Positions 1 through 64,000 of a stretch of 64,000 bases of DNA are shown here, piece after piece (positions within the stretch are counted from its first letter, which is position 1; each line of letters begins with the position of its first letter). The notes under the pieces are model-generated. The model saw nothing but the letters and a program-made list of their open reading frames with translations. It was not told the DNA's origin and did no database searches. The stretch covers positions 18,655 to 82,654 of the forward strand of contig JACRMS010000032.1 of NCBI GenBank assembly GCA_016214845.1, given 5' to 3'. The translations under genes and the position numbers were made by a program. The stretch is from Nitrospirota bacterium. GTDB lineage: Bacteria; Nitrospirota; Thermodesulfovibrionia; UBA6902.

Positions 1-765
1 GCGGGCATCCCGTATTCGATTATCAGTTCAATAGAAGATTTCACTCTGGTGGAAAAGAATCTTGCCGGTGTATACAAACATGGCATGATACACGCGTTTC
101 TTCTGAGCCCTGCTATATTCGAGGGCGTCTGTGACTCGGGGGCAATAACATTGCCGTCATGTCCTGTTTCCAAAAAGATTGAGGACTGTCAGCCAAAAAG
201 GATGAAGCCGCAGTTTACCCGTTTTGAAATTCTGAAAATAATAGCGCCATACCTCGATGGCAAAGTCGTTGTCTGCAATCTTGGTTTCCCCTCCAAAGAA
301 CTTTTCCATATCAGGAATCAGCCATCAAACTTCTACATGCTCGGCAGCATGGGCATGGCTGCGCCGATCGGCCTCGGCATCAGCCTAACATCCGACAAAG
401 AGGTCATTGTTATAGACGGCGACGGCAGCATCCTCATGAACCCCGGCACTCTCGCAACAACAGCGCACTTTGCCCCGGCTAATTTGACGATCCTGGCAAT
501 CGACAACAGTTCCTACGGCTCAACAGGCGACCAGCCCACACTGACCGGCTCATGCGTAGACCTCGGACTCGTCGCAAAAGGTTTCGGTTTTCAGAACGTG
601 ATCAAAACCGCAAGCCGGAAACAATTGATCGATGCCATGAAGCAGCCTCACACAGGACTGCGCTTTATCCACGCATTGGCAATTCCAGGAAATAAAGACG
701 TGCCGACGATTACTCTTCACCATCTTGAGATCAAAAAACAGGTGATGGAGTTTTTGAAATCGTAG
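1..765 (+). CDS. Thiamine-diphosphate-dependent decarboxylase, sulfopyruvate/phosphonopyruvate decarboxylase family (beta/TPP-binding part); 5' end lies outside the window
   Basis: The frame is open from nt 1, and the ORF-track 'M' at 49 is a GTG. The TPP-binding motif GDGSILMNPGTLATTA and the overall ComE/Ppd-like sequence are present. An internal ATG at 202 with MKPQFTRFEILK would be the start if the beta subunit is separate; otherwise the gene is fused with the N-terminus off-window. Confidence 0.6.
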   Translation, partial: AGIPYSIISSIEDFTLVEKNLAGVYKHGMIHAFLLSPAIFEGVCDSGAITLPSCPVSKKIEDCQPKRMKPQFTRFEILKIIAPYLDGKVVVCNLGFPSKELFHIRNQPSNFYMLGSMGMAAPIGLGISLTSDKEVIVIDGDGSILMNPGTLATTAHFAPANLTILAIDNSSYGSTGDQPTLTGSCVDLGLVAKGFGFQNVIKTASRKQLIDAMKQPHTGLRFIHALAIPGNKDVPTITLHHLEIKKQVMEFLKS

Positions 766-1027
766 ACAATTGAAACAGCTATTATCTTTCAACAACATCG
801 TTTACTGTCAGAAATAATCCTTCCGTTTTTATATCGGTTGAAATATAATCATATACCTCTCTGAATTATAGAGAGGGCTTATGGCTCTTAGAAAACAGGA
901 TAGATAACCTAAAGAAACTTGGCGAGGGCAGGATTAAACATGTCGCATTTATATAACACCAGCTTCAAAAATAGCGTGCTTGTACGATCCGCGAATTGCT
1001 GAACAGCATTAGGGGGAAGCTGTAATT

Positions 1028-1813
1028 ATGACCATTCCAGTTTTAAACGCATCTTCACTTCAACGGGTTCTGCCATCCGGCAGGACTAAGCCCTGTATTT
1101 TTTTCTGCGAAGATGAAAGCGGTGATAGCAACGGCGAATATGTTGTTAAGCTCAAAGCAGGAATGGAAAATGGGGTGAACGGTCTTGCGGCTGAACTGAT
1201 TGCATCTCAACTGGCAGCTTTCCTTGATATCCCCACTCCAGAACCTGCTATAATTGAAATAGACCCGTTGCTGGCAGAGGTTATTTCTGATCCTGCTCTC
1301 TCACGGAAAATCAAAGGAAGCTCCGGACCGAATTTCGGCAGCAGGGTGATAACCGGCGGTTTTGAAACATGGCCTGTAGGCAAAGCAATACCTTCAAGTT
1401 TGCGAACATTAGCGGCAGAGATATTCGCCTTTGATGCACTGATACAAAACCCTGATAGAAAGGTTAAAAAGCCGAACATCCTTTGGAAAGGTGACGATTT
1501 ATATATCATAGACCATGAAATGAGTCTGATGTTTATATATGAAATATTGCCGATGCCAACTCCGTGGCAGATAACAAATTTGAACTTTATCAAAGATCAC
1601 TTGTTTTACGAGAATCTGAAGGGGCAGGCAGTGAATCTCGACCGATTTGCCGGGGCACTTGAACTGTTGACTGATAATGCCATGGAAACAATTCTTACAA
1701 ATGTGCCAGAGGATTGGCGAAGCAACAACATATCAAAAATTACAACCCATATCAACGAGATTATGCATCATAGAAATAGTTTCATCGACGAAATAAGGAG
1801 GGCGTTACAATGA
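1028..1813 (+). CDS. HipA-like Ser/Thr kinase family protein (short, catalytic-domain-only form)
   Basis: 261 aa. Catalytic-loop-like FDALIQNPDRKVKKPNILW matches the HipA GNTDxHxKN loop, and a downstream IIDHE resembles the activation motif. RBS AGGGGGAAG lies upstream of the ATG. The stop overlaps the next start (ATGA at 1810-1813). Confidence 0.55.
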   Translation: MTIPVLNASSLQRVLPSGRTKPCIFFCEDESGDSNGEYVVKLKAGMENGVNGLAAELIASQLAAFLDIPTPEPAIIEIDPLLAEVISDPALSRKIKGSSGPNFGSRVITGGFETWPVGKAIPSSLRTLAAEIFAFDALIQNPDRKVKKPNILWKGDDLYIIDHEMSLMFIYEILPMPTPWQITNLNFIKDHLFYENLKGQAVNLDRFAGALELLTDNAMETILTNVPEDWRSNNISKITTHINEIMHHRNSFIDEIRRALQ

Positions 1814-2652
1814 AGATACCTTATAGTTTCTCAATCCTGAGATATATTCACGATATCGTATCAGGTGAGTTCATCAACGTTGGCGTTGTGCTATATGCTC
1901 CTAAGGCGAGATTTCTTAGCACTGTCTGCACGTCAAGATACGGCCGCATTTCAAAAATGTTTTCAAATATAAACGGCGACCACTTCCGACAGGTCTCAAG
2001 ATACATTCAGGCAAGGCTTGAGGAAGAAGGTGAGCGTTTGCTTACTGAACTCCCATTTGAGAAAATGCCGGTTAGTGTGAAAGATTTTACTCCAAAGGTG
2101 TTGCCTATAGATGACAGTTCGCTGCAATTCTCCCCAGAAGGATATGGATTGACGGACAACCTGCAGGAAACTCTTGAACAGATTTATAACCGTTACGTAG
2201 AAAAGTATTATGAAAAAACAGAACGACAAAGCAGAAGCGATGAAGATGTATGGAAGATTTATAAGAGGCCTCTCGAGGAAAAACACGTCATTGCCAGCCT
2301 CAGACCTCACCAGATTATTGGTAACAACTATGATTATGAATTTAAATACTGCTGGAAAAATGAGCGCTGGCATATTCACGAGCCGGTCTCTTTCGATTTA
2401 TTAGAAGCTACTTCTATCACCGACAAAGCAAATACATGGGTAGGACGAATCACGAGCCTGATTGATGGCGGAGAGCTTTTTAAGTTAAATGTTTTGATAG
2501 GGTCTCCGCAGGATGAGAAGTTAAAAGCAGCCTTTATTAAGGCACAAAATATATTAAACAGAATGCCATGCGACCATGAATTTATACGAGAAGAAGAGGC
2601 AGAGGATTTCGCAGAAAGCCTTAAAAAGGAAATTGAGACGCACAAAGCATAA
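1810..2652 (+). CDS. DUF3037 domain protein
   Basis: 280 aa. The N-terminal YSFSILRYIHDIVSGEFINVGVVLYAP matches the conserved DUF3037 N-terminus. Translationally coupled to the upstream kinase-like gene. Confidence 0.6.
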   Translation: MKIPYSFSILRYIHDIVSGEFINVGVVLYAPKARFLSTVCTSRYGRISKMFSNINGDHFRQVSRYIQARLEEEGERLLTELPFEKMPVSVKDFTPKVLPIDDSSLQFSPEGYGLTDNLQETLEQIYNRYVEKYYEKTERQSRSDEDVWKIYKRPLEEKHVIASLRPHQIIGNNYDYEFKYCWKNERWHIHEPVSFDLLEATSITDKANTWVGRITSLIDGGELFKLNVLIGSPQDEKLKAAFIKAQNILNRMPCDHEFIREEEAEDFAESLKKEIETHKA

Positions 2653-2708
2653 CGATTCGCAGAGCAATCCTACTGACAGATATATGCAATCCCAACAGGG
2701 AAGAACCC

Positions 2709-3305
2709 CTACAAATTCCCTGTCTTCCTATACTCCTCGACGTAGCGTTTAAGCGCCCGGAAGAAAAGCCAGTCGAGAGAGAGATTATTATCGGCTGAGA
2801 TGTTGATTAACTGGTCGATGATCTCTTTATCAATGGCAGGCTTATCAGATGAGGAGGCATCAGGGATTTTTTCTTCCTGAACAGTATCTACTGAATTGCC
2901 GGTCCTCTTTTTATACTCTCTTGCAAGCAGCTCCATGAGCGAGCTGACATCGCCGGACTGAACACTTTTGACAACATCTTCAGGCGGAGCACCAGGGACA
3001 TTTGATTGTTCATCTGAGGCGGCATCAGTTTTATCTGAAGGTTCAGCATTAATGTTTTCAGACGGGACAGGAGGGATTGCAGGAGCCATCATGCCGGTCA
3101 TGCCCATCATCATCTCTGCCAATTTTCTGGCATGTTCATTGTCGGGCATTTCTCTCTTCAGAAACTCATCAAACTTTCCCTGAGCCATAGCCACGGCCAA
3201 TTGATCGGCCATCAGTGGCTCCCTGTTTTCATTGTCCTCAAAAGACCTCTTTCTTCCAAAGGGTGTTGACGGCGGTTTTGGCAGGGGCTTTTCTTTCTTT
3301 GACAT
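2709..3305 (-). CDS. Hypothetical acidic, Met/Pro-rich protein with a conserved-looking C-terminal segment
   Basis: 198-aa ORF with an ATG start. Low-complexity middle (MMMGMTGMMAPAIPPVP) and C-terminal DWLFFRALKRYVEEYRK. Convergent with the DUF3037 gene. Confidence 0.35.
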   Translation of the reverse strand: MSKKEKPLPKPPSTPFGRKRSFEDNENREPLMADQLAVAMAQGKFDEFLKREMPDNEHARKLAEMMMGMTGMMAPAIPPVPSENINAEPSDKTDAASDEQSNVPGAPPEDVVKSVQSGDVSSLMELLAREYKKRTGNSVDTVQEEKIPDASSSDKPAIDKEIIDQLINISADNNLSLDWLFFRALKRYVEEYRKTGNL

Positions 3306-3432
3306 GATATTAATTTACCATAACAGTGTCTCCCCATCAAACCTTAATAGTTTATGGAAAAAATCCGAATAGTAACGCAACACTCGATTTATGTTATGGC
3401 AATATTGAATAATATAGGCAACGGTTGATTGT

Positions 3433-4479
3433 ATGGGAAATGCTATTTTAAGAACTGATCTGGTAGAAGCGCTTCTGCGCAGCGCGTCGGATTTTATATA
3501 TTTCAAGGACCTGGACGGCAAATACGTTGCGGTCAGTGACAGTGTCGCAATTCATTCGGGCAGCATGATCAAAGACATGATAGGCAAATCGGACCTGGAC
3601 TTCTTCCCAGGGGAACAGGCTGAGGCGATGCTTCTTGAAGACAAAAAGATAATCGAAACAGGTGAGGCGGTCAAAGACAAAATAGAGAAAATGGTCTGTC
3701 TGAACGGATCAGAGATCTGGATCTCGGTTACCAAGTTCCCGTGGAAAGACAGCGCCGGAGAAATTGTAGGTTTAATTTGCGTGTGCAGGGAGGTCACTGA
3801 AAGGATCGAAAGAGAAAAACATATTCTCGATATGCTGAGTATCGCGACTCATGACATAAGGGGGCCTTTAAGTTCGATCGGCAGTATGATAAAACTCCTC
3901 ATGCGCGGGGCGTTCGGCTTTATCGATGAAAGCGTCAAGGTCACTCTTTCTGATATTTCCGGGAGAATTATCTGCCTGGAAAAGTTATTGGGTGAGTACC
4001 TCTGTAAATCTTCCATGATGAACGTTAAAATGCCTGAGAAGGAATATCTCGACCTGCGGCAGGACATCATCGACCCCACCCTCGATGAATTCGCGACTGA
4101 AATTGAAGAAAGCAGGATCAGGATAGACAACCGGTTGGGCGCCATCCCGGGCAACAAGGTCATCATAAAGGCAAACGCGCGATGGATCAAGATCGTGTAC
4201 AGAAATCTTATCCGTAATGCGATAAAGTATGCGGCCTCAGGGCAGATCGCCTTCGGCTTTGAAGACAAAGGAGACCATTACAGGCTGAACGTCTATAACA
4301 GCGGACCGCCTGTCCCGGAAGAACGAAGGACCAACATTTTTGAAAAGTTTGAGAGCACTGACAGTTCAGGCCTTGGCCTTGCGATTTGCCGGAACCTCAT
4401 TAAAAAGCACGGCGGCGACATGTGGTATGAAAACACCTGGGACAACCATCCTAATTTTATCTTCACTGTTCCAAAATAA
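3433..4479 (+). CDS. PAS-domain sensor histidine kinase (no cognate response regulator adjacent)
   Basis: H-box HDIRGPLSSI, N-box LIRNAIKYA, G2-box GLGLAICRNLIKKHGG; N-terminal PAS-like region. Confidence 0.8.
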   Translation: MGNAILRTDLVEALLRSASDFIYFKDLDGKYVAVSDSVAIHSGSMIKDMIGKSDLDFFPGEQAEAMLLEDKKIIETGEAVKDKIEKMVCLNGSEIWISVTKFPWKDSAGEIVGLICVCREVTERIEREKHILDMLSIATHDIRGPLSSIGSMIKLLMRGAFGFIDESVKVTLSDISGRIICLEKLLGEYLCKSSMMNVKMPEKEYLDLRQDIIDPTLDEFATEIEESRIRIDNRLGAIPGNKVIIKANARWIKIVYRNLIRNAIKYAASGQIAFGFEDKGDHYRLNVYNSGPPVPEERRTNIFEKFESTDSSGLGLAICRNLIKKHGGDMWYENTWDNHPNFIFTVPK

Positions 4480-4545
4480 AGCCCGCTTTTAATAAATCCC
4501 GATTCCATGATAAACCCCTTTCACCCATCACGCATTACGATTTCA

Positions 4546-4574
4546 TTGACTTAGCTTTGGTTACATGATATTTT
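4546..4574 (+). promoter_or_regulatory. Putative sigma70 promoter (TTGACT-N17-TATTTT with TG extended -10) for the AhpD-like gene
   Basis: TTGACT at 4546-4551, 17-nt spacer, TGATATTTT. The same TGATATTT -10 core occurs in the glgP promoter candidate. Confidence 0.35.
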
Positions 4575-4626
4575 TTATGGACTGTGTAAATTGCCGGAGA
4601 CAAAGTACGGAACAGGAGATACCATC

Positions 4627-5073
4627 ATGAGGAAAGGAAAAAATAAAAGTTCCATAGGGCAGGTAAAATCCCTGATGAAAAGCAGGGAGCTTACCGAAGG
4701 GCTGTCAAAGATGATCGAGAAGCAGAGGGGAGATCTGGGGTTTCTCCTGAGCGCCTTGAAAATGCGTCCCCGCACTTTTAATCCTTATGTCCTCAAAGGG
4801 ATGTCCATCTACAGCGAGCCGTCTGCCCTGGACAGGAAAACGGTTGAACTGGTTGCAGTCGGCGCTGCCGCCGCTCTCAGATGCGAGCATTGCCTTACCG
4901 CGCACATAAACAGGGCCCTTGACGAGGGCGCAACCAATGATGAAGTTTTGGATGCGGTCCTTATTTCCGGCGCAATTTCCGAATCATCAACTCTTTCCGT
5001 GGCCCTCAGGAAGTTCAAACAGCAGGCGGGGAAGACAACTAAAATAACGGGCCGGGGAAAGAGGGTTAAATAG
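4627..5073 (+). CDS. Carboxymuconolactone decarboxylase / AhpD-like family protein
   Basis: CxxC-containing AhpD-like core (AALRCEHCLTAH). The ATG at 4627 has GGAG 9 nt upstream; the ORF-track start at 4591 is a TTG. Confidence 0.6.
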   Translation: MRKGKNKSSIGQVKSLMKSRELTEGLSKMIEKQRGDLGFLLSALKMRPRTFNPYVLKGMSIYSEPSALDRKTVELVAVGAAAALRCEHCLTAHINRALDEGATNDEVLDAVLISGAISESSTLSVALRKFKQQAGKTTKITGRGKRVK

Positions 5074-6004
5074 CTATTCCGTCCTGGTAATGGTCTTTTG
5101 AGGGGTGGATCTTTTTGATCATTGAGGTATCGAAAATTTCTTCATCTGAGAGCTCGCGGCTTATATATCCAAGCCTCTTCAATACCTTCACAAATGCCAT
5201 TGTGGAAGAAATATATCCTTTGGTAATGGAAGCGCAATACTTTGGCGAGATATTCAAGGTGTCCAGAACAAAATCCGCGTCTACGATCCCGGTATAATCT
5301 GAAATTATCTTTGCAGCCTCCCGCGGCCTGTTTCTAAAAAATGCCGTTGCTTCTTCGTGCAGCTTAAGAAAGCGTTCAATGGTTTCGCGGTGTCCATTCA
5401 GAAAATTGTCCTCAACAAGGATGCCGTAGCTTGGATTGTCAGGCCAGAGTTTAGACGGGGGACAAAGTATCTTCCCTCCTGCAAAGCGGCCAAGCGCGAC
5501 GGCAAGAGCTGGCGTGCCGACTGCCGCTGCTACCTGCCCCTTGTGCATCGCATCTATGATCAGGTCAGACCACCGGAAGTTTACAATGTCAATTTCACTT
5601 TTTAAATTAAATCTCTCAAGACATTCAGTGATAATGACATCATGAATGGAACCTTTTCCCGGCACCCCTATCTTGTGGCCGCGAAACTGTGTTAACACTT
5701 CGGCGAGATCATCAGTTTCCGGGGACCCCTTGCATTCAGCCCCTCCGATGATGACCGTGCCTTCAACATGCCCGCCTGCAATGCATTTGAACTTCACTCC
5801 TTTATCCATGCCGATAATTGCCGGAGGAAGTCCGATATAAGCCAGATCGATCTCTCCTCTTTGAAATGCATCAACTATCGCAGGTCCGGTGCCAAACAGC
5901 CTCCATTGGACATCGGCACTGATCTCCCGATCAATGTTGCCTTGGGCTATTAAAAGTATCGAGGTGTGATAAAAGGTGGAGAGATGGGCTATCCTTAGCG
6001 GCAT
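5066..6004 (-). CDS. NMT1/THI5-like (SsuA/TauA-type periplasmic-binding-protein fold) protein without signal peptide
   Basis: 312 aa. Its N-terminal IAHLSTFYHTSILLIAQ...GEIDLAYIGLPPAIIG is NMT1/SsuA-like. No signal sequence. The 3' end overlaps the convergent AhpD-like gene by 8 nt. Confidence 0.5.
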   Translation of the reverse strand: MPLRIAHLSTFYHTSILLIAQGNIDREISADVQWRLFGTGPAIVDAFQRGEIDLAYIGLPPAIIGMDKGVKFKCIAGGHVEGTVIIGGAECKGSPETDDLAEVLTQFRGHKIGVPGKGSIHDVIITECLERFNLKSEIDIVNFRWSDLIIDAMHKGQVAAAVGTPALAVALGRFAGGKILCPPSKLWPDNPSYGILVEDNFLNGHRETIERFLKLHEEATAFFRNRPREAAKIISDYTGIVDADFVLDTLNISPKYCASITKGYISSTMAFVKVLKRLGYISRELSDEEIFDTSMIKKIHPSKDHYQDGIAI

Positions 6005-6135
6005 TTATTTTTTCCTGTCTGTGCGATTAGACATTAAAAATAGCGATCAGCAATTAGCTGTCAGCTATAAGCTTTACATAAAATCATTCCTAAATAAAAA
6101 GCTTATCGCTTAATGCTAAGAGCCAACAGTTTTTT

Positions 6136-6210
<75 letters not shown>

Positions 6211-6333
6211 ATTTGTTGGGAATATTGTATATTGCATGGATTGCTTAATGCAAGAAGGCGAATTGTATTCATCCTTTAACTCTATGCCCTCAGCCCCCTG
6301 CTTTTAAGCGCTGTAACTTGTGTATAATTAGGC

Positions 6334-6747
6334 ATGTTCCCTGTAAGCCCGGAAAAAGAAAAGTCTCTCAAGGCCAAACTCGACAACCTTGGCATTCATG
6401 AAAAGGACATCGAGGAATCGTTCATCCGCTCAGGCGGGCACGGCGGGCAGAATGTCAACAAGGTCGCAACCTGTGTTTATCTAAAACACATCCCAACCGG
6501 TGTTGAGGTCAAATGCCAGAAGGCGCGCACTCAGGGAATGAACCGATATTATGCCCGTGTGCTGCTTTTTGAAAAAGTAGAACGCCTGATAAAAGGCAAG
6601 GAGAGCGAGGAAGAACAACGGATCGAAAAGATCAGGCGGCAGAAACGCAAACGCTCAAAGCGCGCAAAGGAAAAGATGCTTGAAGGGAAACACCTGCAAT
6701 CCATAAAAAAAGAAAAACGTTCTTATCACCCTTCCCGTGAAGAGTAA
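6334..6747 (+). CDS. arfB: Alternative ribosome-rescue factor ArfB (peptidyl-tRNA hydrolase, RF-1 GGQ domain)
   Basis: 137 aa, [15 protein letters not shown] motif, Lys/Arg-rich C-terminal tail. Confidence 0.8.
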
Positions 6748-6762
6748 AATTAAGGCCTGAAT

Positions 6763-7782
6763 TCACTTCGATGTTTCTTCGTAGAACTCCCTTTTCGGCT
6801 GGCCACTCATCAGCCCGAATCTTTTGTAAAGTGATTGCGCGAAAAGAAAGTCCAGGTGTGCGATTGAATCAGGGCGATTGCCAAAGACCTTTTCCCAGAC
6901 ATCCCACCGTTCCATGCAAAGATATACAAGATTGTCTTGTGAAATTTTCCCCCTCAGCGCGCTGTAAATGTGCTTGTACATCTTTACCCGCAGCGGTTTT
7001 ACATACCGCATCTTTGCGTCATCACCCAGTACCATCTCCGCGCAGGTCAGGCGGTTGTCCGGGTAGTTGTTTTCCATCTTCTTTTTCATCTCAGGGTTGA
7101 AGCGGAGGCTGCCGATGGATATCCACGCGACCCTCTCAGGCGATACCGAATCAAAGACCCGGTCCACAAGCCCCGAATATCCTTCTTCCCATCCCTTGTG
7201 AAAGATCATCGGGTCGAAATGCAGGCCGATCAAATAGCCTGCCTTTGAAACCTTGCGCATGGCGTGAAGCCGGTCTTCAAGAGACGCGGTCCTGTGCTCT
7301 TCTGTGTTGATGACGTGATCAGTATTCAGGGACCACGAGACAACCGTCCTTTCATTGTGAGAGATATTTAGTATCGAATCAACGTTGTCTGACTTCGTCT
7401 TTAGTTCAAGAACGGCATTTCCCATTGTGGAAAATTCGCGGATAAGTCTTGCGGCCTGTCCCGTCTCTCCTTCCAGCGCAAGACTGTCGCCAAGCTCCCA
7501 AGTGCCGATGCGGAACAGCCTCTGCGGCTCATTTGCGGTTTTGCTTTTAACCTCTTCCATCAACGCGTCAATATCGTCCACGATCTTTGTCGCGCCGTCG
7601 TTCATATAGTTTTGAAGGAAGCAGTATGAACATTCAAACGGGCAGTTGTGGACGGACTTCAATACATGCACATAACAGCAGAGGTATTTTCTGTTGAACG
7701 TAGCGCACGTGCCCATTGCCTCGCCGTGTTTCGGAATGGGCTTAACTTCCTTTTTCCCGTCTTTATAGTTCAAGGTATTCAT
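6763..7782 (-). CDS. Radical SAM protein of the spore-photoproduct-lyase (SplB) / DNA-repair photolyase-like family
   Basis: 339 aa, CxxxCxxC radical SAM cluster motif (CPFECSYC), SplB-like length and composition. Confidence 0.65.
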   Translation of the reverse strand: MNTLNYKDGKKEVKPIPKHGEAMGTCATFNRKYLCCYVHVLKSVHNCPFECSYCFLQNYMNDGATKIVDDIDALMEEVKSKTANEPQRLFRIGTWELGDSLALEGETGQAARLIREFSTMGNAVLELKTKSDNVDSILNISHNERTVVSWSLNTDHVINTEEHRTASLEDRLHAMRKVSKAGYLIGLHFDPMIFHKGWEEGYSGLVDRVFDSVSPERVAWISIGSLRFNPEMKKKMENNYPDNRLTCAEMVLGDDAKMRYVKPLRVKMYKHIYSALRGKISQDNLVYLCMERWDVWEKVFGNRPDSIAHLDFLFAQSLYKRFGLMSGQPKREFYEETSK

Positions 7783-7794
7783 GGTTGTTTAAGA

Positions 7795-7880
7795 ACCCCC
7801 TCTCCCTTACCCTCTCCCGCAAGGGGCGAGGGAACTAACTTATCTCCCCTCCCTTGACGGGAGGGGATTAAGGGGAGGGT
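7795..7880. repeat. C/G-tract mirror repeats forming GC hairpins and a canonical G-quadruplex motif on the minus (sense) strand, about 16 nt upstream of the SplB-like start codon
   Basis: Plus strand cccctctcccttaccctctccc...ctcccctccc ttgac gggaggggat. The minus-strand reading GGGAGAGGGTAAGGGAGAGGGGG gives G3N3G3N3G3N3G3+. There is a 10-bp perfect hairpin TCCCCTCCC/GGGAGGGGA. Confidence 0.5.
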
Positions 7881-7890
7881 GTTAATATTC

Positions 7891-8862
7891 TCAAAGCTCA
7901 TCCAGTATTTCCTCCACCGCCTTCTTCGTTTCAGTCGAGTTCAAAGTACTTAGCAGCGCTGCCAGCTTTTTGAAATCCTGCACATGGACAACGATGTCCA
8001 CATTTTTATTCTCCAGCGTCCTGTCCCAGTTAATAGATACAGCCTGCGGAAGCTTAAGGCCCTCAACCGTCTTCTGCATCCTCGCGTTTGTCTCGGAAAG
8101 GGTGGGGAACCGTTTTGTATAAATAAGCTGACGCAGCCTTTCAGTCCTGTCGCGGGGGCTTAGTGAAGACCTGATTATCTCCTGGACATCAGGCCCATCG
8201 AGAAAATCATTGATGGTCTTGTTTTGCATCCTGAGGTGATCTTTTAAATTTGAGGCGATCTCATCAAGTGTAGAGGCGGTCAATTGCAGTATCGGCTTCC
8301 ACGCCATCAACTGTAAGAGTATGTCCATAGGATAGGAAGTTAAATTGAGTATCTGTTTCAGGGAGTATTTTTTTTCGTGGCAGAAGGATTTTAATTCTGC
8401 AGGCAAATCGTTCATGCGCTCGCAGTCCCGCAGGAATTCACTGTACGGTTTAAAACTGAATTGAATGCAGAGGAAATTCAGTATCCACGATTCAGGCGCT
8501 TTGAGATAAAGTGCGAAACAGATAAAGCGGACTTTGTTCATAATGCTTTGCTCAATCTCAAGCCTCTTATCACAGAGGATTAAGGTAATGATGTCTGTAA
8601 CCGGCGTAGCCTCCGGCAGGACGATTGCGCTGACTGTTTGGATCTGGTTCTGCCTTGCGAAATGAATCCGCTTCCTTCCGTCAATCAGATGAAGTTTTCC
8701 GTCTTTATCTCTGTAAAGAATAACCGGATGAAGTATGCCAAGATTTTTCAAAGAATCTTCAAGAGAGGTTTCAATGCTGTTTGATTCAACGAGGAGATCT
8801 TTCAGCGAAAAACGGCTTTGCTCAACGAGGACGTCTTTGACATTTATATTTTGGACTGACAT
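7891..8862 (-). CDS. ParB N-terminal (ParB/Srx nuclease-like) domain protein, otherwise uncharacterised
   Basis: 323 aa. LGILHPVILYRDKDGKLHLIDGRKRIHFARQ matches the ParB N-terminal GxxRxxA box. The remaining ~230 aa are unassigned. Confidence 0.5.
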   Translation of the reverse strand: MSVQNINVKDVLVEQSRFSLKDLLVESNSIETSLEDSLKNLGILHPVILYRDKDGKLHLIDGRKRIHFARQNQIQTVSAIVLPEATPVTDIITLILCDKRLEIEQSIMNKVRFICFALYLKAPESWILNFLCIQFSFKPYSEFLRDCERMNDLPAELKSFCHEKKYSLKQILNLTSYPMDILLQLMAWKPILQLTASTLDEIASNLKDHLRMQNKTINDFLDGPDVQEIIRSSLSPRDRTERLRQLIYTKRFPTLSETNARMQKTVEGLKLPQAVSINWDRTLENKNVDIVVHVQDFKKLAALLSTLNSTETKKAVEEILDEL

Positions 8863-8870
8863 GAAATATT

Positions 8871-10340
8871 TTACACCATCTCTTTCCGATATTTACTCAT
8901 GGAAGCGAGCATCTCCCTGCACTTCTCCGCCTCTTGAGTTTTCTTCCTCTTCTCATATCCCTTGGTAAGTATATTCAGCTTCCTTGTAAGGACGTCGATG
9001 ATCTTTTCTCTGAATTCGGGATGCGGCTCGTTCTCTAATAGTTTCATTAATGATCTGGCCCTGAACATATCCATTGCGGGATACTTCCGCGAAAGCTGGT
9101 CCTCGTGACCGCCGTATTTAATGACGGACAAACCGGGCTCAAGCCCGACCGGGTGATGCCTTGATATCTTTAACCACAAGTCATAATCCTCACACACTAA
9201 AAGGCCCTCATCAAATAATCCGTAACGTTCAAGCAGGGATCTCTTTACAAGAACTCCTGATGGCGAGACAAGACATCTCTCAAGGGATTGCTCCCATATC
9301 CAGCCTTCCGGCTTTTTGTGATGCATGCAGGGATTAACACGCACGCCGTTTCTTATCCACATTTCCTCCGATTGCAGGATTTGATAAAAAGGACATCTCG
9401 TGAGATATGCGATCTGGTTTTTCAGTTTGTCTTTTTCCCAGCAGTCATCGGAATCCAGAAAAGCAATCCACTCTGTCTTTGCGTATTTGACACCTTCATT
9501 TCTTGCCCTTGACGGCCCTGAGTTTTCGGACAGGAAAACGCAGGTCAGCTTATCGCCGTAGCTTTTCAGTATCTCCTGCGTGCCGTCGGTGGAACAGTCG
9601 TCAACAACGATGATCTCTTCAGGTTGCAGTGATTGAGACAGTATGGAATCAATTGCACGCCTGATTGTATGCGGCCGGTTGTGGACAGGAATAATAACGG
9701 TCACTCTGTGATCGTCCCTGATAAAGCTGAAAAGCTTTTTTACCTCTCCGGCGAAAAGTTCAACGTTCCTGTTGAAATCGGAGAAGGTGTTATGGTCTGA
9801 ATGGTCAGTGCTGAATTTCAGGCAGTGGAAGCTGATCTTAGCATCATGAAATACCTTTGCCTGCGCATAACATTCCATATCGATCGCCTCGTGTCCTTTC
9901 AATGATTCGGGCAGATCATTTATTGAAGGCTTCATGACGCTGATCAGCGAGCGGACATTTATCATCTTTTCAGGATGCGGAACAGGAAGCCTCGTGTCTA
10001 ACTTCAGCATGTCGCCTTCTTCATTTGCGACATGCTCAGGAATTAGCCATTTGCCAAGCGGGTATTTTTTATTTATTACACCGCATGTGCCGATGTTAAA
10101 GACGAACAGTGGATTCAGGTTATCACGCACATAGCGCGCGGCCTCTTCGCTTGCCTTATAACCTGCGCCGGTTATTACAACCATAATTCCCGATGAACTG
10201 CGCTGATCAAGCGCCCCTGCCTTAAGGGCTGTAAGAGTGTGTACGGGAATGCCGCGAGATGCAAGCCAGTCTTTCGGGACCTCTTTTTTCAGGGCAGCGG
10301 TGATGATGAGTTTGAAAGATTGGGATGTCAGTTTTGTCAT
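8871..10340 (-). CDS. Fusion protein: N-terminal PNP_UDP_1 (MTA/SAH-nucleosidase-like phosphorylase) domain + C-terminal family-2 glycosyltransferase domain
   Basis: N-terminal ITGAGYKASEEAA...IDMECYA nucleosidase-like. C-terminal VIIPVHNRPHTIRRAIDSILSQS...LDSDD (GT2 DxD). The ATG at 10340 overlaps the bpt stop (ATGA); an alternative ATG is at 10364. Confidence 0.6.
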   Translation of the reverse strand: MTKLTSQSFKLIITAALKKEVPKDWLASRGIPVHTLTALKAGALDQRSSSGIMVVITGAGYKASEEAARYVRDNLNPLFVFNIGTCGVINKKYPLGKWLIPEHVANEEGDMLKLDTRLPVPHPEKMINVRSLISVMKPSINDLPESLKGHEAIDMECYAQAKVFHDAKISFHCLKFSTDHSDHNTFSDFNRNVELFAGEVKKLFSFIRDDHRVTVIIPVHNRPHTIRRAIDSILSQSLQPEEIIVVDDCSTDGTQEILKSYGDKLTCVFLSENSGPSRARNEGVKYAKTEWIAFLDSDDCWEKDKLKNQIAYLTRCPFYQILQSEEMWIRNGVRVNPCMHHKKPEGWIWEQSLERCLVSPSGVLVKRSLLERYGLFDEGLLVCEDYDLWLKISRHHPVGLEPGLSVIKYGGHEDQLSRKYPAMDMFRARSLMKLLENEPHPEFREKIIDVLTRKLNILTKGYEKRKKTQEAEKCREMLASMSKYRKEMV

Positions 10341-11074
10341 TGTCCCTTTAAGTGGTCCTGCCATTGATCATTCCTGTAGATCTGGTTGGGACGGAAAAAC
10401 TTTTTATAGCGCATCTTCGGATTTTCTTCTATATAAAATCCAAGATAGAGATATTTCTTCCCCATTTCCCGCGCGAGGTAAATTTCCTGGATAATGCTGA
10501 ACACGCCGGGCCTCCTGTCAAGATGATCAGTGTCATAGTAAAAGTAATTGGACGAAAGCGAATCCTCTGCCTCATCAACGATCCCTACAGCTATAAGCTT
10601 TTCCCCGCAGTAATAATCCATTTCGATTATGTGATCGTAACCTGAATGCATTGCAAGAAGAAAAGGCAGGGGACTGCGTGTTTCTTCTTTCTTGTCATCC
10701 TTATGCTTCACGGCTATGTATTTATCGTAAAGCGCGACCTTCTCCGGGGTGATGGACGGTCTTGGTTGGACTTCCACACGGATGTCTTTATTTTTACCGA
10801 GGGTCCTTTTCTGGCTTCTGCTCAATTGAAATTTTTCAGCTTCAATATGCAGGGGGATGCAGGCTGAACATGCCTTGCAGACATTGCGGTAAAATACGCT
10901 CCCGATACGCCTGTACCCTTTTGACAGAAGCTCGTGAAAGTTATGGCTGCGCTTCTTTGCGGGGATGAAATATTCTGTTGAAGATATTCTTCCGTCATCG
11001 AAGTACGGGCAGGGGGAATCCTCTGTGAATAAAATCTCGGTGTCTGTCCTTTGCTTTAACTGGTTCTCCGTCAC
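10337..11074 (-). CDS. bpt: Arginyl-tRNA--protein transferase-family enzyme (bacterial Bpt, aspartate/glutamate leucyltransferase)
   Basis: 245 aa. ATE_N and ATE_C signatures (DSPCPYFDDG, CKACSACIPLHIE). Confidence 0.7.
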   Translation of the reverse strand: MTENQLKQRTDTEILFTEDSPCPYFDDGRISSTEYFIPAKKRSHNFHELLSKGYRRIGSVFYRNVCKACSACIPLHIEAEKFQLSRSQKRTLGKNKDIRVEVQPRPSITPEKVALYDKYIAVKHKDDKKEETRSPLPFLLAMHSGYDHIIEMDYYCGEKLIAVGIVDEAEDSLSSNYFYYDTDHLDRRPGVFSIIQEIYLAREMGKKYLYLGFYIEENPKMRYKKFFRPNQIYRNDQWQDHLKGQ

Positions 11075-11226
11075 ATGTTTATTTTACAGCAATCCGGCGT
11101 CTTGAAGTCTTGTCCTGCAATCAATATAATATAACCGGCTCTTGGGAAGAAATTTCAAATCTTGTCTTTAAAAACTTTTCACCCCCATTCGGGGGAACAC
11201 ATATCTTTTGAGGGGAGAATATTGTT

Positions 11227-12849
11227 ATGAGGGGACATCGTATCACTTTAGTTGCGGCAGTATGTTTTTTTCTTCATCTTTCAACATCAACAATCCACGC
11301 AGGTATCGAAGAGAAAATCTGGAAGGATGTAAGCAGCGGTATCAGCGATCCGGGACTGCAAAGAGCGGCGATTGGTCGTGACAATGCGGACACCGTTTAC
11401 GTCAGCTCTGCCCATGCTGTTTATAAAACTTCAAATGGCGGGGAAAAATGGGTGGAGATTTTCAGAAGCACCGTAAACATTGTAAATGCCGTTGCCGTAG
11501 ATCCAGGTAATTCAATGACTGTATTTATTGGAACTCAGGAAGGGCTGTATAAAAGCAAAAACGGCGGGAAGAGTTGGGAAAGGGTATTCAGGGGGGTCGC
11601 GGAGCTTGAGAATTTTGTTCTTTCAATCGCTGTTCATCCTGAACTTTCCGGTGTTGTATATATCGGCACAGACTCCGGGATCTACCGGACGGGTAATTTT
11701 GGAAATGAGTGGACAAAGCTGCGGAGCCTGCCTGAAGAATCCGCGGCGGCTTCTATTATTATTGACCCCTCCGGGCCGGGAAAAATTTACGCTGCAACAG
11801 ACAAAGGGCTTTTTAAAAGTATCAACAACGGTATCGATTGGCAGAGAATCCTTGTGAAGATCTCATCTGAAAATGAGGAGGTGCAGTCAATTGTTGATGA
11901 GGCGATAGAGGCCGATGAACTTAAAGGCGAGACAAAGATAAGAAGCATTGCCGTTGATACATCCGACAATAAAATAATTTACGCCGGCACAACAGCAGGC
12001 CTTTTAATCACCACAGATGAAGGCGCAACATGGAATGCGGCAGGCAGGTCGGGGTTGACCAGCCGTGATATACGCTATCTCGCAGTCAGTTCAAAAGACC
12101 CTGACAGCATTTATGCGGCAACTGGCAGGGGAGTATTCGCGTATTCAAAAACATCCAAAAGCTGGAACGAGCTTTATAGCGGTATGATTTCTCAAGACGC
12201 GCGTTATCTCGCGGTCGCTTCAAATCCCCAGGACCATAATATAACTCTGTGGGCGGTGACAAAAAATGGAGTGTATAAAACATCAGCGAAACAGGATGCC
12301 GGCCCCGCGGGCGATGGGGTGAAGACCGAAAATGTCCTTTCTAAATTTGCGTATGAACCCTCAATAGAGGAGATCAGGGAGGCTGCCATAATGTATGCCG
12401 AGGTGCAACCAGATAAAATAAATGAATGGAGAAAGGCGGCGGCGGCCAGGGCTTTGCTGCCGCAATTAAGGTTTGAATACCAGAAGAATATCGATTGGCA
12501 GAAGGAAGACCATTTCTACGATAGCGACCATAAAATAGATGATTTTACCAGCACTGATGACAAGGCATGGTCTGTCTCTGTCACATGGGAGCTTGGTGAC
12601 CTTGTATGGAATGATTCCCAGACCTCAATCGATGCAAGGTCAAGGCTTATGGTCCAGTTAAGGGATGACGTCCTGAATGAGGTCACGAGGCTTTATTTTG
12701 AGAGAAGGAAATTGCAGATAGCCATGCTCCTTTCGCCTACCGCAGAGATCAATGAAAAGATCGAAAAAGAACTCCGCCTGCAAGAACTGACAGCGGACAT
12801 TGACGCCATGACAGGCTCATATCTTTCAAAAAGACTCAATAAACAGTAA
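11227..12849 (+). CDS. Secreted BNR/Ycf48-like repeat protein with uncharacterised ~170-aa C-terminal domain
   Basis: Signal peptide; six SxxxGxxW-type BNR repeats (TSNGGEKW, SKNGGKSW, TGNFGNEW, SINNGIDW, TTDEGATW, SKTSKSW). Confidence 0.6.
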   Translation: MRGHRITLVAAVCFFLHLSTSTIHAGIEEKIWKDVSSGISDPGLQRAAIGRDNADTVYVSSAHAVYKTSNGGEKWVEIFRSTVNIVNAVAVDPGNSMTVFIGTQEGLYKSKNGGKSWERVFRGVAELENFVLSIAVHPELSGVVYIGTDSGIYRTGNFGNEWTKLRSLPEESAAASIIIDPSGPGKIYAATDKGLFKSINNGIDWQRILVKISSENEEVQSIVDEAIEADELKGETKIRSIAVDTSDNKIIYAGTTAGLLITTDEGATWNAAGRSGLTSRDIRYLAVSSKDPDSIYAATGRGVFAYSKTSKSWNELYSGMISQDARYLAVASNPQDHNITLWAVTKNGVYKTSAKQDAGPAGDGVKTENVLSKFAYEPSIEEIREAAIMYAEVQPDKINEWRKAAAARALLPQLRFEYQKNIDWQKEDHFYDSDHKIDDFTSTDDKAWSVSVTWELGDLVWNDSQTSIDARSRLMVQLRDDVLNEVTRLYFERRKLQIAMLLSPTAEINEKIEKELRLQELTADIDAMTGSYLSKRLNKQ

Positions 12850-12870
12850 TAAAAAGGGCAAAAGTGCCAT

Positions 12871-12934
12871 AGAGCAAAAGTTCAAAAGTAAAGCTTTTCA
12901 CGCTTCTGCGCTTTTGTACTTTTGCTCTTTTTTT
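12871..12934. terminator. Bidirectional rho-independent terminator between convergent BNR-protein gene and guaA
   Basis: AGAGCAAAAGT (12871-81) pairs with ACTTTTGCTCT (12918-28), followed by TTTTTT. A second small hairpin GGCAAAAGTGCC at 12858-68 is preceded by a T-run on the opposite strand. Confidence 0.55.
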
Positions 12935-12947
12935 CATGGCTCTGTTA

Positions 12948-14555
12948 TTACTCCCACTCGATAGTGCTCGGTGGTTTTGAGCTGATGTCAAACACAACGC
13001 GGTTGATGCCTTTTACTTCGTTAATGATCCTGTTGGAGATTATGCCTAAAACCTCGTAGGGGAGTTTTGCCCAGTCGGCGGTCATCCCGTCCACGCTCTT
13101 AACCGCCCTGACGGCGACAACATTTTCATAAGTCCTCTCGTCGCCCATGACCCCGACGGTCTTGATGGGAAGAAGGACGGCAAATGCCTGCCATATCTCG
13201 TGATAAAGCCCGGCCTTCTTTATCTCCTCAAGGACAATGTCGTCGGCCTTGCGTAATATCTCGGCCCTCTGGGGAGTAACTTCATCTATGATCCTTATTG
13301 CAAGCCCGGGCCCGGGAAACGGATGGCGGCTGATAATTTCATCAGGCATCCCAAGCTCCCTGCCAAGAACTCTCACCTCGTCCTTGAAAAGCTCTCTGAG
13401 CGGCTCAATGAGCTTAAGCTTCATGTCCTTCAACAGCCCGCCGACATTATGATGGCTTTTTATTGTGGCTGACGGCCCCTTGAATGAGGTGCTTTCTATA
13501 ACATCGGGATAAAGCGTGCCCTGCGCAAGGTATTTCGCGTCTTTGATCTTCAAGGCCACTTCCTCAAACACATGTATAAATTCATTGCCGATGATCTTTC
13601 TTTTCTTCTCAGGGTCGGTGACGCCCTTTAATTTTTTCATGAATCTCGTTGAGGCGTCAACGCAGATGATATTCATGTGGAAATGTTTCTTCAACATGCC
13701 TTCGACCTTCTCCGCCTCTTTATATCTCAGGACGCCGTTGTCTACGAATATGCAGGTAAGCTGCTTGCCGATGGCCCTGTTGATCAGGACCGCCGTCACA
13801 GCGGAATCAACGCCGCCGCTTATCGCGCAGACTACTTTGTCCCTGCCGACCTTTTCCCTGATCGCCAGAGTTGTCGTTTCGATAAACGAGTGCATCGTCC
13901 ATTTCGGCCTGCACTTGCAGACGGTGAATATGAAATTGCGGAGGACCTTTGTGCCGTTGTCCGTGTGCGCTACCTCGGGATGAAATTGCAGTGCGTAGAA
14001 TTTTCTGGCCTTGTCCGCCATGGCCGCGATAGGGGAATTGCCCGTGTGGGCGATGGGAACAAAACCCTTAGGCGGTTTCACGATCTTATCACCATGACTC
14101 ATCCAGACGACAGTGACGGGTGATGGGTGACGGGTAACGGTCTTTTTTACTTCTGTCTTCTGTCTTCTGCCTTCTGTCTTCTGCTTTATTATTCCTTTAA
14201 GTAAATCCGCATCGTCGTCAATCGCCAGCTCAGCGCGCCCGTATTCTCTCTTTGCCGACTTTGCGACCTTTCCGCCAAGACAGTGGGCCATAAGCTGCAT
14301 ACCGTAGCAAATCCCAAGGACCGGGACCCCGAGTTCAAAGATTTTCTTGTCCGATATGGGAGCGTTTTTATCGTAGACGCTTGAAGGTCCGCCCGAAAGG
14401 ATTATCCCTTTCGGGGCAAACTCCCTGATCCTCTCGATGGTGACGTTGTACGGCAGTATCTCGGAATATACCTTCTGCTCCCTCACCCTTCGCGCGATGA
14501 GCTGGGTATATTGCGAGCCGAAATCAAGTATAAGTATTTTTTCTTTGAAGTCCAT
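12948..14555 (-). CDS. guaA: GMP synthase (glutamine-hydrolysing)
   Basis: 535 aa. GATase (GICYGMQ) and ATP-PPase (SGGVDSAV) domains with a conserved C-terminus. Contains a ~14-aa insertion, relative to E. coli GuaA, encoded by heptanucleotide repeats. Confidence 0.9.
14112..14183. repeat. Two adjacent heptanucleotide tandem-repeat arrays inside guaA (4x GTGAYGG, 5x CTTCTGY)
   Basis: gtgacgg gtgatgg gtgacgg gtaacgg ... cttctgt cttctgt cttctgc cttctgt cttctgc. Encodes [26 protein letters not shown] on the minus strand. Confidence 0.8.
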
Positions 14556-14589
14556 GGATCCGTGAAAGAACCGCTTATTTCATTAATAA

Positions 14590-14623
14590 GCCTGCTGTAT
14601 ACCGTTAAAGAGTCTACAGCAGG
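14590..14623 (-). terminator. Stem-loop between tRNA-Glu and guaA: probable terminator of the tRNA transcript, or a guaA leader structure
   Basis: Perfect 10-bp stem GCCTGCTGTA/TACAGCAGGC with a 15-nt loop, followed on the sense strand by TTATTAAT. Confidence 0.45.
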
Positions 14624-14636
14624 CCGTGAATTTTCA

Positions 14637-14714
14637 TGGCGTCCCCAAAGGGATTCGAACCCTTGTTACCGCCGTGAAAGGGCGATGTCCTAGGCCGGGC
14701 TAGACGATGGGGAC
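14637..14714 (-). tRNA. tRNA-Glu (anticodon UUC)
   Basis: Reverse complement GTCCCCATCGTCTAGCCCGGCCTAGGACATCGCCCTTTCACGGCGGTAACAAGGGTTCGAATCCCTTTGGGGACGCCA. Anticodon loop CTTTCAC; CCA encoded. Confidence 0.8.
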
Positions 14715-14716
14715 AC

Positions 14717-14792
14717 TGGTGAGCCGCGTTGGATTCGAACCAACGACCCACGCCTTAAAAGGGCGTTGCTCTACCTACTGAGCTAGCGGCCC
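14717..14792 (-). tRNA. tRNA-Lys (anticodon UUU)
   Basis: Reverse complement GGGCCGCTAGCTCAGTAGGTAGAGCAACGCCCTTTTAAGGCGTGGGTCGTTGGTTCGAATCCAACGCGGCTCACCA. Anticodon loop CTTTTAA; CCA encoded. Confidence 0.85.
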
Positions 14793-14828
14793 TTTTTAAA
14801 AGGGCTTAATCCGTTACCCGGTAATAAC

Positions 14829-14846
14829 GGACAATTAGTATAGCAA
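14829..14846 (-). promoter_or_regulatory. Candidate extended -10 promoter (TGCTATACT) for the tRNA-Lys/tRNA-Glu transcript
   Basis: Minus-strand TGnTATACT about 40 nt upstream of the tRNA-Lys 5' end; no good -35. Confidence 0.3.
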
Positions 14847-14857
14847 AAAGTTTAATT

Positions 14858-14889
14858 AAAAAAAAACAGGCTTAGTTTTAGCGCTAAGC
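14858..14889 (-). terminator. Rho-independent terminator downstream of purA (end of serC-serA-purA transcript)
   Basis: Minus-strand GCTTAG-CGCTAAAA-CTAAGC hairpin followed by CTGTTTTTTTTT. Confidence 0.55.
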
Positions 14890-14949
14890 AGTCAGTAAAT
14901 GTATTTTATAATTTGATTTACTCGTTACACGCTACCAGTCAGTCATGCG

Positions 14950-16296
<1,347 letters not shown>

Positions 16297-16300
16297 TTAA

Positions 16301-17911
16301 TTAGACAGGCAGATGAATCTGCTTTACTGAAAGGATATTCGGAAGTTTCTTGATCTCGGAAAGGACCTCTTTTGAAACGGGCGCGTCAACACTGACGACC
16401 GATATGGACTTGCCGCCCTGTTTTTCCCTTCCGAACTGCATCCGTGCAATATTTATATTATGCTTGGCTAACACAGTCCCTATGCCGCCGATCACGCCGG
16501 GCTTGTCGTTGTTCGACAGCACCAGCATTTCCCCTTCGGGCACAACCTCAACCGGGAAATTGTTGATCGCTATGATGCGCGGTTCCTTTTTTCCGTAAAG
16601 GACACCCGCGACCATGCTTTCTTTCGCTCCTGATTTTATCTTGATGATTATCATGTTGTGATAGTCCCCGGCCTCGCCGGTGGTGATCTCTTTTAACGTT
16701 ATCCCTCTTTCCTTAGCGATCAAAGGGGCGTTGATAAAATTTACCGTCTCTTCAAGGATTGGGGTCAAAACACCTTTTAACGCTGCAACGGTTACCGGCT
16801 CCAATGAAAGCCCCGCGACCTCGCCGCGGTATTCTATGGTAATGCTTTCAATGCCTCCGTCAAAAATCTGCGAGAGGAAGCTTCCCATCTTTTCCGCGAG
16901 ATCTATATAAGGCTGCATAAGGGGCCGCATGTCTGCCGAGACAGACGGGAAATTGACCGCGTTTCTGATCGTTCCATAAAGCAGATAATCAACGATCTGA
17001 TGGGAAACCGCTATGGCAACATTCTCCTGCGCGTCTTCAGTTGATGCCCCGAGATGAGGGGTGCAGATGAAATTATCAAGCTCAAGAAGCGGGGATTCGC
17101 CCGGCGGCTCTTTTTCAAATACATCAAGGGCGGCGGCGGCAACATGACCTGATTTCAACGCGTCATGCAGCGCCTTTTCGTCAACAATGCCTCCGCGCGA
17201 TGCGTTAATGATCCTCACGCCTTTTTTCATTATGCCGATGCTTTTGGCGTTTATCATATTTCTTGTTTCATTTGTCATCGGGACGTGAATGGTGATGAAA
17301 TCGGATGTCTTTATCAACTCGTCCAGATCCACTACAGTCACTCCGAGGGTCTTTGCCTTTTCCTCGCTTAAAAACGGGTCATACGTTATGACCTTCATGC
17401 CCATTCCAAGCGCTATCTTTGCGACATGAGCGCCTATATTTCCGAGTCCGATGATCCCGAGGGTCTTATTGCAAAGCTCAACGCCCATGAACTTCTTCTT
17501 TTCCCATTTGCCCTGTTTCATAGAGGCGGTGGCCTGAGGTATCTGCCGCGCCATGGAAAAGAGCAACGCCATTGTGTGCTCAGCGGTTGTGACCGTGTTT
17601 CCTCCAGGGGTGTTCATCACGACAATGCCCTGTTTTGTGGCGGCAGTCTTGTCAACATTATCGAGCCCTGATCCTGCGCGCCCGATAACTTTTAATTTTT
17701 TTGCGTGCTCCACAATATCTGTGGTCACCTTTGTAGCGCTGCGGACCACGAGGGCATCATAATTGCCGATTTCTTTTTTCAGCTCCTCGGGCGGCATACC
17801 TGTTTTTACATCGACAGTCAGCCCCGCCTTTTTCAGTATGTCCACACCCTTAGGGGAGATGTTGTCGCTGACAAGTACTTTTAATTCTTTCTGCTCAATG
17901 CTTTTCTTCAT
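16301..17911 (-). CDS. serA: D-3-phosphoglycerate dehydrogenase (long form with ASB and ACT domains)
   Basis: 536 aa, 2-hydroxyacid dehydrogenase NAD-binding GLGNIG motif, C-terminal ACT domain. Confidence 0.85.
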   Translation of the reverse strand: MKKSIEQKELKVLVSDNISPKGVDILKKAGLTVDVKTGMPPEELKKEIGNYDALVVRSATKVTTDIVEHAKKLKVIGRAGSGLDNVDKTAATKQGIVVMNTPGGNTVTTAEHTMALLFSMARQIPQATASMKQGKWEKKKFMGVELCNKTLGIIGLGNIGAHVAKIALGMGMKVITYDPFLSEEKAKTLGVTVVDLDELIKTSDFITIHVPMTNETRNMINAKSIGIMKKGVRIINASRGGIVDEKALHDALKSGHVAAAALDVFEKEPPGESPLLELDNFICTPHLGASTEDAQENVAIAVSHQIVDYLLYGTIRNAVNFPSVSADMRPLMQPYIDLAEKMGSFLSQIFDGGIESITIEYRGEVAGLSLEPVTVAALKGVLTPILEETVNFINAPLIAKERGITLKEITTGEAGDYHNMIIIKIKSGAKESMVAGVLYGKKEPRIIAINNFPVEVVPEGEMLVLSNNDKPGVIGGIGTVLAKHNINIARMQFGREKQGGKSISVVSVDAPVSKEVLSEIKKLPNILSVKQIHLPV

Positions 17912-17958
17912 ATTTTTCTCTCTTTGTCAGGAAGGGCGCGTTGAACGTGCCCCTGCAA

Positions 17959-19044
17959 TTACCCGTTCTTCTTTTGAAATTCCTGCATAAATGTTATCAA
18001 GGCGTCAACGCCCTCTTCCGGCATGGCGTTGTAAATGCTGGCCCTCATGCCGCCGACGCTGCGATGGCCTTTAAGCGCTACTAATCCGGCGGCCTTTGCC
18101 CCTTCAATAAATTTATTGTCGAGTTCAGCATTCTTCAGGGTAAACGGTATGTTCATCCATGAGCGGTATTGCGGATCGACCGGATTTTTATAAAACCCGG
18201 ACTTATCAATAGCGGCATAAAGCTTATCAGCCTTGCGCTTATTTATCTCCGCCATCTCCGTCAGGCCGCCCTTTCTCTTTATCCATTCAAACACCAGCCC
18301 TGCGATATACCATGCGTAAGTAGGCGGCGTGTTGTACATGGAATCATTTTCCGCGTGTGTCTTGTAAGTGAACATAACAGGCGTTCCGGGAAGCGGATCG
18401 CCGATCAGGTCTTCTCTGATGACCACGATCGTCAAACCGGCGGGACCTATATTCTTCTGAGCTCCAGCATAGATGAGGCCGAATTTAGACACATCGATCG
18501 GACGTGAGAGGACCGTTGAAGACATGTCGGCAACAATCGGGACCTTGCCCGCGTCCGGGATGGAATCGAACTCCACTCCGCCGATGGTTTCATTTGGCGT
18601 GTAATGAACATATGCGGCATCCGGATTGAGTTTCCAATCAGATCTCGGCGGCACGGTTGTGAAATTTTTGGCCTCGCTCGTTGCAACGACATTCACTGTG
18701 CAGTAACGCTTGGCCTCTGAGATCGCCTTCTTTGACCATTGCCCTGTATTGATATAATCAGCGGTCTTTTTATCACGCAATAAATTCATGGGTATCATCG
18801 CAAACTGGGTTGACGCACCGCCTTGAAGGAAAAGGACTTTGTAATTATTGGGAATTCCCATTATTTCCCTCAGGTCTGTTTCAGCCTTTTTGGCGATGGA
18901 GATATATTCCTTGCCCCTGTGGCTCATCTCCATTACGGACATGCCGCTTCCGCGCCAGTCAAGCATCTCGGAGGCGGCCTGCTCCAAAACTTCCTGCGGC
19001 AGCATTGCCGGCCCTGCGCTGAAATTAAATACGCGTGACATCAT
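17959..19044 (-). CDS. serC: Phosphoserine aminotransferase
   Basis: The FNFSAGPAMLP N-terminus is typical of SerC. The ATG at 19044 has AAGGGG upstream; the ORF-track start is 19071. Confidence 0.85.
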   Translation of the reverse strand: MMSRVFNFSAGPAMLPQEVLEQAASEMLDWRGSGMSVMEMSHRGKEYISIAKKAETDLREIMGIPNNYKVLFLQGGASTQFAMIPMNLLRDKKTADYINTGQWSKKAISEAKRYCTVNVVATSEAKNFTTVPPRSDWKLNPDAAYVHYTPNETIGGVEFDSIPDAGKVPIVADMSSTVLSRPIDVSKFGLIYAGAQKNIGPAGLTIVVIREDLIGDPLPGTPVMFTYKTHAENDSMYNTPPTYAWYIAGLVFEWIKRKGGLTEMAEINKRKADKLYAAIDKSGFYKNPVDPQYRSWMNIPFTLKNAELDNKFIEGAKAAGLVALKGHRSVGGMRASIYNAMPEEGVDALITFMQEFQKKNG

Positions 19045-19782
19045 GCGGCCCCTTTTTCCGACACTGTACAAATCCTGTTGAACGATGCCGGATAATTGTT
19101 AGTAACTTCGACGTCATTGTTTATTGACACCATTTTTTTTGAAACCATCTGTGATAAATATATTTTCATCTTATCTTCTTTAGTTTAGATTTTATGAGCT
19201 GTATACAATAAGGGAACATTGACGATTCCGGCATGTGATTTAACTAATCTTATCGACTTTGAAGGGTATCATTTCGACCGTGTTTTGTCAAGTTGGTTAC
19301 CTCTGGAAACCTCAACAAATTATCAACACCTGTTTTCCCTTTTCTTTTATGTCCGGTTGCCTCCTAATCAACAATGCCAACAACCTTTCTACTCTTTTTT
19401 ATTTTAAATATATAAAGATAAAAAGAATAAGACAGAGAGAAAACTATATTTAGAAAAATTAAAATATCAAAAAAACTCCTTGCTCAATGAAGAAAGAATT
19501 ATATATACTCTTTCAGACAAAGCTGCGAGCAGACAAAAGACCCAGGAACTACTGTAACTTTTTGTAAGCCCGTTTTATTTTCTAAAGCAGAATAAAACAA
19601 GGTAAGGTATAGATTTAAAATAGCTGCCATAACTTTCTAACCCTTAACAACGAAAGCTAAAATCAGTATTGAGAGCAGTCTCGCTTGTCAGTGCTGTGTA
19701 TTTTATCCATTAAGCTTCTCATTGAATTCATTTTACAGCCGTGTGCTGCGTGTAAGTCTAATAAAGAAATAAAGATATTTCC

Positions 19783-19811
19783 TTGACAGCGACTCTGCTA
19801 AGTGATATTTA
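19783..19811 (+). promoter_or_regulatory. Putative sigma70 promoter for glgP (TTGACA-N17-TATTTA, TG extended -10)
   Basis: TTGACA at 19783-88, 17-nt spacer, TGATATTTA at 19803-11, about 55 nt upstream of the glgP ATG. Confidence 0.5.
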
Positions 19812-19868
19812 CGATAGTAAGAGTGGTTGGGCAGCTCAGCCTTTTTTTATGGATAAAAAAGCGGCATA

Positions 19869-22442
19869 ATGGACAAGCCTGTTCAAAAAAAACCGCCAGA
19901 TGACGGTGGCCCGTGTGAAGATGTTCGCAGCGGATTAGGTCTTAATACGCTATGGCGTGCCTATGTGGAAAATCTCATTTGTGTGCAGGGAAGAGGCATC
20001 CCCGATATTGCCACAATGAACGACCGTTACATGGCGTTTGCCTACACTGTGCGGGACCGCATGATGAACAGGGCCGCCCACGCGCTTCATACGTACAAGG
20101 AAAAAAATTTTAAGGTCGTCTGTTATCTCTCAGTGGAATTTCTCATGGGCCCGCATCTCGGCAATAATCTTATCAACCTCGGCATATACAGCGAGGTGCG
20201 CGACGCCCTTAAGGCAGCCGGGTTCGACATCGATCAGCTCCTTGAGCAGGAAGAAGAGCCCGGCCTCGGCAACGGAGGACTCGGACGTCTTGCGGCGTGT
20301 TACCTTGATTCGATGGCAACACTTGAAATCCCGTGCTTTGGATACGGAATAAGGTATGAATTCGGTATCTTCGACCAGGAGCTGCGGGACGGGTGGCAGG
20401 TTGAAAAGACGGACAAGTGGCTCAGGTTCGGCAATCCCTGGGAGATCGCGCGCCCGGAAGTTGTTATAGATGTTAAGTTAGGAGGCCGCACCGAGAGTTA
20501 TTTGGACGAACAGGGACGCTATTGCGTGCGTTGGGCGCCACACCGCATTGTAAGAGGCACTGCCTATGACACACCGGTGATAGGCTACAGGGTCGGGGCC
20601 TGCAATACTCTTCGTCTGTGGAAGGCCGAGGCAACCGAGTCTTTTGATCTTCAGGCTTTTAGCCACGGCGATTATTATCGCGCTGTTGAGGACAAGGTTG
20701 TGTCAGAGAATGTTACCAAGGTCCTTTATCCGAATGACGAGCAGCTTCAGGGCAAGCACCTCCGGCTTGAACAACAGTACTTCTTCGTCTCCTGTTCTAT
20801 GCAGGACATTATTCGAATTCATCTCGGAAGGGGTAAAAGCCTCGACACGCTCCATGAAACCTACGCAGTCCAGCTCAACGATACCCATCCGTCCATAGCT
20901 GTTGCCGAGCTTATGCGCCTGCTCATAGACGAGCGCCTGATGGATTGGGAAAAGGCATGGCACATTACCGTGAATACCTTTGCATATACAAACCACACCC
21001 TTCTGCCAGAGGCGCTGGAAAAGTGGTCCCTGCAATTATTCGGGGAACTTCTGCCGAGGCATCTTGAGATCATCTTCGAGATCAACTGGAGATTTCTTGA
21101 GGATGTGAAAAGGCGGTATCCGGGTGACGAAGACCGTGTGAGGCGGATGTCGATTATCGACGAAACAGGCGGCCGCTTTATAAGGATGGCGAACCTTGCA
21201 TGTGTCGGCAGTCATGCCATAAACGGTGTGGCAGCTCTGCACACCGGGCTTTTGAAAAGCACAGTCCTGCGCGACTTTTACGAATTCAGCCCGGAGAAAT
21301 TCAGCAACAAGACCAACGGCGTCACACCGCGCCGCTGGATGGTCCTGAGCAACCCCGGACTGACTGAACTTATCACCGGTAAGATCGGCCCCGGATGGAT
21401 CAAGGATTTAAATGAACTCAGGAGGATCGAGGAATTTGCGGATGACAAAGAGTTCCGCGATGAGTGGCGCAGCGTGAAATTTGAAAACAAAAAAAGACTT
21501 GCGGCACGGATAAAAGAGGTGACAGGTATAATTGTAAATCCAGATTCGCTCTTCGACATGCAGGTCAAGCGCATCCATGAATACAAGCGCCAGCATCTCA
21601 ATGTCCTTTACATCATCTCACTCTATATTCAAATCAAGCTTAACCCGAATGTTGACATCGTACCCCGGACATTCATCTTTGGAGGCAAGGCCGCCCCAGG
21701 CTATTTTATGGCGAAGCTGATGATCAAGCTCATCACCTCTGTCGCTGAGGTGATCAATAACGATCCTGATGTGCGCGGACGGCTGAAGGTGGTGTTCTTT
21801 CCCGACTTCAATGTAAAGAACGGGCAGAGGATATACCCTGCCGCCGACCTGTCGGAGCAGATCTCGACAGCCGGGACAGAGGCGTCAGGGACCGGGAACA
21901 TGAAGTTCGCAATGAACGGCGCGCTGACCATCGGCACGCTTGACGGCGCTAACGTAGAGATACGGGAAGAGGTCGGCGCTGAGAATTTCTTTCTCTTCGG
22001 GCTCACGGCAAAACAGGTACAGGAGGCAAAATCGCAGGGGTACAATCCCTCTGCGTTCTATTATTCAAACCAGCAGTTGAGAGAAGTAATGGAGCTCATA
22101 CGGGGCGGGCGCTTTTCTCCTGACAATACCGACCTGTTCAGGCCGCTCCTGGACACCCTCATGTATCACGACGAATACATGCTCTTTGCGGATTTTCAAT
22201 CCTACATCGACTGTCATGCAAGAGTGGAAGCGGCATACCGTGACCGTGAAAACTGGACGCGGATGTCCATTCTGAATACGGCGCGCATGGGAAAGTTTTC
22301 CTCCGACCGCGCGATAAAAGAATACTGCCGTGACATCTGGAAGGCGGAGCCTGTGGTTGTTGACATGTCAGGAAATGTGGAGTGGACGATACAGGAAAGG
22401 GCCGCAAGCATGTCAAAGCGAGGAGTAGCAAGTAGACAGTAG
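19869..22442 (+). CDS. glgP: Glycogen/alpha-glucan phosphorylase (GT35)
   Basis: 857 aa. PLP-site EASGTGNMKFAMNGALTIGTLDGANVEI and other GT35 hallmarks throughout. Confidence 0.9.
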   Translation: MDKPVQKKPPDDGGPCEDVRSGLGLNTLWRAYVENLICVQGRGIPDIATMNDRYMAFAYTVRDRMMNRAAHALHTYKEKNFKVVCYLSVEFLMGPHLGNNLINLGIYSEVRDALKAAGFDIDQLLEQEEEPGLGNGGLGRLAACYLDSMATLEIPCFGYGIRYEFGIFDQELRDGWQVEKTDKWLRFGNPWEIARPEVVIDVKLGGRTESYLDEQGRYCVRWAPHRIVRGTAYDTPVIGYRVGACNTLRLWKAEATESFDLQAFSHGDYYRAVEDKVVSENVTKVLYPNDEQLQGKHLRLEQQYFFVSCSMQDIIRIHLGRGKSLDTLHETYAVQLNDTHPSIAVAELMRLLIDERLMDWEKAWHITVNTFAYTNHTLLPEALEKWSLQLFGELLPRHLEIIFEINWRFLEDVKRRYPGDEDRVRRMSIIDETGGRFIRMANLACVGSHAINGVAALHTGLLKSTVLRDFYEFSPEKFSNKTNGVTPRRWMVLSNPGLTELITGKIGPGWIKDLNELRRIEEFADDKEFRDEWRSVKFENKKRLAARIKEVTGIIVNPDSLFDMQVKRIHEYKRQHLNVLYIISLYIQIKLNPNVDIVPRTFIFGGKAAPGYFMAKLMIKLITSVAEVINNDPDVRGRLKVVFFPDFNVKNGQRIYPAADLSEQISTAGTEASGTGNMKFAMNGALTIGTLDGANVEIREEVGAENFFLFGLTAKQVQEAKSQGYNPSAFYYSNQQLREVMELIRGGRFSPDNTDLFRPLLDTLMYHDEYMLFADFQSYIDCHARVEAAYRDRENWTRMSILNTARMGKFSSDRAIKEYCRDIWKAEPVVVDMSGNVEWTIQERAASMSKRGVASRQ

Positions 22443-22469
22443 CAAGTAGTTAGTAGAAGGAGGGCGCGG

Positions 22470-24572
22470 ATGCCGCAGGGCCTTTATATTATGAGCGAGG
22501 AACCGCAGGCGGGGAAATCAGTTGTCATGCTCGGCCTGATGGAGCTCCTCACACGGACCGGATTGAAGACCGGATTTTTCAGGCCTCTGACCCGCGCTGG
22601 AGCTCAACGCGACCGCGCCATTGAGCTTCTTACATCCCGCTACGACCTTAACCTCCCTTATGAGAGCATGTTCGGATGCACTGTTGAAGAAGCGCAGAAG
22701 ATGGTATCGGCAGGACAGTATGATGAGCTGCTCAAGCTGGTCCTTGATAAATACAAAACACTGGAATCCCGCTGTGATTTTATATTGTGTGTAGGCACTG
22801 ATTTCACGGGCGCTGCCCCGCTGCCCCTTGAATTAGATCTCAACGCGGACGCAGCCAATAACCTCGGATGCCTCATATTACCGGTGGTCAAAGGGAGCGG
22901 CAGGACAGTTGCGGAGATCGTTGAATTGGCAAGCGCTTTTCTCGAATCTCTGGAAAAAAGACATTGCGATGTCCTCTCAATTATCGTCAACCGGGTCGCA
23001 CCTGATCAGGTCCGGGAATTATCCGCCCGGCTAAGGTCCGCGATTACACAAAAAACATCCTTCTTCGTCGTGCCTGAGGTCGACGCGCTCGGCAAACCGA
23101 CAGTCGGAGAGATCGCGACTGCGCTTAATGCCGCCCTCATAATCGGAGACGCTGCCGGTCTTTACAGGGATGTCGCCCACTTCACAGTCGCTGCTATGGA
23201 GCTTCCTCATTTTCTTGACTACCTGCGGGAGGGCAGCCTGATTATCACACCCGGTGACCGTTCGGACATTATCCTTGGGACGCTGATCGCGGACGCATCA
23301 GGGGCATATCCGCATATCGCCGGACTGATGCTGACGGGCAACCTTATGCCCGCCCCTCAGGTGAAAAGGCTTGTTGAGGGATTGAACAAATCACAGGTCC
23401 CGGTCTTTATTGTTTCAACAGACACCTTTACAACTGCCATGCAGGCAAGTTCGGTAAAAGGCACGATCACTCCCGGCAACACGCGCAAGATAGCGGCTGC
23501 GCTGGGAGTCATGGAGGCCAATGTCGACTTCTCCGAGCTTGGAAAACGCCTCTCGATGACCCGCTCGTCCCGCGTCACGCCGCTCATGTTCGAATACAAA
23601 TTAATTCATACAGCAAAGGCTGACAGAAGACATATCGTGCTGCCGGAGGGTATTGAGGAAAGGGTCCTGCGCGCAGCGGAGATCCTGCTGCTCAGGGACG
23701 TTGTCGATATTACATTGCTGGGAAATCCGGATGAGATCCGGCAGAAGGCAGGCGCATTAGGACTGGACCTTCAAAAGGCGAATATCATCGACCCCGGGGC
23801 CACGGAGCTGCGCGAAACCTTTTCTAATACTTTCTATGAGCTGCGCAAACACAAGGGCATTTCCCCGGAGATGGCCCATGACATTATGACGGATGTCAGT
23901 TATTTCGGGACCATGATGGTTTACTCCGGACATGCTGACGGCATGGTATCGGGAGCGGTCCATACGACACAGCACACCATACGCCCCGCTTTGGAGATCA
24001 TAAAAACAAAACCGGGCTGTTCGATAGTATCGAGCGTTTTCTTCATGTGTCTTGAAGACCATGTGGCGGTCTTCGGCGACTGCGCTGTCAACCCTGACCC
24101 AAGTGCGGAACAATTGGCGGACATAGCTGTCAGCTCAGCGGAGACCGCGCAACTGTTCGGCATCCAGCCTCTCGTTGCGATGCTCTCATATTCCACCGGG
24201 GAGTCCGGAAAGGGCGAAGAGGTGGACAAGGTCAGGGAGGCGACGCGCATCGCAAGACAGCTCCGTCCTGATCTCAAGATCGAAGGGCCGATCCAGTACG
24301 ACGCGGCAGTCGATGTGAATGTCGCCCGCACAAAGATGCCGGGCAGCGAGGTCGCGGGCCATGCCACTGTGTTTGTGTTTCCCGACCTCAACGCAGGCAA
24401 CAACACATACAAGGCCGTGCAGCGTTCTGCAAATGCAGTGGCCATCGGTCCTGTGCTTCAGGGGCTGAAAAACCCGGTGAATGACCTAAGCCGCGGGGCA
24501 ACGGTGACGGACATAGTTAACACCGTTGCCATCACCGCGATTCAGGCACAGTCGAAGGAGTTTGAGAAATGA
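22470..24572 (+). CDS. pta: Phosphate acetyltransferase (long form with N-terminal DRTGG/AAA-like domain)
   Basis: 700 aa; C-terminal PTA_PTB domain; RBS GAAGGAGGG upstream. Confidence 0.85.
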   Translation: MPQGLYIMSEEPQAGKSVVMLGLMELLTRTGLKTGFFRPLTRAGAQRDRAIELLTSRYDLNLPYESMFGCTVEEAQKMVSAGQYDELLKLVLDKYKTLESRCDFILCVGTDFTGAAPLPLELDLNADAANNLGCLILPVVKGSGRTVAEIVELASAFLESLEKRHCDVLSIIVNRVAPDQVRELSARLRSAITQKTSFFVVPEVDALGKPTVGEIATALNAALIIGDAAGLYRDVAHFTVAAMELPHFLDYLREGSLIITPGDRSDIILGTLIADASGAYPHIAGLMLTGNLMPAPQVKRLVEGLNKSQVPVFIVSTDTFTTAMQASSVKGTITPGNTRKIAAALGVMEANVDFSELGKRLSMTRSSRVTPLMFEYKLIHTAKADRRHIVLPEGIEERVLRAAEILLLRDVVDITLLGNPDEIRQKAGALGLDLQKANIIDPGATELRETFSNTFYELRKHKGISPEMAHDIMTDVSYFGTMMVYSGHADGMVSGAVHTTQHTIRPALEIIKTKPGCSIVSSVFFMCLEDHVAVFGDCAVNPDPSAEQLADIAVSSAETAQLFGIQPLVAMLSYSTGESGKGEEVDKVREATRIARQLRPDLKIEGPIQYDAAVDVNVARTKMPGSEVAGHATVFVFPDLNAGNNTYKAVQRSANAVAIGPVLQGLKNPVNDLSRGATVTDIVNTVAITAIQAQSKEFEK

Positions 24573-25798
24573 AGGTCCTCGTCATCAACTCCGGGAGCTC
24601 ATCGATAAAGTATCAGGTGTTCGACGCCGTGGAGTTCTCCGTGCTCGCAACCGGACTGCTCGAAAGGATCGGAGAACACAACAGCAGGCTCGTTCACCGG
24701 TGGAGAGAATCGTCGGGCAGTTTCGTGGAAAGAATTTATGGGGGGCAGGTTTCAGACCATAGACAAGGTTTAATACTTGTTGACACCGTTATCGAAGAGT
24801 CCGGCATAATCGGAAACAGGAACGAACTCTCAGGCATAGGCCACCGCGTTGTCCACGGAGGAGAAATTTTCCACGAACCTGTATTGATAGACAATACGGT
24901 AGTGGATTCGGTCCGAAGGCTGCTGCCGCTTGCGCCTCTGCATAATCCTGCAAACCTGATGGGAATAGAGGCGTCCCTTGAGCATATGCCTGATGTGCCG
25001 CAGGTGGCGGTATTTGACACATCATTTCACCAGACAATGCCTGAGCACGCATTCCTTTACGCCCTTCCGTACGAGTTGTACACAGAACACCATGTCCGCA
25101 GGTACGGATTTCACGGGACATCGCATCAGTACGTTGCGAACCGGGCAGCCGGACATTTAGGAAGACCTCTGCTGGAACTGGACCTCATAACTCTTCACCT
25201 TGGAAACGGGGCGAGCGCGGCAGCTTTGAAAGGCGGCAAGAGCATTGATACCTCGATGGGCATGACCCCGCTCGAAGGCCTGATAATGGGGACCCGCTGC
25301 GGAGATATCGATCCTGCAATACAATTTTATTTAAGCAGAAGCGCCGGGAAAACGAGTGACGAATTAGAATCGCTGCTGAACCACGAGAGCGGGCTCCTCG
25401 GCATATGCGGCGCAAATGATATGCGCGAGATACAGCGGTCCGCGGAACAGGGGAACAAGAGGGCGCGGCTTGCGATCACGATGTTCTGTTACAGGATAAA
25501 GAAATACATCGGCGCGTATTATGCTGTGCTGGGAAGGGTCGACGCGATAGTCTTTACCGGAGGGATAGGGGAAAATGCTTCGCAGGTGCGCAAGGGCTCA
25601 TGCGAGGGACTCGATTGCCTCGGCATCATGATAGATGATGACAAAAACAAATTACAGTATGAAGGTGTCTTTGAGATACAGAGGGCTGAAGGGCAAGTAA
25701 AACTCCTCGTGGTCCCGACGAACGAGGAGCTCGCGATAGCGAGACAGACGATGCAAATAATTTCTGCATCCGGCGTAACACCAAAAAATGTTCAATGA
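24569..25798 (+). CDS. ackA: Acetate kinase
   Basis: MKVLVINSGSSSIKYQVFD N-terminus. The start overlaps the pta stop (ATGA). Confidence 0.9.
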   Translation: MKVLVINSGSSSIKYQVFDAVEFSVLATGLLERIGEHNSRLVHRWRESSGSFVERIYGGQVSDHRQGLILVDTVIEESGIIGNRNELSGIGHRVVHGGEIFHEPVLIDNTVVDSVRRLLPLAPLHNPANLMGIEASLEHMPDVPQVAVFDTSFHQTMPEHAFLYALPYELYTEHHVRRYGFHGTSHQYVANRAAGHLGRPLLELDLITLHLGNGASAAALKGGKSIDTSMGMTPLEGLIMGTRCGDIDPAIQFYLSRSAGKTSDELESLLNHESGLLGICGANDMREIQRSAEQGNKRARLAITMFCYRIKKYIGAYYAVLGRVDAIVFTGGIGENASQVRKGSCEGLDCLGIMIDDDKNKLQYEGVFEIQRAEGQVKLLVVPTNEELAIARQTMQIISASGVTPKNVQ

Positions 25799-25809
25799 CG
25801 GAGGCTGAT

Positions 25810-27096
25810 ATGAAAAGAGAAATTCCGGACTTTACTGTTTCCCGTCTTGGCGAGTGCAGTATCACTTCGCCCATGACCGATGTGCCGTTTGTCCATGACG
25901 ACGGGCACGTGCTATTCGACTCCCATTTAGGGAAGGTCAGGGAGTGCCTTGACGCGGGTTGCGAGCCTCCGCAAATGGAGATAGCCGGTCCGAGGGAGAA
26001 GATATTCTTTGAACCTTCGTCCCTCAGATGCGGCATTGTCACCTGCGGCGGGATATGTCCGGGACTCAACGACGTGATCCGTTCCATAGTGCTCAGCCTT
26101 TACAACCATTACGGAGTGAGGACAATCTACGGTTTCCGTTTCGGCTTTGAGGGCCTTGTCCCCAAATACGGCCATGAACCAGTCGCCCTTACCCCTGAGA
26201 CAGTAAAGGGCATTCATAAGAGCGGGGGATCGGTCCTCGCCTCATCCCGCGGGGCGCAGGATATCGGCGTGATGGCAGATACCCTTGAGCGATTGAAAAT
26301 AGGGGTCCTCTTTACCATCGGAGGCGACGGGACCCTTCGCGGGGCGAGCGCGATCGCGGAGGAGGTGAAACGGCGGGGGCTGACGATCTCAGTTATAGGA
26401 ATTCCAAAGACGATCGATAATGACATTGCTTTCATTCAGGAGACCTTTGGTTTTGAAACGGCTGTGACAGAGACAAAGACATCGCTCTACTCCGCGCACG
26501 TCGAGGCCACGGGTGCGCGTAACGGCGTCGGCCTCGTGAAGTTGATGGGACGCCACTCAGGATTTATCGCGGCATACGCGACACTCGCAAACAGCGAGGT
26601 AAATTTCTGCCTGGTGCCTGAGGTTCCCTTTACCCTTGAGGGTTTTCTCGCATCGCTGGAAGAGAGACTTTCAAAAAAGGGCCATGCCCTTGTTGTGACA
26701 GCCGAGGGGGCGGGACAGTACCTCATGGAGGACACGCATACCCGTGATGCTTCCGGCAATGTGCGGCTTGGGGACATCGGCATTTTTTTGAGGGACCGGA
26801 TTAGACGCCATTTTGAAGAAAAGCATATTGAGATGAACCTGAAATATATTGACCCGAGCTATACGATCAGGAGTATGCCTGCGAATGCGCGGGACGCGGC
26901 CCTCTGCCTCCTGCTCGGACAGAATGCGGTCCACGCGGGAATGGCGGGAAAGACAGACATGATCGTCAGTGGATGGCGCGGAGATTTCACGCACGTGCCG
27001 ATCTCTGCGGCAGTTTCGCGGCGCAAACAGCTTGACACCGAACACTGGCTTTGGGCCGCGGTGCTTTCATCCACCGGGCAGCCAAAGAGCATGTGA
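25810..27096 (+). CDS. pfkA: 6-phosphofructokinase, PfkA family (long ~430-aa type; GGDG motif suggests ATP dependence)
   Basis: GGICPGLNDVIR and TIGGDGTLRG motifs. The ATG at 25810 has GGAGG upstream; the ORF-track start at 25795 overlaps the ackA stop. Confidence 0.8.
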   Translation: MKREIPDFTVSRLGECSITSPMTDVPFVHDDGHVLFDSHLGKVRECLDAGCEPPQMEIAGPREKIFFEPSSLRCGIVTCGGICPGLNDVIRSIVLSLYNHYGVRTIYGFRFGFEGLVPKYGHEPVALTPETVKGIHKSGGSVLASSRGAQDIGVMADTLERLKIGVLFTIGGDGTLRGASAIAEEVKRRGLTISVIGIPKTIDNDIAFIQETFGFETAVTETKTSLYSAHVEATGARNGVGLVKLMGRHSGFIAAYATLANSEVNFCLVPEVPFTLEGFLASLEERLSKKGHALVVTAEGAGQYLMEDTHTRDASGNVRLGDIGIFLRDRIRRHFEEKHIEMNLKYIDPSYTIRSMPANARDAALCLLLGQNAVHAGMAGKTDMIVSGWRGDFTHVPISAAVSRRKQLDTEHWLWAAVLSSTGQPKSM

Positions 27097-27121
27097 TAAG
27101 ATGGAAAAGGAGAAGAGACTC

Positions 27122-28531
27122 ATGGACCTGTCACCCAACAAAACCAGGATCGTCTGCACAATTGGCCCTTCTTCTGATTCGCCGGAAATTTTACGGGAGA
27201 TGATCAGGGCCGGCATGAATGTGGCGCGCCTCAATTTTTCACACGGCGCATTTGAAGAACATAAGAGAGTTATCGGCTCTATCCGCGCGGCGGCAAAAGA
27301 AGAAGGCAGGCGTGTCGCAATCCTCGCAGATCTTCCGGGCCCGAAGATACGCATAGGAATGCTTGCAAATGAACCGGTCTGGCTGAAGCCGGGCTCTTTA
27401 ATTAAACTGACCACCGAAGAGTGCGTTGGAGATGAGCAGCGCGTCTTTGTCAGTTTCAGTAAATTGCCCCGGGTGGTGAAACAGGGTGACATTATTTTTT
27501 TAAGCGACGGCCTGATCCAGCTTGAAGTGGTCCGTGTCGAAGGCAGCGACGTGCAGTGCCGCGTCATAGTTGGCGGAGAGCTGCGCTCCCGGAAGGGACT
27601 TAATCTGCCGGGCATAGACCTCGGCATCAGCGCATTCACCGAACGCGACCGCGAGTGCCTGCGCTTTGCGCTTGAAGCTGGCGTTGATGCGGTCAGCCAG
27701 TCATTCGTCGAGAGGGCCTCGGACATCACGGCAGTGCGGGACGCGGCGACATCACTCGGATATAATCCATTTGTCATCGCCAAGATCGAACGGTCGAGCG
27801 CGCTCGATCATCTCGATGAGATCATCGAAGCAGCGGACGGCATCATGATCGCCCGAGGAGACCTCGGAGTTGAAATTCCGATTGAGCGGATCGCGGTTGT
27901 TCAGAAGCATTTGATACGAGAAACGAACCTGCGCGCCAAGCCGGTGATCACGGCAACTCAGATGCTTGAGTCGATGACGGACAACCGGAGGCCCACAAGG
28001 GCGGAGGCCACTGATGTGGCGAACGCCATTCTCGACGGCACTGATTGTGTCATGCTTTCCGAGGAGTCGGCCACAGGAAAGTATCCTGTAGAGGCTGTCT
28101 CGGTATTGTCGAGGATTGCCGCTTCTACTGAGCCCCATCGCCCAATGTGCGGTATAAAAGATTCTTCGCCGGACATCAAAAGCCTTATCTCCCTCAGCGT
28201 CGAGACGATCTTTGAACATTCTGCCCCGGCTGCGGTATTCGTTCCGACAAAGAGCGGGGCTACGGCAAGGAGCATTTCGCGGTTCAGGCTTCCAGTCTGG
28301 ATAGTTGCCGTCACGTCGCATGAGGCGACCTGCCAGAGACTGCAATTTACTTATGGAGTATTTGCGGTGTGCGAACCCTCGCATCCTGAGAACTGGCGTG
28401 TGTACGTTAAGGACTGGCTCGCGTCGCACAGCATCAAAGGTAAATTCGTGGTGCTGACAGAGGGGCCTTCTTCAAGGCACTCTGAAACGAACCATCGTGT
28501 CGAGATCATCGAGATCGAGGGACCGAGTTAA
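27122..28531 (+). CDS. pyk: Pyruvate kinase
   Basis: RIVCTIGPSS and MIARGDLGVEIP motifs. The ATG at 27122 has AAGGAG 9 nt upstream; the ORF-track start at 26969 would overlap pfk. Confidence 0.9.
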   Translation: MDLSPNKTRIVCTIGPSSDSPEILREMIRAGMNVARLNFSHGAFEEHKRVIGSIRAAAKEEGRRVAILADLPGPKIRIGMLANEPVWLKPGSLIKLTTEECVGDEQRVFVSFSKLPRVVKQGDIIFLSDGLIQLEVVRVEGSDVQCRVIVGGELRSRKGLNLPGIDLGISAFTERDRECLRFALEAGVDAVSQSFVERASDITAVRDAATSLGYNPFVIAKIERSSALDHLDEIIEAADGIMIARGDLGVEIPIERIAVVQKHLIRETNLRAKPVITATQMLESMTDNRRPTRAEATDVANAILDGTDCVMLSEESATGKYPVEAVSVLSRIAASTEPHRPMCGIKDSSPDIKSLISLSVETIFEHSAPAAVFVPTKSGATARSISRFRLPVWIVAVTSHEATCQRLQFTYGVFAVCEPSHPENWRVYVKDWLASHSIKGKFVVLTEGPSSRHSETNHRVEIIEIEGPS

Positions 28532-28554
28532 AGAGTTAAGAGGGTAAAGACGAT

Positions 28555-29877
28555 ATGATGAGAAGGCTTATTATTTTATTGTTATCAGCTTTTGTCCTTG
28601 CGGGATGCGCTCAAGTCTCCGGATACCTTGGATTTCTTCAGAGGCACAAAAGCGTAGAGAACGCCTTCCAGAATCAGCAGCGGGTGGAATTGCTTATGGA
28701 ACTCTCCCCGGAGGACTGCTTCCGCCTCCAGGGTTACCTTGCCTTCAGTTCGCAACGGGACACTCCCCTTCTCTCCGTAATCGTATCTAATCGCTTCGGG
28801 AAGGATGAAGTGGTAGTTGCCAGGGAGCTCGTGATTGGCATCCCCTTTTACACCGTCTTTGTCCCTGAAGGGGAATATACATTATTCTTCTTTGCGGACC
28901 TCGACCGGAACGGTACTTTTGATTCACATGAGTTGGTCGGACAGACCTCACCTGATGATCCCGTCAGGGTAGCTGCCGGCCTGACAAAGGATAGCTTTAC
29001 AGTGGAAGGCCCGAAGGTTGCAATTGATTTTGACCGTCCCAGAGTTTCCGCTTTTCCACTGCAAATCAAGGTCACTCACCGCACCTATATTTATGACTCT
29101 CTGAGAGATGATTTCTTCGATGCCCGCTACGGACAGGTGGGGCTTTACCAGCCCACCGCATTGATCACCCATACACAGGGATTTTTCTTTGGCCTTGAAG
29201 AATATGACGCCCGCAAGATACAGGTCCTTTTTGTTCACGGGGTCGGCGGCACGCCTCAGGACTGGAAGTTTATCATCGATGGAATGGACCGGGCACGGTT
29301 CCAGCCGTGGTTTTTTTATTATCCTTCAGGTCTTCCCCTCGAAAAACTCGGCTCACTCCTTGCGCGGATAATTATCGATATTAACAAAAGCATCGTCAAT
29401 AACCGCCTGATAATCGTGGCCCACAGCATGGGGGGGCTGGTGGCCCAGGATGCCATCAACAAGCTCTGCCGCGACGGGACCCCTGAATATCTCAAAATGT
29501 ATATTTCCTTTTCAACACCTTACGGGGGAGTCGGGGGTGCGAAGACCGGAGTTGAATATGCCCCGCTCGTTGTGCCTTCCTGGAAGGACGTTGCTGAGGG
29601 GAGCGCTTTTCTTGATAACATGTACCGGCAAAGGTGCAGTCCGGAGTCGCCTTCTTATCTTTTTTTCGGTTACAGGGACGACTCCCTTGTCAGATCGAGC
29701 GACAGCAGCGACGGTGTCATTACACTTAAAAGCCAGTTGGACCCGAGGAAGCAGTTTGCTGTTCAAAAGGTCTACGGGTTTGATGCTACTCACGTTGGTA
29801 TCCTGAACGATAAAGAGAGCCTGCGGGTCTTCAATCAGACCCTGGAATTAGCAGCTACTTCTCCCAAAAGACAATGA
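28555..29877 (+). CDS. Lipoprotein with alpha/beta-hydrolase (lipase/esterase-like, GxSxG) domain
   Basis: Lipobox LAGC after the signal peptide; nucleophile elbow AHSMGG. Confidence 0.6.
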   Translation: MMRRLIILLLSAFVLAGCAQVSGYLGFLQRHKSVENAFQNQQRVELLMELSPEDCFRLQGYLAFSSQRDTPLLSVIVSNRFGKDEVVVARELVIGIPFYTVFVPEGEYTLFFFADLDRNGTFDSHELVGQTSPDDPVRVAAGLTKDSFTVEGPKVAIDFDRPRVSAFPLQIKVTHRTYIYDSLRDDFFDARYGQVGLYQPTALITHTQGFFFGLEEYDARKIQVLFVHGVGGTPQDWKFIIDGMDRARFQPWFFYYPSGLPLEKLGSLLARIIIDINKSIVNNRLIIVAHSMGGLVAQDAINKLCRDGTPEYLKMYISFSTPYGGVGGAKTGVEYAPLVVPSWKDVAEGSAFLDNMYRQRCSPESPSYLFFGYRDDSLVRSSDSSDGVITLKSQLDPRKQFAVQKVYGFDATHVGILNDKESLRVFNQTLELAATSPKRQ

Positions 29878-30593
29878 GTTCAAAACGCATAGTATTAAGA
29901 CATCTATCAGCATTCTGGTCTGAAGAACGGAATTTATCGGTGCTGCTTGGAATAATTATTTTTTACTTTTTTATACTGCCCTCGCTGACGAGTGTGTTTG
30001 GAGAAAGGCTGGCCATCAACCTCCTGACCAACTTAACTTACTCTCTGCTGTTTCTGGCCGGTGTGTTTGAATTGACCCGCCACAAAGTCATCCAGACGGT
30101 TTTTGCCGTGATAGTCGCGTTGATCATATTTGTCCGCTGGGCGCGTTTGATATCCGGCGGGACCTGGCTGGCGGGATGGGACATTTTTTTATCGCTTGTG
30201 TCCTCGCTTGCTTTTGCGGTTGTTGTTTTGGGCCATGTGTACAAGGAAGGGCCGGTGACTGGCCACCGGATACAGGGCGCTGTTGCCGCATACCTGCTGC
30301 TTGCAATGGCATTTTCTCTGGCATATTTTCTGATCGAGTTCATAGCTCCCGGCTCTTTTCAAATCCAGGACCGGCCCATGATGCAGATCGACAGTCAATC
30401 ATGGAAGGTCTTTCATTATTTCAGTATCAGCACCATTACTACAGTGGGCTACGGAGATATCACTGCGATACATCCGATCGCCAGGAACCTTGCGATGGCG
30501 GAAGCGCTTGTAGGGCAGCTTTTCCCGGCCATTCTTATAGCGCGCCTGGTTTCATTGCATGTACAAAAGCACCGGGCAAAGAAAGAAGAGTGA
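29874..30593 (+). CDS. Two-TM potassium channel family protein
   Basis: Selectivity filter TTVGYGDI flanked by hydrophobic helices. ATGA overlap with the upstream lipoprotein gene. Confidence 0.7.
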   Translation: MSSKRIVLRHLSAFWSEERNLSVLLGIIIFYFFILPSLTSVFGERLAINLLTNLTYSLLFLAGVFELTRHKVIQTVFAVIVALIIFVRWARLISGGTWLAGWDIFLSLVSSLAFAVVVLGHVYKEGPVTGHRIQGAVAAYLLLAMAFSLAYFLIEFIAPGSFQIQDRPMMQIDSQSWKVFHYFSISTITTVGYGDITAIHPIARNLAMAEALVGQLFPAILIARLVSLHVQKHRAKKEE

Positions 30594-30607
30594 AGGCCGT
30601 CATCAAA

Positions 30608-31222
30608 TCAGAGGGACATGACCGCATTTGAAATGTCCCTGCTAAGACTGAAAAGTGTTTTGCTCAGGGCGGAAACAAATGCCTCATAGCCAGCGCCGTG
30701 GACTTCCTCGCTGATGTTCGATTCCCGTTTTAGGAGCATCCCTTTGTCCTTATCGAAAATCGCCCAGTGGGCCTTCATTTGCACGTACCCGCCAGGAGCG
30801 CCTTCAAAACGCATGATGCTGACCTCTACACGGTACCAGTGGGCCGCAGGCGGCTGCATAGCGGAAATCCATGGAGTCACAAAAAAGGATTCCGCGGGCA
30901 AAAGTGTAGAAATATTTTCTACGAGTACGCGGGTAATATCGTGATCAAGCGAGCCTGCCCACCTGTCAAATTCCGCGAGCCTGATCACGTTTTCGCCGGA
31001 GCGTGTCACGATCTGCGGCCTGTTCAGATAATCGGGAATGCGCAAAGGCCCGACCGCGACGATAACGCTTTTATCACGCGAGGCTTCTGCCGCCGGTCTA
31101 CTTTCGATTTTTACGGAACTCAGTTGATAAAATCTGGACGGCGTGGAAGCGGCGCATCCGCAAAGCGTCAACAGAAAAAAAATTAACAGTACTCCTGGTC
31201 CACGAAAAAATACACGTGCCAT
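30608..31222 (-). CDS. ABC-type transport auxiliary lipoprotein (PqiC/YmbA, DUF330-like)
   Basis: Lipoprotein signal (LTLCGCAA), size, and position as the last gene of an MCE transporter operon. Confidence 0.55.
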   Translation of the reverse strand: MARVFFRGPGVLLIFFLLTLCGCAASTPSRFYQLSSVKIESRPAAEASRDKSVIVAVGPLRIPDYLNRPQIVTRSGENVIRLAEFDRWAGSLDHDITRVLVENISTLLPAESFFVTPWISAMQPPAAHWYRVEVSIMRFEGAPGGYVQMKAHWAIFDKDKGMLLKRESNISEEVHGAGYEAFVSALSKTLFSLSRDISNAVMSL

Positions 31223-31223
31223 G

Positions 31224-32213
31224 TCAGTCTCCTCCCGGTAAATTTTTACCTCTGATCAGGGCCTCAGGATGCCGGTCGAGATAATCAGTCAGGGAGCGGA
31301 GAGAGCGGGAAAGCTCGGAGATCTCATCAAGCGTCCTGCTTAAGTCATACCCTATATTTGCGTTCTGATCGGCGACCCGTTTGATGCCCGCGACCGCGCT
31401 TTGTGTCTCTTGCAGGGTTGTGCGCGCCGCCGCGAGGGTGTCCCTGATTCCCTGGGCCAATTCGGCTGGAACGCCTTCTTTTAATGCAAGGGTCTTTTCG
31501 GCCTGAGCAAAGGCCCCGCGGGCGGCCCCGGACGTTTCCTCAATGCTTGATGCAACAGGCGCAACTTTTGAATCGATATTTTTTGCGAGCGTGTCAATAT
31601 TTCTTAGCGCCTGGTTCAGAGAGACAATGCCCTCTTTTAGCTCAGGGGAATTCACCAGCCGGTCGATGCCTTCGACCGCGCTGTCAAGCTTTTTGAGGGT
31701 CTGGCCGAGTTTAAGGTCCTGGATCGTTTTTGTCAGCTCCTCCAGCGGAGTGGGTATCGTAGGTATCTCGAGGGTTTTTTCTTTTCCCGCGAATTTGGCC
31801 GGCTTGTCGGGATAGAAATCAAGGTTTATCAGAAATTGTCCGGTAACGATGCTCTGCATCTGGAGCTGTGCCCTCAGCCCTTTCGCTATCATGGCCTTAA
31901 GGTTGTAGCCATCTTTCAGCTCGCCCACAATATCGGCCTGCGCCGGGTCAAGTTCGATGTAGACCGGAATAATAACTATGAGGTCTTTCAAATTCAAGCG
32001 CAGTTTTATGCCGGTGACCTGGCCTACCTTGACACCTCGGAATATGACTGGAGAGCCTACGTTCAGTCCCTTGACCGAGCCCTCGAAGAACATAACGTAC
32101 TTATACGTTTTCTTGAAAAACTTCCCTGACCCGAAGACCACGACCCCGGCGATCACAAGGACGATGGCGCCGAGGACGAAAGCGCCGATAAGGCTTTTGT
32201 TGGCTTTTATCAC
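31224..32213 (-). CDS. mlaD: MCE-domain protein (MlaD/PqiB-like substrate-binding component)
   Basis: N-terminal TM helix, MCE domain (GSPVIFRGVKVGQV), C-terminal coiled-coil. Confidence 0.7.
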   Translation of the reverse strand: MIKANKSLIGAFVLGAIVLVIAGVVVFGSGKFFKKTYKYVMFFEGSVKGLNVGSPVIFRGVKVGQVTGIKLRLNLKDLIVIIPVYIELDPAQADIVGELKDGYNLKAMIAKGLRAQLQMQSIVTGQFLINLDFYPDKPAKFAGKEKTLEIPTIPTPLEELTKTIQDLKLGQTLKKLDSAVEGIDRLVNSPELKEGIVSLNQALRNIDTLAKNIDSKVAPVASSIEETSGAARGAFAQAEKTLALKEGVPAELAQGIRDTLAAARTTLQETQSAVAGIKRVADQNANIGYDLSRTLDEISELSRSLRSLTDYLDRHPEALIRGKNLPGGD

Positions 32214-32971
32214 ATTGCCTCCGCTCCCCGCGTGAGAAAATTCCTCACCCTTGGGTCCCTGGAGCTTGATAGAAGTTCTTTAGGGTCCCCGCCGGCGATC
32301 ATAGTTTTTGTCCCCGCGTCCAGGAAGAGAGAATTGTCGCCGATGGCAAAGATGCTGGCGAGTTCGTGCGTCACGATCACAACGGTTGCGCCGAGGCTGT
32401 CCCGCAGCTCCAGGATAAGATTGTCCAGCAGGCGCGCGCTGACCGGGTCAAGTCCGGCAGAGGGTTCATCGAAAAAAAGAATTTCCGGATCAAGGGCCAT
32501 GGCCCTCGCAAGCCCCGCGCGCTTTTTCATACCGCCGCTGAGTTCGGAAGGATAGTAGTCTTCAAAACCCGCAAGCCCGACCAGTGCGAGTTTTATGGAA
32601 ACTATTTCCCTGATCTCGTCGTCAGCCAGGTCTGTATACTCTTCAAGAGGAAGGGCCGTGTTCTCGGCAAGGGTCATGGAGCTCCAGAGTGCGCCGCTCT
32701 GATAGAGCACGCCGAAGTTTCTCATGATCCTCTCCCGCTCCTTCTCATCCGCGTCATAGAAGCTCACGCCCCGGTACAACACCTTTCCCTTTGCCGGTTC
32801 CTTAAGCCCGACCATGTGGCGAAGTAAGGTGCTCTTGCCGCAGCCGCTTCCTCCCATGATAACAAAGATGTCGCCTCTATTCACTGTGAAAGTGAGGTCT
32901 CTCTGTATCAGAAAGTCTCCGTATGCCATGGTGAGGTCCTGAACAACTATATGAGGCTCCGGCTTTTCCAT
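32210..32971 (-). CDS. mlaF: ABC transporter ATP-binding protein (MlaF-like)
   Basis: Walker A GGSGCGKST, signature LSGGMKKRAGLARA, Walker B ILFFDEP. Confidence 0.8.
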   Translation of the reverse strand: MEKPEPHIVVQDLTMAYGDFLIQRDLTFTVNRGDIFVIMGGSGCGKSTLLRHMVGLKEPAKGKVLYRGVSFYDADEKERERIMRNFGVLYQSGALWSSMTLAENTALPLEEYTDLADDEIREIVSIKLALVGLAGFEDYYPSELSGGMKKRAGLARAMALDPEILFFDEPSAGLDPVSARLLDNLILELRDSLGATVVIVTHELASIFAIGDNSLFLDAGTKTMIAGGDPKELLSSSRDPRVRNFLTRGAEAM

Positions 32972-33005
32972 GGCGCTCCAAATAAAAATTTATGATTAAT
33001 ACGCG

Positions 33006-34133
33006 CTAAATATTCAGAATGTTACATATTACAGTTATCACCGCCATAGCAACTACGATGCTCACAATGCCTGTCACCACCGCAGAAGTGGTGGCTTCTC
33101 CAACTGCCGAGGCGCTTCTGCCGCACTGCATACCTCTCATGCATCCGGAAAGCGCGACGAGCACACCGAAGACCGCCGCGCTGAAAAGGCCGATCCAGAA
33201 ATCAGTAATGCTCACCGCCTCCCTGGTTGTGTTGTAGTACTCCGTGAAATTCAGGTCAAGCATGGTTACCCCGATGATCAGTCCGCCTAAAATGCCCATC
33301 AGGTCTGCGTAGAGACTGAGGATGGGCATCATGAGAAAAAGGGCCAGCATCCTCGGCAGAACGAGGAACTCAACAGGTGAGATGCCGAGTGTCTTCAGGG
33401 CGTCTATCTCCTCGTTCACCTGCATCGTACCAAGCTGGGCGGCAAAGGAAGCGCCGGTGCGGCCTGACATAATGATGCCGGTCATGATAGCGGCAAGCGC
33501 GCGGACCATTCCTATTCCCACGAGGCTTGAAACGTAGATCTGCGCGCCGAAGATCTTGAGCTGGATCGCCCCGATAAAAGCGAGGATAAGGCCCACAAGG
33601 ATGCTGATAAGAGAGACGATGGGAAGCGCCTGCGCCCCGCATTGCTGTATCGTTAGAAAGAGGTCGGACCTGCGAAATCTCGCCCTGCCCTGAAGCAGTT
33701 TTAAAAATGCTGCAAAGGCCTCGCCGATAAAGGCCGTCATTTCAACAAGCGTCCGCCAAAATGTTAAAGCCGACCCGCCGACCTGTTCAAGAAGATGGAT
33801 GCGTGCCGCTTCCTTTCTCACACCTTTTCTCTCCGGCGCGGCAGAGGCAAGGTCCAAAAGACGCTGAACGCCAGTCGGCAATCCGTTTTTGTCTACGCTC
33901 ATATTGACACTGGCGCAGTGGGCGATGATTTTGACCAGGAACGTCAGGACCACCGTGTCCCAGCTCTTGAGGTCCAGCGTATTAAATATCACTTTCTCGA
34001 CCCCGGAGTTGACGCTGATCTCTTCCCTGGTTTTACCGGCAGCGGGAACATCCATTCCAAGCACCCAGTCCCCCGCAAGGCTGATTTGCAATGTCTTATT
34101 GTCCGGCCTGTTGAAACTCAATTCGGGTTTCAT
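33006..34133 (-). CDS. mlaE: MlaE-family ABC permease with fused N-terminal STAS (MlaB-like) domain
   Basis: 375 aa versus ~260 for MlaE alone. The first ~110 aa are STAS-like; the rest is a multi-TM MlaE-like permease. Confidence 0.7.
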   Translation of the reverse strand: MKPELSFNRPDNKTLQISLAGDWVLGMDVPAAGKTREEISVNSGVEKVIFNTLDLKSWDTVVLTFLVKIIAHCASVNMSVDKNGLPTGVQRLLDLASAAPERKGVRKEAARIHLLEQVGGSALTFWRTLVEMTAFIGEAFAAFLKLLQGRARFRRSDLFLTIQQCGAQALPIVSLISILVGLILAFIGAIQLKIFGAQIYVSSLVGIGMVRALAAIMTGIIMSGRTGASFAAQLGTMQVNEEIDALKTLGISPVEFLVLPRMLALFLMMPILSLYADLMGILGGLIIGVTMLDLNFTEYYNTTREAVSITDFWIGLFSAAVFGVLVALSGCMRGMQCGRSASAVGEATTSAVVTGIVSIVVAMAVITVICNILNI

Positions 34134-34271
34134 GATTAAAATGATATCACTTAACCATGATATGTAAAGACGGACGCCACTTATAATCTCATTAGGAAAT
34201 CTGCATTGACGTTGATTTTCGTTAGTGATACAAGAATTGTAAAAGGACTAATCTATAAAATGAGGTGGGCC

Positions 34272-34937
34272 ATGAAAGCAGGGAAGAGAATTTTATTTGT
34301 AATAATCGGATCCATTCTGATCATTGCATCCGGATGCGCGCAAAAGCAGGTGAAGTATTCCGGGTTCCTTGAGAACTATCCAACCTTCCAACCGGGACCG
34401 AAAGGCGGCGTTGATTTCGTCTATTTGAAGGAGGGTGTCGACTTCAGTAAGTACAACAAGGTCATGCTGGATTACGTGGTGTTCTATTTAAAAAAGGACT
34501 CGGAGCACAAAGGGATCCAGGCGGAAGAGATGAAGGAGATGGCGGATGCGTTTCACCTTGCCGCAGTGAAGGCGCTGCAGGGGGCTTATCCCATTGTGGG
34601 AGAACCGGGCGCTGATGTACTGAGGGTGCGTGTTGCCATTACCGACCTTGAACCGAGCAATCCGGCGGCAAGCGGTATTACCACCGTGATACCTGTCGGT
34701 CTTGCTATAAGCGCAATAAAAAAGGGTGTAACAGGAAAACACACGGGCGTTGGAGGCGCGGGCATTGAGGCCGAGTTTCTCGATTCTCTCACAAATGAGC
34801 GGCTCGCTGCCGCGATTGATAAACAGGAAGGTTCAAAACTTTCAGGACTGACAAAGTTTGGGGCTGCAAAGGACGCCTTTGAATTCTGGTCGGAGAGGCT
34901 GAAAATATTTCTGGACAATGTTCACGGGATAAAATAA
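34272..34937 (+). CDS. DUF3313-family lipoprotein
   Basis: MKAGKRILFVIIGSILIIASGC lipobox. The ATG at 34272 has GAGGTGGG upstream; the ORF-track start is a TTG at 34206. Confidence 0.5.
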   Translation: MKAGKRILFVIIGSILIIASGCAQKQVKYSGFLENYPTFQPGPKGGVDFVYLKEGVDFSKYNKVMLDYVVFYLKKDSEHKGIQAEEMKEMADAFHLAAVKALQGAYPIVGEPGADVLRVRVAITDLEPSNPAASGITTVIPVGLAISAIKKGVTGKHTGVGGAGIEAEFLDSLTNERLAAAIDKQEGSKLSGLTKFGAAKDAFEFWSERLKIFLDNVHGIK

Positions 34938-35023
34938 TAACGTGCAATCAATTTGAACTCAGTTGCAATGGTTGCAGAAATGGAAGGCTGTTGAAAAATT
35001 TCTATGCGACACCTTGAAAGGGT

Positions 35024-35072
35024 AGTCAGTAGGCAGTAGTTGGGGACCCCTAACTACTGTCTACTCAACTAC
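35024..35072 (+). terminator. Rho-independent terminator after the DUF3313 gene
   Basis: Near-perfect ~17-bp palindrome GTAGGCAGTAGTTGGGG/CCCCTAACTACTGTCTAC followed by TGTTTTATTGT. Confidence 0.5.
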
Positions 35073-35159
35073 CAGCTACTGTTTTATTGTCGATTATAGA
35101 AATTCTGGAACAGGCTTTCATTTCGAGAGCAGGGAACAGGTTAGAGAAAGGGCTTACAC

Positions 35160-36335
35160 ATGGGATTTGAAGACAGAAAGATAATTTCATCGTTCATCAT
35201 TTTCATATGCTCTGTATTTCTTTTCACAGGCTGCAAGAAAGAGCAAAAGATATCGGCGCCGCAGCCGCCGGTAGTTTCGGTTATGAATGTGAGCGCGAAG
35301 GATGTCCCGGTTTCCGCGGAGTATGTGGCGCAGACGCAGAGTTCTCATCTGGTCAACATACAGGCGCGGGTCAGCGGCTTCCTCGACAAATGCCTGTACA
35401 CTGAGGGGGCTCTGGTGAAAGAAGGGCAGGTGCTTTTCCAGATGGATGCCAAGCCGTTTCAGGTGCAGCTTGACCAGGCACAGGCCGCCCTTGCCAAACA
35501 GGAGGCGGCTCTTGAAACAGCCCGTTTGAATCTCGCGCGCACAAAACCTCTCGCTGAGCAAAACGCTCTCTCGCAGAGAGACCTTGATGACGCAACAGGC
35601 CAGTACCAGTCCAATGCTGCTGCGGTTGAGCAGGCGAAGGCGCAGGTGGAAACAGCGAAACTAAACCTGTCCTACACGACGATCGCCTCTCCTGTGACCG
35701 GCGTCAGCAGTTCAGCGCGCCAGACAGACGGCACGTACATAAATCCGCAGAACAGCCTGCTTACCACGGTGGCGGTGCTTTCACCTATGTGGGTGAACTT
35801 CAGCATCTCCGAGAATGAAATACAAAGACTCCGCGACCAGTCCGCCAAAGGTCTGCTGCGCACTCCCGGCGCAGGAAATTACATAGTCGAGATCATACTC
35901 GTTGATGGTTCGGTCTATCCATATACAGGGCAGATAACTTTTGCCGAACCGTCTTATAACGCGCAGACCGGAACTTTTCTTATCCGCGCAAGTGTGAATA
36001 ATCCTGATGGCGTACTGCGTCCAAACCAGTATGTGCGCGCCCGATTAAAGGGCGCTGTCAGGCCGAAGTCGATCATTGTGCCCCAGCGCGCGGTGCAGCA
36101 GGGATCAAGGGGCCACTTTGTCTGGGTGGTGGACAAGGACAACAAGGCTGAACAGCGGCCGGTAGTGACAGGCGAGTGGCACGGTGATGACTGGTTCATC
36201 TATGAAGGGCTTAAGGACCGTGAGCAGGTGGTGGTTGACGGCGGGTTCACGCTTCGTCCTGGCATGTCTGTAACTGTAAAGCCCTATAATTCCGGCCCTG
36301 CACTGAAAGCAAACTTATTAACCGACAGCAGATAA
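35160..36335 (+). CDS. RND efflux periplasmic adaptor (membrane fusion protein, MexA/AcrA family), lipoprotein
   Basis: Lipobox FTGC; biotinyl-lipoyl/beta-barrel MFP signatures; heads a three-gene operon. Confidence 0.8.
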   Translation: MGFEDRKIISSFIIFICSVFLFTGCKKEQKISAPQPPVVSVMNVSAKDVPVSAEYVAQTQSSHLVNIQARVSGFLDKCLYTEGALVKEGQVLFQMDAKPFQVQLDQAQAALAKQEAALETARLNLARTKPLAEQNALSQRDLDDATGQYQSNAAAVEQAKAQVETAKLNLSYTTIASPVTGVSSSARQTDGTYINPQNSLLTTVAVLSPMWVNFSISENEIQRLRDQSAKGLLRTPGAGNYIVEIILVDGSVYPYTGQITFAEPSYNAQTGTFLIRASVNNPDGVLRPNQYVRARLKGAVRPKSIIVPQRAVQQGSRGHFVWVVDKDNKAEQRPVVTGEWHGDDWFIYEGLKDREQVVVDGGFTLRPGMSVTVKPYNSGPALKANLLTDSR

Positions 36336-36349
36336 AGGGGACGTGATCC

Positions 36350-39300
36350 GTGTTCTCCAAATTCTTCATTGAGCGGCCTATCTTCGCTACTGTGATCGCA
36401 ACCATCATATGCCTTGCGGGACTTGTTGCAATGCAGGCGCTCCCGGTTGAGCAGTATCCGAAGATCACCCCCGTGCAGGTCACGGTCACAACAACTTATC
36501 CCGGCGCTGATTCGCAGACCCTCGCTGACTCTGTTGCCGCTCCGATAGAGGCGCAGATAAACGGGGTGGACAACATGCTCTATATGTCTTCGGCGAGCTC
36601 CTCGAATGGACAATTGACTCTCACCGTCTATTTTACTCTCGATACTGATCCGGACATCGCGCAGGTGCAGGTGCAGAACCGGGTCAGTCTCGCAATGCCT
36701 CAACTGCCGGACGCCGTCGTGCAGCAGGGGGTGCAGGTGCAAAAAAAGGCCTCTTCGATCATGATGCTTATCGGCGTCCTTGCAAAGGGAGGGCGCTACA
36801 GCAGCGAGTACATCGCGAATTACGCCAATGTCTATGTCCTCGACGCCATCAAGCGCGTGCCCGGCGCGGGGCAGGCGCAGATCATGGGTGTGCCGGACCA
36901 GGCCATGCGCATCTGGCTGGACCCGGACAGGATGGCGTCTCTCGGGATCACAACAAGCGACATACAGCAGGCCGTTGCGAGCCAGAACGCACTGTACGGG
37001 GCCGGGCAGATCGGGCAGGAGCCCACATCGGGTCCTGTGCAGTTAACATTCCCTGTCGTAACTCAAAGACCGTTCACCCGGCCTGAAGAGTACGAAAATA
37101 TAATCCTGCGCGCAAGCCGGGACGGAAGCAGCATAGTTCACCTGAAGGACGTTGCACACGCCGAGGTAGGCCTGATGCAATATGTAATCGACAGTAAACT
37201 CAACGGCACGCCCGCGACCTTTATAGTAGTTTACCAGCAGCCTGGGGCAAACGGCCTCGAAGTATCGGAGGCTGTCCGCAAGACCCTTGAAGAGATCAGA
37301 CCCCGTTTCCCCGAGGGGATCGACTACGCGATCTCCCTTGACACAAATGATTTCGTCCGCATCTCGATCAAAGAGGTGGAAGACACACTGTTTGAGGCGA
37401 TAATACTCGTTGTGCTTGTCGTATACCTTTTCCTCCAGAGCCTGCGCTCCACCATCATATGCGCCGTCGCGATCGTCGTCGCGCTTGTCAGCACCTTCAC
37501 GGGGATGCTTGCATTAGGTTTTTCCATAAACATGCTCACACTCTTTGGCCTGGTGCTCGCAATAGGCATGGTCGTTGATGACGCTATCGTTGTGGTTGAA
37601 AACGTAGAGCGCAATATGGCAAGGTTCCATCTCTCGCCAAAGGAAGCGACGATCAAAGCCATGGGGGAAATATCCAGCTCGCTCGTTGCGGTGGTGCTGG
37701 TGATGGCGTCAGTCTTTATTCCCGCGGCATTTCTTCCCGGCACTACCGGGCAGCTCTACAAGCAGTTTGCAATTACAATTGTTATTTCAGTGGCGGTCTC
37801 CGGGTTCGTTGCGCTCACACTCACCCCGGCAATGTGCGGTGTCCTGCTGAAGCACAGCGAGCCTACCACGCGCGGTTTTTTCGCCTGGTTCAACCGGGGA
37901 GTCGACGGCATTACAAGAGGATTCGGCAGTGCCGTGACACTCGTCATCAAAAGGATGATCATTGCCTTTGTAATCCTTGCGGTGCTTGTTTATTCAATTA
38001 TCCATCTCTTCAAAACTCTCCCCACGAGCTTTGTGCCGAACGAAGACCTGGGATATGTAATGACCGCGATAATCATGCCGGACGCCGCAAGCCTCGAACG
38101 AGGCAGGTCCGTTGCAGACCGCACAGAGGCCATCTTTAAAAAAATACCCGGGGTCGAAGACCGCACGCAGTTTACAGGCTACAGCCTGCTTGACAGCGGA
38201 TACAAGACAAATGCCGGGACTTTCTTTGTAACGCTGAAACCTTTTGAAGAGCGGTATTCATCAGCCAAAAAAGCGATTGCCGAAAACGCGCGCGCAGTGC
38301 TGATGAATTTAAACAGGGAGGCAAGGGGCATCTCTGAGGGACTTGTAATTCCCGTGGCCCCGCCTTCGATTCCGGGGATCGGGACTACCGGAGGTTTTGA
38401 ATTCTGGATACAGGACACAGGCGCCGGTGAGCCTGCGAGGCTGGATGAGCTTACACAACAATTCATCAATAAGGCGCGTCAGCGTCCGGAGCTTTCCGGC
38501 CTTAGCACCACCTTCCGCGCCACCACGCAGCAGTTGAGCGCGGATGTAAACCGCGAGAAGGCGAACCTCCTCGGTGTTCCCGTTAAAGACGTCTACAGCG
38601 CCATTCAGGCGCAGTTCGGCTCCCTCGTGGTCAGCCAGTATAACGAGTTCAGCAGGGTCTGGCGGGTCATCCTGCAGTCCGAACCTAAATATCGTCAGGA
38701 CCCCGGAGACCTGACTCGCCTTTACACGAGATCGAGCGAGGGCGAAATGGTCCCGCTCTCCGCACTCGTTACGACCAGGTGGGTGACTGGCCCGGATCTG
38801 CTTCCGCATTTCAACGGCTTCCCCGCAGCAAAGGTGAATGGCAATGCCGCGCCGGGGTACAGCTCCGGGCAGGCCATCGCTGCGATGGAAGAGGTAGCAG
38901 GTGAAGTGCTGCCGCATGGCTACACTGTCGCGTGGTCAGGCCTTGCCTTTGAGGAAAAAAAGTCCGGCGGCACATCTGCAATCGCGTTTGTGTTCGGCCT
39001 CATCATAGTTTTCCTCGTGCTTGCCGCGCAATATGAATCATGGACGCTGCCGTGCTCTGTGATGATGGCTGTGCCCTTCGGGGTGCTCGGCGCGCTTACA
39101 GCGAACTGGCTTCGCGGACTGCAAAACGATGTCTACTTCCAGATCGGCCTTCTCGTGCTGATCGGCCTTGGGGCAAAGAACGCCATCCTGAGAGTGTCAT
39201 TTGCGGTCGAATTGCGCAAACAGGGCAAGTCGATAATGGAAGCCACGATCGAGGCAGGCGAGCAGAGACTAAGACCAATCATCATGACTTCGCTTGCGTT

Positions 39301-39631
39301 CGCCTTCGGCGTGCTTCCACTGGCAATCGCGATGGGGGCAGGCGCAAACGCCCGGCACTCCATCGGCACCGGGATCATCGGCGGCATGATCGGCGAGACG
39401 ACTTTGGCAATGCTTTATGTTCCGCTTTTGTTCTACATCTTTGACCGGCTTGGCGAGCGCTCAAAAGAAAAGAAGAAGACTAAAGTAACCAGCGGGAAAA
39501 CTCTCACGGGCGGAGGCGCGGTTGAAAATGTTCCGCAGGCGGAGCATGTGGATGCCCCGGCGATAACATCATCCATGTCATCAAAGGTCAAGCTTGAAAA
39601 TGCGCCTCGAGAGGAGCAGTTGGATGATTGA
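36350..39631 (+). CDS. RND efflux permease (HAE1 family, AcrB/MexB-like) with C-terminal extension
   Basis: 1093 aa, N-terminal MFSKFFIERPIFA, 12-TM architecture. GTG start with AAGGGG RBS. Confidence 0.9.
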   Translation: MFSKFFIERPIFATVIATIICLAGLVAMQALPVEQYPKITPVQVTVTTTYPGADSQTLADSVAAPIEAQINGVDNMLYMSSASSSNGQLTLTVYFTLDTDPDIAQVQVQNRVSLAMPQLPDAVVQQGVQVQKKASSIMMLIGVLAKGGRYSSEYIANYANVYVLDAIKRVPGAGQAQIMGVPDQAMRIWLDPDRMASLGITTSDIQQAVASQNALYGAGQIGQEPTSGPVQLTFPVVTQRPFTRPEEYENIILRASRDGSSIVHLKDVAHAEVGLMQYVIDSKLNGTPATFIVVYQQPGANGLEVSEAVRKTLEEIRPRFPEGIDYAISLDTNDFVRISIKEVEDTLFEAIILVVLVVYLFLQSLRSTIICAVAIVVALVSTFTGMLALGFSINMLTLFGLVLAIGMVVDDAIVVVENVERNMARFHLSPKEATIKAMGEISSSLVAVVLVMASVFIPAAFLPGTTGQLYKQFAITIVISVAVSGFVALTLTPAMCGVLLKHSEPTTRGFFAWFNRGVDGITRGFGSAVTLVIKRMIIAFVILAVLVYSIIHLFKTLPTSFVPNEDLGYVMTAIIMPDAASLERGRSVADRTEAIFKKIPGVEDRTQFTGYSLLDSGYKTNAGTFFVTLKPFEERYSSAKKAIAENARAVLMNLNREARGISEGLVIPVAPPSIPGIGTTGGFEFWIQDTGAGEPARLDELTQQFINKARQRPELSGLSTTFRATTQQLSADVNREKANLLGVPVKDVYSAIQAQFGSLVVSQYNEFSRVWRVILQSEPKYRQDPGDLTRLYTRSSEGEMVPLSALVTTRWVTGPDLLPHFNGFPAAKVNGNAAPGYSSGQAIAAMEEVAGEVLPHGYTVAWSGLAFEEKKSGGTSAIAFVFGLIIVFLVLAAQYESWTLPCSVMMAVPFGVLGALTANWLRGLQNDVYFQIGLLVLIGLGAKNAILRVSFAVELRKQGKSIMEATIEAGEQRLRPIIMTSLAFAFGVLPLAIAMGAGANARHSIGTGIIGGMIGETTLAMLYVPLLFYIFDRLGERSKEKKKTKVTSGKTLTGGGAVENVPQAEHVDAPAITSSMSSKVKLENAPREEQLDD

Positions 39632-41072
39632 TATGCGAATGCTTTTTGCTGCCGCGTTTGCCATCTTTCTCACCGGCTGCATGGCCGGGCCGGATTATGT
39701 GCGGCCTAAGGTTGATGTGCCTGCCGCTTTTATTTACGAAGAGAAAGAAGTCCGTGACACCGCGAACACCGGGTGGTGGAAACAGTTCCAGGACCCGGCG
39801 CTTGACGCCCTGATCACCGAGGCGCTTGCCAACAACAGGAATATCAGGATCGCTGCCGCAAATGTAGAACAGGCCGCCGCCGTGCTGATGCAGGTACGGT
39901 CGCCGCTCTTCCCGCAGATCGGATACAGCGGCAGCGGTGCGAGACAGCGCGCAAGCGAGTCCGGGGCCGAACTTCTTTTTTCAATAGTGCCAAACCCGCA
40001 GTCTACATATCAGGCGCTTGCAAGCGCGAGCTGGGAGATAGACCTGTGGGGCCGCATCCGGCGGCTCTCCGAGGCTGCGCAGGCGGACCTGTTTGCAACA
40101 GAGGAAGCGCGGCGGGGGGTAATCCTTTCCCTCGTTTCATCAGTGGCAGGCAACTATGTCCAACTCCTCGGCCTCGATGAGCAGCTCGTAATTTCAAAAC
40201 GCACGCTCGAAACATATGCCGAATCGGTCAAAATTTTTGAACTGCGTTTCAAGTACGGCCAGGTGTCACAGATGAACGTTGAGCAGGCGCGCACCCAATA
40301 CGAAACTGCCGCATCCGCAATCCCGCAGATAGAATCGCAGATCGCCCAGACCGAGAACGCTCTCTCGGTCCTGACCGGGCGCAATCCGGGGCATATCACT
40401 CGCGGAAAGACGATCAATGAGCTTATGCTGCCCGCTGTTCCCGCGGGACTTCCAGCGGATGTTCTCATGAACCGTCCCGACATTCGCCAGGCCGAACAGA
40501 ATCTTATCTCGGCCAACGCGCAGATCGGCGCGGCCAGGGCGCTCTACTTTCCTTCAATTTCCCTTACCGGGGCCTATGGGTTTGAAAGCCCGGATCTGTC
40601 CGATCTTTTTAAGGGCCCTGCGCGGGTCTGGAGTTATGCCGGGTCTTTCACAGGGCCAATATTTACAGGAGGCGCTATCTACGGACAGGTAAAGCAGGCC
40701 GAGGCAATACAGAAGGCCGCGCTCCTCAACTACGAATTAACTGTCCAGAATTCTTTCGCGGACGTCGAGAACGCGTTGGTTGCCCGCAAGAAACTTGTCG
40801 AGCAGGTCCAGGCGCAGGAGCGCCTCATCAGAGCGAGCGGCGAGTATGTCCGCCTCGCACAGCTTCAGTACGACGGCGGGTACGCGCCCTATTCGACAGT
40901 GCTCCAGGCCGAGCAGCAGCTTTTTCCCGCCGAACTCAACTACGCACAGTACCGCGTCGCGTTGTTCACCTCACTTGTAAACATTTACAAGGCCATGGGC
41001 GGCGGCTGGGTAGCCGTGGCAGACCGGATGACTACGGCAATAAGTCAAGACGCAGCAAACAGAGGACAATAA
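39624..41072 (+). CDS. RND efflux outer-membrane factor lipoprotein (NodT/OprM family)
   Basis: Lipobox LTGC. The ATG at 39624 overlaps the permease stop and has GAGGAG upstream. Confidence 0.8.
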   Translation: MIDMRMLFAAAFAIFLTGCMAGPDYVRPKVDVPAAFIYEEKEVRDTANTGWWKQFQDPALDALITEALANNRNIRIAAANVEQAAAVLMQVRSPLFPQIGYSGSGARQRASESGAELLFSIVPNPQSTYQALASASWEIDLWGRIRRLSEAAQADLFATEEARRGVILSLVSSVAGNYVQLLGLDEQLVISKRTLETYAESVKIFELRFKYGQVSQMNVEQARTQYETAASAIPQIESQIAQTENALSVLTGRNPGHITRGKTINELMLPAVPAGLPADVLMNRPDIRQAEQNLISANAQIGAARALYFPSISLTGAYGFESPDLSDLFKGPARVWSYAGSFTGPIFTGGAIYGQVKQAEAIQKAALLNYELTVQNSFADVENALVARKKLVEQVQAQERLIRASGEYVRLAQLQYDGGYAPYSTVLQAEQQLFPAELNYAQYRVALFTSLVNIYKAMGGGWVAVADRMTTAISQDAANRGQ

Positions 41073-41096
41073 TTCTCCCCGCAGATTACAGACCGT

Positions 41097-41118
41097 CAGG
41101 CATTTTAGAAAATGCCTG
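41097..41118 (+). terminator. Hairpin terminator candidate after the RND efflux operon
   Basis: Perfect CAGGCATTT-tag-AAATGCCTG (9-bp stem); the downstream T content is modest. Confidence 0.35.
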
Positions 41119-41125
41119 ATCTGTC

Positions 41126-41198
41126 ATTCTGAATTCATTTCAGAATCTCATACTTTCAGAATGTAAAAAATGCTGAGATCCTGAAACAAGTTCAGGAT
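41126..41198. repeat. Upstream pair of CTGAA/TTCAG hairpin repeats (H1 ATTCTGAATTCATTTCAGAAT at 41126-46; H2 ATCCTGAAACAAGTTCAGGAT at 41178-98)
   Basis: Each has an 8-bp stem and a 5-nt loop. The pair is mirrored in inverted orientation downstream of the aminopeptidase gene. Confidence 0.7.
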
Positions 41199-41260
41199 GA
41201 CAATTGTCGTTTAGGCTGCTTTGCTGCAGCTTCTTTATTTATTCATGTATAATTTAATTC

Positions 41261-42364
41261 ATGAAAGATCAGATCGGTAATGCCATAGACAACATATTTA
41301 AAATTAACCTCGGAGTGAAGAAGACGGAAAGGGTCATTGTCTTCACAGACGGATATAACAGCAAGCTGAGAAAGATCACAAAGCGTATTGCGGAGGCAGG
41401 GATAAACTTTACTCCGCACATCTGCTGCATCGAATACCAGCCAACAGGCAGTCATGGGGTTGAGCCGCCGGAGGGGATGTGGAGAGAGGCATTCGGAGAG
41501 AATGTTCATAAGGAAATAAAACGCAGAAAACTTTTCAAACCCCTTCTCGCCAAAAAAACTTCGGAGGCTCAGAACAGGGAGATCGAAAAAATTATAAAGG
41601 CGCACAGGGAAGAAGCCGTTGACGCGGTGATCGCGCTTTCATATTATTCAACAAGCCACACGAAATTCAGGGACATGTTAAACCGCATCTGCGGGACGAG
41701 ATACGCGAGTATGCCGCTCTTTGACGAGGAAATGCTTGAAGGAGCGATGAGGGTAAATTACAAGACGATGCTTGAGCGGACAACAAAGATCGCCGTAGCA
41801 GTGAACAAGAGCGAAGAGATAGAGATCAAAACCCCGAACGGGACTTTTATCACGCTTTCAAAAAAAGGCCGTGAGGCGAAAGCAGACACAGGCATTATCA
41901 AAAAGTCCGGGACATTCAGCAACCTCCCGGCAGGAGAGGTCTACCTCGCCCCGCTTGAAGGCACTGCAAACGGCAGACTCGTGCTTGACTGGGCTCCGAC
42001 AAGAAAATTGAAAAGTCCGATGACCCTTCTTGTTGAAAAAGGCATGGCGACAAAGGTTGAGGGCAAAGAGAAGTACGTAGAATATTTACGGTCAAAGCTT
42101 TCCGAAAAAAAGGAGAACGCAAATATAGCGGAACTCGGAATAGGCACGAACGACAAGGCCTCACGGCCTGACAACATTCTTGAGTCGGAAAAGATCTTCG
42201 GCACGATCCATATCGCCCTTGGAGACAACAGCACCTTCGGCGGAAAAGTCAGGGCGTCATTTCACCAGGACTTTGTTTTTTTCAAACCCACAGTGACATT
42301 GGTTTATAAAAACGGAAGGAAAAAGGTTCTTCTGAAAGCCGGAAAGATTTCCAACAAGCTGTAA
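41261..42364 (+). CDS. Aminopeptidase, peptidase family M29 (AmpS/aminopeptidase T-like)
   Basis: 367 aa; GEVYLAP, ELGIGTN and HIALGDN motifs typical of M29. Confidence 0.65.
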   Translation: MKDQIGNAIDNIFKINLGVKKTERVIVFTDGYNSKLRKITKRIAEAGINFTPHICCIEYQPTGSHGVEPPEGMWREAFGENVHKEIKRRKLFKPLLAKKTSEAQNREIEKIIKAHREEAVDAVIALSYYSTSHTKFRDMLNRICGTRYASMPLFDEEMLEGAMRVNYKTMLERTTKIAVAVNKSEEIEIKTPNGTFITLSKKGREAKADTGIIKKSGTFSNLPAGEVYLAPLEGTANGRLVLDWAPTRKLKSPMTLLVEKGMATKVEGKEKYVEYLRSKLSEKKENANIAELGIGTNDKASRPDNILESEKIFGTIHIALGDNSTFGGKVRASFHQDFVFFKPTVTLVYKNGRKKVLLKAGKISNKL

Positions 42365-42370
42365 AATGTC

Positions 42371-42438
42371 ATGCTGAACTTGTTTCAGCATCCGCCGTAA
42401 TCTATAGCAGCATAAAGACCCTGAAATGAATTCAGGGT
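42371..42438. repeat. Downstream pair of hairpin repeats in inverted orientation (H2' ATGCTGAACTTGTTTCAGCAT at 42371-91; H1' ACCCTGAAATGAATTCAGGGT at 42418-38)
   Basis: The loops CTTGT and ATGAA are reverse complements of the upstream loops ACAAG and TTCAT. Hairpin spacing is ~30 nt in both pairs (26 nt downstream, 31 nt upstream), giving a similarly spaced nested H1-H2-gene-H2'-H1' arrangement. Confidence 0.7.
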
Positions 42439-42476
42439 GACAAAATTACACCTTCATGAAGAGGGGAATTCCGAGT

Positions 42477-43769
42477 TTACTTGAACACCCTCTTGAATAT
42501 ATAATTCACGTTCTTCAGGTAATAGGACAGATCAAAGAGCTTTTCTATTTCTTTTGAGGAGAGATAATTTTTTATCTCTTTGTCTTCTTTTAAAAACTCC
42601 TTAAACTCCCTTTTGCCGCTCCAGCTTTCCATGGCGTTTCTCTGCACAAACTGATAGGCGTCCTCCCGGCTCATTCCTTTTTCAATCAGGGCAAGCAGGA
42701 CTCGCTGCGAATTGTAAAGCCCGAAGCTTTTATTGATGTTCTCAAGCATCCTCTCCGGGTAAACGTTGAGCCCTTTGAGGATATTAGTCAGCCTCACAAG
42801 CATGTAGTCAATGAGTATGGTGCTGTCCGGTATGATTATCCTTTCAACGGAAGAATGGCTGATGTCCCTCTCGTGCCACAGCGCGATATTTTCCATTGCC
42901 GCCATCGCGTTTGAACGCACAACGCGCGCAAGCCCGCTCAGGTTTTCGCATCCGATAGGGTTCCGTTTGTGCGGCATCGCGGAAGAGCCTTTCTGGCCCT
43001 TCTCAAACGGCTCCTCGGCCTCAAGCACCTCTGTCCGCTGGAGATGCCTGATCTCAACGGCGATCTTTTCAATTGTCCCTGCCACGAGCGCAAGGGCGTT
43101 CATGAATTCAGCATGACGGTCTCTCTGGACTATCTGGGTTGAAACCGGAGCGGGCTGCAGACCGAGTTCCTTGCAAACATGCTGCTCAATGAACGGAGGG
43201 ATGTTTGAAAAGGTCCCGACCGGGCCTGAAAGCTTTCCGTAGCTTATGGTTTCCTTAGCGCACTGCAGGCGGAAGAGGTTGCGCTTCATCTCTTCATACC
43301 ACAGGGCAAACACAAGTCCGAAAGTTGTAGGCTCCGCGTGAATGCCATGGCTCCTTCCCATACGAAGTGTGTTTTTATATTTGACGGCGTTTGCTTTCAG
43401 CACCTTCAAAAGTTCTTTGACATCGCTGATGATAATGTCCGAGGCCTCTCTCATCTGAAGCGCGAGTGCGGTATCGAGAACGTCTGAAGATGTAAGTCCC
43501 TTGTGGATGAAGCGTGAATCCGGGCCGACATTTTCGGCAACAGATGTAAGGAATGCAATGACGTCATGCTTGACGGTCTTTTCAATTTTATCGATACGCT
43601 TGATGTTGAACGCCGCCTTTTTCCTTATCACGGCAAGGCTCTTCTTCGGGACCGCTCCAAGCTTTGCCCATGCCCCGCAGGCCGCGATCTCAACATCGAG
43701 CCACTTCTGATATTTATTCTCCGGCTCCCATATTTTTGCCATCTCAGGCCTTGTGTAACGTGGTATCAT
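42477..43769 (-). CDS. purB: Adenylosuccinate lyase
   Basis: 430 aa; fumarate-lyase signature region GSSAMPHKRNP. Confidence 0.9.
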   Translation of the reverse strand: MIPRYTRPEMAKIWEPENKYQKWLDVEIAACGAWAKLGAVPKKSLAVIRKKAAFNIKRIDKIEKTVKHDVIAFLTSVAENVGPDSRFIHKGLTSSDVLDTALALQMREASDIIISDVKELLKVLKANAVKYKNTLRMGRSHGIHAEPTTFGLVFALWYEEMKRNLFRLQCAKETISYGKLSGPVGTFSNIPPFIEQHVCKELGLQPAPVSTQIVQRDRHAEFMNALALVAGTIEKIAVEIRHLQRTEVLEAEEPFEKGQKGSSAMPHKRNPIGCENLSGLARVVRSNAMAAMENIALWHERDISHSSVERIIIPDSTILIDYMLVRLTNILKGLNVYPERMLENINKSFGLYNSQRVLLALIEKGMSREDAYQFVQRNAMESWSGKREFKEFLKEDKEIKNYLSSKEIEKLFDLSYYLKNVNYIFKRVFK

Positions 43770-43785
43770 AAATTATTCTCCTATA

Positions 43786-44226
43786 TCATCCAGACGACTT
43801 TTTTGCTTTCTTGCCGGACCCCGGTGTCATTAAGCGCGCGATCTTGTCCAGAATGCCGTTTATAAACGGAGAGGATTCTTCCGTTGAGTATTTCTTGGCT
43901 ATTTCGAGGGCTTCGTTCATCACGACCGAAGGGGGGATGTCCTTTCTGTAAAGGAGTTCATATGTGGCGGCCCGGAGGATGTTCCTGTCTATGACAGCCA
44001 TTCTTTCGAGGGACCAGTGTTCAGCGGCTTTTTTTATTGTTGCGTCTATTTCAGCAAGATTTTTCCGGGTGTTTACAACTATGTCACGGGTGAAGTCCTT
44101 TACCGCATCTTCTTCTTTAATGTTTTCCCAGAACTCCTTCCACACGTCTTCATTGAATTCTCCGCCTGTGAGGTCAAGCTGAAAGAGGATTTGCAAAGCG
44201 TACTCTCTGGATCTTCGGCGTTTCAT
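43786..44226 (-). CDS. nusB: Transcription antitermination factor NusB
   Basis: 146 aa, REYALQILFQLD N-terminus; located downstream of the rib genes as in many bacteria. Confidence 0.85.
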   Translation of the reverse strand: MKRRRSREYALQILFQLDLTGGEFNEDVWKEFWENIKEEDAVKDFTRDIVVNTRKNLAEIDATIKKAAEHWSLERMAVIDRNILRAATYELLYRKDIPPSVVMNEALEIAKKYSTEESSPFINGILDKIARLMTPGSGKKAKKSSG

Positions 44227-44296
44227 AAGGCAGTGACGCGTGACAAGTAGGGGCGGGTTTTAAACCCGCCCCTACAGGAGATTTGCTTATAAATTT

Positions 44297-44758
44297 TCAT
44301 AATTTTTTTAGCAGCTGCGCCATTTCAATTGCAACCATTGCGGCGTCCCAGCCTTTGTTGCCGCTCTTGGTCCCTGCGCGCTCAACGGCCTGCTCAATCG
44401 TATCGGTTGTCAGTACGCCGAATGCGATCGGGACCCCTGTTTCCATCGAAGCCGTGGCAATTCCCTTTGAGGCTTCAGCGGCAACATAATCAAAATGCGG
44501 GGTCGCGCCCCGGATAACTGTTCCAAGACATATCACTGCGTCGTATGATTTCTTTTGGGCGGCCTTCTTCGCTACGAGCGGCAGTTCAAAGGCGCCGGGG
44601 ACTTTTATAATATCAATGTTCTTTTCCAAAGCGCCGTGCCTTATCAGTGCGTCAACAGCGCCGTCAAGGAGCTTGCCGGTGATGAAGTCATTAAAGCGGC
44701 TTACGATTATTGCAAATTTAAGTCCTTCTGCCTGAAGCTCACCTTCAAATCTTTTCAT
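44297..44758 (-). CDS. ribH: 6,7-dimethyl-8-ribityllumazine synthase
   Basis: [21 protein letters not shown]. The ATG at 44758 has GGGAGG upstream; the ORF-track start is 44803. Confidence 0.85.
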
Positions 44759-44866
44759 AATCCCTCCCTTGAATAGCATAGCGCAAAGGGCATAGGGCAA
44801 CAAGTTTCATTGTTGCTTGCACAACCCTTTGCTCTTTGCGCTATGCCCTTTGCATTTTTAAATAAT

Positions 44867-46084
44867 TTATACATTTTCAAGCATATGTCCGAGCTTTTTC
44901 TTTTTTACAGAAAGGTATTTTATGTTTTTCTCATGAGGCGCTATCTCGACCGGGACCCTTTCAACAATGCGCAGTCCGTAGCCTTCAAGGCCGATAAGTT
45001 TTTTGGGATTGTTTGTCATCAACTTTATCTTGCGCACGCCGAGGTTGACGAGTATCTGCGCGCCTATGCCGTAATCCCGCAGATCAGGTTTGAAACCAAG
45101 CTTCACGTTTGCCTCAACCGTGTCAAATCCTTTGTCCTGCAAGGCATACGCCTTAAGCTTATTGACAATACCGATGCCCCTGCCTTCCTGTTTCATATAA
45201 AGCAGCACGCCCCTGCCTTCTTTCTTTATCAGCGCAAGCGCCTTGTGCAGCTGCTCCCCGCAGTCGCATCTCTTGGAGCCGAACACGTCGCCGGTAAGGC
45301 ACTCTGAGTGGACTCTAACAAGCGTATCTTTTTCAGGAGAGATGTCGCCTTTTACAAGCGCTATATGGACGGAATCATCAACCATGTTGCCAAAGGCAAT
45401 GGCCGTAAATTCGCCACCATGTGCGGTGGGGATTGTCGTCGTAGCGAGCCTTGTCACAAGGCATTCATTACGCATCCTGTATTGGATCAGGTCTTTTATA
45501 GTGACCATTTTTAAGCCGTGTTTGCGCGCGAACTTTGCAAGCTGCGGTACCCTTGACATTGTGCCGTCGTCATTCATTATCTCGCAAATGACGCCTGAGT
45601 GATTAAGCCCCGCTAAACGCGCAAGGTCTACGGAGCCTTCCGTCTGTCCGGCGCGCTGGAGCACGCCGCCGGGCTGCGCGCGCAACGGGAATATATGCCC
45701 GGGTATCGCAAGGTCTTCGGGTTTGCATTTCGGATTTATCGCTGTCTTGATGGTCTTGGCCCTGTCATGTGCTGAGATGCCTGTGGTAACTCCCTTTCTC
45801 GCTTCAATGGAGACAGTGAATGCGGTGCCGAACCTGGAGGTATTCATGTCAGCCATCATCGGCAGTTTAAGGGCCTCAACTTTTTCAGAAGTCATTGAGA
45901 GGCAGATAAGCCCCCTGCCGTATTTAGCCATGAAGTTTATCGTCTCCGGCGTTACTTTCTCGGCGGCAATGGTAAGGTCGCCCTCATTCTCCCTGTCCTC
46001 ATCGTCAACGAGAATGATCATCCTTCCATTTTTTATATCGTCAATCGCTTCGTCAATGGTGTTGAATTTATATTTGCCTTTCAT
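44867..46084 (-). CDS. ribBA: Bifunctional 3,4-dihydroxy-2-butanone-4-phosphate synthase / GTP cyclohydrolase II
   Basis: DHBP synthase N-terminal (ENEGDL) and GCHII C-terminal (CDCG) halves. The ATG at 46084 has GAGGAG upstream. Confidence 0.9.
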
Positions 46085-46134
46085 CGTTCTCCTCAAAAAG
46101 CTATTAGCTATTAGCTGTAAGCTGACAGCCTTTG

Positions 46135-46776
46135 TTATGCAAACCCTTCCTCTTTCAGAAGGTCCATTAGTGCTTTGTCATTATCTTTTCTGCCGAGAAA
46201 TTTTTCAACATATTTCCCTATAATGTCTGCCTCAAGGTTCACCCTGCCGCCGATACCTTTTTCTCCGAGGTTAGTGGCCTTGAGAGTGTGAGGTATGATG
46301 GCGATGCTGAAAGACCGGTTGCCAGGTTCTACCACTGTCAGGCTTATGCCGTCAACTGTTATGGAGCCCTTCCTGACAATGTATTTTAAAACTTCCGCCG
46401 GCGCTTCAAAAGTGAAAAAAGTATATTCCCCGGCGGTCTTTCTTTCTTTTATTGTCCCGACGCCGTCCACATGACCTGTTACAAGATGCCCGCCGAGACG
46501 GTCTGATAATCTCAACGCGCGTTCAAGGTTCACCCTGTCGCTTACCTTAAGCTCCCCGAGGTTAGTGCTGCGTATTGTCTCGGGCGAGACGTCAAAGGAT
46601 AACCCCCCCATCCCCGTGGGGTTTATCGTAACGGTAAGGCACACGCCGTTGACGGCGATGCTTTCGCCAAGCTGTGTTTCAAAATCAGAAGATGGTTTCA
46701 GGGACAGCCTGATGCCGTTCCCTGTTTTTTCAACAGAAGAGATTGTTCCCATTGTCTCAACCAGTCCAGTAAACAT
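46135..46776 (-). CDS. ribE: Riboflavin synthase (alpha subunit)
   Basis: [13 protein letters not shown]-terminus and two lumazine-binding repeats. Confidence 0.85.
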
Positions 46777-46790
46777 ATTAGTTCAATTTT

Positions 46791-46871
46791 CCACAGATAG
46801 CGCAGATTTTTTTATTTCAAGTTACAAATCATTTATTTAGTAGTCTGTGTCATCTGCGAAATCTGCGGATG
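46791..46871. repeat. ~80-nt element bounded by inverted repeats CCACAGAT...CAGATTT / AAATCTG...ATCTGCGG (copy A)
   Basis: Left end ccacagatagcgcagattttttt; right end catctgcgaaatctgcggatg. A similar element lies at 55814-55884. Confidence 0.4.
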
Positions 46872-46880
46872 TCTTTATTA

Positions 46881-47591
46881 CTAATGTAAAAGCTTGCCGA
46901 TCCTGCCCCAGCGGACTTTACTCAACATGCCGCCGTCGTTGTCCCACGACCAGTACATTATAAACGCCTTGCCCTTTATATCATCCATAGGGACAACACC
47001 CCAGAAACGGCTGTCATAGCTTTGGTCCCTGTTATCTCCCATCGCAAAAATAGTATTGCGGGGAACAACAAAAGGCCCGAAATTGTCCCTTTGTGCAGTT
47101 TCAGTGTTGCTGTCATAATGGACTATATAAGGTTCATTTTGCAAGACGCCGTTTACGTACAGCTTTTTGTTCTTTATCTCGATCTTGTCACCCCCGACGC
47201 CGACAACCCTTTTTATGAAATCCCTGCATTCGTCCTGAAACAGATAAGCCATATTCCCCTTCTGCCAGGCGGCCTCAAACCGTGAAGAGATGTTTTTGAC
47301 GGCACTCGTGCATTCCGGTTTTTCCTTATTCAGCGGAAACGAGAAGACAACGATATCGCCTTTTTTGGGCGTGTTGAAGATCAGAAATCTTGAGCCGGTC
47401 AGCGGGACCTTTATCCCGTAAGTAAACTTGTTTACCAGTATGTGGTCGCCGATAAGCAGCGTGGGGATCATGGAACCGGAGGGGATCTTAAACGCCTGCA
47501 CCACAAAGGCCCTTATAAAAAGCGCCAGGATTATGGCGATGGAAATTGCCTCAACGTATTCACGAAATTTTGATTTTCTTCCTTTAGCCAA
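46881..47591 (-). CDS. lepB: Signal peptidase I
   Basis: SGSMIPTL catalytic Ser box and GDNRDQSYDSRFWG. Confidence 0.9.
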   Translation of the reverse strand: MAKGRKSKFREYVEAISIAIILALFIRAFVVQAFKIPSGSMIPTLLIGDHILVNKFTYGIKVPLTGSRFLIFNTPKKGDIVVFSFPLNKEKPECTSAVKNISSRFEAAWQKGNMAYLFQDECRDFIKRVVGVGGDKIEIKNKKLYVNGVLQNEPYIVHYDSNTETAQRDNFGPFVVPRNTIFAMGDNRDQSYDSRFWGVVPMDDIKGKAFIMYWSWDNDGGMLSKVRWGRIGKLLH

Positions 47592-47691
47592 CGTGTTTCT
47601 CCTAATTTACGTCATTTCGATTTGTTCGGAATCGTTCTTTAAAAAAGATTCCCGGCAAGCGGGAATGACAATAAAAACAATGATGCATTTT

Positions 47692-49482
47692 CTATTTTAC
47701 TTTCAGCACTGCTAAAAACGCCTCCTGCGGCACCTCGACCCTGCCCACCTGCTTCATCCTCTTTTTGCCCTCTTTCTGTTTTTCCAGCAGCTTTCTCTTT
47801 CTCGTTATGTCGCCGCCGTAGCATTTGGCAAGGACGTTTTTCCTCATGGCCTTGATGGTCTCACGCGCGATGATCTTACTCCCTATCGTGGCCTGAATGA
47901 CTACTTCAAACATCTGCCTCGGGATCTCTTCGCGCAGTTTTTCAGCGACCTGTCTTCCCTTGCTGTAGGCCTTGTCCTTGTGGACTATCATTGAAAGGGC
48001 GTCAACGGGTTCTCCGTTTAAAAGCAGGTCCAGCTTGATAAGCTGCGATTCCCTGTAGCCCGTGAATTCATAATCCATTGAGGCGTAACCGCTTGACAGC
48101 GATTTTAGTTTATCATAAAAGTCCCATAAAATTTCATTCAGCGGCATCTCGTAAGTGACCACTATCCGGTCCTTGCCAATATAATGAAAATCCTTCTGCA
48201 CCCCGCGCCGTTCCTGGCAGAGTTCGAGAATTGAGCCGATATATTTTTGAGGCACGAAGATCACGGTTTTGACAAAAGGCTCTTCAATCCACTCATAGCT
48301 GTCAGGAAGCTTCGCCGGACTGTCGATAAATACGATGTCCTCGGGTTTTTTTACAACTTTATAAATAACAGTAGGCGCCGTGTTGACGAGCTCAAGCTTG
48401 AACTCTCTTTCAAGGCGCTCCTTTATTATCTCCATGTGCAAGAGGCCCAAAAAGCCGCAGCGGAAACCGAAGCCGAGCGCGGAAGATGTCTCTGGCTCAA
48501 AGCTGAAGGACGCATCGTTAAGCCTCAGTTTTTCGAGCGCGTCTTTCAGGTCCGCGTACTGGTTGGCTTCAGTCGGATAAAGACCGCTGAACACCATCGG
48601 TTTTATATCTTTGTACCCAGGGCAGGGTTCGGGAGTCGGGTTGTCGGCATCGGTGATGGTGTCGCCGACTTTTGTCTCTGCCACATTCCGTATGCTCGCA
48701 ATGATATAACCGACCTCGCCGGCATGCAGGGAATCAACCGTTTTTTTATGAGGGGTAAATATGCCGACCTCCAGCACCTCGTAAGTATTCTGTACGGCCA
48801 TGAGCAATATCTTTGAACCCTTCTTCACCTCACCGTCAAAAAGCCTGACGAGCACTATCACTCCCTGATAGTTGTCAAACCATGAATCAAAGATAAGCGC
48901 CTTGAGAGGACGATCATTATCGCCAGTGGGCGGCGGCACTTTTTTAACGATCGCTTCAAGCACATCCCTCACGCCCGTGCCTTCTTTCGCTGAAGTCAGT
49001 ATTACGTCTGAACAGTCAATGCCGACGGCTTCCTCAATCTGCGCCTTCACCCTCTCAGGTTCTGCGCTTGGCAGATCGATCTTGTTTATGATCGGGATTA
49101 TCTCAAGGTTGTGGTCCATTGCCAGATAGGTGTTTGCGAGTGTCTGGGCCTCAACCCCCTGCGATGCGTCAACTACGAGGATGGCGCCCTCGCAGGAAGC
49201 CAGGCTTCGCGAGACCTCATAAGAAAAGTCCACATGCCCCGGGGTATCTATCAGGTTGAGTATATAGTCCTTTCCGTCAGACGCTGTATAATTCAACCTC
49301 ACAGCGTGCGCCTTGATGGTAATGCCGCGCTCCTGTTCCAGGTCCATTGAATCCAGCACCTGCTTGGACATTTCCCTTTGCGTGAGCGCGCCGGTGATTT
49401 CGAGTATGCGGTCGGCGAGCGTGGATTTACCGTGGTCTATGTGGGCGATAATGGAAAAATTTCTAATGTTGCTTCCGGACAT
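47692..49482 (-). CDS. lepA: Elongation factor 4 (LepA)
   Basis: [14 protein letters not shown]1 motif; 596 aa. Confidence 0.95.
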
Positions 49483-49576
49483 GGTGTTACCTTTGATAAA
49501 CCACAGGGGGCACAGAAATTACAAGAAGTTGAGAGGATAAGAATGTGTTCTCTGTGGTTAATTGCATAATTTTGGA

Positions 49577-50566
49577 TTAAAAAGACTGGCTTAACGCTTT
49601 CTGAGACGCTGATAGTTTCTTAAAGAGAAGCCCCGCGGCCCCGAGAGAACCGGCATCTTTTCCCAAGGTGCTTTTCAGAATTTTTATAGGCGACGCAAAA
49701 GGTTTAAAGCTGCGTTTGAAAGCCTCTTTTGTCAGCTCCCCGATAAATAAATCCCACGCTCCTATAAGCCCGCCGCCGATGATCACAGCCTCGAGGTTGA
49801 ATATATTTATCATATTTGATATCCCGGTGCCGAGATAATATCCCACTTCCCTGAAGATCTCCCTGCTCAGGTTGTCGCCGTCAAGGGCCTTTTGAAAAAC
49901 AAGTTCAGGGGTGATCTTATAATAGTTGCCTTCACAGCAATCGGACAACGAGCTTTTAGTGCCGCTCTCAATGGAAGTAATCGCCCTGTCTATAATGGCC
50001 CTGCCGGACGCGTACGACTCAAGACAGCCGTAGCTGCCGCAGGGGCAGGCGCGTCCGTTTGGCTCAATGATCATATGCCCTATTTCAAACGGGCCTTCAT
50101 ACAGCCCTCCTTTATAGATATGACCTCCCCCCAATCCCGTGCCAAGGGTCAGGACAATGAAATTATTTATGTCCTTGCCGGTGCCGACCCATTTCTCGCC
50201 GTAGGCATTAGCGTTGGCATCATTTTCAACAATAACGGGAAGTGAAAACGCCCTTTCAAAAAGCTCTCCGATGGGAAGCCCGTTTATCGCGGAGATGTTG
50301 GGAGATTTCAGAACCAGGCCGTTTGTTCTGTCTATAAGGCCGGCAACTCCTATGCCTATACCGGCAATATCGTTATTGGATATCGAAGTTTCTTTACTTA
50401 AAAAATCCTTCAAGTCCCTGACTAACAATTCCTCAATGTTATTAGAGGTTGCTGCTGCAGCAGGAATGGTAGGGGTTTGCCGGCTGGCAAGCACCCTGCC
50501 GTCTTCAGTTACAAGAATGGTTTTAGTGTTTGTTCCGCCAATGTCCAGACCGATTGCAAGCTTCAT
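49577..50566 (-). CDS. ROK-family sugar kinase (glucokinase-like)
   Basis: LDIGGTNTK N-terminus and CPCGSYGCLESYASG zinc motif. Confidence 0.75.
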   Translation of the reverse strand: MKLAIGLDIGGTNTKTILVTEDGRVLASRQTPTIPAAAATSNNIEELLVRDLKDFLSKETSISNNDIAGIGIGVAGLIDRTNGLVLKSPNISAINGLPIGELFERAFSLPVIVENDANANAYGEKWVGTGKDINNFIVLTLGTGLGGGHIYKGGLYEGPFEIGHMIIEPNGRACPCGSYGCLESYASGRAIIDRAITSIESGTKSSLSDCCEGNYYKITPELVFQKALDGDNLSREIFREVGYYLGTGISNMINIFNLEAVIIGGGLIGAWDLFIGELTKEAFKRSFKPFASPIKILKSTLGKDAGSLGAAGLLFKKLSASQKALSQSF

Positions 50567-50729
50567 AGTTTTAACTTCTCCAATTATAGAAATAATATGT
50601 GCCGTGTATTTTTAATATGGTTATATAATATTCCAGATAGTTTGTAAATAAAAAGTTATCAGGCAATCCTAATGTTATCATAAGTAAAAAGAACGTGTAA
50701 AGGAGAGGGACGGTCAAAATTTTCTAAAT

Positions 50730-51752
50730 ATGAAAACCACTGAGATTGACGGCAGTTATGGCGAGGGCGGCGGACAGATTTTAAGGACAGCCTTGAGCCT
50801 GAGCTGCGTCACCGGCCATAAATTCAAACTCTTCAATATCAGAAAACTGAGAAGGAAGCCGGGTTTGATGCCGCAGCATCTTACCTGTGTCAACGCTGTT
50901 TCTGAAGTTTGCAATGCTGAAGTCATGGGGAATGAGGTTGGTTCAATGGAGCTTGCCTTTATTCCAGGAAAGATCAAACCGGGCGAATATTGCTTTGACA
51001 TTAAAACCGCGGGTTCAAGCTCCCTTGTCTTTCAAACCATTCTTCCTCCTCTCCTATTTGCGGAAGGCCCTTCAACCGTGACAATCAAGGGCGGAACGCA
51101 TGTGCCCATGAGCCCCCCCTATCACTACATTGCTGAAGTATTTCTTGCCATGCTGAAAAGAACCGGCATAAATGTGGAGCCATCGATAAATAAATACGGC
51201 TTTTATCCAAAAGGCGGCGGCGAGGTCAGTTTCAAAATTTCCCCGGTTGAAAATATTAAAGGCCTGAACGCAGTTTCAAGAGGCGAATTGCTCTCAGTTG
51301 ACGGGTATTCCGCTGTTTCAAACCTCCCGCTTCATATTGCGGAGAGGCAGAGAAATTCTGCGATGCAAAACCTCTCTCCTCTTACTGCAAACATTAAAGT
51401 TCTTGAAGCCCCTTCTTACGGGCAGGGGACATTTGTTTTTTTAAAGGGCGTATATGAAAACGGCCTTGCGGGATTTTCTGCCCTCGGCGCAAGAGGCAAA
51501 CGCGCAGAGGATGTCGGCAGGGAAGCCGCTGAGGCTTTTAAATATTTCCACAATACCTCAGCATGTCTTGACTTCAATCTTGCCGATCAGATAGTTATCT
51601 GCCTCTGCCTCGCGCGCGAGGCTTCAACTTTTACAACCTCGCGCATCACAAAGCATCTGATCACAAATCTCTGGGTGATTGAAAAATTCCTGGGAATCAA
51701 ATATCAGATTGAGGGCGAGATAAACTCACCAGGGAAAGTAAGTTTGATCTGA
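50730..51752 (+). CDS. rtcA: RNA 3'-terminal phosphate cyclase
   Basis: EGGGQILRTALSLS and PGLMPQHLT match RtcA; no rtcB or rtcR adjacent. Confidence 0.8.
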   Translation: MKTTEIDGSYGEGGGQILRTALSLSCVTGHKFKLFNIRKLRRKPGLMPQHLTCVNAVSEVCNAEVMGNEVGSMELAFIPGKIKPGEYCFDIKTAGSSSLVFQTILPPLLFAEGPSTVTIKGGTHVPMSPPYHYIAEVFLAMLKRTGINVEPSINKYGFYPKGGGEVSFKISPVENIKGLNAVSRGELLSVDGYSAVSNLPLHIAERQRNSAMQNLSPLTANIKVLEAPSYGQGTFVFLKGVYENGLAGFSALGARGKRAEDVGREAAEAFKYFHNTSACLDFNLADQIVICLCLAREASTFTTSRITKHLITNLWVIEKFLGIKYQIEGEINSPGKVSLI

Positions 51753-51778
51753 ACTGAAGGCTGAGTTCATCATGTGAA

Positions 51779-53320
51779 TTATGGCTTCCGGGAGGCCGCA
51801 GCTTTCATTATTAATAATGCCGAACAGATTATGCACAGGTACGCGAAAAGGTCGCCGTTTTGCGTATAGAAACTTTTCCGGTTTCCAGGCGAGATTGTTT
51901 CTGTCAATGCTGCTTCAACAAAGATATCGCTTTTGTTAATAATCCTTCCCCTGCTGTCAATAAAACCTGAGATGCCGGTATTCGCCGCCCTTACAACAGG
52001 CACCCTGTTTTCAACCGCCCGCAGCACTGCCATTGAAAAATGCTGGTAAGGGGCGGAAGTTTTGCCAAACCACCCGTCGTTTGTTATGGTCACAAGGACA
52101 TTCGCTCCATTGTAGACAAACTGCCTGACAAGCCCCGGAAAGATGATCTCATAACATATCAGATTGCCGATCTTCGCAAAAGGCGTCTGCATGACGGAGG
52201 CCTCTTTCCCGGAAAGAAAATCTCCGATGGCGACTGTTATCTTTTCAATAAAAGGGAAGAGCTTTCTCAGCGGCACATATTCGCCAAAGGGCACAAGATG
52301 GATTTTGTCATAGACTGAAAAAACCTTGCCTTCGGGCGACATCAGGACAGCGCTGTTTGACAGCTCGGTTTTGCCGGGCTGGATATTTTTGGGAAGGACG
52401 CTTCCAAACAGCAAGTAGGTTTTCAGCTCTTTCTGAAACGTGGTGATGTCTTCGGTAAGGTTTTTATCATAGCCAAAGACAAACGGCACGGCGGTTTCAG
52501 GCCAGACAATCAGGTCCGGGGAATCCGCTGAAGTTTTTTTTGTGAGCCTCTTGTAGATTTCAATGACGTCTCTCTGAAATCTCAAATCCCATTTTTTGTC
52601 CTGCTCAATATTTCCCTGCACCACGCTCACCTTTATTTTTTGTCCCTGACTGTTCTCCTTCAACTTTCCAAAGCCGTATGATATTGACGCCGAGATGATT
52701 ACAGCAAATATTATTAAACTTAAAGTGAGGGGCCACCGCGCAAATAGCGGCTGCTCCTTTCTTCTCTCGTGCAGATAGAAGGCCATGTCATAAATCGCGC
52801 CGTTTGTCGCGGCTACTAAAAAAGAGACACCATAGACCCCGGTAATGTCCGCCACCTGAATGAGAGGCAGGAATTCATATTGGGAATATCCGAGCATGGA
52901 CCAGGGAAACCCTGTCAGGGCATATGTGCGCACAAACTCAAGCGTTACCCATAAAACAGGTGCTATAAACAAAGCAGGAAGCCTGGAATTTCTACTAACA
53001 AAACTGAACAGTGTGGAGAATACCCCGACATAGACTGCAAGATAAAGACAGAGAACAATGAGTATCAGGACGCTTAAGGGAGCCGCAATATAGCCATAAA
53101 AATACATGGAATGAAATACCCAGTAAATGGTCCCCATAAAATAAACAAACCCCGTCAGCATTCCGGTCAGAAATGAACTTTTAGCATCTTTTCCCCGAAG
53201 TACGATAAAGAGCGGGACAAGGGCGAACCACGCGAGGGGATAAAAATCAAACGGGGGGAATGAAAAGACCAGCAGAAGTCCGGAGAGTACCGCAAGGGGA
53301 ATATCGGCCTTTTTAGTCAT
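51779..53320 (-). CDS. lnt: Apolipoprotein N-acyltransferase
   Basis: N-terminal multi-TM region plus a CN-hydrolase domain with Glu/Lys/Cys triad context (NLICYEIIFPG). Confidence 0.85.
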   Translation of the reverse strand: MTKKADIPLAVLSGLLLVFSFPPFDFYPLAWFALVPLFIVLRGKDAKSSFLTGMLTGFVYFMGTIYWVFHSMYFYGYIAAPLSVLILIVLCLYLAVYVGVFSTLFSFVSRNSRLPALFIAPVLWVTLEFVRTYALTGFPWSMLGYSQYEFLPLIQVADITGVYGVSFLVAATNGAIYDMAFYLHERRKEQPLFARWPLTLSLIIFAVIISASISYGFGKLKENSQGQKIKVSVVQGNIEQDKKWDLRFQRDVIEIYKRLTKKTSADSPDLIVWPETAVPFVFGYDKNLTEDITTFQKELKTYLLFGSVLPKNIQPGKTELSNSAVLMSPEGKVFSVYDKIHLVPFGEYVPLRKLFPFIEKITVAIGDFLSGKEASVMQTPFAKIGNLICYEIIFPGLVRQFVYNGANVLVTITNDGWFGKTSAPYQHFSMAVLRAVENRVPVVRAANTGISGFIDSRGRIINKSDIFVEAALTETISPGNRKSFYTQNGDLFAYLCIICSALLIMKAAASRKP

Positions 53321-53478
53321 CTAAGCCCTATGCCCTATGCTCTTTGCTCCCTGCTTTTTTAACGGTGTCGCATAGAAATTCTTCCACAGCCATTCTATGT
53401 TTCCAATCATTGGAACAGAGCTCTCCGGGACCATCAAAGTTGACAATTAAAAAAAATATGGGTTATGCTTTTCAGCAC

Positions 53479-53554
53479 GGGCAGTTAGCTCAGTCGGTAG
53501 AGCAAGGGACTGAAAATCCCTGTGTCCGCAGTTCGATTCTGCGACTGCCCACCA
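53479..53554 (+). tRNA. tRNA-Phe (anticodon GAA)
   Basis: GGGCAGTTAGCTCAGTCGGTAGAGCAAGGGACTGAAAATCCCTGTGTCCGCAGTTCGATTCTGCGACTGCCCACCA; CCA encoded. Confidence 0.85.
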
Positions 53555-53567
53555 CTTCCCCCCCTTA

Positions 53568-54383
53568 TCAATCCTCTTCCTGCGCCTCGGAAAAAATCGG
53601 GATATGGAAGACCTTGCTCATAAATTCCTTTGTGCGTTGATGCTGAGGGTTCACAAAAATATCGGGAGGACTGCCCACTTCAAGTATCTCGCCGTTGTCC
53701 ATGAAAACGACCCGGTCGGCAACCTTCTGGGCAAAACCTATTTCATGGGTGACAACGACCATAGTCATTCCCTCTTTTGCAAGCGAGATCATAACATCAA
53801 GCACTTCATTTATAAGCTCAGGGTCAAGCGCGGAGGTCGGTTCATCAAAAAGCATGACCTGCGGCTCCATCGCAAGGCTCCTTGCAATGGCCACGCGCTG
53901 CTGTTCGCCGCCTGATAACTGCGAAGGAAACGCATCGCGCCTGTGAGAGAGGCCGACCCTCTCAAGGAGCTTAAACGCCCTGTCCGATGCCTGTTTTTTG
54001 CTTAGACCTCTCACCTTGCGCGGGGCAAGGGTTATATTTTTTAACGCCGTCTTATGCGGATAGAGATTGAAATGCTGAAATACCATACCGACTTCAGCCC
54101 TTAATCCCGTCAGGTTTGTCCTTGGATCGGAGAGATACTTGCCGTCAACAATGATCTCGCCGTCGTCGATGGGTTCAAGTTTATTGATGGTCCTTAAAAG
54201 AGTGCTCTTGCCTGCGCCGCTCGGGCCGCAGATTACAATGACTTCTCCTTTGGCGATTTCGAGGGTGATGTTTTTTAAGACGTGATGATTATTAAACCAT
54301 TTATTGGCGTTAATAAACTTAATCAATGTGTTTAAACCGCTCCTCAGGGTCGTGGGGTTTAAAGTAGTTGCGCGCTGATGCAA
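53568..54383 (-). CDS. ABC transporter ATP-binding protein (polar amino-acid uptake type, GlnQ/HisP-like); orphan, start uncertain
   Basis: Walker [25 protein letters not shown], Walker [12 protein letters not shown]. The ORF-track start is a TTG. Homology begins about 19 codons in, so the real start is probably an internal TTG/ATT near 54326. Confidence 0.75.
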
Positions 54384-54516
54384 ATGTATTATTTCAAATC
54401 ATAAAAATTTTGTCAATTAAAGCGTAAGGGCATCTTCCATAACGGATTCTTTGACATCTTTCCGTTAATTATTGTTAAATAAACCTTACGAAAATTCTTA
54501 ACTCACAGGAGTCGCC

Positions 54517-55812
54517 ATGTTAAAACTAAACCAGAAAAAATCAAAGGCATTATTTGAAAAGGCAAAACGCATTATCCCGGGCGGGGTGAACAGCCCTGTC
54601 AGGGCCTTCAAGGCTGTCGGCGGGGTCCCATTGTTTATACAGTCTGCGAAAGGCTCAAAGATCTACGACGTGGACGGGAACGAATTTATAGACTACGTCC
54701 TCTCATGGGGGCCGATGATCTTAGGTCATTCACACCCAACGGTAATCAAGGCCTTGCAGAAGGCCTGTGAAAGAGGCACCAGCTACGGCGCGCCCACACC
54801 ACTTGAGACAGAGCTTGCGCAGATGATCCGCAAGGCGTATCCCTCCATGGAAATCGTTCGGATGGTCAACTCCGGCACAGAGGCGACAATGAGCGCGATC
54901 AGGGTCGCCCGCGGCTTCACGGGCAGGGACAAGGCGATAAAATTCGAGGGCTGCTACCATGGCCATGCAGACGGACTGCTTGTAAAGGCGGGGTCAGGCG
55001 CAATGACATTCGGAGTGCCTGACAGTCCCGGTGTCCCGAAGGATTATGCGAGAAACACGATAACCGTTCCATACAATGACCTGAACGCGGTCAAAAAAGT
55101 TTTAGAGCAAAGCGCAAAGAACATCGCCTGCGTTATTATTGAACCTGTCGTCGGAAATATCGGCTGCGTGCTTCCGAAACCGGGCTTCCTCGAAGGGCTG
55201 AGAAGGCTGACCAAAAAGTACGGAGTTATCTTGATATTTGATGAGGTCATGACCGGATTCAGGGTGTCATATGGAGGAGCGCAAAAGGCATTCAAGATCA
55301 AACCCGACATGACGTGCTTAGGTAAAGTTATCGGCGGCGGCCTTCCTGTCGGCGCTTACGGCGGAAGAGAAGACATTATGAGGATGGTTTCTCCGGACGG
55401 CCCTGTTTATCAGGCCGGGACACTTTCGGGAAACCCGCTCGCAATGACAGCGGGCATTGAAACGCTTAAGATCATCTCGAAGCCTGACACATACAAACAA
55501 CTTATGACAAAATCGGCAGCGCTCGAAGAGGCATTGAGAGATGCGGCGAAACGCGCCGGGATAAAGACAAAGTTCTACAGGGCGGGATCAATGTTCTGCA
55601 CATACTTCACCGATACGGAAGTCGTTGATTACGCGACTGCCAAAAAAGCGGACGCGCAGAAGTTCGCGCAATTTTTCAGGAAGATGCTTGAGCGCGGGAT
55701 CAATCTGGCCCCTTCACAGTTTGAGGCCGGCTTTATGTCGCTCGCGCATTCAACCGCGGACATAAACAAGACCGCCCGCGCGGCATTCGAGAGTTTTAAA
55801 GAAATATCTTAA
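54517..55812 (+). CDS. hemL: Glutamate-1-semialdehyde 2,1-aminomutase
   Basis: 431 aa; class-III aminotransferase with [11 protein letters not shown]-terminus typical of HemL. Confidence 0.9.
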
Positions 55813-55813
55813 G

Positions 55814-55884
55814 CCACAGATTTGCACGGATGAACACGGATAATACGTAAATGAAAAATCCGCGCAAATCTGCGCAAATCTGCG
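55814..55884. repeat. Inverted-repeat element copy B (CCACAGATTTGC ... GCGCAAATCTGCGCAAATCTGCGG) between hemL and ychF
   Basis: Left end ccacagatttgc; right end has two tandem gcgcaaatctg units. Related to the element at 46791-46871. Confidence 0.4.
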
Positions 55885-55901
55885 GCTGAAATTTTTGTGC
55901 T

Positions 55902-57011
55902 ATGAAATTAACGATCACAGGTTTTTCAAATTCAGGCAAGACGACGGTCTTCAACGCCCTCACAGGTTTGAACCTCGCGACAACTACATACCCTACGGTG
56001 ATCTCTCCCGATCTTGAGCCGCAAATAGGAATGGTCAAAGTCCCTGACGTCAGGATCGAGAGGCTGACGGCTGTCTTTGATCCGAAGAAGACCACTTACG
56101 CAACTGTTGAGTATGTCGATTACGCCGGTATCACAAAAGGCGATGTATCCCACAACACGAAGGTCTTCAATTTACTTAAAGACGCTGACGCGGTCGTGCA
56201 TGTTGTCAGGGCCTTTGAGGATGGATCGATCATTCATCCGATGGGAAGCGTTGACACGGTGCGGGATGTGAAGTCATTTGAGGCCGAGTTGATTTTAGGA
56301 GACCTTGAGCTTGTTGAAAAGCGGCTTCAGAAAATTGAAGAGCAGGCGAAAAAGGGCAAGAAGCAGGACGAGGCTGACAAACAGCTCTTGCTGAAATGCA
56401 AAAAGGCCCTTGAGGAAGAGATATCGCTGAGAAACCTCGAATTCAACGAAGAGGAAAAGAGGCTCATGCTCCCCTACCAGTTCCTTTCGACCATGCCTGA
56501 GATCATTGCACTTAACATCGATGAGAAAGACATCAATTCAGACAAGATAAAGAATTTCCAGAATGAGATAGAGGCGTATTTCAAAAGCGCCGGACAAAGC
56601 TCCGTGCCTCCGGTCTTATCACTCTGCGGGAAGATAGAGATGGAGATCGCCCAGCTCCCCGCTGATGAGGCAAAGGTATTTCTTGAAGACCTGGGAATTG
56701 CCGAACCCGCCATGAACATGCTTTGCAGGATTTCATATGCCGCGCTCGGGCTGATCTCATTTTTCACCGTCGGCAAGGACGAGGTCAGGGCGTGGACGAT
56801 TAAAAAGGGGACTACTGCGCAGATGGCTGCGGGCAAGATACATTCGGACATAGAGCGCGGTTTCATCCGCGCCGAGGTTGTCAGCTACGAGGACTACGTC
56901 TCTTCCGGAGAAGACATGGTCAAGGCAAAGGAGAAGGGGCTCTTCAGGCTTGAGGGCAAGACCTATCCGGTCCGCGACGGGGACATTATTAATTTCAAGT
57001 TCAATGTGTGA
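55902..57011 (+). CDS. ychF: Ribosome-binding ATPase YchF (Obg-family GTPase fold with TGS domain)
   Basis: P-loop GFSNSGKTT; the C-terminal RDGDIINFKFNV is typical of YchF. Confidence 0.8.
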   Translation: MKLTITGFSNSGKTTVFNALTGLNLATTTYPTVISPDLEPQIGMVKVPDVRIERLTAVFDPKKTTYATVEYVDYAGITKGDVSHNTKVFNLLKDADAVVHVVRAFEDGSIIHPMGSVDTVRDVKSFEAELILGDLELVEKRLQKIEEQAKKGKKQDEADKQLLLKCKKALEEEISLRNLEFNEEEKRLMLPYQFLSTMPEIIALNIDEKDINSDKIKNFQNEIEAYFKSAGQSSVPPVLSLCGKIEMEIAQLPADEAKVFLEDLGIAEPAMNMLCRISYAALGLISFFTVGKDEVRAWTIKKGTTAQMAAGKIHSDIERGFIRAEVVSYEDYVSSGEDMVKAKEKGLFRLEGKTYPVRDGDIINFKFNV

Positions 57012-57065
57012 AGATGCTCATTCAATCTTGCCGACTGCATCTGGAAATAACTTATGAAAGCACAC

Positions 57066-57365
57066 TCAGAAACCTTTTAACAGCATTACAACTTCCTTGC
57101 CGACTTTGACGGCAACCGCGCCGAGTTTCTCGATCCTGTTTTTCAGTTCAGCAAGGCTTTCATTTTTTGCGGAGGCTTCATTTACGGCTTTGATCAGCTT
57201 ATCATATGTTTCGGTATCAGTTACCTTTGGGCGTAACCGCTGAAGGTCGGAGGACGCTGCCTGCTGTAACGCCTGAATTTCTTCAGACAGCAAGGCATCT
57301 GTTTTTTGTTTCGATTCCTGCGATTTTTTTTTCAACTCAGCTTTTTTATCTTCCCTGTCGCTCAT
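57066..57365 (-). CDS. Hypothetical small Lys/Glu-rich coiled-coil protein
   Basis: 99-aa ORF; ATGA overlap with the upstream lipoprotein gene. Confidence 0.35.
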   Translation of the reverse strand: MSDREDKKAELKKKSQESKQKTDALLSEEIQALQQAASSDLQRLRPKVTDTETYDKLIKAVNEASAKNESLAELKNRIEKLGAVAVKVGKEVVMLLKGF

Positions 57366-58027
57366 CTGCCTTCTCCTTTTAATGTCCCTTTAATTTCCGA
57401 TTTAAGCTTATCGGCCTTCTCAATTATGCCTTCCGCCCTTGATAAAGCCCCGATAGCATTTTCAGCCTCAGTGGACGCAGCAGCGAGTTTCCGGTTAACT
57501 TCATCCTTCAAATCTTTTACTTTTAAAGTTTGAAGGACTTCATCCTGAACAGCCTCCACCTTGCGAATACTATTTAAATGAGCTGTTATTGCGGAGTTGG
57601 CCCGCATTATTTTGGAGAAGGCGTCATCAACATAGGCGAGAAGTTCTTTTTCCTGCCGGTCAATCCGGTCCAGCATCTCTTTCCTTTTGCCCTCAATTTC
57701 CTCAACAGCCACTTCGGCCCATAACTGAACATCTCCAAGGACCTGAGCAGGATCTGTCCCGTGTACGCGTTCAATCAATCCGCCATTTTTAACAAAGTCC
57801 TTAATGTAGGCTGGATTCCATTTGTTATATAGAAAGTCTTCGGTTTTGTTTCTCAAGCCCTCAAAATACGCATGGACCAATTCTCTGTAGGATGAGTGCA
57901 CAGCCTGGATGTCCTGTCCGACGGTATATGAAAGCTCAACAACTTCCTTTGGAACAGTTGCGCAGCCTGAGAAAATGAACAAGGCAATGATAAGCGGCAA
58001 GGCAAGATTTTTTGCAAGATTGGTCAT
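57362..58027 (-). CDS. Hypothetical coiled-coil lipoprotein
   Basis: Lipobox IFSGC; ~200-aa predicted helical region. Confidence 0.45.
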   Translation of the reverse strand: MTNLAKNLALPLIIALFIFSGCATVPKEVVELSYTVGQDIQAVHSSYRELVHAYFEGLRNKTEDFLYNKWNPAYIKDFVKNGGLIERVHGTDPAQVLGDVQLWAEVAVEEIEGKRKEMLDRIDRQEKELLAYVDDAFSKIMRANSAITAHLNSIRKVEAVQDEVLQTLKVKDLKDEVNRKLAAASTEAENAIGALSRAEGIIEKADKLKSEIKGTLKGEGR

Positions 58028-58115
58028 TGGTTTTCTCCTGTTGAATGAGGCATTCCCTCTTAATCGCTAAGGTCAACAATTATAACCAATAACCGCTATT
58101 TCATCCAGAGGGAAA

Positions 58116-58499
58116 TTACTTTATGATAACGGGCCTGCCGGGGGAAACCTGATATTCGCCGTCGTTCCATTGGATCCTGCCGGCGGCCGAATCATAGGAG
58201 ACGTAATTGTCCCTCGCCTTAATTTTCGCCTCAATCTCCACGTGTCTGCCGTCGCTGCCTATTAATTCGATAAGGTGTGTCCCCTGGTCCAGCGAAAAGG
58301 ACGTGATCCCTTCAATGGTCCGTGAAGTATCTTTATTTACATTACCCACAACACTCTTGCCGTCCACTAAAACGTCCGTCAGGGAAAATGTTTTTCCCGT
58401 CACTAACAGATCAACTCCTGCTTTTTGTGGAGAGCAGCCGGATGAGAAAAGGGCCAATAAGAGCAGCATGAACGGAATTAGCAAAATGTTGCCTCCCAT
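58116..58499 (-). CDS. Hypothetical small lipoprotein
   Basis: The internal ATG at 58499 gives MGGNILLIPFMLLLLALFSSGC (lipobox) with a GGAAGGAA RBS. The longer ORF-track start is implausible. Confidence 0.45.
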   Translation of the reverse strand: MGGNILLIPFMLLLLALFSSGCSPQKAGVDLLVTGKTFSLTDVLVDGKSVVGNVNKDTSRTIEGITSFSLDQGTHLIELIGSDGRHVEIEAKIKARDNYVSYDSAAGRIQWNDGEYQVSPGRPVIIK

Positions 58500-58554
58500 A
58501 GTTCCTTCCACAGTCATTAAAATATAGTTAAGGTCTGAGTTCAGCGGCGTGGAC

Positions 58555-58890
58555 TTAATGCCGGGTTTCCTGGCAGAACAAAACCCCCGGCAGTTTGGAA
58601 AGGGTTTCGCAGTTGAGGCCGCATTCGTAAACTCCCGCGACGGAGATCCGGGACAGTTCCTTTTGCGCGGCATCGCGGCATTCGTTTAATGACTTAAAAT
58701 GTCCGACTTCCCTGAAAACGCCCATGTCTTCTTTGTTGGGGTAAATGGTCGCAAGCCAGGTTTCTTTCCCTATGACCGTATTCAGCATCCACCGCGCCTT
58801 GAGACGGCTCTCTTCGGAAAAGACGAAGAACAAAACAGTAGCAACTGTCAGAACAAGAATCGCATAAGTTGAGATCCTGGTCAATGACAT
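58555..58890 (-). CDS. Hypothetical membrane-anchored protein with four Cys
   Basis: 111 aa with an N-terminal TM helix (YAILVLTVATVLFFVF). Confidence 0.35.
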   Translation of the reverse strand: MSLTRISTYAILVLTVATVLFFVFSEESRLKARWMLNTVIGKETWLATIYPNKEDMGVFREVGHFKSLNECRDAAQKELSRISVAGVYECGLNCETLSKLPGVLFCQETRH

Positions 58891-59123
58891 TGTCCCTCCC
58901 TCATCATCCGATACCCCTTTAACACAGAATGTTTTGCCGCTATATCAGCCCCGGAACCACAGCAGCGTATGTAAAAATTATAAAACAAAGAACCTCGTTC
59001 AATCCAGAAAAAAATTATGCTGAATGATTTACCAATAAAAAATTGCATAAAAAAACTTGAGCCGGTATCGCATATTAAAAACCCACAGGCACGCAAAATT
59101 TTATTGCGTCTGAAAAAAACTCT

Positions 59124-60008
59124 GTGCTATTCTATGAAGCGCTGATGATAAATACCGTCGAAGATATTAAAAAGCTGTTTGAAAGCCTGGAGGCCGTGCT
59201 CGGGGCCATCGGAAACGGGATCAGTATACAGGACATTTCCCTCAGGATACTGTACCAGAACAGCATTCACAAAAATCTGACCGGGGACCATGCCGGTGAG
59301 TGTTGTTTCAGCGCGTACAAAAAAAGGGACTGTGCCTGTGAAGACTGTCCGGTTGTGAAGGCGTTTAGTGACGGCGGCATCCACTCCGTGAAAAGAAGCG
59401 CCCCTGTAAACGGGGAGATGAGACACTTTGAAATTATTGCTTCGCCGTTAAAAGATTCCGAAGGAAATATAATCGCCGGGATAGAGATATTGCATGACAT
59501 AACTGAATTCAGGGAAACAGTGGAGGCCCTTGAGGAATCGCAAAAGAAATACCGCGCCCTTGTCGATACAGCCCTCGTTGGAATATTCAAGACAAATACC
59601 GGAGGCGATATCCTGTATGTCAATGATGCGTTGATAACGATGTTTGAATTTAATTCCGCTGAAGAGCTGATGCGGGAAAAGGTGGTTATAAGATATAAGG
59701 ACCCGAGCGACAGGAATGTCTTTATTGAAGGACTGAGGCAGAATGGACGGGTACAGGGATTTGAAACCAGGCTGATTACAAAAACCGGCAAGAACAAAAA
59801 TGTATTAGTGGATGCGGCGCTGGACGGAGACATGATTTCAGGGGTGCTGATGGATATCACCGACCGGATTGAGCTTGAACATTCGCTCCAGGAGAGGTTG
59901 AAAGAGCTTCAAGACTTTTATGACATGGCTGTCGGCAGGGAAATGAAGATGGTGGACCTTAAGAAAGAGGTCGCCAGGCTGAAGGAAGAATTGGAGAAAT
60001 ACCGTTGA
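59124..60008 (+). CDS. Tandem PAS-domain protein with no output domain (C-terminal coiled coil)
   Basis: Two PAS-like blocks with a Cys cluster (CCFSAYKKRDCACEDC) in the first. The ORF-track start is a GTG; an ATG lies at 59145. Confidence 0.55.
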   Translation: MLFYEALMINTVEDIKKLFESLEAVLGAIGNGISIQDISLRILYQNSIHKNLTGDHAGECCFSAYKKRDCACEDCPVVKAFSDGGIHSVKRSAPVNGEMRHFEIIASPLKDSEGNIIAGIEILHDITEFRETVEALEESQKKYRALVDTALVGIFKTNTGGDILYVNDALITMFEFNSAEELMREKVVIRYKDPSDRNVFIEGLRQNGRVQGFETRLITKTGKNKNVLVDAALDGDMISGVLMDITDRIELEHSLQERLKELQDFYDMAVGREMKMVDLKKEVARLKEELEKYR

Positions 60009-60068
60009 CCAAGTGAAACAATTTCGGGGAGGGATTTTTCCCTCCCCGAAAAGCAGTTTTTTACTAAC

Positions 60069-62732
60069 TTACGGAGTTGTTACAAACACCACGTTGGACC
60101 AGGCGGAATTACCAACAGCGTTTGTCGCGCGAACCCGGTAATAGAAGTTGAATATGCGCAATACATTCTGATTGAATGTTGTCACGTTGGCTCCAACGTT
60201 ATACGTTGTTGGAGCGGCAAAGCCCGGAGTAAGTGAGCGTTGAATCGTAAAACCGGCCTCGTTGTTGGCATTGTCCGTCCAGTTGAGGGAGACCCTGTCC
60301 TGCAATAAGTTGCCGGCAATCCGTACCGCCGCGCCCCTCAGTCCCGTCGGCGCCGCCGGAGTAAAGAAATTCACGACAGCGATGTTCGAGGCTGCGGAAG
60401 AACCGAGGGCGTTCAGTGCGGTCACATAGTACCGATACGTGGTGCCCGCCACCAACGGATTGGCTGCTGTGTCGTTGTTGTTGAACGTCACGTTACCGCC
60501 TGTTGCCGCGGACTGGGCAGCGGTGCGGTTCACTGTTCCGACTTGGGAGAAGACGCCGCCGTTAGCGGAGCGCCAGACCACAAAGCTCGTCTCATTGTTG
60601 GATGCGTCGATCCAGGTCAGTCTGATTTGTGTAGCTGAAATGATCACTGCCGCCAGGTTTGTCGGCGCTACGGGGCCGGCCGGCATGGTGACCGACACGG
60701 TGTTGGAGGGCGTCGAATCCATGGTTACGGTCGGGAAGCCGACTGCAGGAGCAGCGTAAATCTCAGTATCGCCCACGGTATTATTAGCAAACACCCTGTA
60801 GTAATATGTCGTGGCACCCGACACCGTCGTATCCGTGAAGGTGGTCAAGAGGGGATCCACGGTGAAGCTCATGAGGTTGGCTGTGAAGAGGGAATCCGTG
60901 GCCCTCTGGATGGTGAACCCCGTATCATTGATTGAGTTGTCCAACCAGTTCAGGTCGACCCGAAGTCCCGGTCCTGAAATAGCCGTCAGACCTGTCGGCG
61001 CCACCGGCGCCACTGCAAACGCCAGCGAATGCATCATGTCCATCTCTTCATGGGCGAGAATGTGGCAGTGCCACACGTACTCCCAGCCAAAGTTTACTTC
61101 GTGGTTGTAGATCGCCGGGATCGCGTTTCCCTCTGGGTCGAACCATCCTGCTGGTGCAGGCGCGACCAGCGGGACGCCCGGAGGCAACGTCGGGTCAATC
61201 AGGCGGACGCTGTTAGGCACATCGAATGGGACCATTGCCGGCGTCGGTATGGTCGGTCTCATTGCGAGGTACGTGACCTCCAGCGGGTTGATCCTGAAGG
61301 TGTCTTTCCAACCCAGCTCGGTAGGGTCTGGCGGCAGCATAATCCCGTCTTGGCCCGTGCGGTTGATGAGCTGTGAGTTAAACAGGTGTGTGTGTATGGT
61401 GTGTGTATCCACGCCATTATGGAAGATTCTCCAGAGCTGAGTGCCATCGGGAAGAACTCCAATTTGACTCCCGGATACCGAGCCTTTGATGATATCGACG
61501 GGAGGGCTTGCAAAGCCGTAGGGTATCAAGGTATGGACTGGGGAGGTCAGGCTGGCGAGTCCCAGCATCCCGCTCATACGGCCGAACTGGGTGTCATAGA
61601 CGCCGCCCATCTCGTCATGCATTGCTTTCATCTCCAGCGGTATCGTTACAGCAGGCTGAAGAACCCCTGATTCGTTGATAGGCTGAAAGGTCTTCTGTGT
61701 ATCGGCAAGCTGCACGTATTGGCTCGCGCTGGCCGATGGGAAATTCGTCACGTTGTAAGCCGACTGATAAACTTTCTGCGGAATGATGATCGGATCCTCG
61801 GAGACCTCGAAGACGCCCCTCTTCGCTACTGTCTTAGCGAACACTGCGTTGAGATTCGCAAGAGTAACGTCAGGTGTGGTTGTAGTTAAGGGCAAGTTTA
61901 CCCTGATTTGCATGATAGTGCGGGTGTTGGGACCATAGCCGGGCTGCGTGGCGGGCGCGCCGCCCGTATCCATTTGGTTAGGCGTGCCAGTGTAGTAGTC
62001 GTAGTTCGTGACACCCGCCGGTAAAGGCGCAGGGGCATCGTTGTAGAGAATGAGTGTTTTGCCGGCGTAGGCGGAGAAGTCAACTACGACATCGGCCCGT
62101 TCCGCTGTTCCGAGAAGAAGTGAGTGCTGATTGACATTGCCGAAATTGAATGTTGTTGGGTTAAGGTTCCAGCCGACCGGTTGGCTGGGTACTACAACAG
62201 GCTTCGGCAGGAAGCCGCCTTCGGTGCCGATCTGAATCCAGTCCGGTCCTTTTGTCGCCGGATCGGGAATGCCGCTTGGCGTGTCCGCATATTGGTTCGC
62301 GGGTGCCACACCAACCGGGACCATCTTGACCTCTGTGCAGTTGGCAACCGGTGCAGCTCCATCGCACAACACCGTGCCGATAGTGCCGGGTGTTGTCGGC
62401 GTTGTCTTGTCAGCAGCTACATAGAGCTGCAGGTTTACCATACGGTCATCGCCGGCATTCAGGATGCGGAACCGGTAGGCCTTAGGCTCAACCTCCAAGT
62501 ATGGGTAGGCGGTGCCGTTGACAACCGGTGTGTCCATAAAGGCTTCGCCCGCCATAGAAGGGTTAGGCGTCCTGGTATGCAAGGAGGCTCCCATTGCGCT
62601 GCGCTGCAGTCGAATGCATCTGGCTCGGTGGTGCCGTTCAGAGTGCAGGTCGTCGGCGGCTGCGGGAGACAGTAAGGGTTTGGAACTGGTCCTACCTCGA
62701 TGCACCCCACCGGGAGCCCGTTGTTGTCGCAC
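60069..62732 (-). pseudogene. Multicopper oxidase, C-terminal part (cupredoxin domains with type-1 Cu site HCHxxxH...M) followed by three fibronectin-III-like repeats; continuous with 62459-64000 only through a frameshift
   Basis: HEVNFGWEYVWHCHILAHEEMDMMHS; three repeats beginning P(V/A)APTxL...L(N/T)W...NETGF. Overlaps the upstream ORF in another frame over 62459-62732. Confidence 0.6.
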
Positions 62733-64000
62733 ACGGGGGTCGGCTGAATGAACCAGGGACCATAGTGCCAGCGGCCGAAGGCATTAGTGCCGGTAACGTC
62801 CCACGGATTCTGGGCCGACATATAGACATGGGGATACCAGAGGTCCCCGGTATTAGGAACCGGCGGCGTTGTTCCCCAATTCCATGTAGGGTCCTGAGCG
62901 GCGATTGTAGTAGCGTCTACGAAGGTCCTGTCCATAATGACAAGTGGAATCCCAAGGTCAGGAAGGACCTTTAAATTATTCGGGTTTACTCCGGACAGGT
63001 TAGTCCCCTTGATCATGTCCTGCTCGACTTGGTCCGTCACAAGGTAACCCGCGGCCTCGCCCGCATATACATTGAGACGAGTGATGCCAAAAGAATGGTC
63101 GTGGTAGAACATCAACCTTGCGCTCTGAGCGTTGGTATAGTAGAAAGTCAGTGCTCCGGGTTCGGGATTCGGCATGTCGGGAACGTTACTCGCGCTTACG
63201 CCCTTAGGGTACGGGGTGTTTTCACCAGCCGGTGTTGTCCACTGGTGGGCCGTCCCATCACTGATCCATACAGTATTGTTGCCGTGGAGGTGGACGGTGG
63301 CGCGGTTCTGTGTATACATTTCACAGGACGTACCAGGTATCATCGGATCACAGTCCAGGCCCATGGCGTCCTTCGGGCCCATCCCGGACCCCATTACGGT
63401 AGTATCTACCGGCAGGAAGAGGTCTCCGCCGGAACCGGTGGGAAGCAGGTTATAAAATTTCAGGCGGACAGGCACACCCGGCTGACCTGGAATGCTGCCA
63501 CTTGCAACAATAACGGGTCCGAGAGAATGAGGGTAATCAACAGCGATAGCCTGAGAAAGGTCAGGCTTCAAAATCGGAGTGCCGTCCGGGTTTGTCAGAG
63601 TAATATGCTTGCTCACCCCAAAGTTATTCGGTGTCTCTAATTGCACGTAGCCCCGAAGTCTGGTCGGCGGCAGGTCAGAGTGCATTTTCTCCTCATACTC
63701 GACCAGGGCGATTTCGTAATAGTCAGAACCGGCGTAGGTCGTAGTATCGGCAACAGCAATCGGGATGTGCTGTCCGAGGGGGTCACCGCCAGGCGTCACA
63801 AGGCCGTTAGCTCCGGCAGACGTGAGACCCGGAAGTTTGTCTATGAATTTTCTGATGCCGCCGGTTAGAGGGCCGCCTATTGTTGCCGAAGCTATGGCGT
63901 CTGTGCCCGTCGCATCCGTAATGGTGACGGCAGGAGCGCTATACCCCGTGCCTCCGGTGTTGACCGTGATGGCGGTAATGACGCCGCCTACAACCGTTGC
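62459..64000 (-). pseudogene. Multicopper oxidase, N-terminal part (partial; reading frame open to the window edge)
   Basis: HLHGNNTVW and MFYHDHSFGIT copper-ligand motifs. No in-frame stop from 63799 to 64000, and the ORF-track 'start' at 63799 is an internal GTG. Confidence 0.6.

Follow-up and report, generated by a model that had tools for sequence, protein, structure and literature searches.

The window analysed here (64,000 nt of contig JACRMS010000032.1 from a Nitrospirota bacterium) is core genome, with GMP synthase, adenylosuccinate synthetase, PGDH, riboflavin genes, LepA, tRNAs and similar. Downstream of genes for a PALP protein and a TPP enzyme, and on the same strand as these, it carries two overlapping genes that encode a HipA-like kinase and a DUF3037 protein, followed by a convergent ORF for an acidic protein (Table 1). 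An earlier note on this DNA took the two overlapping genes for a toxin-antitoxin (TA) or anti-phage module, built of a non-canonical, toxin-like kinase and a downstream, translationally coupled partner.

Table 1. Features of the kinase-DUF3037 locus and its borders (positions in the window)
Feature	Positions	Strand	Description
Inserted DNA	~826-2692	+	approximate extent, ~1.87 kb; from alignment with the empty site of the related Nitrospirota contig L085
Hairpin/palindrome CCTCTCTG-AATTA-TAGAGAGG	856-876	+	leader upstream of the kinase; RNA fold -13.8 kcal/mol, z -2.9
Shine-Dalgarno-like GGGGGAAG	1012-1019	+	8 nt upstream of the kinase ATG; from sequence
Kinase ORF	1028-1813	+	261 aa; HipA_2-family atypical Ser/Thr-type kinase, PDC-M66A, homologue of the phage HipA toxin
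Translational-coupling junction	1796-1813	+	AGGAGG Shine-Dalgarno (1796-1801) inside the kinase 3' end; ATGA start/stop overlap (1810-1813)
DUF3037 protein ORF	1810-2652	+	280 aa; PDC-M66B, homologue of the phage HipD antitoxin
N-terminal DUF3037 domain	1810-2202	+	aa 1-131
C-terminal alpha/beta domain	2239-2649	+	aa 144-280; apparent restriction-endonuclease-like fold
Hairpin CAGGGAAG...CTTCCCTG	2695-2723		right border, reaching into the 3' end of the convergent host ORF; fold -10.9 kcal/mol, z -2.6
Convergent acidic ORF	2709-3305	-	198 aa; pI 4.9; 11 Met, 5.6%

The kinase and DUF3037 genes

The upstream gene had been described as encoding a 261-aa kinase-like protein with a HipA-type catalytic loop and without the N-terminal domains of HipA. 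The ORF coordinates and a Pfam search agree with this description: the loop, LIQNPDRKVKKPN, occupies residues 138-150, and the search found no HipA N-terminal domains in the protein. The family is HipA_2 (PF20613, E 2.7e-22) instead of HipA_C (PF07804), the family named in the earlier note, which the kinase did not match in the Pfam search. Against the PDC-M66A profile of PADLOC-DB the kinase scored E 4.7e-68, with residues 2-260 aligned to profile positions 9-269 of 270. The kinase should be active, because none of the eight predicted catalytic residues (K41, E56, D136, N141, D143, R144, N150 and D162) varies among 124 relatives, and all are identical in the validated phage HipA described below. 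The catalytic Asp and Asn on which a HipA-type assignment turns are present, the catalytic Lys, Asp, Asn and Asp all being invariant among relatives. An hhalign comparison of the kinase profile with E. coli HipA was itself not significant; alignment of the catalytic Asp/Asn to HipA is, thus, not demonstrable by sequence, and the assignment leans instead on the fold and on identity with phage HipA. When PDB sequences were searched with either protein or with the kinase profile, only chance matches came up (designed armadillo repeats and a viral polyprotein among them). The atypical PI3/4-kinase-like protein kinases Helicobacter pylori CtkA, PI4K type II and actin-fragmin kinase have no detectable sequence homology to the window kinase; their biology is different, and they lack a DUF3037 partner.

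The downstream gene product matches DUF3037 (PF11236), as had been proposed, and the match is confined to residues 7-130 (E 7.8e-18). Its agreement with the PDC-M66B profile of PADLOC-DB extends over nearly the whole protein (E 2.9e-84, residues 4-279 on profile positions 3-279 of 281). The ATGA overlap of the two genes, which the earlier note had pointed out, is confirmed by the sequence and recurs far beyond this genome: a 4-nt [AG]TGA overlap was found in 60 of 61 evaluable loci from at least 10 phyla, with a GAGG-type Shine-Dalgarno usually lying 8-10 nt upstream.

The pair does not fit canonical HipBA, as the first reading of the sequence had it, nor, it appears, HipBST. HipA_C and the N-terminal domains are missing, an HTH partner is absent, and the order of the genes is the opposite one: the partner is a downstream DUF3037 protein, not an upstream HTH HipB. 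The 262-nt leader contains a single ORF, of 27 aa, and no HipB-like ORF.

Conservation and neighbourhood of the pair in other genomes

We scanned one genome per GTDB species for homologues of the partner, found at least 273 DUF3037 loci and analysed the best 80 of these (38-87% identity). They come from Nitrospirota, Acidobacteriota, Verrucomicrobiota, Desulfobacterota, Bacteroidota, Pseudomonadota, Planctomycetota, Omnitrophota, Fibrobacterota, Gemmatimonadota and others. In 70 of these best 80 loci a kinase gene lies directly upstream on the same strand; the remaining ten comprise two with no room for a kinase and eight genuine orphans, so that 8 of 78 are kinase-less. In the reverse test the kinase profile was run against metagenomes; of the 80 loci that it yielded, 69 were evaluable (at least 300 nt downstream of the kinase), and DUF3037 follows the kinase immediately in 69 of 69. 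The same arrangement occurs in two viral contigs, phage PhiR5_1 and a Hymenobacter plasmid. The two genes are, thus, conserved as neighbours in both directions (70/78 and 69/69), as expected if the pair is a module. The asymmetry between the two counts is toxin-antitoxin logic: the neutraliser may stand alone and the kinase never does, which is the pattern predicted for a TA pair. Orphan DUF3037 genes adjoin PIN toxins, restriction-modification (R-M) fragments, SIR2 with an ATPase, or IS elements. A blastn search with the pair from an Enterobacteriaceae MAG gave no match in complete E. coli genomes.

The earlier note had also raised the question of a defence island. None is present in the window, where the neighbours are housekeeping genes and PADLOC matches beyond the pair were to generic ATPases only; among the relatives, in contrast, the association holds, with type I R-M genes within 10 kb in 23 of the 80 related loci, often with hsdM-hsdS just upstream and hsdR on the downstream side. 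Among 143 immediate neighbours the families seen most often were HSDR_N, Methylase_S, ResIII, N6_N4_Mtase, SWI2_SNF2, UvrD, Mrr and PIN. Since R-M and other defence families lead this census, the family is often defence-embedded, and the window copy is solo.

Insertion between housekeeping genes

A related Nitrospirota contig (L085) shows what the locus looks like without the pair. Its homology to the window runs through the stop codon of the TPP gene to ~826 and resumes at ~2693, and its homologue of the acidic ORF (62% identity) converges directly on TPP and PALP, with no pair between them. Because of this empty site we conclude that ~1.87 kb was inserted horizontally between housekeeping genes. 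In a second genome (the SURF_23 MAG) the same cluster of acidic ORF, PALP and TPP genes is again free of the pair, which that MAG carries on another contig. The composition of the two genes, noticed earlier as a patch of lower GC than the flanking housekeeping genes, points the same way. Their GC is 0.431 (kinase) and 0.409 (DUF3037) vs a mean of 0.498 for the genes of the window (sd 0.036; 50 genes), and their GC3, 0.42 for each vs a mean of 0.572 (sd 0.06), is the lowest of the 50.

Even cassettes at 82-87% identity have nothing in common outside the interval from ~25 nt before the kinase ATG to the last stop codon (in an alignment of seven cassettes, conservation among close cassettes starts at ~1012), so the transferable unit is essentially the two coupled ORFs. 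The empty site, the low GC3 and the variable flanks together indicate a mobile cassette. At the borders of the insert we found only short, chance-level repeats when looking for target-site duplications or terminal repeats; no integrase, transposase or other mobility gene was found at the insert, and no tRNA or Rfam element was associated with it. Upstream of the kinase we found no conserved promoter or operator, the flanks diverging ~25 nt before the ATG, and a promoter scan of this region stayed at background level. The leader that bears the 856-876 hairpin is not conserved among related cassettes, and the hairpin may terminate the upstream operon or serve as an operator. The hairpin at the right border is host-derived, being conserved at the empty site, and is probably a shared terminator.

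These data bear on whether the pair might be a housekeeping signalling kinase with its partner, functionally tied to the same-strand PALP and TPP (sulfopyruvate-decarboxylase-like) neighbours. The shared strand would allow such a tie, as would the failure to detect a strong promoter or terminator between these genes and the pair. We nevertheless regard it as highly improbable: a relative has the empty site, the GC3 of the pair is the lowest in the window, the flanks of every other locus are unrelated, those at 82-87% identity included, the spread of the family over at least 10 phyla is patchy, and no conserved PALP/TPP linkage was seen in the 80 related loci. Indeed, none of these 80 loci contains homologues of the window neighbours searched for (acidic ORF, TPP enzyme, CMD, NMT1-like).

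The convergent ORF is acidic and Met-rich, as first described, and has no Pfam family. It had been suggested as a possible third component of the system, an idea that draws on proximity only (a 56-nt gap, in convergent orientation). Co-occurrence and synteny rule it out to the extent that we give it next to no credence: no homologue of the ORF lies within 10 kb in any of the 80 related loci, its homologues keep their own synteny with the same PALP/TPP genes where the pair is missing, the SURF_23 MAG has the pair and the acidic ORF on different contigs, and its GC3 is host-like (0.50 vs 0.42 in the pair). The acidic ORF is a host gene and not a third component.

Relation to HipAD and proposed mode of action

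Both window proteins are full-length matches to PDC-M66, with the two genes side by side, in matching order and on one strand. We detected no difference from PDC-M66, which is a bioinformatic candidate label without a mechanism; these profile matches place the window pair among the typical core members of that candidate family.

A mechanism is suggested by homologues that others have studied experimentally. In the Retron-Sda1 operon, deletion of the HipA-like kinase abolished defence against phage Bas51, deletion of the DUF3037 gene was toxic, and the reverse transcriptase and ncRNA were dispensable (PMC12548924). In the DefensePredictor system DS-6, mutation of a kinase catalytic residue led to loss of defence, and AlphaFold3 predicted an interaction between DS-6A and DS-6B and a weaker one between DS-6B and DNA (PMC13092281); the name HipAD was reportedly given to DS-6 by Brenes & Laub 2025 (pmid 40409266). 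The GenBank annotation of phage PhiR5_1 (PV340545.1; Brenes & Laub 2025) places a 'HipA toxin' of 249 aa and a 'HipD antitoxin' of 275 aa between cI and kil. In BLASTP the window kinase is 30% identical to this HipA over 171 aa (E 2e-10) and the window partner 28% identical to HipD over 221 aa (E 4e-12); hhalign gave a probability of 98.2% for the match of the partner to HipD. PhiR5_1 HipA itself belongs to HipA_2 (9.7e-77), and both phage proteins match the same Pfam and PADLOC profiles as the window proteins, though they are peripheral to PDC-M66 (E ~1e-15).

The window pair and HipAD, thus, have in common the HipA_2 and DUF3037 families, the kinase-first order with a 4-nt overlap (which PhiR5_1 hipA/hipD also has), similar protein sizes (249/275 aa in the phage vs 261/280 aa in the window), the kinase catalytic residues and the N-terminal DUF3037 motif. 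They differ in sequence, with only ~28-30% identity, and in setting: the window locus is chromosomal and solo in a Nitrospirota host, whereas HipAD lies in a prophage immunity region. We conclude that the window locus is a full member of both PDC-M66 and the HipAD/DS-6 family, which vindicates the reading of the pair as a TA or anti-phage module and makes the statement that DUF3037 has no established function outdated, PDC-M66 being the experimentally validated HipAD/DS-6 system. With a probability of roughly 0.78, the locus at 1028-2652 is a two-gene, TA-like anti-phage cassette of the HipAD/PDC-M66 type that this Nitrospirota genome acquired by horizontal transfer, as two ORFs and nothing more. 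The system is already known, and the locus is a genuine, largely ordinary new representative of it. No new category is opened by it, because PDC-M66 is already catalogued and HipAD/DS-6 and the Retron-Sda1 operon are validated experimentally.

By analogy with these homologues, the kinase encoded by the upstream gene would be the growth-arresting effector, a compact, catalytically competent enzyme of the PI3/4-kinase-like/HipA structural class. Through the ATGA overlap the downstream DUF3037 protein ('HipD') would be produced at a fixed ratio to the kinase, and while cells are uninfected it would bind and neutralise it. Binding would most likely be direct and through the N-terminal DUF3037 domain: the motif R11, Y12, E20, F21, N23, G25, R46 and F51 of this domain is the sole conservation across the whole family including HipD, and for this reason we infer that the domain is the kinase-neutralising module. 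Phage infection would lift the inhibition, and the freed kinase would phosphorylate an essential target, with the result that infection is aborted; the pair may be expected to act in this way in its Nitrospirota host as well. The details of regulation may differ from HipAD, because the C-terminal domain of the partner diverges from HipD at residues that are invariant in the clade of the window protein.

The same genetics could also belong to a selfish addiction cassette, or to a stress or persistence module, that has no anti-phage role in its host and in which loss of a labile partner leaves the kinase to arrest growth. A toxin that is never alone, the existence of orphan antitoxins and the tight coupling of the genes are what such a module would display; it would also suit the solo insertion amid housekeeping genes, and canonical HipA acts in persistence (cited in PMC13092281). 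Three observations make this explanation unlikely. Two independent homologues protect E. coli from phage; ~29% of the relatives lie inside or beside type I R-M operons, and others adjoin PIN, SIR2, Mrr or helicase genes; and the named HipAD system occupies the rex position of a lambdoid prophage. We, thus, retain the anti-phage cassette as the preferred interpretation.

The value of the locus is mainly comparative. New here are the retention of the 4-nt overlap across phyla, the asymmetry between kinase and DUF3037, the empty site and the apparent restriction-endonuclease-like fold of the C-terminal domain of the partner. Members of the core clade occur widely among environmental phyla (Nitrospirota, Acidobacteriota, Verrucomicrobiota and others), and the family moves as a minimal two-ORF unit that keeps the ATGA coupling almost universally. 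In the main clade the partner carries a conserved domain with an apparent nuclease fold, unlike that of the E. coli protein studied so far. Research into what the kinase phosphorylates, which phage signal triggers the system and how the DUF3037 and C-terminal domains act could build on these points.

The window partner departs from HipD in its C-terminal domain. A Pfam search with residues 131-280 gave no match even at E<=1. DUF1829, reported as a second Pfam domain of the DS-6B partner, was not detected by hmmscan in the window partner or, likewise, in PhiR5_1 HipD; this may be a matter of sensitivity, because the C-terminal fold of the partner still appears restriction-endonuclease-like. We found no support for DUF3037 as a detached HipA N-subdomain (HipS-like). 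Six C-terminal residues (N184, E191, S194, D196, K206 and G212) are invariant in the clade of the window protein and replaced in HipD. The set E191, S194, D196 and K206 would, on this pattern of invariance and replacement, be a clade-specific feature and a candidate site for DNA binding, sensing or residual nuclease activity. Of these residues E191, D196 and K206, which the main clade conserves, stand at a non-classical position for PD-(D/E)xK, and in functional HipD they are K, T and H.

The E. coli phage HipD lacks the set E191, S194, D196 and K206. In the main PDC-M66 clade, that of the window protein, the partner may be more than a passive antitoxin: its C-terminal domain could sense or cut nucleic acid, recognise phage DNA or RNA in this way and so set the kinase free or work together with it. 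We hold this as a tentative suggestion with the odds well against it; if true, it would make the main clade a sensor-coupled kinase defence mechanistically distinct from validated HipAD. A reversal or sharing of roles, with the kinase as regulator of a restriction-endonuclease-fold domain that is itself an active nuclease or effector, appears to us improbable.

Genomic settings of the kinase-DUF3037 pair

In many relatives, the HipA_2-family kinase gene and its DUF3037 partner lie inside a type I restriction-modification (R-M) operon, in the order hsdM-hsdS-[kinase-DUF3037]-hsdR. This placement agrees with the guilt-by-embedding logic by which the phage-defence candidates (PDC) of PADLOC were proposed. 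The Nitrospirae MAG JACRHD01 carries two diverged copies, one of which has both kinase and DUF3037 genes (66% identical). The other is a DUF3037 gene without the kinase, 86% identical to the DUF3037 of the window; before it come genes for a PIN toxin and for the S subunit of a type I R-M system. Orphan DUF3037 genes occur elsewhere, and their neighbours (see table) suggest that the toxin gene has decayed or been exchanged inside defence or mobile regions. On the Hymenobacter plasmid NZ_CP043645, where IS3 and ISKra4 transposases and a recombinase flank the pair, the DUF3037 gene is broken into two ORFs.

Coordinates of features in the window and in related loci (L-numbers)
Feature	Locus	Position	Strand	Remark
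Hairpin	window	856-876		perfect 8-bp stem, -13.8 kcal/mol, z -2.9
Acidic Met-rich ORF	window	2709-3305	-	198 aa, EMMMGMTGMM cluster, pI 4.9
Acidic ORF homologue	L085	2926-3522
Acidic ORF homologue	L087	178-747
tRNA genes (four)	window	6136-6210, 14637-14792, 53479-53554		Gly-CCC, Glu-TTC, Lys-TTT, Phe-GAA
R-M setting of the pair	L006	6394-9173
R-M setting of the pair	L051	6332-9192
R-M setting of the pair	L034/L046/L047	downstream, ~10.9-14 kb
JACRHD01 copy	L005	9586-10840
JACRHD01 copy	L010	9222-10840
Orphan DUF3037	L043	6721-10852		adjoins SIR2-like gene, HerA-like ATPase
Orphan DUF3037	L036	7359-10837		adjoins kinase remnant, PRTase, terminase
Orphan DUF3037	L069	457-2013		adjoins IS1595-type transposase
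Orphan DUF3037	L040	9521-10846		adjoins HsdM fragment
Plasmid pair	L084	4177-5840		Hymenobacter NZ_CP043645

Surroundings of the insert

Since none of the four tRNA genes of the window adjoins the insert, integration of the cassette at a tRNA was ruled out. A hairpin or palindrome, CCTCTCTG AATTA TAGAGAGG, lies within the inserted DNA, in a leader that lacks conservation; it has no T-tract, and may either terminate the upstream operon or act as an operator.

Other PADLOC matches and the acidic ORF

The PADLOC profiles mad3, mad8 and AriA matched two proteins of the window, the products of ABC_tran ATPase genes (E 1e-10 to 1e-39), and HEC-02A matched one protein. Pfam finds two ABC_tran proteins in the window, and the matches probably reflect generic cross-matching among ABC ATPases rather than defence systems.

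The convergent acidic ORF, once proposed as a third component, belongs to no Pfam family. It is a conserved lineage-specific gene, with more than 500 homologues (Nitrospirota) and synteny kept with genes for a PALP enzyme, a TPP (sulfopyruvate-decarboxylase-like) enzyme, and CCG-domain, DUF6951 and RACo-like proteins.

What the first reader, a model, noticed from the sequence alone, without database searches (positions are those of the whole stretch)
6763..11074. Unusual minus-strand gene run: bpt - PNP/GT2 fusion - ParB-like - (G4 leader) - SplB-like radical SAM
Four co-oriented genes are joined by start/stop overlaps (ATGA between bpt and the fusion gene; a 9-nt gap before the ParB-like gene). 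An aminoacyl-tRNA-dependent transferase sits with a nucleosidase/glycosyltransferase fusion, a ParB/Srx-fold protein (usually DNA-binding or nuclease-like) and a DNA-repair-type radical SAM. I do not recognise this combination as a known pathway. It could be a nucleic-acid or nucleotide modification or salvage module, or a chance juxtaposition. The region is AT-richer than the neighbouring core genes.
Basis: partly seen in the sequence, partly recalled or inferred. Interest (0 to 1): 0.55.

Follow-up and report, generated by a model that had tools for sequence, protein, structure and literature searches.

The report
ParB-like partner for SPL-like enzyme
Three of the four genes form an uncharacterised operon that recurs in several bacterial phyla: a DNA-binding ParB-like protein is always paired with a relative of the radical enzyme that repairs UV-damaged spore DNA, often with a nucleosidase/glycosyltransferase fusion, which suggests an undescribed DNA repair or DNA modification system.

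Summary
The gene run is real. On the minus strand lie bpt (10337-11074), an MTAN-like nucleosidase/GT2 fusion (8871-10340), a ParB-like protein (7891-8862) and an SPL-family radical SAM enzyme (6763-7782).

Comparison with about 115 related loci splits the run in two.
- **bpt is a bystander.** It is adjacent in only 3 of 57 dereplicated loci.
- **The ParB-like/SPL-like pair is the core.** The ParB-like gene sits directly upstream of the SPL-like gene in 47-48 of 52 SPL-centred metagenome loci and in 29 of 31 genome loci. The median gap is 2 nt. Hosts include Nitrospirota, a Deltaproteobacteria MAG, Thiotrichaceae, Bdellovibrionota and marine MAGs.
- **Two accessories recur.** The nucleosidase/GT2 fusion is upstream in 23 of 57 loci. 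An aldo-keto reductase, absent from this window, is downstream in 20 of 57.

The "G4 leader" is a strain-private palindrome, not a conserved element.

My best reading (confidence 0.4) is a DNA-directed radical SAM repair or modification system with a ParB-type, nucleotide-gated DNA-binding partner. The substrate is unknown. I found no paper, defence-system model, phage or plasmid carrying this pair.

The parts
6763..7782 (-). SPL-family radical SAM enzyme (339 aa), one half of the conserved core pair. It has the CxxxCxxC motif at C47/C51/C54 and four extra invariant cysteines (C26, C35, C36, C289). E96 replaces SPL Cys141 and F55 replaces Tyr99. The segment K257/R259/Y260/K262/R265 is invariant and basic.
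7783..7890 (-). Spacer holding a roughly 95-nt imperfect palindrome with an embedded G4-type motif. It is a strain-private insertion, not a conserved part of the operon.
   Evidence: The fold is -57.8 kcal/mol with z -4.9. There is one copy in the window. It is absent from L004 and from all fetched loci. There is no Rfam family. Contigs L001 and L002 of the same population end here. The usual spacing between the two genes is a median of 2 nt.
7891..8862 (-). ParB-like protein (323 aa), the other half of the core pair. It has a ParB/Srx N-domain with a DGRKR motif (family DGxxR) and a ParB-type helix-turn-helix region (K164/S167/K169/N173). Its C-terminal alpha/beta domain carries an invariant WDxxLE motif.
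8871..9725 (-). GT2 (GT-A) glycosyltransferase domain of the fusion protein (about aa 206-489). Invariant motifs are DSDD (296-299), CEDY (383-386) and GGHxDQLS (410-417).
   Evidence: Pfam Glycos_transf_2 scores 124.7 bits. No NCBIfam equivalog reaches its cutoff. PDB GT2 hits reach E 1e-14.
9726..10340 (-). MTA/SAH-nucleosidase-like domain of the fusion protein (about aa 1-205). The MTAN catalytic equivalents E20, M155-E156 and T178-D179 are invariant.
   Evidence: PNP_UDP_1 scores 33 bits. The domain profile hits solved MTANs at E 3e-12, with DME aligned to EME and TD aligned to SD. All 33 full-length upstream GT2 genes carry this domain.
10337..11074 (-). bpt (arginyl/leucyl-tRNA-protein transferase family, 245 aa). 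It overlaps the fusion gene by ATGA in this genome but is not part of the conserved module.
   Evidence: NF002346 scores 208 bits against a cutoff of 170, with ATE_N and ATE_C present. It is adjacent only in L004, L005, L006 and L011. It lies 5-9 kb away in L020 and L022 and is absent elsewhere. It appears in 3 of 57 dereplicated loci.

Best explanation
The run contains a conserved operon whose core is a ParB-like protein gene immediately followed by an SPL-family radical SAM enzyme gene. In this lineage an MTAN-like nucleosidase/GT2 fusion gene precedes the pair. bpt is only a neighbour.

I propose a DNA-directed radical SAM system, working as follows. All steps are inferred.

1. The ParB-like protein binds DNA through its ParB-type helix-turn-helix. 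It uses its ParB/Srx nucleotide-binding N-domain (DGxxR) as a switch to load on, scan, or hand DNA to the enzyme. DpdB does this for DpdA, and DndB/SspE do it in other DNA-modification systems.
2. The SPL-like enzyme flips out a target or damaged pyrimidine using the conserved basic hairpin that occupies the place of SPL's lesion-flipping hairpin. It cleaves SAM to the 5'-deoxyadenosyl radical. It then breaks (or makes) a C-C bond at the thymine methyl/C5-C6 position.
3. SPL's hydrogen-return residues Cys141 and Tyr99 are replaced by Glu and Phe, so SAM is probably consumed at each turnover. The four extra invariant cysteines probably hold a second metal or Fe-S site that handles an electron.
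4. The fused MTAN-like domain removes adenine from the resulting 5'-deoxyadenosine or adenosyl adduct. The frequently linked aldo-keto reductase reduces the ribose-derived aldehyde.

The acceptor of the GT2 domain is unresolved. Candidate substrates include methylene-bridged lesions (spore-photoproduct-like lesions, or thymine-purine and thymine-protein cross-links). The recurrent SprT-like protease neighbour fits that class.
For: Shown:
- The ParB-like gene is directly upstream of the SPL-like gene, on the same strand, in 29 of 31 genome loci. The same holds in 47-48 of 52 SPL-centred metagenome loci.
- The median gap between the two genes is 2 nt.
- The pairing persists at 25-30% ParB-like identity, and in loci where the pair stands alone among unrelated opposite-strand genes (L040, L035, P0313).
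- Hosts span Nitrospirota, a Deltaproteobacteria MAG, Thiotrichaceae/Parabeggiatoa and Bdellovibrionota.
- The invariant K257/R259/Y260/K262/R265 segment aligns with SplB K298/R300/Y301/K302/R305, the hairpin region.
- C141 is replaced by E96 and Y99 by F55.
- Seven cysteines are invariant across 86 sequences.
- The ParB-like model matches ParB N-domain plus HTH over 155-177 residues and carries a conserved DGxxR motif.
- The MTAN catalytic equivalents are invariant in the fusion, and its profile hits MTAN structures at E 3e-12.
- Recurrent neighbours are GT2 in 23 of 57 loci, AKR in 20 of 57 and SprT-like in 12 of 57.
- SprT-like stays with the SPL-like gene where that gene has moved away from ParB-like.

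From the literature:
- DpdB is a ParB-like ATPase (DGQQR motif) required with a DNA base-modifying enzyme (PMC10164549).
- COG1533 splB genes belong to SOS regulons in several phyla (PMC4951493, PMC8565304).
Against: - No experiment or direct computation shows DNA binding, nucleotide binding, or physical contact between the two proteins.
- GT2 has no role in a pure repair model.
- A dedicated 5'-deoxyadenosine nucleosidase for one radical SAM enzyme is unusual in genomes with many such enzymes.
- ParB's catalytic Glu-Asn is absent (LILCDKR replaces LIENxQR), so a CTPase cycle is unlikely.
- I found no conserved palindromic site upstream of the pair.
- The pI values of both proteins are unremarkable.
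- The cysteine-rich N-terminus and the hairpin are modelled with low confidence (pLDDT below 50).
- The hairpin register rests on one MAFFT alignment.
- The LexA-regulated splB genes in the literature may belong to a different SPL subfamily.
Confidence: 0.4

Rival explanations
1. This would be an adenosylation-type biosynthetic pathway that follows the logic of hopanoid side-chain synthesis (HpnH, HpnG, reduction, HpnI). The SPL-like enzyme adds the 5'-deoxyadenosyl radical to an sp2 carbon of its substrate. The MTAN-like domain removes adenine to leave a ribosyl group. The aldo-keto reductase opens and reduces that group to a polyol. The GT2 domain then glycosylates it. The substrate could be a DNA base, with the ParB-like protein as targeting factor, or a small molecule or lipid.
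For: - It gives every accessory enzyme a defined job.
- It explains why the nucleosidase and GT2 are fused in all 33 full-length cases.
- It explains why the fusion and the AKR follow the pair in deeply divergent lineages, with fusion identity of 37-40%.
- A pathway-specific nucleosidase fits an adenosylated intermediate better than generic 5'-dA clearance.
- Radical SAM plus PNP-family nucleosidase plus GT2 has a precedent in the hopanoid pathway (PMC13459092).
- The loss of SPL's H-atom return residues is compatible with stoichiometric use of SAM.
Against: - Many loci carry only the ParB-like/SPL-like pair, with no GT2, PNP or AKR within about 8 kb (L035, L040, L100, L109).
- No SPL-family member is known to perform radical addition.
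- HpnG and HpnB models score far below cutoff (26.9 against 187 and 30.9 against 379), and HpnH belongs to a different family.
- This window has no AKR.
Confidence: 0.25
2. The ParB-like protein would be only a transcription factor for the operon, in the manner of KorB, VirB or SbnI. The SPL-like enzyme, nucleosidase/GT2 and AKR would act on a non-DNA substrate such as a nucleotide, sugar or envelope component.
For: - The ParB-like protein evolves much faster than its neighbours: 25-64% identity against 45-79% for SPL-like. That rate is typical of regulators.
- GT2 and AKR are classic sugar or metabolite enzymes.
- In one marine lineage a mannose-1-phosphate guanylyltransferase-like gene and an LpxB-like gene precede the pair.
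Against: - The gene sits inside the operon and is tightly coupled to the SPL-like gene. Its order is fixed across phyla, which is unusual for a regulator.
- I found no conserved operator-like palindrome.
- The conserved DGxxR and WDxxLE motifs suggest more than DNA recognition.
- The enzyme's nearest relative acts on DNA and keeps the basic hairpin segment.
Confidence: 0.2
3. The radical SAM gene would be an ordinary spore photoproduct lyase orthologue repairing 5-thyminyl-5,6-dihydrothymine, and the remaining genes would be unrelated neighbours.
For: The Pfam SPL and TIGR04070 models are the best hits. The fold is SPL's. Public annotations call these proteins spore photoproduct lyase or DNA photolyase.
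Against: - TIGR04070 scores 120.6 bits against a cutoff of 400.
- Identity to true SplB is about 25-30%.
- The first roughly 85 residues of SPL are missing, and C141 and Y99 are replaced.
- Four extra cysteines are invariant.
- The partner is ParB-like, not SplA (one search shows splA-splB in Bacillus).
- The hosts are non-spore-formers, many from dark subsurface habitats.
- Conservation of the neighbours refutes the idea that they are unrelated.
Confidence: 0.07
4. The arrangement would be a chance juxtaposition, or a mobile or defence-island cassette.
For: The bpt adjacency is lineage-specific. The region is slightly AT-richer than the window. A private palindromic insertion is present.
Against: - The trio is conserved across phyla.
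- There is no PADLOC hit.
- There are no close homologues in 50,697 phage records, 72,556 plasmids or IMG/VR.
- The flanks are housekeeping genes such as guaA, tRNAs, his, pur and trmD-rplS.
Confidence: 0.03

Closest known systems
Spore photoproduct lyase SplB (splA-splB operon of Bacillus and Clostridium)
   Different: It scores far below the equivalog cutoff. The N-terminal roughly 85 residues are missing. Cys141 is replaced by Glu96 and Tyr99 by Phe55. Four extra cysteines are invariant. The partner is a 320-aa ParB-like protein rather than the 79-aa SplA. The hosts are non-spore-formers.
DpdA/DpdB (7-deazaguanine DNA modification) and DndB/SspE: ParB-like NTPases that partner DNA-modifying enzymes
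   Different: The motif is DGRKR/DGFxR rather than DGQQR/DGQHR. The protein carries a ParB-type HTH. There is no restriction or defence component and no PADLOC hit. The context is chromosomal housekeeping. The partner is a radical SAM enzyme.
Chromosomal ParB/Noc/KorB CTP-gated DNA clamps
   Same: It shares the N-domain fold, the GxxR phosphate-binding motif and the HTH region (Spo0J aligned over 155 residues).
   Different: The catalytic Glu-Asn of the ENxxR box is absent. No ParA partner and no parS-like site were found. The C-terminal domain is unrelated and carries WDxxLE. The gene is dedicated to one enzyme gene.
Hopanoid side-chain pathway HpnH (radical SAM), HpnG (PNP-family nucleosidase) and HpnI (GT2)
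   Same: The set of enzyme classes is the same: radical SAM, adenosine-type nucleosidase and GT2. A reduction step is also needed, and here an AKR is available for it.
   Different: No component reaches the Hpn family cutoffs. The radical SAM enzyme is SPL-type, not HpnH-type. The pathway has a ParB-like member. No hopanoid genes are known to be linked.
MTA/SAH nucleosidase (Pfs/MTAN) and aminodeoxyfutalosine nucleosidase MqnB
   Same: The domain profile hits solved MTANs at E 3e-12, and the catalytic Glu/Glu/Asp equivalents are invariant.
   Different: The domain is always fused to a GT2 domain, is highly diverged (Pfam 33 bits), and is encoded within this operon rather than as a housekeeping gene.

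Membership tests
Spore photoproduct lyase (SplB, TIGR04070 / PF20903) | Radical SAM CxxxCxxC cluster motif | tested here: met
   C47/C51/C54 are invariant in 86 sequences and align with SplB C91/C95/C98.
Spore photoproduct lyase (SplB, TIGR04070 / PF20903) | Score above the curated equivalog cutoff | tested here: not met
   TIGR04070 scores 120.6 bits against a cutoff of 400. TIGR03886 scores 49 against 437. The Pfam family cutoff is passed (103.5 against 27).
Spore photoproduct lyase (SplB, TIGR04070 / PF20903) | SPL three-dimensional fold | tested here: met
Spore photoproduct lyase (SplB, TIGR04070 / PF20903) | Hydrogen-atom return path Cys141 and Tyr99 (B. subtilis numbering; role taken from my knowledge of the SPL literature) | tested here: not met
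   C141 aligns with the invariant E96 and Y99 with the invariant F55. Y97 is kept as Y53.
Spore photoproduct lyase (SplB, TIGR04070 / PF20903) | Basic/aromatic beta-hairpin that flips out the lesion (Arg/Tyr at the tip) | tested here: inconclusive
   The invariant K257/R259/Y260/K262/R265 align with SplB K298/R300/Y301/K302/R305. The register is uncertain and the segment is modelled at pLDDT below 50.
Spore photoproduct lyase (SplB, TIGR04070 / PF20903) | Repairs 5-thyminyl-5,6-dihydrothymine in DNA | not testable with these tools
   This needs an anaerobic enzyme assay.
ParB/Noc/KorB CTP-gated DNA-binding proteins | ParB/Srx N-terminal fold with GxxR phosphate-binding motif | tested here: met
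ParB/Noc/KorB CTP-gated DNA-binding proteins | Catalytic Glu-Asn of the ENxxR box (CTP hydrolysis) | tested here: not met
   LILCDKR aligns with LIENIQR, so the Glu-Asn pair is missing.
ParB/Noc/KorB CTP-gated DNA-binding proteins | Helix-turn-helix DNA-binding domain after the N-domain | tested here: met
ParB/Noc/KorB CTP-gated DNA-binding proteins | Works with a ParA ATPase and parS sites | tested here: not met
   No ParA-type family appears among the +/-3 neighbours of 57 loci. No recurrent palindrome lies upstream.
DpdB/DndB/SspE-type ParB-like NTPases of DNA-modification systems | DGQ(Q/H)R NTPase motif | tested here: inconclusive
   D61 is conserved at 86%, G62 at 97% and R65 at 94%. The middle residues are R/F and K rather than Q-Q/H. 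The motif definition is from PMC10164549.
DpdB/DndB/SspE-type ParB-like NTPases of DNA-modification systems | Part of a restriction-modification or defence gene cluster | tested here: not met
   There is no PADLOC hit. The flanks are housekeeping genes. No phage, plasmid or IMG/VR copies were found.
MTA/SAH nucleosidase (MTAN) | Homology to MTAN with catalytic Glu12, Glu174 and Asp197 (E. coli numbering, from my knowledge) | tested here: met
   The domain profile hits 3EEI, 1JYS and others at E 3e-12, with DME aligned to EME and TD aligned to SD. E20, E156 and D179 are invariant in 23 fusions. The match of E20 to Glu12 is by inspection.
Glycosyltransferase family 2 (GT-A) | PF00535 domain with DxD motif | tested here: met
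   PF00535 scores 124.7 bits against a cutoff of 23.3. D296-S-D298-D299 are invariant. No specific equivalog is reached: TuaG 110 against 400, MftF 82 against 280.
Hopanoid side-chain enzymes HpnG/HpnH/HpnI | Scores above the Hpn family cutoffs | tested here: not met
   HpnG TIGR03468 scores 26.9 against 187. HpnB scores 30.9 against 379. The radical SAM enzyme is SPL-type.
Bpt / arginyl-tRNA-protein transferase | ATE_N + ATE_C domains and a score above the equivalog cutoff | tested here: met
   NF002346 scores 208.3 bits against a cutoff of 170. ATE_C scores 106 bits and ATE_N 61 bits. Membership of the conserved module was tested and not met (3 of 57 loci).

The most novel reading that the evidence does not exclude
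The operon would be an oxygen-independent pathway that hypermodifies a pyrimidine in genomic DNA. The ParB-like nucleotide-gated protein brings the SPL-like radical SAM enzyme to DNA. The enzyme functionalises the thymine methyl or C5-C6 position, either by attaching a 5'-deoxyadenosyl unit or by oxidising the methyl group through its extra cluster. The fused nucleosidase removes adenine, the aldo-keto reductase reduces the sugar, and the GT2 domain glycosylates the product. The result would be a glycosylated, polyol-bearing base, a bacterial and anaerobic counterpart of base J made with hopanoid-like side-chain chemistry.
Probability: 0.13. Interest if true: 0.9.

Novelty: new variant of a known kind. 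Interest (0 to 1): 0.6.

Why it matters
SPL is the textbook radical SAM DNA-repair enzyme, yet the function of its many relatives in non-spore-formers is an old open question.

- **A defined subfamily.** This work identifies one large subfamily, present in at least 82 of the fetched loci. It has a distinct active site (Glu and Phe replace the Cys/Tyr relay) and four extra invariant cysteines.
- **A near-obligate partner.** That partner belongs to a ParB-like family with 807 sequence clusters at E<=1e-10. It gives the question an experimental handle, and the components are small and probably soluble.
- **If it acts on DNA.** The pair would be the first ParB-type adaptor for a radical SAM DNA enzyme. 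It would also add a repair or modification route suited to anoxic habitats.
- **If the accessories build an adduct.** The chemistry would be new, whether for DNA or for a metabolite.
- **A practical point.** bpt and the G-rich palindrome should not be read as parts of the system.

Tried and rejected
- Homologue search with the divergent Deltaproteobacterial ParB-like protein (L035) returned only itself.
- An alignment of 89 distant ParB-likes (A2) was too diverse for the metagenome scan. I scanned with the SPL-like alignment A3 instead.
- PADLOC gave no defence-system match for any of six proteins.
- Phage and plasmid collections (tblastn) held only distant true SplB or SPL-family genes at 25-30% identity. 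The IMG/VR scan found nothing.
- Rfam on 6000-12000 found only a tRNA and sub-threshold noise over the spacer.
- The promoter and terminator scan found no excess over shuffles, and the palindrome is not terminator-like.
- A search for a recurrent palindromic operator within 300 nt upstream of the ParB-like genes found none. The pI values of both proteins are uninformative.
- The low-complexity acidic protein of about 255 aa that lies between the SPL-like gene and the AKR in 14 loci has no family match.
- Neighbours in distant lineages (SNF2 helicase, RNR, ClpB, histidine kinases, exonuclease III-like) show no consistent extra partner.
The afdb50 fold library was unavailable.
- Four literature searches for the gene combination found nothing relevant.
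- I considered and rejected four readings: a canonical SPL orthologue, a ParABS-type partition function, a defence island, and a functional link to bpt. Reasons are in the membership tests and the rival explanations.

Full report
**1. What is in the window**

Between 6763 and 11074 four ORFs run on the minus strand.

- bpt (10337-11074) has ATE_N and ATE_C domains. It passes the NCBIfam arginyltransferase model NF002346 (208 bits, cutoff 170).
- The next gene (8871-10340) encodes a PNP_UDP_1 domain fused to a family-2 glycosyltransferase. Its start overlaps the bpt stop as ATGA. The alignment of 23 homologues supports this start rather than the upstream ATG at 10364.
- After 8 nt comes a 323-aa protein (7891-8862) with a sub-threshold ParB_N match (21 bits).
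- After 108 nt comes a 339-aa radical SAM protein of the SPL family (6763-7782; Pfam 103.5 bits).

The region has 46.8% GC against 49.8% for the window, which is the 14th percentile and not anomalous. Exact matches identify the organism as a Nitrospirota (Thermodesulfovibrionia-type) MAG.

**2. The spacer**

The "G4 leader" does contain GGGAGAGGGTAAGGGAGAGGGGG on the mRNA strand. However, these G-runs pair with C-runs upstream in a roughly 95-nt imperfect palindrome (RNA MFE -57.8 kcal/mol, z -4.9).

- It occurs once in the window.
- It matches no Rfam family.
- It is missing from the 89%-identical relative L004, which has an unrelated 208-nt spacer.
- It is missing from all 121 fetched loci.
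- Two short-read contigs from the same population stop exactly there.

In 54 dereplicated loci the ParB-like to SPL-like gap has a median of 2 nt, and 41 gaps are 30 nt or less. The element is therefore a private insertion, not a conserved leader.

**3. Neighbourhood conservation, starting from the ParB-like gene**

A scan of one genome per GTDB species returned 32 loci. They come from Nitrospirota/Thermodesulfovibrionia MAGs, two MAGs labelled Deferribacteres, and one Deltaproteobacteria MAG.

- By tblastn and ORF clustering, the SPL-like gene follows the ParB-like gene in 29 of the 31 loci that extend downstream.
- The fusion gene lies upstream in 25 of the 32 loci.
- bpt is adjacent only in L004, L005, L006 and L011.
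- In one of the two exceptions (the SURF_11 genome) the SPL-like gene lies on another contig. There it is still tail-to-tail with the SprT-like gene that accompanies it elsewhere.

A profile search of 1.84 billion representative proteins shows that the ParB-like family is large. It has 807 clusters at E<=1e-10, mostly about 320 aa long and 18-45% identical to the window protein.

I looked up five distant representatives.

- P0313 has ParB-like and SPL-like genes with a 1-nt junction.
- L040 has the pair alone between opposite-strand housekeeping genes.
- L041 has ParB-like next to a convergent SPL-AKR unit.
- L038 has GT2-ParB-like at 33% ParB-like identity.
- L039 has GT2-ParB-like-SPL at 25% ParB-like identity.

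**4. Neighbourhood conservation, starting from the SPL-like gene**

A metagenome scan with an SPL-like alignment gave 80 loci.

- Of the 52 loci with at least 900 nt upstream, 47 have a ParB-like gene immediately upstream on the same strand. One further locus (L042) has it too, but my ORF picker had missed it.
- A Pfam census covered the three genes on each side of the pair in 57 loci, dereplicated at 80% SPL identity.

| Neighbour | Position | Loci (of 57) |
|---|---|---|
| GT2 | upstream | 23 |
| Aldo-keto reductase | downstream | 20 |
| SprT-like | downstream | 12 |
| PIN-PhoH | downstream | 6 |
| HAD hydrolase | upstream | 6 |
| bpt | upstream | 3 |

- Every one of the 33 full-length upstream GT2 genes carries the nucleosidase domain.
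- Names attached to identical proteins place carriers in Candidatus Parabeggiatoa/Thiotrichaceae, Bdellovibrionota and marine Tara MAGs.
- There are no close homologues in the phage, plasmid or IMG/VR collections, and no PADLOC model matches.

The system is chromosomal and widespread. Its core is the pair, and the fusion and the AKR are frequent accessories. This window lacks the AKR.

**5. The SPL-like enzyme**

- TIGR04070 scores 120.6 bits against a cutoff of 400.
- The first roughly 85 residues of SPL have no counterpart.
- Alignment to a real Bacillus SplB, fetched as L122, puts the invariant Glu96 at Cys141 and the invariant Phe55 at Tyr99. Tyr97 is kept as Y53. From my knowledge of the SPL literature, Cys141 and Tyr99 return the hydrogen atom and allow SAM to be regenerated.
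- Seven cysteines are invariant in 86 sequences: the three cluster ligands plus C26, C35, C36 and C289. Bacillus SplB has only four cysteines in all.

A strictly conserved basic segment (K257, R259, Y260, K262, R265) aligns with SplB K298/R300/Y301/K302/R305. I recall this region as the lesion-flipping hairpin. The register is uncertain and the segment is poorly modelled.

**6. The ParB-like protein**

The AF2 model is confident (pLDDT 87).

- A family profile hits ParB and Noc structures at E 4e-6 to 2e-4.
- Across 118 diverse members the conserved positions are P46, D61-G62-x-x-R65, K164/S167/K169 in the HTH-like helix, E201, P253 and W279-D280-x-x-L283-E284.
- The Glu-Asn pair of ParB's hydrolysis box is absent.
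- No ParA gene is linked.

The protein therefore has ParB architecture without being a partition protein. The nearest functional precedent is DpdB. DpdB is a ParB-like ATPase with a DGQQR motif. DpdA needs it to insert 7-deazaguanine into DNA, and DpdA-DNA stimulates its ATPase activity (PMC10164549).

**7. The fusion protein**

In 23 fusions that are 37-89% identical, the invariant residues include E20, D154-M155-E156 and T178-D179. In the GT2 half they include DSDD (296-299), CEDY (383-386) and GGHxDQLS. A profile of the N-domain hits solved MTA/SAH and aminodeoxyfutalosine nucleosidases at E 3e-12. In those alignments DME matches MTAN's EME and TD matches SD. The nucleosidase is therefore probably active on a 5'-substituted adenosine. 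The GT2 domain reaches no equivalog cutoff, and its acceptor is unknown.

**8. Interpretation**

The conserved facts are these:

- an SPL-fold enzyme with an altered radical-return path and a probable extra metal site;
- a near-obligate ParB-architecture partner;
- frequent adenosine nucleosidase/GT2 and AKR accessories;
- a recurrent SprT-like neighbour.

I rank a DNA-directed radical SAM repair or modification system first (0.4). The reasons are that the enzyme's only close relative acts on DNA and keeps the basic hairpin segment, that the partner has a DNA-binding architecture with a precedent as adaptor for a DNA-modifying enzyme, and that COG1533 splB genes are SOS-regulated in several phyla (PMC4951493, PMC8565304).

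The main rival (0.25) is an adenosylation pathway with hopanoid-like logic: radical SAM addition, then nucleosidase, reduction and GT2 (PMC13459092). It explains the accessories better. It does not explain the many loci that carry only the pair.

A regulator-plus-metabolite reading (0.2) fits the fast evolution of the ParB-like protein but not its fixed, tightly coupled position. A canonical SPL (0.07) and chance (0.03) are disfavoured by the tests above.

None of the mechanistic steps has been shown. All are inferred from homology and gene context.

**9. Limits**

- ORFs in the fetched loci were called with a simple longest-ORF rule, so starts and some gap values are approximate.
- The metagenome sample was selected by two SPL-like peptide patterns and is not an unbiased census.
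- Taxon labels of MAG proteins are those of the depositors.
- Residue roles in SPL, MTAN and ParB are from my knowledge of those families. The positions themselves were mapped here.

Noticed in passing
window 7790-7885: A roughly 95-nt imperfect palindrome with an embedded G4-type motif. It is private to this genome, and short-read contigs of the same population (L001, L002) break at it. It may be a REP/MITE-like element or simply hard to assemble. It has one copy in the window and none in 121 loci.
   Followed up: partly
L012:13152-13826 (-) and equivalents in 12 of 57 loci; L036:9018-9692: A 224-aa SprT-like zinc protease gene lies tail-to-tail with the SPL-like (or AKR) gene in Nitrospirota. 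It stays beside the SPL-like gene even where that gene has moved away from the ParB-like gene. This hints at a link to repair of DNA-protein cross-links.
   Followed up: partly
L012:12131-13180 (+), L041:1632-2540 (-) and 18 other dereplicated loci: An aldo-keto reductase directly downstream of the SPL-like gene is a frequent fourth member of the operon in several lineages. It is absent from this 64-kb window.
   Followed up: yes
window 6334-6747 (+): A 137-aa protein with only an RF-1 domain (ArfB/ICT1-like, below the ArfB cutoff) is convergent with the SPL-like gene. The gene ends are 15 nt apart. It is conserved at 95% in L004.
   Followed up: no
window 6136-6210 (-), 14637-14792 (-), 53479-53554 (+): Four tRNA genes are present: tRNA-Gly(ccc), tRNA-Glu(ttc), tRNA-Lys(ttt) and tRNA-Phe(gaa). 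The first lies about 550 nt from the SPL-like gene end.
   Followed up: no
window 19001-19500: GC drops sharply to 34% in the intergenic stretch between the divergent ORFs 17959-19071 (-) and 19869-22442 (+).
   Followed up: no
L072:9740-10519 and 13 other marine or estuarine loci: A low-complexity acidic protein of about 255 aa, with no family match, is inserted between the SPL-like gene and the AKR in one marine lineage. The same loci carry class I ribonucleotide reductase genes just downstream, and mannose-1-phosphate guanylyltransferase-like and LpxB-like genes upstream.
   Followed up: partly
L012:5717-6973 (+) and five other Nitrospirota loci: A TIGR00375-family PHP-domain protein (I believe endonuclease Q-like) recurs a few genes upstream of the fusion gene. 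UvrD follows the ParB-like gene in the two genomes where the SPL-like gene has moved (L008, L033).
   Followed up: no
L018:13174-13527 (-) and about 9 Nitrospirota loci: A 117-aa cysteine-rich protein (several CxxC pairs) with no Pfam or NCBIfam match lies between the SPL/AKR genes and the SprT-like gene.
   Followed up: no

What the first reader, a model, noticed from the sequence alone, without database searches (positions are those of the whole stretch)
8871..10340. Single polypeptide fusing an MTA/SAH-nucleosidase-type phosphorylase domain to a GT2 glycosyltransferase
Nucleoside phosphorylase/nucleosidase domains release a base and generate (phospho)ribose, while GT2 enzymes transfer sugars from nucleotide-sugars. 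A covalent fusion suggests channelled chemistry, such as trimming a nucleoside-conjugated intermediate and then glycosylating it. This recalls the HpnG/HpnI or MqnB logic, but no hopanoid or futalosine genes are nearby. I do not know of a characterised fused enzyme of this kind.
Basis: partly seen in the sequence, partly recalled or inferred. Interest (0 to 1): 0.5.

Follow-up and report, generated by a model that had tools for sequence, protein, structure and literature searches.

The report
Conserved nucleosidase–glycosyltransferase fusion enzyme
This gene encodes a real, widely conserved two-in-one enzyme: an adenine-nucleoside-cleaving domain joined to a sugar-transferring domain. It belongs to an uncharacterised gene module that also holds a ParB-like protein and a radical SAM enzyme, so it probably marks an undescribed pathway.

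Summary

The GT2 half is a widespread standalone family (at least 599 genome loci). It recurs next to a standalone nucleosidase, a ParB/Srx-like protein, a spore-photoproduct-lyase-like radical SAM enzyme, and often an SDR. In the window the ParB-like and radical SAM genes lie directly downstream.

No member is characterised, and none passes a curated equivalog threshold. My best reading is inferred: consecutive tailoring of a 5'-deoxyadenosyl-derived compound from the radical SAM partner, by adenine removal and then glycosylation. This follows HpnH/HpnG/HpnI-like logic with non-orthologous parts. By-product (5'-dA) clearance and a DNA-directed role remain live rivals.

The parts
8871..10340 (-). 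CDS of the nucleosidase-GT2 fusion. It is 489 aa from the ATG at 10340. An alternative upstream ATG at 10364 gives 497 aa, and residue numbers in this report use the 497-aa frame.
   Evidence: ORF list. ATGA overlap with the upstream gene's stop. Homologue N-termini. Identical protein P0001 in public MAGs.
9717..10340 (-). N-terminal MTA/SAH-nucleosidase-type domain (NP-I fold), residues about 9-216.
10281..10283 (-). Glu28, equivalent to MTAN Glu12 (water-activating residue), within the ALKKEVP motif.
   Evidence: Alignment to 4g89 and to MTANs. Invariant in 29 fusions and at least 90% conserved in fused plus standalone forms. Translation check.
9873..9881 (-). Asp162-Met163-Glu164, equivalent to the MTAN EME motif (Met173/Glu174, ribose binding).
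   Evidence: Met163 and Glu164 are invariant in alignments A1 and A2. Translation check.
9804..9818 (-). KFSTD. Lys183 sits at the position of MTAN Arg193, and Asp187 equals MTAN Asp197 (the general acid that protonates adenine N7).
   Evidence: Asp187 is invariant in A1 and A2, and Lys183 is invariant in A1. Translation check.
8871..9716 (-). C-terminal GT2 (GT-A fold) glycosyltransferase domain plus a helical basic tail, residues about 217-497, with the stop codon.
9444..9455 (-). DSDD (Asp304-Asp307), the GT2 DxD metal and nucleotide-sugar binding motif.
   Evidence: Invariant in A1. Aligned to the DSDD of CgT 5hea. Translation check.
9186..9194 (-). Cys391-Glu392-Asp393, part of the family signature [VA]CEDYDLW. 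This is the usual position of the catalytic base (ED motif) in inverting GT2 enzymes.
   Evidence: Invariant in A1. Used as a family pattern in the genome scan. Translation check. The catalytic-base role rests on general GT2 knowledge, not on a test here.
9090..9119 (-). KYGGHEDQLS, the second family-specific signature (KYGGHxDQL) of this GT2 family.
   Evidence: Invariant in A1. Used as a pattern. Translation check. In the AF2 model it lies in a low-confidence loop, 413-429.
7891..8862 (-). ParB/Srx-fold protein (323 aa) with an HTH-type middle region and a family-specific C-terminal domain. It starts 9 nt after the fusion's stop codon and is a conserved module partner ('c3').
6763..7782 (-). 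Radical SAM enzyme of the spore-photoproduct-lyase superfamily (339 aa; cluster motif C47-x3-C51-x2-C54). It is a conserved module partner ('c1').
   Evidence: Pfam SPL 103.5 bits. TIGR04070 120.6 bits against a cut-off of 400. phmmer hit to G. thermodenitrificans SPL 4fhg, E 2.2e-19. Found in the locus of 20 of 76 GT2 loci.
10337..11074 (-). Arginyltransferase (ATE/Bpt family), the upstream gene in the same strand run. It is translationally coupled here but is a lineage-specific neighbour and probably not part of the module.
   Evidence: NF002346 208.3 bits, above its 170 cut-off. The same neighbour occurs only in L002. In L001, truB takes this position.

Best explanation
Shown: the gene encodes a bifunctional enzyme. 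The N-terminal domain is an MTAN-type adenine-nucleoside N-ribosidase with the full hydrolase constellation: Glu28, Met163/Glu164, Asp187, and Lys183 in place of MTAN Arg193. The C-terminal domain is an intact GT2 glycosyltransferase (Asp256, DSDD 304-307, Glu392-Asp393). The pair is an old, diversified fusion. Elsewhere the same two proteins are encoded by adjacent genes. The GT2 is the hub of a conserved module with a ParB/Srx-like protein, an SPL-superfamily radical SAM enzyme and often an SDR.

Inferred, and the mechanism I commit to: the two domains catalyse consecutive tailoring steps on a 5'-deoxyadenosyl-derived compound generated by the radical SAM partner. The nucleosidase removes adenine to expose a (5-substituted) ribosyl unit. 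Where an SDR is present it may reduce that unit to a polyol. The GT2 domain then adds a sugar from a nucleotide-sugar. This is the logic of HpnH, HpnG and HpnI in hopanoid side-chain synthesis, built from non-orthologous parts. In genomes where the module lacks its own nucleosidase, a housekeeping MTAN would do that step.

The identity layer (real, bifunctional, module member) deserves about 0.9. The confidence given below applies to the specific mechanism.
For: Identity:
- Domains and fold.
- Catalytic residues aligned to MTAN and conserved: with coordinates checked.
- Fusion conserved: (72 of 150 cluster representatives).

Functional linkage of nucleosidase and GT2:
- Of 76 GT2 loci, 34 carry a nucleosidase-type gene. 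By my reading of the per-locus tables, it is fused in 10 and is an adjacent same-strand gene in about 18, upstream in Calditrichia, Lentisphaeria and Marinimicrobia and downstream in Gamma- and Alphaproteobacteria.
- The nucleosidase travels with the GT2 even where no radical SAM gene lies within about 10 kb (L009, L016, L022, L025, L011, L002). This argues for shared chemistry with the GT2 and against a mere helper role for the radical SAM enzyme.

Linkage to the radical SAM enzyme:
- An SPL-like gene is present in 20 of 76 GT2 loci across phyla.
- In the reverse scan, 23 of 39 SPL-like loci with enough upstream sequence carry the GT2 and 33 of 39 carry the ParB-like gene.
- An SDR lies just downstream of the radical SAM gene in many loci.

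Precedents:
- HpnH adds adenosyl, the PNP homologue HpnG removes adenine, and HpnI later glycosylates (PMC13459092).
- GT2 enzymes that glycosylate the ribose of adenosine-type nucleosides and tolerate 5' changes exist: AvpGT, NucGT and ScaGT (PMC11959488). AvpGT is among the sequence and fold hits.
- C. jejuni MTAN is the best fold match. That it also hydrolyses aminodeoxyfutalosine is from my own knowledge.
Against: - No substrate is identified, and nothing here shows that the SPL-like enzyme adenosylates anything. The one characterised member of its superfamily (SPL) uses 5'-dA radical for H-abstraction on DNA.
- The nucleosidase is facultative in the module: 6 of 39 SPL-like loci and 34 of 76 GT2 loci.
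- About half of the GT2 loci show none of the partners within the sequence fetched.
- A ParB-type partner with an HTH region fits a DNA-directed system better than a small-molecule pathway.
- The conserved Met163/Glu164/Asp187 set is equally what an ordinary 5'-dA/MTA/SAH nucleosidase would have.
- Neighbourhood counts rest on crude ORF calling and on the 80 best-scoring loci per scan, so they are samples, not censuses.
Confidence: 0.35

Rival explanations
1. By-product clearance. The nucleosidase domain is simply a dedicated 5'-deoxyadenosine/MTA/SAH nucleosidase that relieves product inhibition of the SAM-consuming partner, the SPL-like radical SAM enzyme. The GT2 acts on a different molecule in the same pathway. 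The fusion only ensures co-expression and stoichiometry.
For: - MTAN-type residues, including the Met173 equivalent, are conserved.
- The best fold matches are housekeeping MTANs.
- The nucleosidase is dispensable in most versions of the module, as expected if a housekeeping Pfs can substitute.
- That radical SAM enzymes are inhibited by 5'-dA and that MTAN relieves this is established knowledge, not tested here.
Against: - The nucleosidase is fused or adjacent to the GT2, not to the radical SAM gene.
- It accompanies the GT2 in loci with no radical SAM gene within about 10 kb (L009, L016, L022, L025, L011, L002).
- It forms its own subfamily, far below MTAN equivalog cut-offs (TIGR01704 23.7 against 73.8 for a standalone member), with an Arg193-to-Lys change and a shorter core. 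This suggests an altered specificity.
Confidence: 0.27
2. DNA-directed system. The ParB-like protein and the SPL-like radical SAM enzyme act on DNA, either repairing a lesion or making a radical modification of a pyrimidine. The GT2 glycosylates the resulting DNA base or lesion, as in base J or phage glucosyl-hmC. The nucleosidase removes the 5'-dA that is generated.
For: - The tightest pair in the module is the ParB-like and SPL-like genes (33 of 39 loci).
- The ParB-like protein matches the ParB N-domain plus the HTH DNA-binding region (E 3.1e-13).
- The radical SAM enzyme's only characterised relative repairs DNA.
- The GT2 acceptor loop carries invariant basic residues His349 and Lys351.
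Against: - There is no hit to any defence or modification model (PADLOC).
- The flanks are housekeeping genes: guaA, purA, serA, truB, clpX.
- The fusion is absent from plasmids and phages.
- No restriction or nuclease partner is present.
- A short form of the ParB-like protein that lacks the ParB N-domain serves in some lineages (c21).
- The fold of the ParB N-domain equally matches small-molecule kinases (free serine kinase, SbnI) and sulfiredoxin.
- An SDR partner is hard to place on DNA.
- SPL's H-donor Cys140 is replaced by Glu in the window's protein.
Confidence: 0.15
3. Unusual-sugar salvage for a glycan. The nucleosidase converts a SAM by-product (MTA or 5'-dA) into a 5-substituted pentose, and the GT2 eventually transfers it onto a lipid carrier or envelope polymer. 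This resembles the methylthioxylose cap of mycobacterial lipoarabinomannan.
For: - PMC11127046 states that the MTX donor pathway starts from 5'-methylthioadenosine, and that it is unclear whether the reaction exists elsewhere.
- The best GT2 hits include enzymes acting on Und-PP-glycans and poly-ribitol-phosphate: TuaG, WcaA, PglI, TarS, TarP.
- The basic amphipathic C-terminal tail could bind a membrane (sequence).
- An SDR/epimerase-like partner is present.
Against: - No kinase or nucleotidyltransferase is present to activate the free sugar, and no GT-C, flippase or other envelope-glycan genes recur in the neighbourhoods.
- This reading does not explain the ParB-like and radical SAM partners.
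- The enzyme make-up of the MTX cluster is from my memory only, because the primary paper was not available.
Confidence: 0.1
4. Artefact or degenerate scaffold. Either the fusion comes from misassembly or a lost stop codon, or the N-domain is a catalytically dead structural appendage.
For: Only the weak, partial Pfam PNP_UDP_1 hit (33 bits, aa 60-118) could suggest degeneration.
Against: - An identical and a near-identical protein occur on independent 196-kb and 152-kb contigs, and more than 120 homologues exist.
- 72 distinct 50%-identity clusters carry the fusion.
- The MTAN profile match is full length and the catalytic residues are invariant.
- The two-domain model is confident (pTM 0.85).
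Confidence: 0.01

Closest known systems
Hopanoid side-chain enzymes HpnH (radical SAM), HpnG (PNP-superfamily adenine-removing enzyme) and HpnI (GT2)
   Same: The same three enzyme classes appear in one pathway: a radical SAM step, removal of adenine by a PNP_UDP_1-fold enzyme, and later glycosylation by a GT2, with a reduction of ribose to a polyol in between (PMC13459092). Here an SDR is a frequent module member. HpnG is the only nucleosidase-type NCBIfam model that the fusion hits.
   Different: - The fusion is not orthologous: HpnG 26.9 bits against a cut-off of 187.1, HpnB 30.9 against 379.
- The radical SAM partner belongs to the SPL superfamily, not the HpnH family.
- No squalene-hopene cyclase or other hpn genes lie nearby.
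- A ParB-like protein has no counterpart in the hopanoid pathway.
- In the hopanoid pathway the enzymes are separate proteins.
MTA/SAH nucleosidase (MTAN/Pfs), including the dual-function aminodeoxyfutalosine nucleosidases of Campylobacter and Helicobacter, and futalosine hydrolase MqnB
   Same: - Full-length profile match, 88.8 bits.
- The Glu12, Met173/Glu174 and Asp197 equivalents are conserved.
- Like MqnB, it would process the product of a radical SAM enzyme.
   Different: - It is a separate subfamily, below all curated cut-offs.
- Arg193 is replaced by Lys, and the core is about 25 residues shorter.
- It is fused to, or encoded next to, a GT2.
- No mqn genes lie nearby.
Nucleoside-specific GT2 3'-O-glycosyltransferases AvpGT, NucGT and ScaGT
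   Different: Identity is only about 22-25%. Those enzymes are stand-alone proteins from Streptomyces natural-product clusters. Acceptor-site residues were not compared, so a nucleoside acceptor for this GT2 is only a possibility.
Arsenosugar cluster: radical SAM ArsS plus the TIGR04283 GT2
   Same: A radical SAM enzyme that makes a 5'-deoxyadenosyl adduct is genomically linked to a small soluble GT2, and adenine must be removed on the way to the riboside product. This pathway outline is from my own knowledge. TIGR04283 is one of the few models that aligns across the whole GT2 domain (61.6 bits; 66.9 bits for a standalone member).
   Different: The score is far below the 182-bit cut-off. The radical SAM family differs. 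No ars genes are nearby.
Methylthioxylose (MTX) capping pathway of M. tuberculosis lipoarabinomannan
   Same: A SAM by-product, 5'-methylthioadenosine, is turned into a sugar that is eventually transferred to a glycan (PMC11127046). The involvement of a PNP-type enzyme, an epimerase/SDR and a GT2 is from my memory.
   Different: That pathway needs a polyprenyl-phosphate carrier and a GT-C enzyme, neither of which is seen here. It has no radical SAM or ParB-like component. The primary paper could not be read.

Membership tests
MTA/SAH nucleosidase (MTAN) clade of the PNP_UDP_1 / NP-I superfamily | NP-I alpha/beta fold | tested here: met
   [not shown]
MTA/SAH nucleosidase (MTAN) clade of the PNP_UDP_1 / NP-I superfamily | Catalytic residues Glu12, Glu174 (with Met173) and Asp197, plus Arg193 | tested here: met
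   E28, M163/E164 and D187 align to these positions. They are invariant in 29 fusions. M163, E164 and D187 are also invariant across fused and standalone forms, and E28 is at least 90% conserved. Arg193 is conservatively replaced by invariant Lys183.
MTA/SAH nucleosidase (MTAN) clade of the PNP_UDP_1 / NP-I superfamily | Score above the curated equivalog thresholds (TIGR01704, NF004079) | tested here: not met
   No MTAN model appears among the 25 listed of the fusion's 33 NCBIfam hits. A standalone family member scores 23.7 against 73.8 (TIGR01704) and 42.4 against 169 (NF004079). It is therefore a related but separate subfamily.
MTA/SAH nucleosidase (MTAN) clade of the PNP_UDP_1 / NP-I superfamily | Hydrolysis of MTA, SAH or 5'-dA to adenine plus the ribose derivative | not testable with these tools
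   This needs an enzyme assay.
HpnG (hopanoid-associated phosphorylase, TIGR03468) | Score above the 187.1-bit cut-off | tested here: not met
   26.9 bits, aa 45-192.
HpnG (hopanoid-associated phosphorylase, TIGR03468) | Genomic association with shc/hpnH and other hpn genes | tested here: not met
   None lie within about 10 kb in the window, and none recur in the 80 genome loci. Whole genomes were not examined.
Futalosine hydrolase MqnB (TIGR03664) | Score above the 124.7-bit cut-off and association with mqn genes | tested here: not met
   The model is not among the 25 listed of the fusion's 33 hits. Standalone members score 30-40 bits. No mqn genes appear in the neighbourhoods.
Glycosyltransferase family 2 (GT-A fold, Pfam PF00535) | Pfam gathering threshold and GT-A fold | tested here: met
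   [not shown]
Glycosyltransferase family 2 (GT-A fold, Pfam PF00535) | DxD metal/nucleotide-sugar motif and an acidic catalytic-base motif | tested here: met
   DSDD 304-307 and E392-D393 are invariant. The DSDD aligns with that of CgT 5hea. Coordinates were verified.
Named GT2 equivalogs (TuaG, MftF, TIGR04283 arsenosugar GT, WcaA, EpsD, HpnB and others) | Score above the curated cut-off | tested here: not met
   The best hit is TuaG at 110.2 bits against 400. MftF scores 81.7 against 280, and TIGR04283 scores 61.6 against 182. No equivalog applies.
Nucleoside 3'-O-glycosyltransferases (AvpGT/NucGT type) | Close sequence relationship and a shared nucleoside-binding pocket | tested here: inconclusive
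   [not shown]
Spore photoproduct lyase (for the partner gene 6763..7782) | Radical SAM CxxxCxxC motif and SPL-family fold or profile | tested here: met
   C47-x3-C51-x2-C54 is present. Pfam SPL scores 103.5 bits against 27. phmmer hits 4fhg at E 2.2e-19.
Spore photoproduct lyase (for the partner gene 6763..7782) | Equivalog score (TIGR04070 at 400, TIGR03886 at 437) and the H-donor Cys140 | tested here: not met
   The scores are 120.6 and 49.1 bits. Three further module members also fall far below the cut-offs. Glu96 sits at the Cys140 position. It is a third, uncurated SPL-like subfamily.
ParB/Spo0J/Noc (for the partner gene 7891..8862) | ParB N-terminal (ParB/Srx) domain plus HTH DNA-binding domain | tested here: met
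   [not shown]
ParB/Spo0J/Noc (for the partner gene 7891..8862) | Intact CTP-binding GERRxRA box and ENLQR box; curated thresholds | tested here: inconclusive
   The motif is D61-G62-R63-K64-R65 with D61, G62 and R65 invariant. The second box is degenerate (alignment). Pfam ParB_N scores 21.2 against 26.3, and TIGR00180 scores 15.7 against 58.45.

The most novel reading that the evidence does not exclude
The four-gene unit (nucleosidase-GT2, ParB-like protein, SPL-like radical SAM enzyme, with or without an SDR) is a chromosomal, oxygen-independent DNA-directed system. The ParB-like protein loads the SPL-like enzyme on DNA. Radical chemistry on a pyrimidine creates a handle or an adenosyl adduct. 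The fusion enzyme then trims and glycosylates it, giving a base-J-like glycosylated DNA base, or a repair intermediate, in diverse and largely uncultured bacterial lineages.
Probability: 0.1. Interest if true: 0.9.

Novelty: new variant of a known kind. Interest (0 to 1): 0.55.

Why it matters
Both halves belong to well-known superfamilies, but this subfamily pair is uncharacterised, whether fused or adjacent, and no curated model names it. Public records call the protein only 'glycosyltransferase'.

The Rosetta-stone link, together with the conserved ParB-like and SPL-like radical SAM partners, defines a module present in many phyla, including Nitrospirota, Desulfobacterota, Binatia, Calditrichia, Lentisphaeria and Gamma- and Alphaproteobacteria. 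Its product is unknown.

Solving it could reveal one of three things:
- a new use of the 5'-deoxyadenosyl unit as a building block, which would be a further adenosylating radical SAM lineage besides HpnH, MqnE and ArsS;
- a first function for the many SPL-like enzymes found in bacteria outside the spore-forming groups;
- or, less likely, an anaerobic route to glycosylated DNA.

It also gives a concrete, expressible target for assays: a soluble 55-kDa enzyme with two assayable activities.

Tried and rejected
1. A single-sequence phmmer search of the N-domain against the PDB gave only E = 1.4. A family profile was needed.
2. PADLOC gave no defence-system hit for any of the four genes.
3. Plasmid and phage collections returned only generic GT2 hits at 32-41% identity, with no fusion. 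A mobile-element or defence reading was therefore rejected.
4. Five literature searches for any description of the fusion or module found nothing relevant. The library lacks most subscription papers, and Angala 2017 could not be read.
5. The apparent 610-aa 'fused' SPL-like ORF in L017 is an ORF-calling artefact in G+C-rich DNA. Only residues 258-609 match the SPL profile.
6. The upstream arginyltransferase (here and in L002) and truB (in L001) were considered as functional partners. They were rejected because the upstream neighbour varies.
7. Promoter and terminator scans across 6300-11400 were at chance level, so they give no operon boundaries.
8. AFDB Foldseek was not available.
11. I could not inspect model coordinates, so the geometry between the two active sites (channelling) was not tested.
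Full report
**1. Observation**

The window holds an uninterrupted minus-strand ORF at 8871..10364 (497 aa). Its ATG overlaps the TGA of the upstream arginyltransferase gene as ATGA, and most homologues start at that position. So 8871..10340 (489 aa) is probably the real CDS.

Pfam finds Glycos_transf_2 (124.7 bits, aa 222-324) and a weak partial PNP_UDP_1 match (33.1 bits, aa 60-118). NCBIfam finds no equivalog. The best GT2 model is TuaG at 110 bits against a cut-off of 400, and the only nucleosidase-type model is HpnG at 26.9 against 187.

**2. Is the fusion real?**

Yes. An identical protein is on record from a 196-kb contig, and an 89%-identical one from a 152-kb contig of another Nitrospirota MAG. 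More than 120 full-length relatives (57-100% identity, about 480-520 aa) were listed.

I searched 1.84 billion cluster representatives with the N-domain alone. This gave 164 hits at E <= 1e-3. Of the best 150, 72 also carry a C-terminal GT2 domain that matches the family HMM, 65 of them above 230 bits. The other 78 are mostly standalone proteins of about 180-245 aa.

N-domain identity among the fusions falls to about 25%, so the fusion is old and diversified. Misassembly is excluded.

**3. Are both halves functional?**

A profile of 18 N-domains, fused and standalone, matches MTA/SAH nucleosidase structures over their full length (E 2.9e-24). Aminodeoxyfutalosine nucleosidases, DeoD-type PNPs, CT263 and AMP nucleosidase score lower.

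In these alignments Glu28 matches MTAN Glu12, Met163/Glu164 match Met173/Glu174, and Asp187 matches Asp197. Lys183 takes the place of Arg193. All are invariant in 29 fusions. Met163, Glu164 and Asp187 are also invariant across fused and standalone forms. The N-terminal motif is ALKKE, which resembles MTAN's AMEEE. I recall the corresponding DeoD-type PNP motif as GDPxR, so I read the domain as a hydrolase-type nucleosidase. That reading is an inference.

The GT2 half keeps Asp256, DSDD 304-307, Glu392-Asp393 and two family signatures, [VA]CEDYDLW and KYGGHxDQL (coordinates verified).

**4. Context: the main new finding**

It showed that the GT2 half is a widespread standalone protein of about 275 aa at 45-50% identity. 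It occurs in Desulfobacterota, Gamma- and Alphaproteobacteria, Binatia, Nitrospina, Calditrichia, Lentisphaeria, Fidelibacterota, Omnitrophota, Spirochaetes and others.

I clustered the ORFs of the 80 best loci plus the window and then ran profile searches. Among 76 GT2 loci:
- A nucleosidase-type gene is present in 34. By my reading of the per-locus tables, it is fused in 10 and is an adjacent same-strand gene in about 18.
- The 203-aa 'c5' form lies upstream in Calditrichia, Lentisphaeria and Marinimicrobia. The 274-aa 'c2' form lies downstream in Gamma- and Alphaproteobacteria.
- Both forms hit nucleosidase, futalosine-hydrolase, HpnG and MTAN models, all below cut-off.
- An SPL-like radical SAM gene is present in 20 loci, and a ParB-like gene ('c3', or its short form 'c21') in about 16.

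The recurrent order is [nucleosidase]-GT2-[ParB-like or nucleosidase]-radical SAM-[SDR].

In the window the fusion is followed after 9 nt by the ParB-like gene (7891..8862). After a 108-nt spacer comes the SPL-like gene (6763..7782).

For the reverse test I scanned metagenomes with an alignment of the SPL-like proteins. Of 39 loci with at least 2.5 kb upstream, 33 have the ParB-like gene (nearly always directly upstream), 23 have the GT2, and 6 have the nucleosidase. About ten have an SDR just downstream.

The hierarchy is therefore: the ParB-like and SPL-like genes form the tightest pair, the GT2 joins them next most often, and the nucleosidase and SDR are the least constant. On the GT2 side, the nucleosidase follows the GT2 even in loci with no radical SAM gene within about 10 kb.

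The flanking genes are housekeeping and variable: arginyltransferase, truB, guaA, purA, serA, clpX. There are no PADLOC hits and no plasmid or phage copies.

**5. The partners**

The radical SAM protein has the CxxxCxxC motif. It matches Pfam SPL (103.5 bits) and G. thermodenitrificans SPL (E 2.2e-19). It lies far below the SPL and SPL-family equivalog cut-offs, as do three other module members. It has Glu at the position of SPL's H-donor Cys140. It is an uncurated third SPL-like subfamily.

The fold alone does not decide between a DNA-clamp role and a kinase or regulator role. Some lineages use a short form that lacks the ParB N-domain.

**6. Mechanism**

*Shown:* this is a bifunctional enzyme with two intact active sites. 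It is genomically and physically coupled, and it is embedded in a conserved module with a radical SAM enzyme.

*Inferred, my preferred reading (0.35):* the module tailors a 5'-deoxyadenosyl-derived compound. The radical SAM enzyme supplies it. The MTAN-like domain removes adenine. An SDR, where present, may reduce the ribosyl unit. The GT2 adds a sugar. This parallels HpnH, HpnG, an unidentified reduction step, and HpnI (PMC13459092). It agrees with known GT2 enzymes that glycosylate adenosine-type riboses (PMC11959488). It also explains why the nucleosidase is tied to the GT2 and not to the radical SAM gene.

*Rivals:*
- Plain 5'-dA/MTA/SAH clearance for the SAM-consuming partner (0.27). This fits the canonical MTAN residues and the facultative presence of the nucleosidase.
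- A DNA-directed repair or modification system (0.15). This fits the ParB-like and SPL-like pair, but fits poorly with the SDR, the housekeeping context and the short ParB-less forms.
- An MTX-like unusual-sugar route (0.10).
- Artefact (about 0.01).

**7. Comparison and novelty**

The protein works like an MTAN plus a GT2 but is a member of no curated family. The HpnG, MqnB, MTAN, TuaG, MftF and TIGR04283 thresholds are all missed.

I found no paper describing the fusion or the module, within the limits of the held library. Public records name it only 'glycosyltransferase'.

I rate it a new variant of a known kind: known folds in an uncharacterised, conserved combination that points to an undescribed pathway.

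**8. Caveats**

- Neighbourhood counts come from simple longest-ORF calling, and from the 80 best-scoring loci of each scan.
- The metagenome loci were selected by similarity to the window's radical SAM protein, so Nitrospirota-like forms are over-represented near the top.
- Whole genomes were not available, so unlinked partners and housekeeping pfs genes could not be scored.
- Model coordinates could not be inspected, so active-site geometry and channelling were not tested.

Noticed in passing
window 1028-1813 (+) and 1810-2652 (+): A HipA_2-like kinase gene (Pfam 79.6 bits) overlaps by 4 nt with a DUF3037 gene (65.2 bits). This looks like a coupled two-gene pair of unknown role, possibly toxin-antitoxin-like.
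   Followed up: no
window 7783-7890: The 108-nt spacer between the ParB-like and SPL-like genes holds a G+C-rich near-perfect palindrome (arms CCCTCCC/GGGAGGG around a short centre, within CCCTCCCGTCAAGGGAGGGG at 7846-7865). It is the only copy in the window and none is expected by chance. A second imperfect G+C-rich repeat follows. It could be an intra-operon hairpin or a REP-like element.
   Followed up: partly
window 6763-7782 (-); alignment A4: The SPL-like radical SAM protein and its non-proteobacterial relatives carry an extra Cys motif (C26-x8-C35-C36; consensus CPxxxxYxCC) just upstream of the CxxxCxxC motif. They have Glu96 where SPL has the H-donor Cys140. Proteobacterial members lack the extra Cys motif.
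   Followed up: partly
L013, L015, L031, L040 (Syntrophobacterales and related loci): In these loci the GT2 is preceded by a 583-aa IspH(LytB)-UbiA prenyltransferase fusion protein. A dihydrouridine synthase gene and/or a 304-aa PNP_UDP_1 gene on the opposite strand lie further upstream in most of these loci. The IspH-UbiA fusion is unusual in itself.
   Followed up: no
L058, L059, L063, L069 (Binatia and delta-proteobacterial MAG loci): A CoxG/SRPBCC ligand-binding protein (Pfam COXG 95.9 bits) directly precedes the GT2. A short ParB-less form of the partner protein follows the GT2, and then the radical SAM gene. This hints at a hydrophobic ligand in those lineages.
   Followed up: no
L008, L010, L011: In the most divergent fused forms (36-38% identity; SI072 bins and a 'Rickettsiales' MAG), the fusion is preceded by a DeoC/LacD-family class I aldolase gene and an IscA-type Fe-S assembly gene. 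No ParB-like or SPL-like gene is nearby.
   Followed up: no
window 20000-42000 and 60000-64000: G+C rises to 0.52-0.57 in these stretches, against 0.44-0.49 in most of the rest of the window. The cause was not examined.
   Followed up: no
window 11227-12849 (+): This gene is divergently transcribed from the arginyltransferase gene. It encodes a 540-aa BNR/Sortilin-Vps10-type beta-propeller protein with a signal-peptide-like N-terminus. It partly matches the F510_1955 glycosylhydrolase family (119 bits, below the 175 cut-off).
   Followed up: no

Follow-up and report, generated by a model that had tools for sequence, protein, structure and literature searches.

The window analysed here, a 64-kb stretch of DNA from an uncultured Nitrospirota bacterium (Thermodesulfovibrionia-like), carries a gene for a NicX/peptidase-M29-like protein that lies downstream of an outer-membrane efflux gene and converges with purB. 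Four hairpins with the core CTGAA-N5-TTCAG, each 21 nt long and starting at 41126, 41178, 42371 and 42418, flank this gene. On the forward strand, H1 is ATTCTGAA-TTCAT-TTCAGAAT (41126-41146), H2 is ATCCTGAA-ACAAG-TTCAGGAT (41178-41198), H2' is ATGCTGAA-CTTGT-TTCAGCAT (42371-42391) and H1' is ACCCTGAA-ATGAA-TTCAGGGT (42418-42438). All four stems are perfect and 8 bp long, and all loops are 5 nt. An earlier reading of this locus, made from the sequence only, had described the hairpin pairs with their CTGAA/TTCAG core, their reverse-complementary loops, the spacers between hairpins (31 nt upstream, 41147-41177; 26 nt downstream, 42392-42417) and an extra copy of TTCAGAAT, and all of this is borne out. 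The directionality of the hairpins had been overlooked: on its 5' side each stem is preceded by an unpaired, conserved TGTC tag, and on its 3' side it is followed by a short tail beginning with C. Read in this way, the hairpins form two inverted dimers, H1(+)/H2(-) and H2'(+)/H1'(-), whose tags point outward, and the locus comprises the following features:

41122..41202, no strand assigned: REP dimer 1, a heterodimer of a TTCAT-loop and a CTTGT-loop unit, tags outward, with a 31-nt gap between stems
41122..41149, plus strand: REP unit H1; tag TGTC 41122-41125, stem 41126-41133/41139-41146 (arms ATTCTGAA/TTCAGAAT, 8 bp), loop TTCAT, tail CTC 41147-41149
41154..41162, plus strand: TTTCAGAAT, a 9-nt direct repeat of the H1 right arm (41138-41146), inside the dimer 1 spacer
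41175..41202, minus strand: REP unit H2, reading TGTC-ATCCTGAA-CTTGT-TTCAGGAT-CTC; tag 41199-41202 (GACA on the forward strand), stem-loop 41178-41198
41261..42364, plus strand: NicX/peptidase-M29-like gene, 367 aa, not part of the repeat
42367..42442, no strand assigned: REP dimer 2, likewise a TTCAT/CTTGT heterodimer, oriented opposite to dimer 1; the stems are 26 nt apart
42367..42394, plus strand: REP unit H2'; tag TGTC 42367-42370, stem-loop 42371-42391, tail CCG
42415..42442, minus strand: REP unit H1', reading TGTC-ACCCTGAA-TTCAT-TTCAGGGT-CTT; tag 42439-42442 (GACA on the forward strand), stem-loop 42418-42438

The core CTGAA-N5-TTCAG occurs exactly four times in the window, always beside the M29-like gene, when 0.06 matches are expected from shuffled sequence and no shuffle reached four; allowing one mismatch adds just three matches, all unrelated. 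The free stem pair (N-N') is T-A, C-G, G-C and C-G in the four units, and the second stem position of H1' is C-G, not T-A. The genes flanking dimer 1 run in one direction; the dimer follows the stop codon of the efflux gene by 50 nt, and the ends of its spacer are complementary (ATCTCA...TGAGAT), so that a single strand of the whole dimer can form one long hairpin. Dimer 2, which folds as two separate hairpins, lies between the convergent 3' ends of the M29-like gene and purB, 2 and 34 nt from their stop codons: the stop TAA is at 42362-42364, the H2' tag starts 2 nt past it and the H2' stem 6 nt downstream, while H1', terminator-like on the minus strand, follows the purB stop. The two dimers have unrelated spacers. 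The G+C content of the M29-like gene is somewhat below that of the upstream operon. Separate terminator-like hairpins are present at 41096-41119 and 41213-41232; the former (CGTCA...) matched a relaxed REP scan and was not counted, its would-be tag being absorbed into the stem.

These hairpins are two ordinary copies of a widespread and already described element, the CGTC-tagged REP dimer, and they most closely resemble the family CGTC-2 (Di Nocera, De Gregorio and Rocco, 2013, BMC Genomics 14:522; PMC3733652), a choice over the other CGTC families that rests on that paper's verbal description and one back-translated example. As described in its text, CGTC REPs carry an unpaired tetranucleotide tag, CGTC, at one end of the hairpin (with the frequent variant TGTC and also CCTC) and an unpaired 3' tail of 3 nt, most fitting CCA; they are mostly inverted dimers with spacers of 20-100 bp, sit between unidirectional or convergent genes near 3' ends, and number from tens to thousands of units per host genome. 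CGTC-2 members have, in the same account, an 8-bp stem with complementary A-T at the first and second positions and a 5-nt loop, and heterodimers predominate among them. All four window units have a TGTC tag directly 5' of the stem, 8-bp stems and 5-nt loops (H1' departing by its C-G at position 2), and are arranged as inverted heterodimers with stem gaps of 31 and 26 nt, in intergenic positions near 3' ends, between unidirectional genes for dimer 1 and convergent genes for dimer 2. The back-translated example is the Sulfurovum intragenic CGTC-2 unit, which according to the paper's text encodes RHSELVSGS; this peptide can be back-translated to CGTCATTCTGAACTTGTTTCAGGATC, i.e. the same CTGAA-CTTGT-TTCAG sequence. 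The window units differ in their tails, which are CTC (H1), CTC (H2), CCG (H2') and CTT (H1') where the paper's description has CCA, and in their host, whose phylum is not named in the paper's text. The source genome contributes four units in 64 kb, all at one gene, and the dispersal of the element is seen in other genomes.

Scanning for the unit pattern TGTCAY-N-CTGAA-N5-TTCAG-N'-RTC returned at least 120 loci in genome contigs and at least 120 in metagenome contigs, from many phyla. The resulting 26-nt hairpin is near-unchanged, with compensatory stem changes, in Nitrospirota, Proteobacteria, Bacteroidota, Spirochaetes, candidate-phyla-radiation bacteria and others. Of the 142 units listed for the genome set, 128 are outside ORFs of at least 150 aa; the nearest gene upstream usually points the same way as the unit and stops a short distance ahead of the tag (first-quartile distance, 20 nt). 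The free stem positions remain complementary in nearly all of these listed units (N-N' in 136/142, Y-R in 140/142), including the C-G variant at stem position 2 seen in H1', which covaries as a Watson-Crick Y-R pair; such covariation indicates that the folded single strand is what is conserved. Both TGTC and CGTC occur as tags among the collected units. The first tail position, C, was fixed by the search design and is followed by T in 77% of units, and among the matches listed CTC is the commonest tail and CCA the fourth.

The pairing of units recurs as well. Forty of 240 listed loci have a second REP site within the same locus, and the listed metagenome loci contain 49 tags-outward dimers, 24 of them combining TTCAT and CTTGT loops; elsewhere too, the commonest dimer partner of a TTCAT unit is a CTTGT-loop unit among the matches listed. 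At two loci (L199 and L215) genes are bracketed by two dimers. BLAST placed the unit within a Sulfurovum gene for a 4Fe-4S protein and, as CGTC-tagged dimers, on sphingomonad plasmids; the plasmid collection yielded sphingomonad, Treponema and Sulfurovum records only, the phage collection essentially no matches, and the annotated regions no feature naming the repeat. Cultivable carriers of CGTC-2 repeats include Novosphingobium, Sphingobium and Sulfurovum. Rfam 15 returned nothing at the gathering threshold for 40.9-42.7 kb, its only sub-threshold matches being chance hits to eukaryotic microRNA precursors that reflect a generic long hairpin. Literature searches with the literal hairpin sequence, as DNA or RNA, found no match, and those with peptide strings taken as translations of such repeats found irrelevant papers only. 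For annotation the hairpin is a useful flag, as assemblies break at it and it gives rise to spurious small ORFs.

The units share with the GTAG REPs, REPINs and BIMEs, which RAYT (Y1) transposases mobilise, the form of short tagged hairpins in intergenic positions after genes, inverted doublets that, like dimer 1, can form a single long hairpin, and a mechanism presumed to involve single strands, but their tag is TGTC or CGTC rather than a GTAG or GTGG head. Clustering of 856 ORFs (at least 100 aa, within 2.5 kb) around the 142 listed units revealed no recurrent neighbour family, hence no linked transposase, and no RAYT-type Y1 transposase was present among these neighbours. According to the text of the 2013 survey, no dedicated tyrosine transposase is associated with CGTC repeats (PMC3733652). 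Readings of the hairpins as tRNA-like elements, ribozymes, attC sites or IS200/IS605 ends were dropped, there being no matching feature.

The M29-like family is large in Nitrospirota (4926 matches at E<=1e-10), which made it possible to compare loci. Seven loci with an orthologous gene have no CGTC-type REP near it, and in the closest relative (L006, 90% amino acid identity) the gene and purB overlap at their stop codons, leaving no spacer and no hairpin. Since there is no spacer in L006, the repeats around the M29-like gene are, as judged from these alignments of loci, lineage-specific insertions. CGTC-type REPs do occur at related Nitrospirota loci (L008, L014, L018 and L036). Taken together, the identity of architecture, the wide dispersal, the stem covariation and the absence from orthologous loci form the basis for reading the hairpins as REPs, and the explanation that we consider very probable as a whole is that they are CGTC-2 REP dimers of the TGTC variant that inserted independently and act as folded single strands.

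The arrangement itself, whose inverted arms measure 29 nt (90% complementary) and 27 nt (85%), had suggested that a 1.3-kb cassette, mobile or invertible, is bounded here by terminal inverted repeats, H1/H1' or H2/H2' being the ends of a segment moved or flipped with the gene by a site-specific recombinase or transposase; the sequence-only reading that proposed this had named abundant dispersal of the hairpins after many genes as its counter-evidence, and such dispersal, at the at least 120 loci in each of the two contig sets, is what we find. The nested mirror symmetry, the somewhat lower G+C content of the gene, and the fact that three Logan assemblies end exactly at H2 or H2', with contig L004 spanning exactly H2 to H2', would all suit a cassette. 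However, given two heterodimers a mirrored order is a 1-in-2 outcome, and the contig breaks are explained by a 26-30-mer repeated in a k=31 graph, contig L003 overrunning by 1 nt into the commonest family tail (T, not C); the breaks fit additional unit copies in the same communities. The window is identical to Logan contigs of SRR12113395, SRR12113396, SRR12113397 and SRR12113407. A cassette also implies recombinant junctions, such as the upstream flank joined to CTGAAACAAGTTCAG and the reverse complement of the gene's 3' end, and look-ups of purB and the efflux gene in the Logan assemblies returned the same contigs only, with no alternative junctions. The same units and the same heterodimer adjoin unrelated genes in many phyla, the dimer spacers are unrelated, the gene family is resident across Nitrospirota with seven loci lacking an adjoining REP, and the adjacency of gene and purB is kept without hairpins in L006. 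That no recombinase is adjacent, as had been stated from the outset, holds between about 25.8 and 46.1 kb (~15 kb upstream and ~4 kb downstream). Like miniature inverted-repeat elements and invertible promoter or gene segments, the locus has inverted repeats on both sides of a segment, but here the arms are generic 28-nt units, there are no target-site duplications and no recombinase, and the gene is resident in repeat-free relatives. The hairpins do not make the M29-like gene a cassette, and we regard this reading as highly improbable. Equally slight is the chance that the palindromes are duplex operators through which a dimeric transcription factor controls the M29-like gene, possibly by looping upstream and downstream sites together. 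That the four palindromes are near-identical and stand in pairs, one pair ahead of the start and one beyond the gene, and that CTGAA-N5-TTCAG resembles a pair of half-sites, would favour it, yet the palindromes are absent from the orthologous loci, the same sequence adjoins unrelated genes across phyla, preferentially after stop codons, the asymmetric tag makes the unit directional, unlike a symmetric operator, and stem positions vary while staying complementary, which points to selection on a folded single strand and not on base-specific duplex contacts. Known operator types (ArgR, Cra/LacI-type and ArsR-type boxes, LexA variants and CsrA sites) were dropped on general grounds: the 5-nt spacer is odd, the stems covary and the hairpins show no gene specificity.

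A third reading, in which the hairpins serve mainly as 3'-end RNA stem-loops that terminate or stabilise the efflux operon, M29-like and purB transcripts and insulate neighbours from one another, we consider improbable, but less so than the preceding two; such a function is also compatible with REP identity. In three of the four units the tag faces a stop codon just upstream (2, 34 and 50 nt away), across the family the gene upstream usually stops a little ahead of the tag, and many REPs have been argued, in the text of the 2013 survey, to be transcribed and post-transcriptionally active (PMC3733652). Against this, the stems are A+T-rich, so that the usual criteria for an intrinsic terminator (a G+C-rich stem and a T-run) do not describe the units; H1' on its minus strand is the only one to pass a loose terminator scan, with no T-run after H1, H2 or H2'. 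Separate terminator-like hairpins already stand at both positions given above, a terminator would not need the tag, loop or stem sequence to be conserved, and the Ssn enzyme from Neisseria, a nuclease acting on related repeats, does not bind RNA (PMC11893778). The further suggestion of paired protein-binding or terminator sites insulating the gene therefore survives in part: the superfamily is a target of a hairpin-specific single-stranded-DNA nuclease (PMC11893778) and such repeats typically follow genes, but the sites are not specific to this gene and only H1' is terminator-like.

That nuclease suggests how CGTC-2 dimers of this kind might act. SsnA (NMV_0044 in N. meningitidis) is a GIY-YIG single-stranded-DNA nuclease that cuts the Neisseria dRS3/NTS repeats and other Ssn-related motifs (SRMs), with strand-specific cleavage a few nucleotides 5' of the tag published for Neisseria and Wolbachia motifs only; ssn genes are flanked on both sides by the motifs (SRM-ssn-SRM, e.g. 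NTS-ssnA-NTS), and NTS clusters around Neisseria genes have been proposed to alter exchange by transformation and recombination (Chenal et al., 2025, Nat Commun 16:2388; PMC11893778). The CGTC REP superfamily includes the Neisseria dRS3/NTS repeats. The units described here resemble dRS3/NTS and SRMs in having (C/T)GTCAT followed by a hairpin and a conserved C after the palindrome, and in clustering around genes; they differ in that the CTGAA-type stem is A+T-rich whereas the Neisseria stem is TCCCGCG. The published search pattern, HGTCWYN(0-2)YYVSBRHN(0-5)WNVSBRGN(0-2)RNCYNB (PMC11893778), applied as a regular expression, gave no match on either strand of the window, with the NTS control matching; it misses the units because the CTGAA stem fails its V-S positions. 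Nonetheless, in four metagenome loci (L185, L193, L235 and L241) a GIY-YIG gene of 95-112 aa is flanked on both sides by CTGAA-type units; in L193 it lies at 4707-5015. These genes, of a kind that the size limit of the neighbour clustering had hidden and that a motif regex brought out, match Pfam PF01541 (E 1e-15 to 5e-18), the family by which they are typed here, the published Ssn proteins being small single-domain GIY-YIG proteins of cd10448 (PMC11893778). A sequence search of the PDB with a bracketed protein returned distant UPF0213 structures only, which gave no help in assigning it to the Ssn clade, and weak searches of the window (tblastn and a motif regex) found no GIY-YIG gene.

By analogy and by association, an Ssn-type GIY-YIG nuclease is the likely partner of the CTGAA-type units. 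For the locus at hand, two CGTC-2 dimers would have inserted separately, one into each of the intergenic spaces that flank a resident gene of housekeeping type, and their opposite orientations, arising by chance, would give the nested mirror pattern. Counting against this picture, all four units in the window flank one gene: two dimers in adjacent spaces are expected in about 4% of cases if placement is random, a rough figure that takes ~50 intergenic spaces in the window. The units would most likely be recognised as single-stranded DNA by a small Ssn-type GIY-YIG nuclease encoded elsewhere in the genome, a step modelled on other members of the superfamily, the NTS/dRS3 repeats of Neisseria and those of Wolbachia, and cleavage a few bases upstream of the tag would influence recombination of incoming or exposed single strands. 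Where transcribed, units just past stop codons would probably also be 3' RNA hairpins that stabilise or end transcripts. We put forward only tentatively, and with more doubt than belief, the stronger proposal that a distinct clade of Ssn-type GIY-YIG nucleases, spread over many phyla and overlooked by the published SRM pattern, has CTGAA-type hairpins as its cognate single-stranded-DNA targets, and that the dimers mark the M29-like gene as cut sites; exchange of this gene by transformation or recombination would then be handled differently from that of its neighbours, as proposed for NTS clusters. By the same analogy, TGTCATCCTGAACTTGTTTCAGGATCTC, TGTCATCCTGAATTCATTTCAGGATCTT and TGTCATGCTGAACTTGTTTCAGCATC may serve as candidate single-stranded-DNA targets for the bracketed GIY-YIG proteins.

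For the window itself the consequence is small, its symmetry having a trivial explanation. More widely, an A+T-rich variant that escapes the SRM pattern yet brackets small GIY-YIG genes likewise suggests that the catalogue of Ssn nucleases and targets, pairs that attract interest for the single-stranded-DNA tools they could yield, may exceed the published one. Within dimer 1, the additional TTCAGAAT between H1 and H2 (41155-41162) forms part of the longer TTTCAGAAT copy, which was probably left behind by a partial duplication or by a unit that has decayed.

Re-reading the region around the M29-like gene confirmed four hairpins with the sequences, positions and spacings, and the extra copy of TTCAGAAT, described in the sequence-only reading. 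Each hairpin is also a directional unit, a point absent from that reading, with a TGTC tag, a stem, a loop and a tail; there is therefore one inverted dimer, tags outward, on each side of the gene:

41122-41202: dimer 1, inverted, TGTC tags outward
41126-41146: hairpin H1, ATTCTGAA-TTCAT-TTCAGAAT; oriented unit TGTC-ATTCTGAA-TTCAT-TTCAGAAT-CTC
41155-41162: additional copy of TTCAGAAT
41178-41198: hairpin H2, ATCCTGAA-ACAAG-TTCAGGAT; oriented unit, minus strand, TGTC-ATCCTGAA-CTTGT-TTCAGGAT-CTC
41261-42364: gene for a 367-aa NicX / peptidase-M29-like protein
42367-42442: dimer 2, inverted, TGTC tags outward
42371-42391: hairpin H2', ATGCTGAA-CTTGT-TTCAGCAT; oriented unit TGTC-ATGCTGAA-CTTGT-TTCAGCAT-CCG
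42418-42438: hairpin H1', ACCCTGAA-ATGAA-TTCAGGGT; oriented unit, minus strand, TGTC-ACCCTGAA-TTCAT-TTCAGGGT-CTT

All four are perfect, with 8-bp stems, 5-nt loops and the common core CTGAA-N5-TTCAG, and the stem-to-stem gaps are 31 nt in dimer 1 and 26 nt in dimer 2. The core occurs four times in the 64-kb window, always at the M29-like gene, against 0.06 occurrences expected for the window (none of 100 shuffles reached four); permitting one mismatch adds merely three unrelated sites, and the four hairpins form a distinct group among the window's perfect hairpins with stems of at least 8 bp. Both dimers combine one TTCAT-loop and one CTTGT-loop unit, and the variable stem positions are compensatory across the four units (T-A, C-G, G-C, C-G). 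The two dimers have unrelated internal spacers. In single-stranded form, pairing of the spacer ends allows dimer 1 to adopt one long hairpin, and dimer 2 forms two separate ones.

The classification of these units is settled by two published studies (PMC3733652; PMC11893778). Two superfamilies, tagged GTAG and CGTC, hold most repetitive extragenic palindromes (REPs) (Di Nocera et al., 2013; PMC3733652), and the description of the CGTC repeats fits the window units: TGTC often replaces the tag, a stem of 8 or 9 bp starting with A-T encloses a loop of 4 or 5 nt, a 3-nt tail follows, most copies form inverted dimers whose spacers measure 20-100 bp, their sites are near 3' ends in spaces flanked by unidirectional or convergent genes, and they have no known dedicated transposase (PMC3733652). 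Family CGTC-2, in which heterodimers predominate, is defined by eight-bp stems with 5-nt loops, and the table of intragenic repeats includes a Sulfurovum CGTC-2 unit encoding RHSELVSGS (PMC3733652), which can be back-translated to CGTCATTCTGAACTTGTTTCAGGATC. A plasmid BLAST search placed the unit within a Sulfurovum 4Fe-4S protein gene, and CGTC-tagged, tags-outward dimers on plasmids of Sphingobium, Novosphingobium and Sphingomonas, all named as CGTC-2 host genera (PMC3733652). By the verbal description and these Sulfurovum and sphingomonad examples, rather than by the consensus figure, the window units are assigned to CGTC-2. With them an uncultured Nitrospirota genome contributes new copies to the family described in 2013; a protein partner for the superfamily followed in 2025.

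When one genome per species was scanned with the pattern TGTCAY-N-CTGAA-N5-TTCAG-N-RTC, at least 120 loci matched (a rough estimate of chance is a few tens of matches across the whole collection), in Nitrospirota, Alpha-, Gamma- and other Proteobacteria, Bacteroidota, Spirochaetes, Ignavibacteria, Elusimicrobia, Melainabacteria, several candidate-phyla-radiation groups, Rickettsia and one Nanoarchaeota bin. The matches listed comprise 142 units. Watson-Crick pairing is seen at the free stem pair N-N' in 136 of them and at the Y-R pair in 140. Loop sequences show a strong bias (CTTGT 50, CTTGA 25, TTTAT 19, CTCGT 12), no conservation extends beyond about 28 nt, and 128 units lie outside every ORF of at least 150 aa. 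On the tag side of these listed units, the closest gene is usually directed toward the unit and ends nearby (first-quartile distance, 20 nt), and no protein family recurs in the 856 ORFs neighbouring the units. A second scan, of metagenomes for the TTCAT-loop variant, which is absent from the genome-scan set, returned at least 120 loci; those listed hold 49 tags-outward dimers, 24 of which are TTCAT+CTTGT, exactly the heterodimer of the window. A second REP site is present in 40 of the 240 loci listed from the scans; examples are L199 and L215, where genes lie between two dimers, and L117, where two dimers are about 3.8 kb apart. The window units are members of a dispersed, structure-constrained hairpin repeat family. 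Two metagenome contigs (L135, 5013-5535; L179, 5879-6397) carry tandem arrays of four same-strand TTCAT-loop units with a period of about 140-220 nt, unlike the usual inverted dimers.

The hairpins had been likened to terminal inverted repeats of a mobile or invertible cassette. With at least 120 matching loci per scan, such hairpins are dispersed after many genes on a pan-genomic scale, the outcome that the sequence-only reading had itself named as refuting, and the recurrence of the same unit and heterodimer near unrelated genes disfavours the cassette. The nested symmetry adds no extra information, a mirrored rather than parallel order being a 1-in-2 outcome given two such heterodimers. The M29-like family is a large, resident one in Nitrospirota, with 4926 proteins at E<=1e-10 and 90% identity to the nearest, and orthologous loci keep the gene without the repeats. 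The nearest relative (L006, GCA_016213945.1) likewise has the gene and purB convergent, with overlapping stop codons; the window's 112-nt spacer with dimer 2 is nonexistent there, and the intergenic region upstream of the gene has no hairpin. No CGTC-type repeat adjoins the gene in six further orthologous loci (L007, L008, L009, L252-L255), where the adjoining genes differ, so that the M29-like gene lies in a rearrangement-prone neighbourhood. The repeats are late arrivals at the gene, lineage-specific insertions, and are thus neither a conserved regulatory feature of it nor the package that brought it in. As noted before, no recombinase is adjacent: neither a recombinase nor a transposase occurs from about 25.8 to 46.1 kb. 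Four Logan contigs, from as many sequencing runs, are identical to the window, and three of the contigs break off at the hairpins (L002 stops at 42392 and L003 at 42393; L004 covers 41176-42390, from H2 to H2'). H2 and H2' have no common 31-mer, so the breaks are not due to that pair alone; one base beyond the unit, L003 has T where the window has C, and CT- is the commonest tail of the unit family. The breaks are most simply read as graph branching caused by additional occurrences of the 26-30-nt unit within the same communities; an inversion polymorphism is possible, but nothing requires it.

In Neisseria, the CGTC-1 member dRS3, extended to the motif NTS (CGTCATTCCCGCGMAVGCGGGAATCYRG), is bound and cut by SsnA, a 94-aa GIY-YIG nuclease that cleaves DNA only when it is single-stranded and on just one of the strands, at a position a few bases 5' of the tag; the bases preceding the palindrome and the C following it are the most important (Chenal et al., 2025; PMC11893778). 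NTS-type repeats cluster around genes in Neisseria, the SsnA/NTS system modulates transformation, and ssnA homologues across phyla typically have their own motif on both flanks (PMC11893778). The published degenerate pattern of the Ssn-related motif (SRM), applied as a regex, matched the NTS control and nothing in the window, and the window units are not SRMs by the published operational definition. Applying a GIY-YIG motif regex to the collected loci revealed four metagenome loci (L185, L193, L235 and L241) in which a 95-112-aa ORF with the motif has CTGAA-type units on both sides, within tens of nucleotides. The stop codon of L241 lies inside the unit, the hairpin providing the C-terminal residues and stop (…VDPEMNSG*), and in L193 and L235 the unit starts directly at the ORF stop; the three ORFs scanned against Pfam (L193, L185 and L241) are all GIY-YIG (PF01541, E 1e-15 to 5e-18). 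This is the arrangement of the published SRM-ssn-SRM loci, but with a different hairpin. The thread is worth keeping: this A+T-rich variant is missed by the published SRM pattern, yet small GIY-YIG genes are bracketed by it. Two weak tests found no GIY-YIG gene in the window.

The likely partner of the units is an Ssn-type nuclease, encoded elsewhere, that would recognise them in the form of folded single-stranded DNA, and such recognition would likely have consequences for the recombination of single strands. That the hairpins serve as duplex operators is disfavoured because the stems covary, the units are directional and gene specificity is absent. The earlier fallback of paired protein-binding or terminator sites is correct in part, as a generic statement; the sites are not specific to the M29-like gene. 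In addition to recognition by a nuclease, transcribed units may possibly act as 3' stem-loops: three window units stand tag-first 2, 34 and 50 nt past stop codons, and on the minus strand the tail of H1' is T-rich. A curated RNA family as the identity of the hairpins is disfavoured.

Upstream of the M29-like gene lies an RND efflux operon ending in an outer-membrane factor gene, and downstream, convergent with it, are purB, nusB, ribH and ribBA. G+C is about 0.40-0.49 over the M29-like gene and its flanks (41000-42800), versus 0.53-0.60 in the efflux operon. A hairpin with a 10-bp stem, TCAGGCATTT-TAGA-AAATGCCTGA (41096-41119), sits 24 nt past the stop codon of the outer-membrane efflux gene and 2 nt ahead of dimer 1; its 5' edge reads CGTCA..., but it has neither a free tag nor a T-run, and is either a decayed unit of the repeat or a normal 3' hairpin. 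The interval from dimer 1 to the gene start contains a terminator-like hairpin with a T-rich tail (41213-41232). A perfect TATAAT (41249-41254) is just 6 nt ahead of the ATG (41261), and the start position matches that of the 90%-identical orthologue; a leaderless mRNA is therefore possible. A palindrome with a perfect 13-bp stem, GTAGGGGCGGGTT-TTA-AACCCGCCCCTAC (44247-44275), lies in the gap from the nusB start to the ribH stop (both minus strand). It is single-copy in the window and has a GTAG head as in GTAG-type REPs; Logan contig L001 terminates within it.

NTS-like CGTC-1 units and mixed CGTC-1/CGTC-2 clusters also occur in Nitrospirota loci. A dimer in L008 (127-193; GCA_020723105.1) consists of TGTCATTCCCGCGAAGGCGGGAATCCA, the Neisseria NTS core with TGTC for CGTC as the sole difference, and CGTCATTCTCCGGCTTAACCGGAGAATCCA, with a 9-bp stem and 5-nt loop. 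Nitrospirota thus harbour several coexisting CGTC families. In L014, from a Nitrospirae MAG (JACROO010000045.1), three tagged REPs stand in a row at 462-555: CGTC-1-like, CGTC-2 of CTGAA type, and inverted CGTC-1-like. Six kb from that row, at 6400-7130, a GIY-YIG ORF (about 96 aa) has a different hairpin, TATAGATTC-N3-5-GAATCTATA, at its flanks, together with hairpins that carry GTAG heads and sit inside longer stems.
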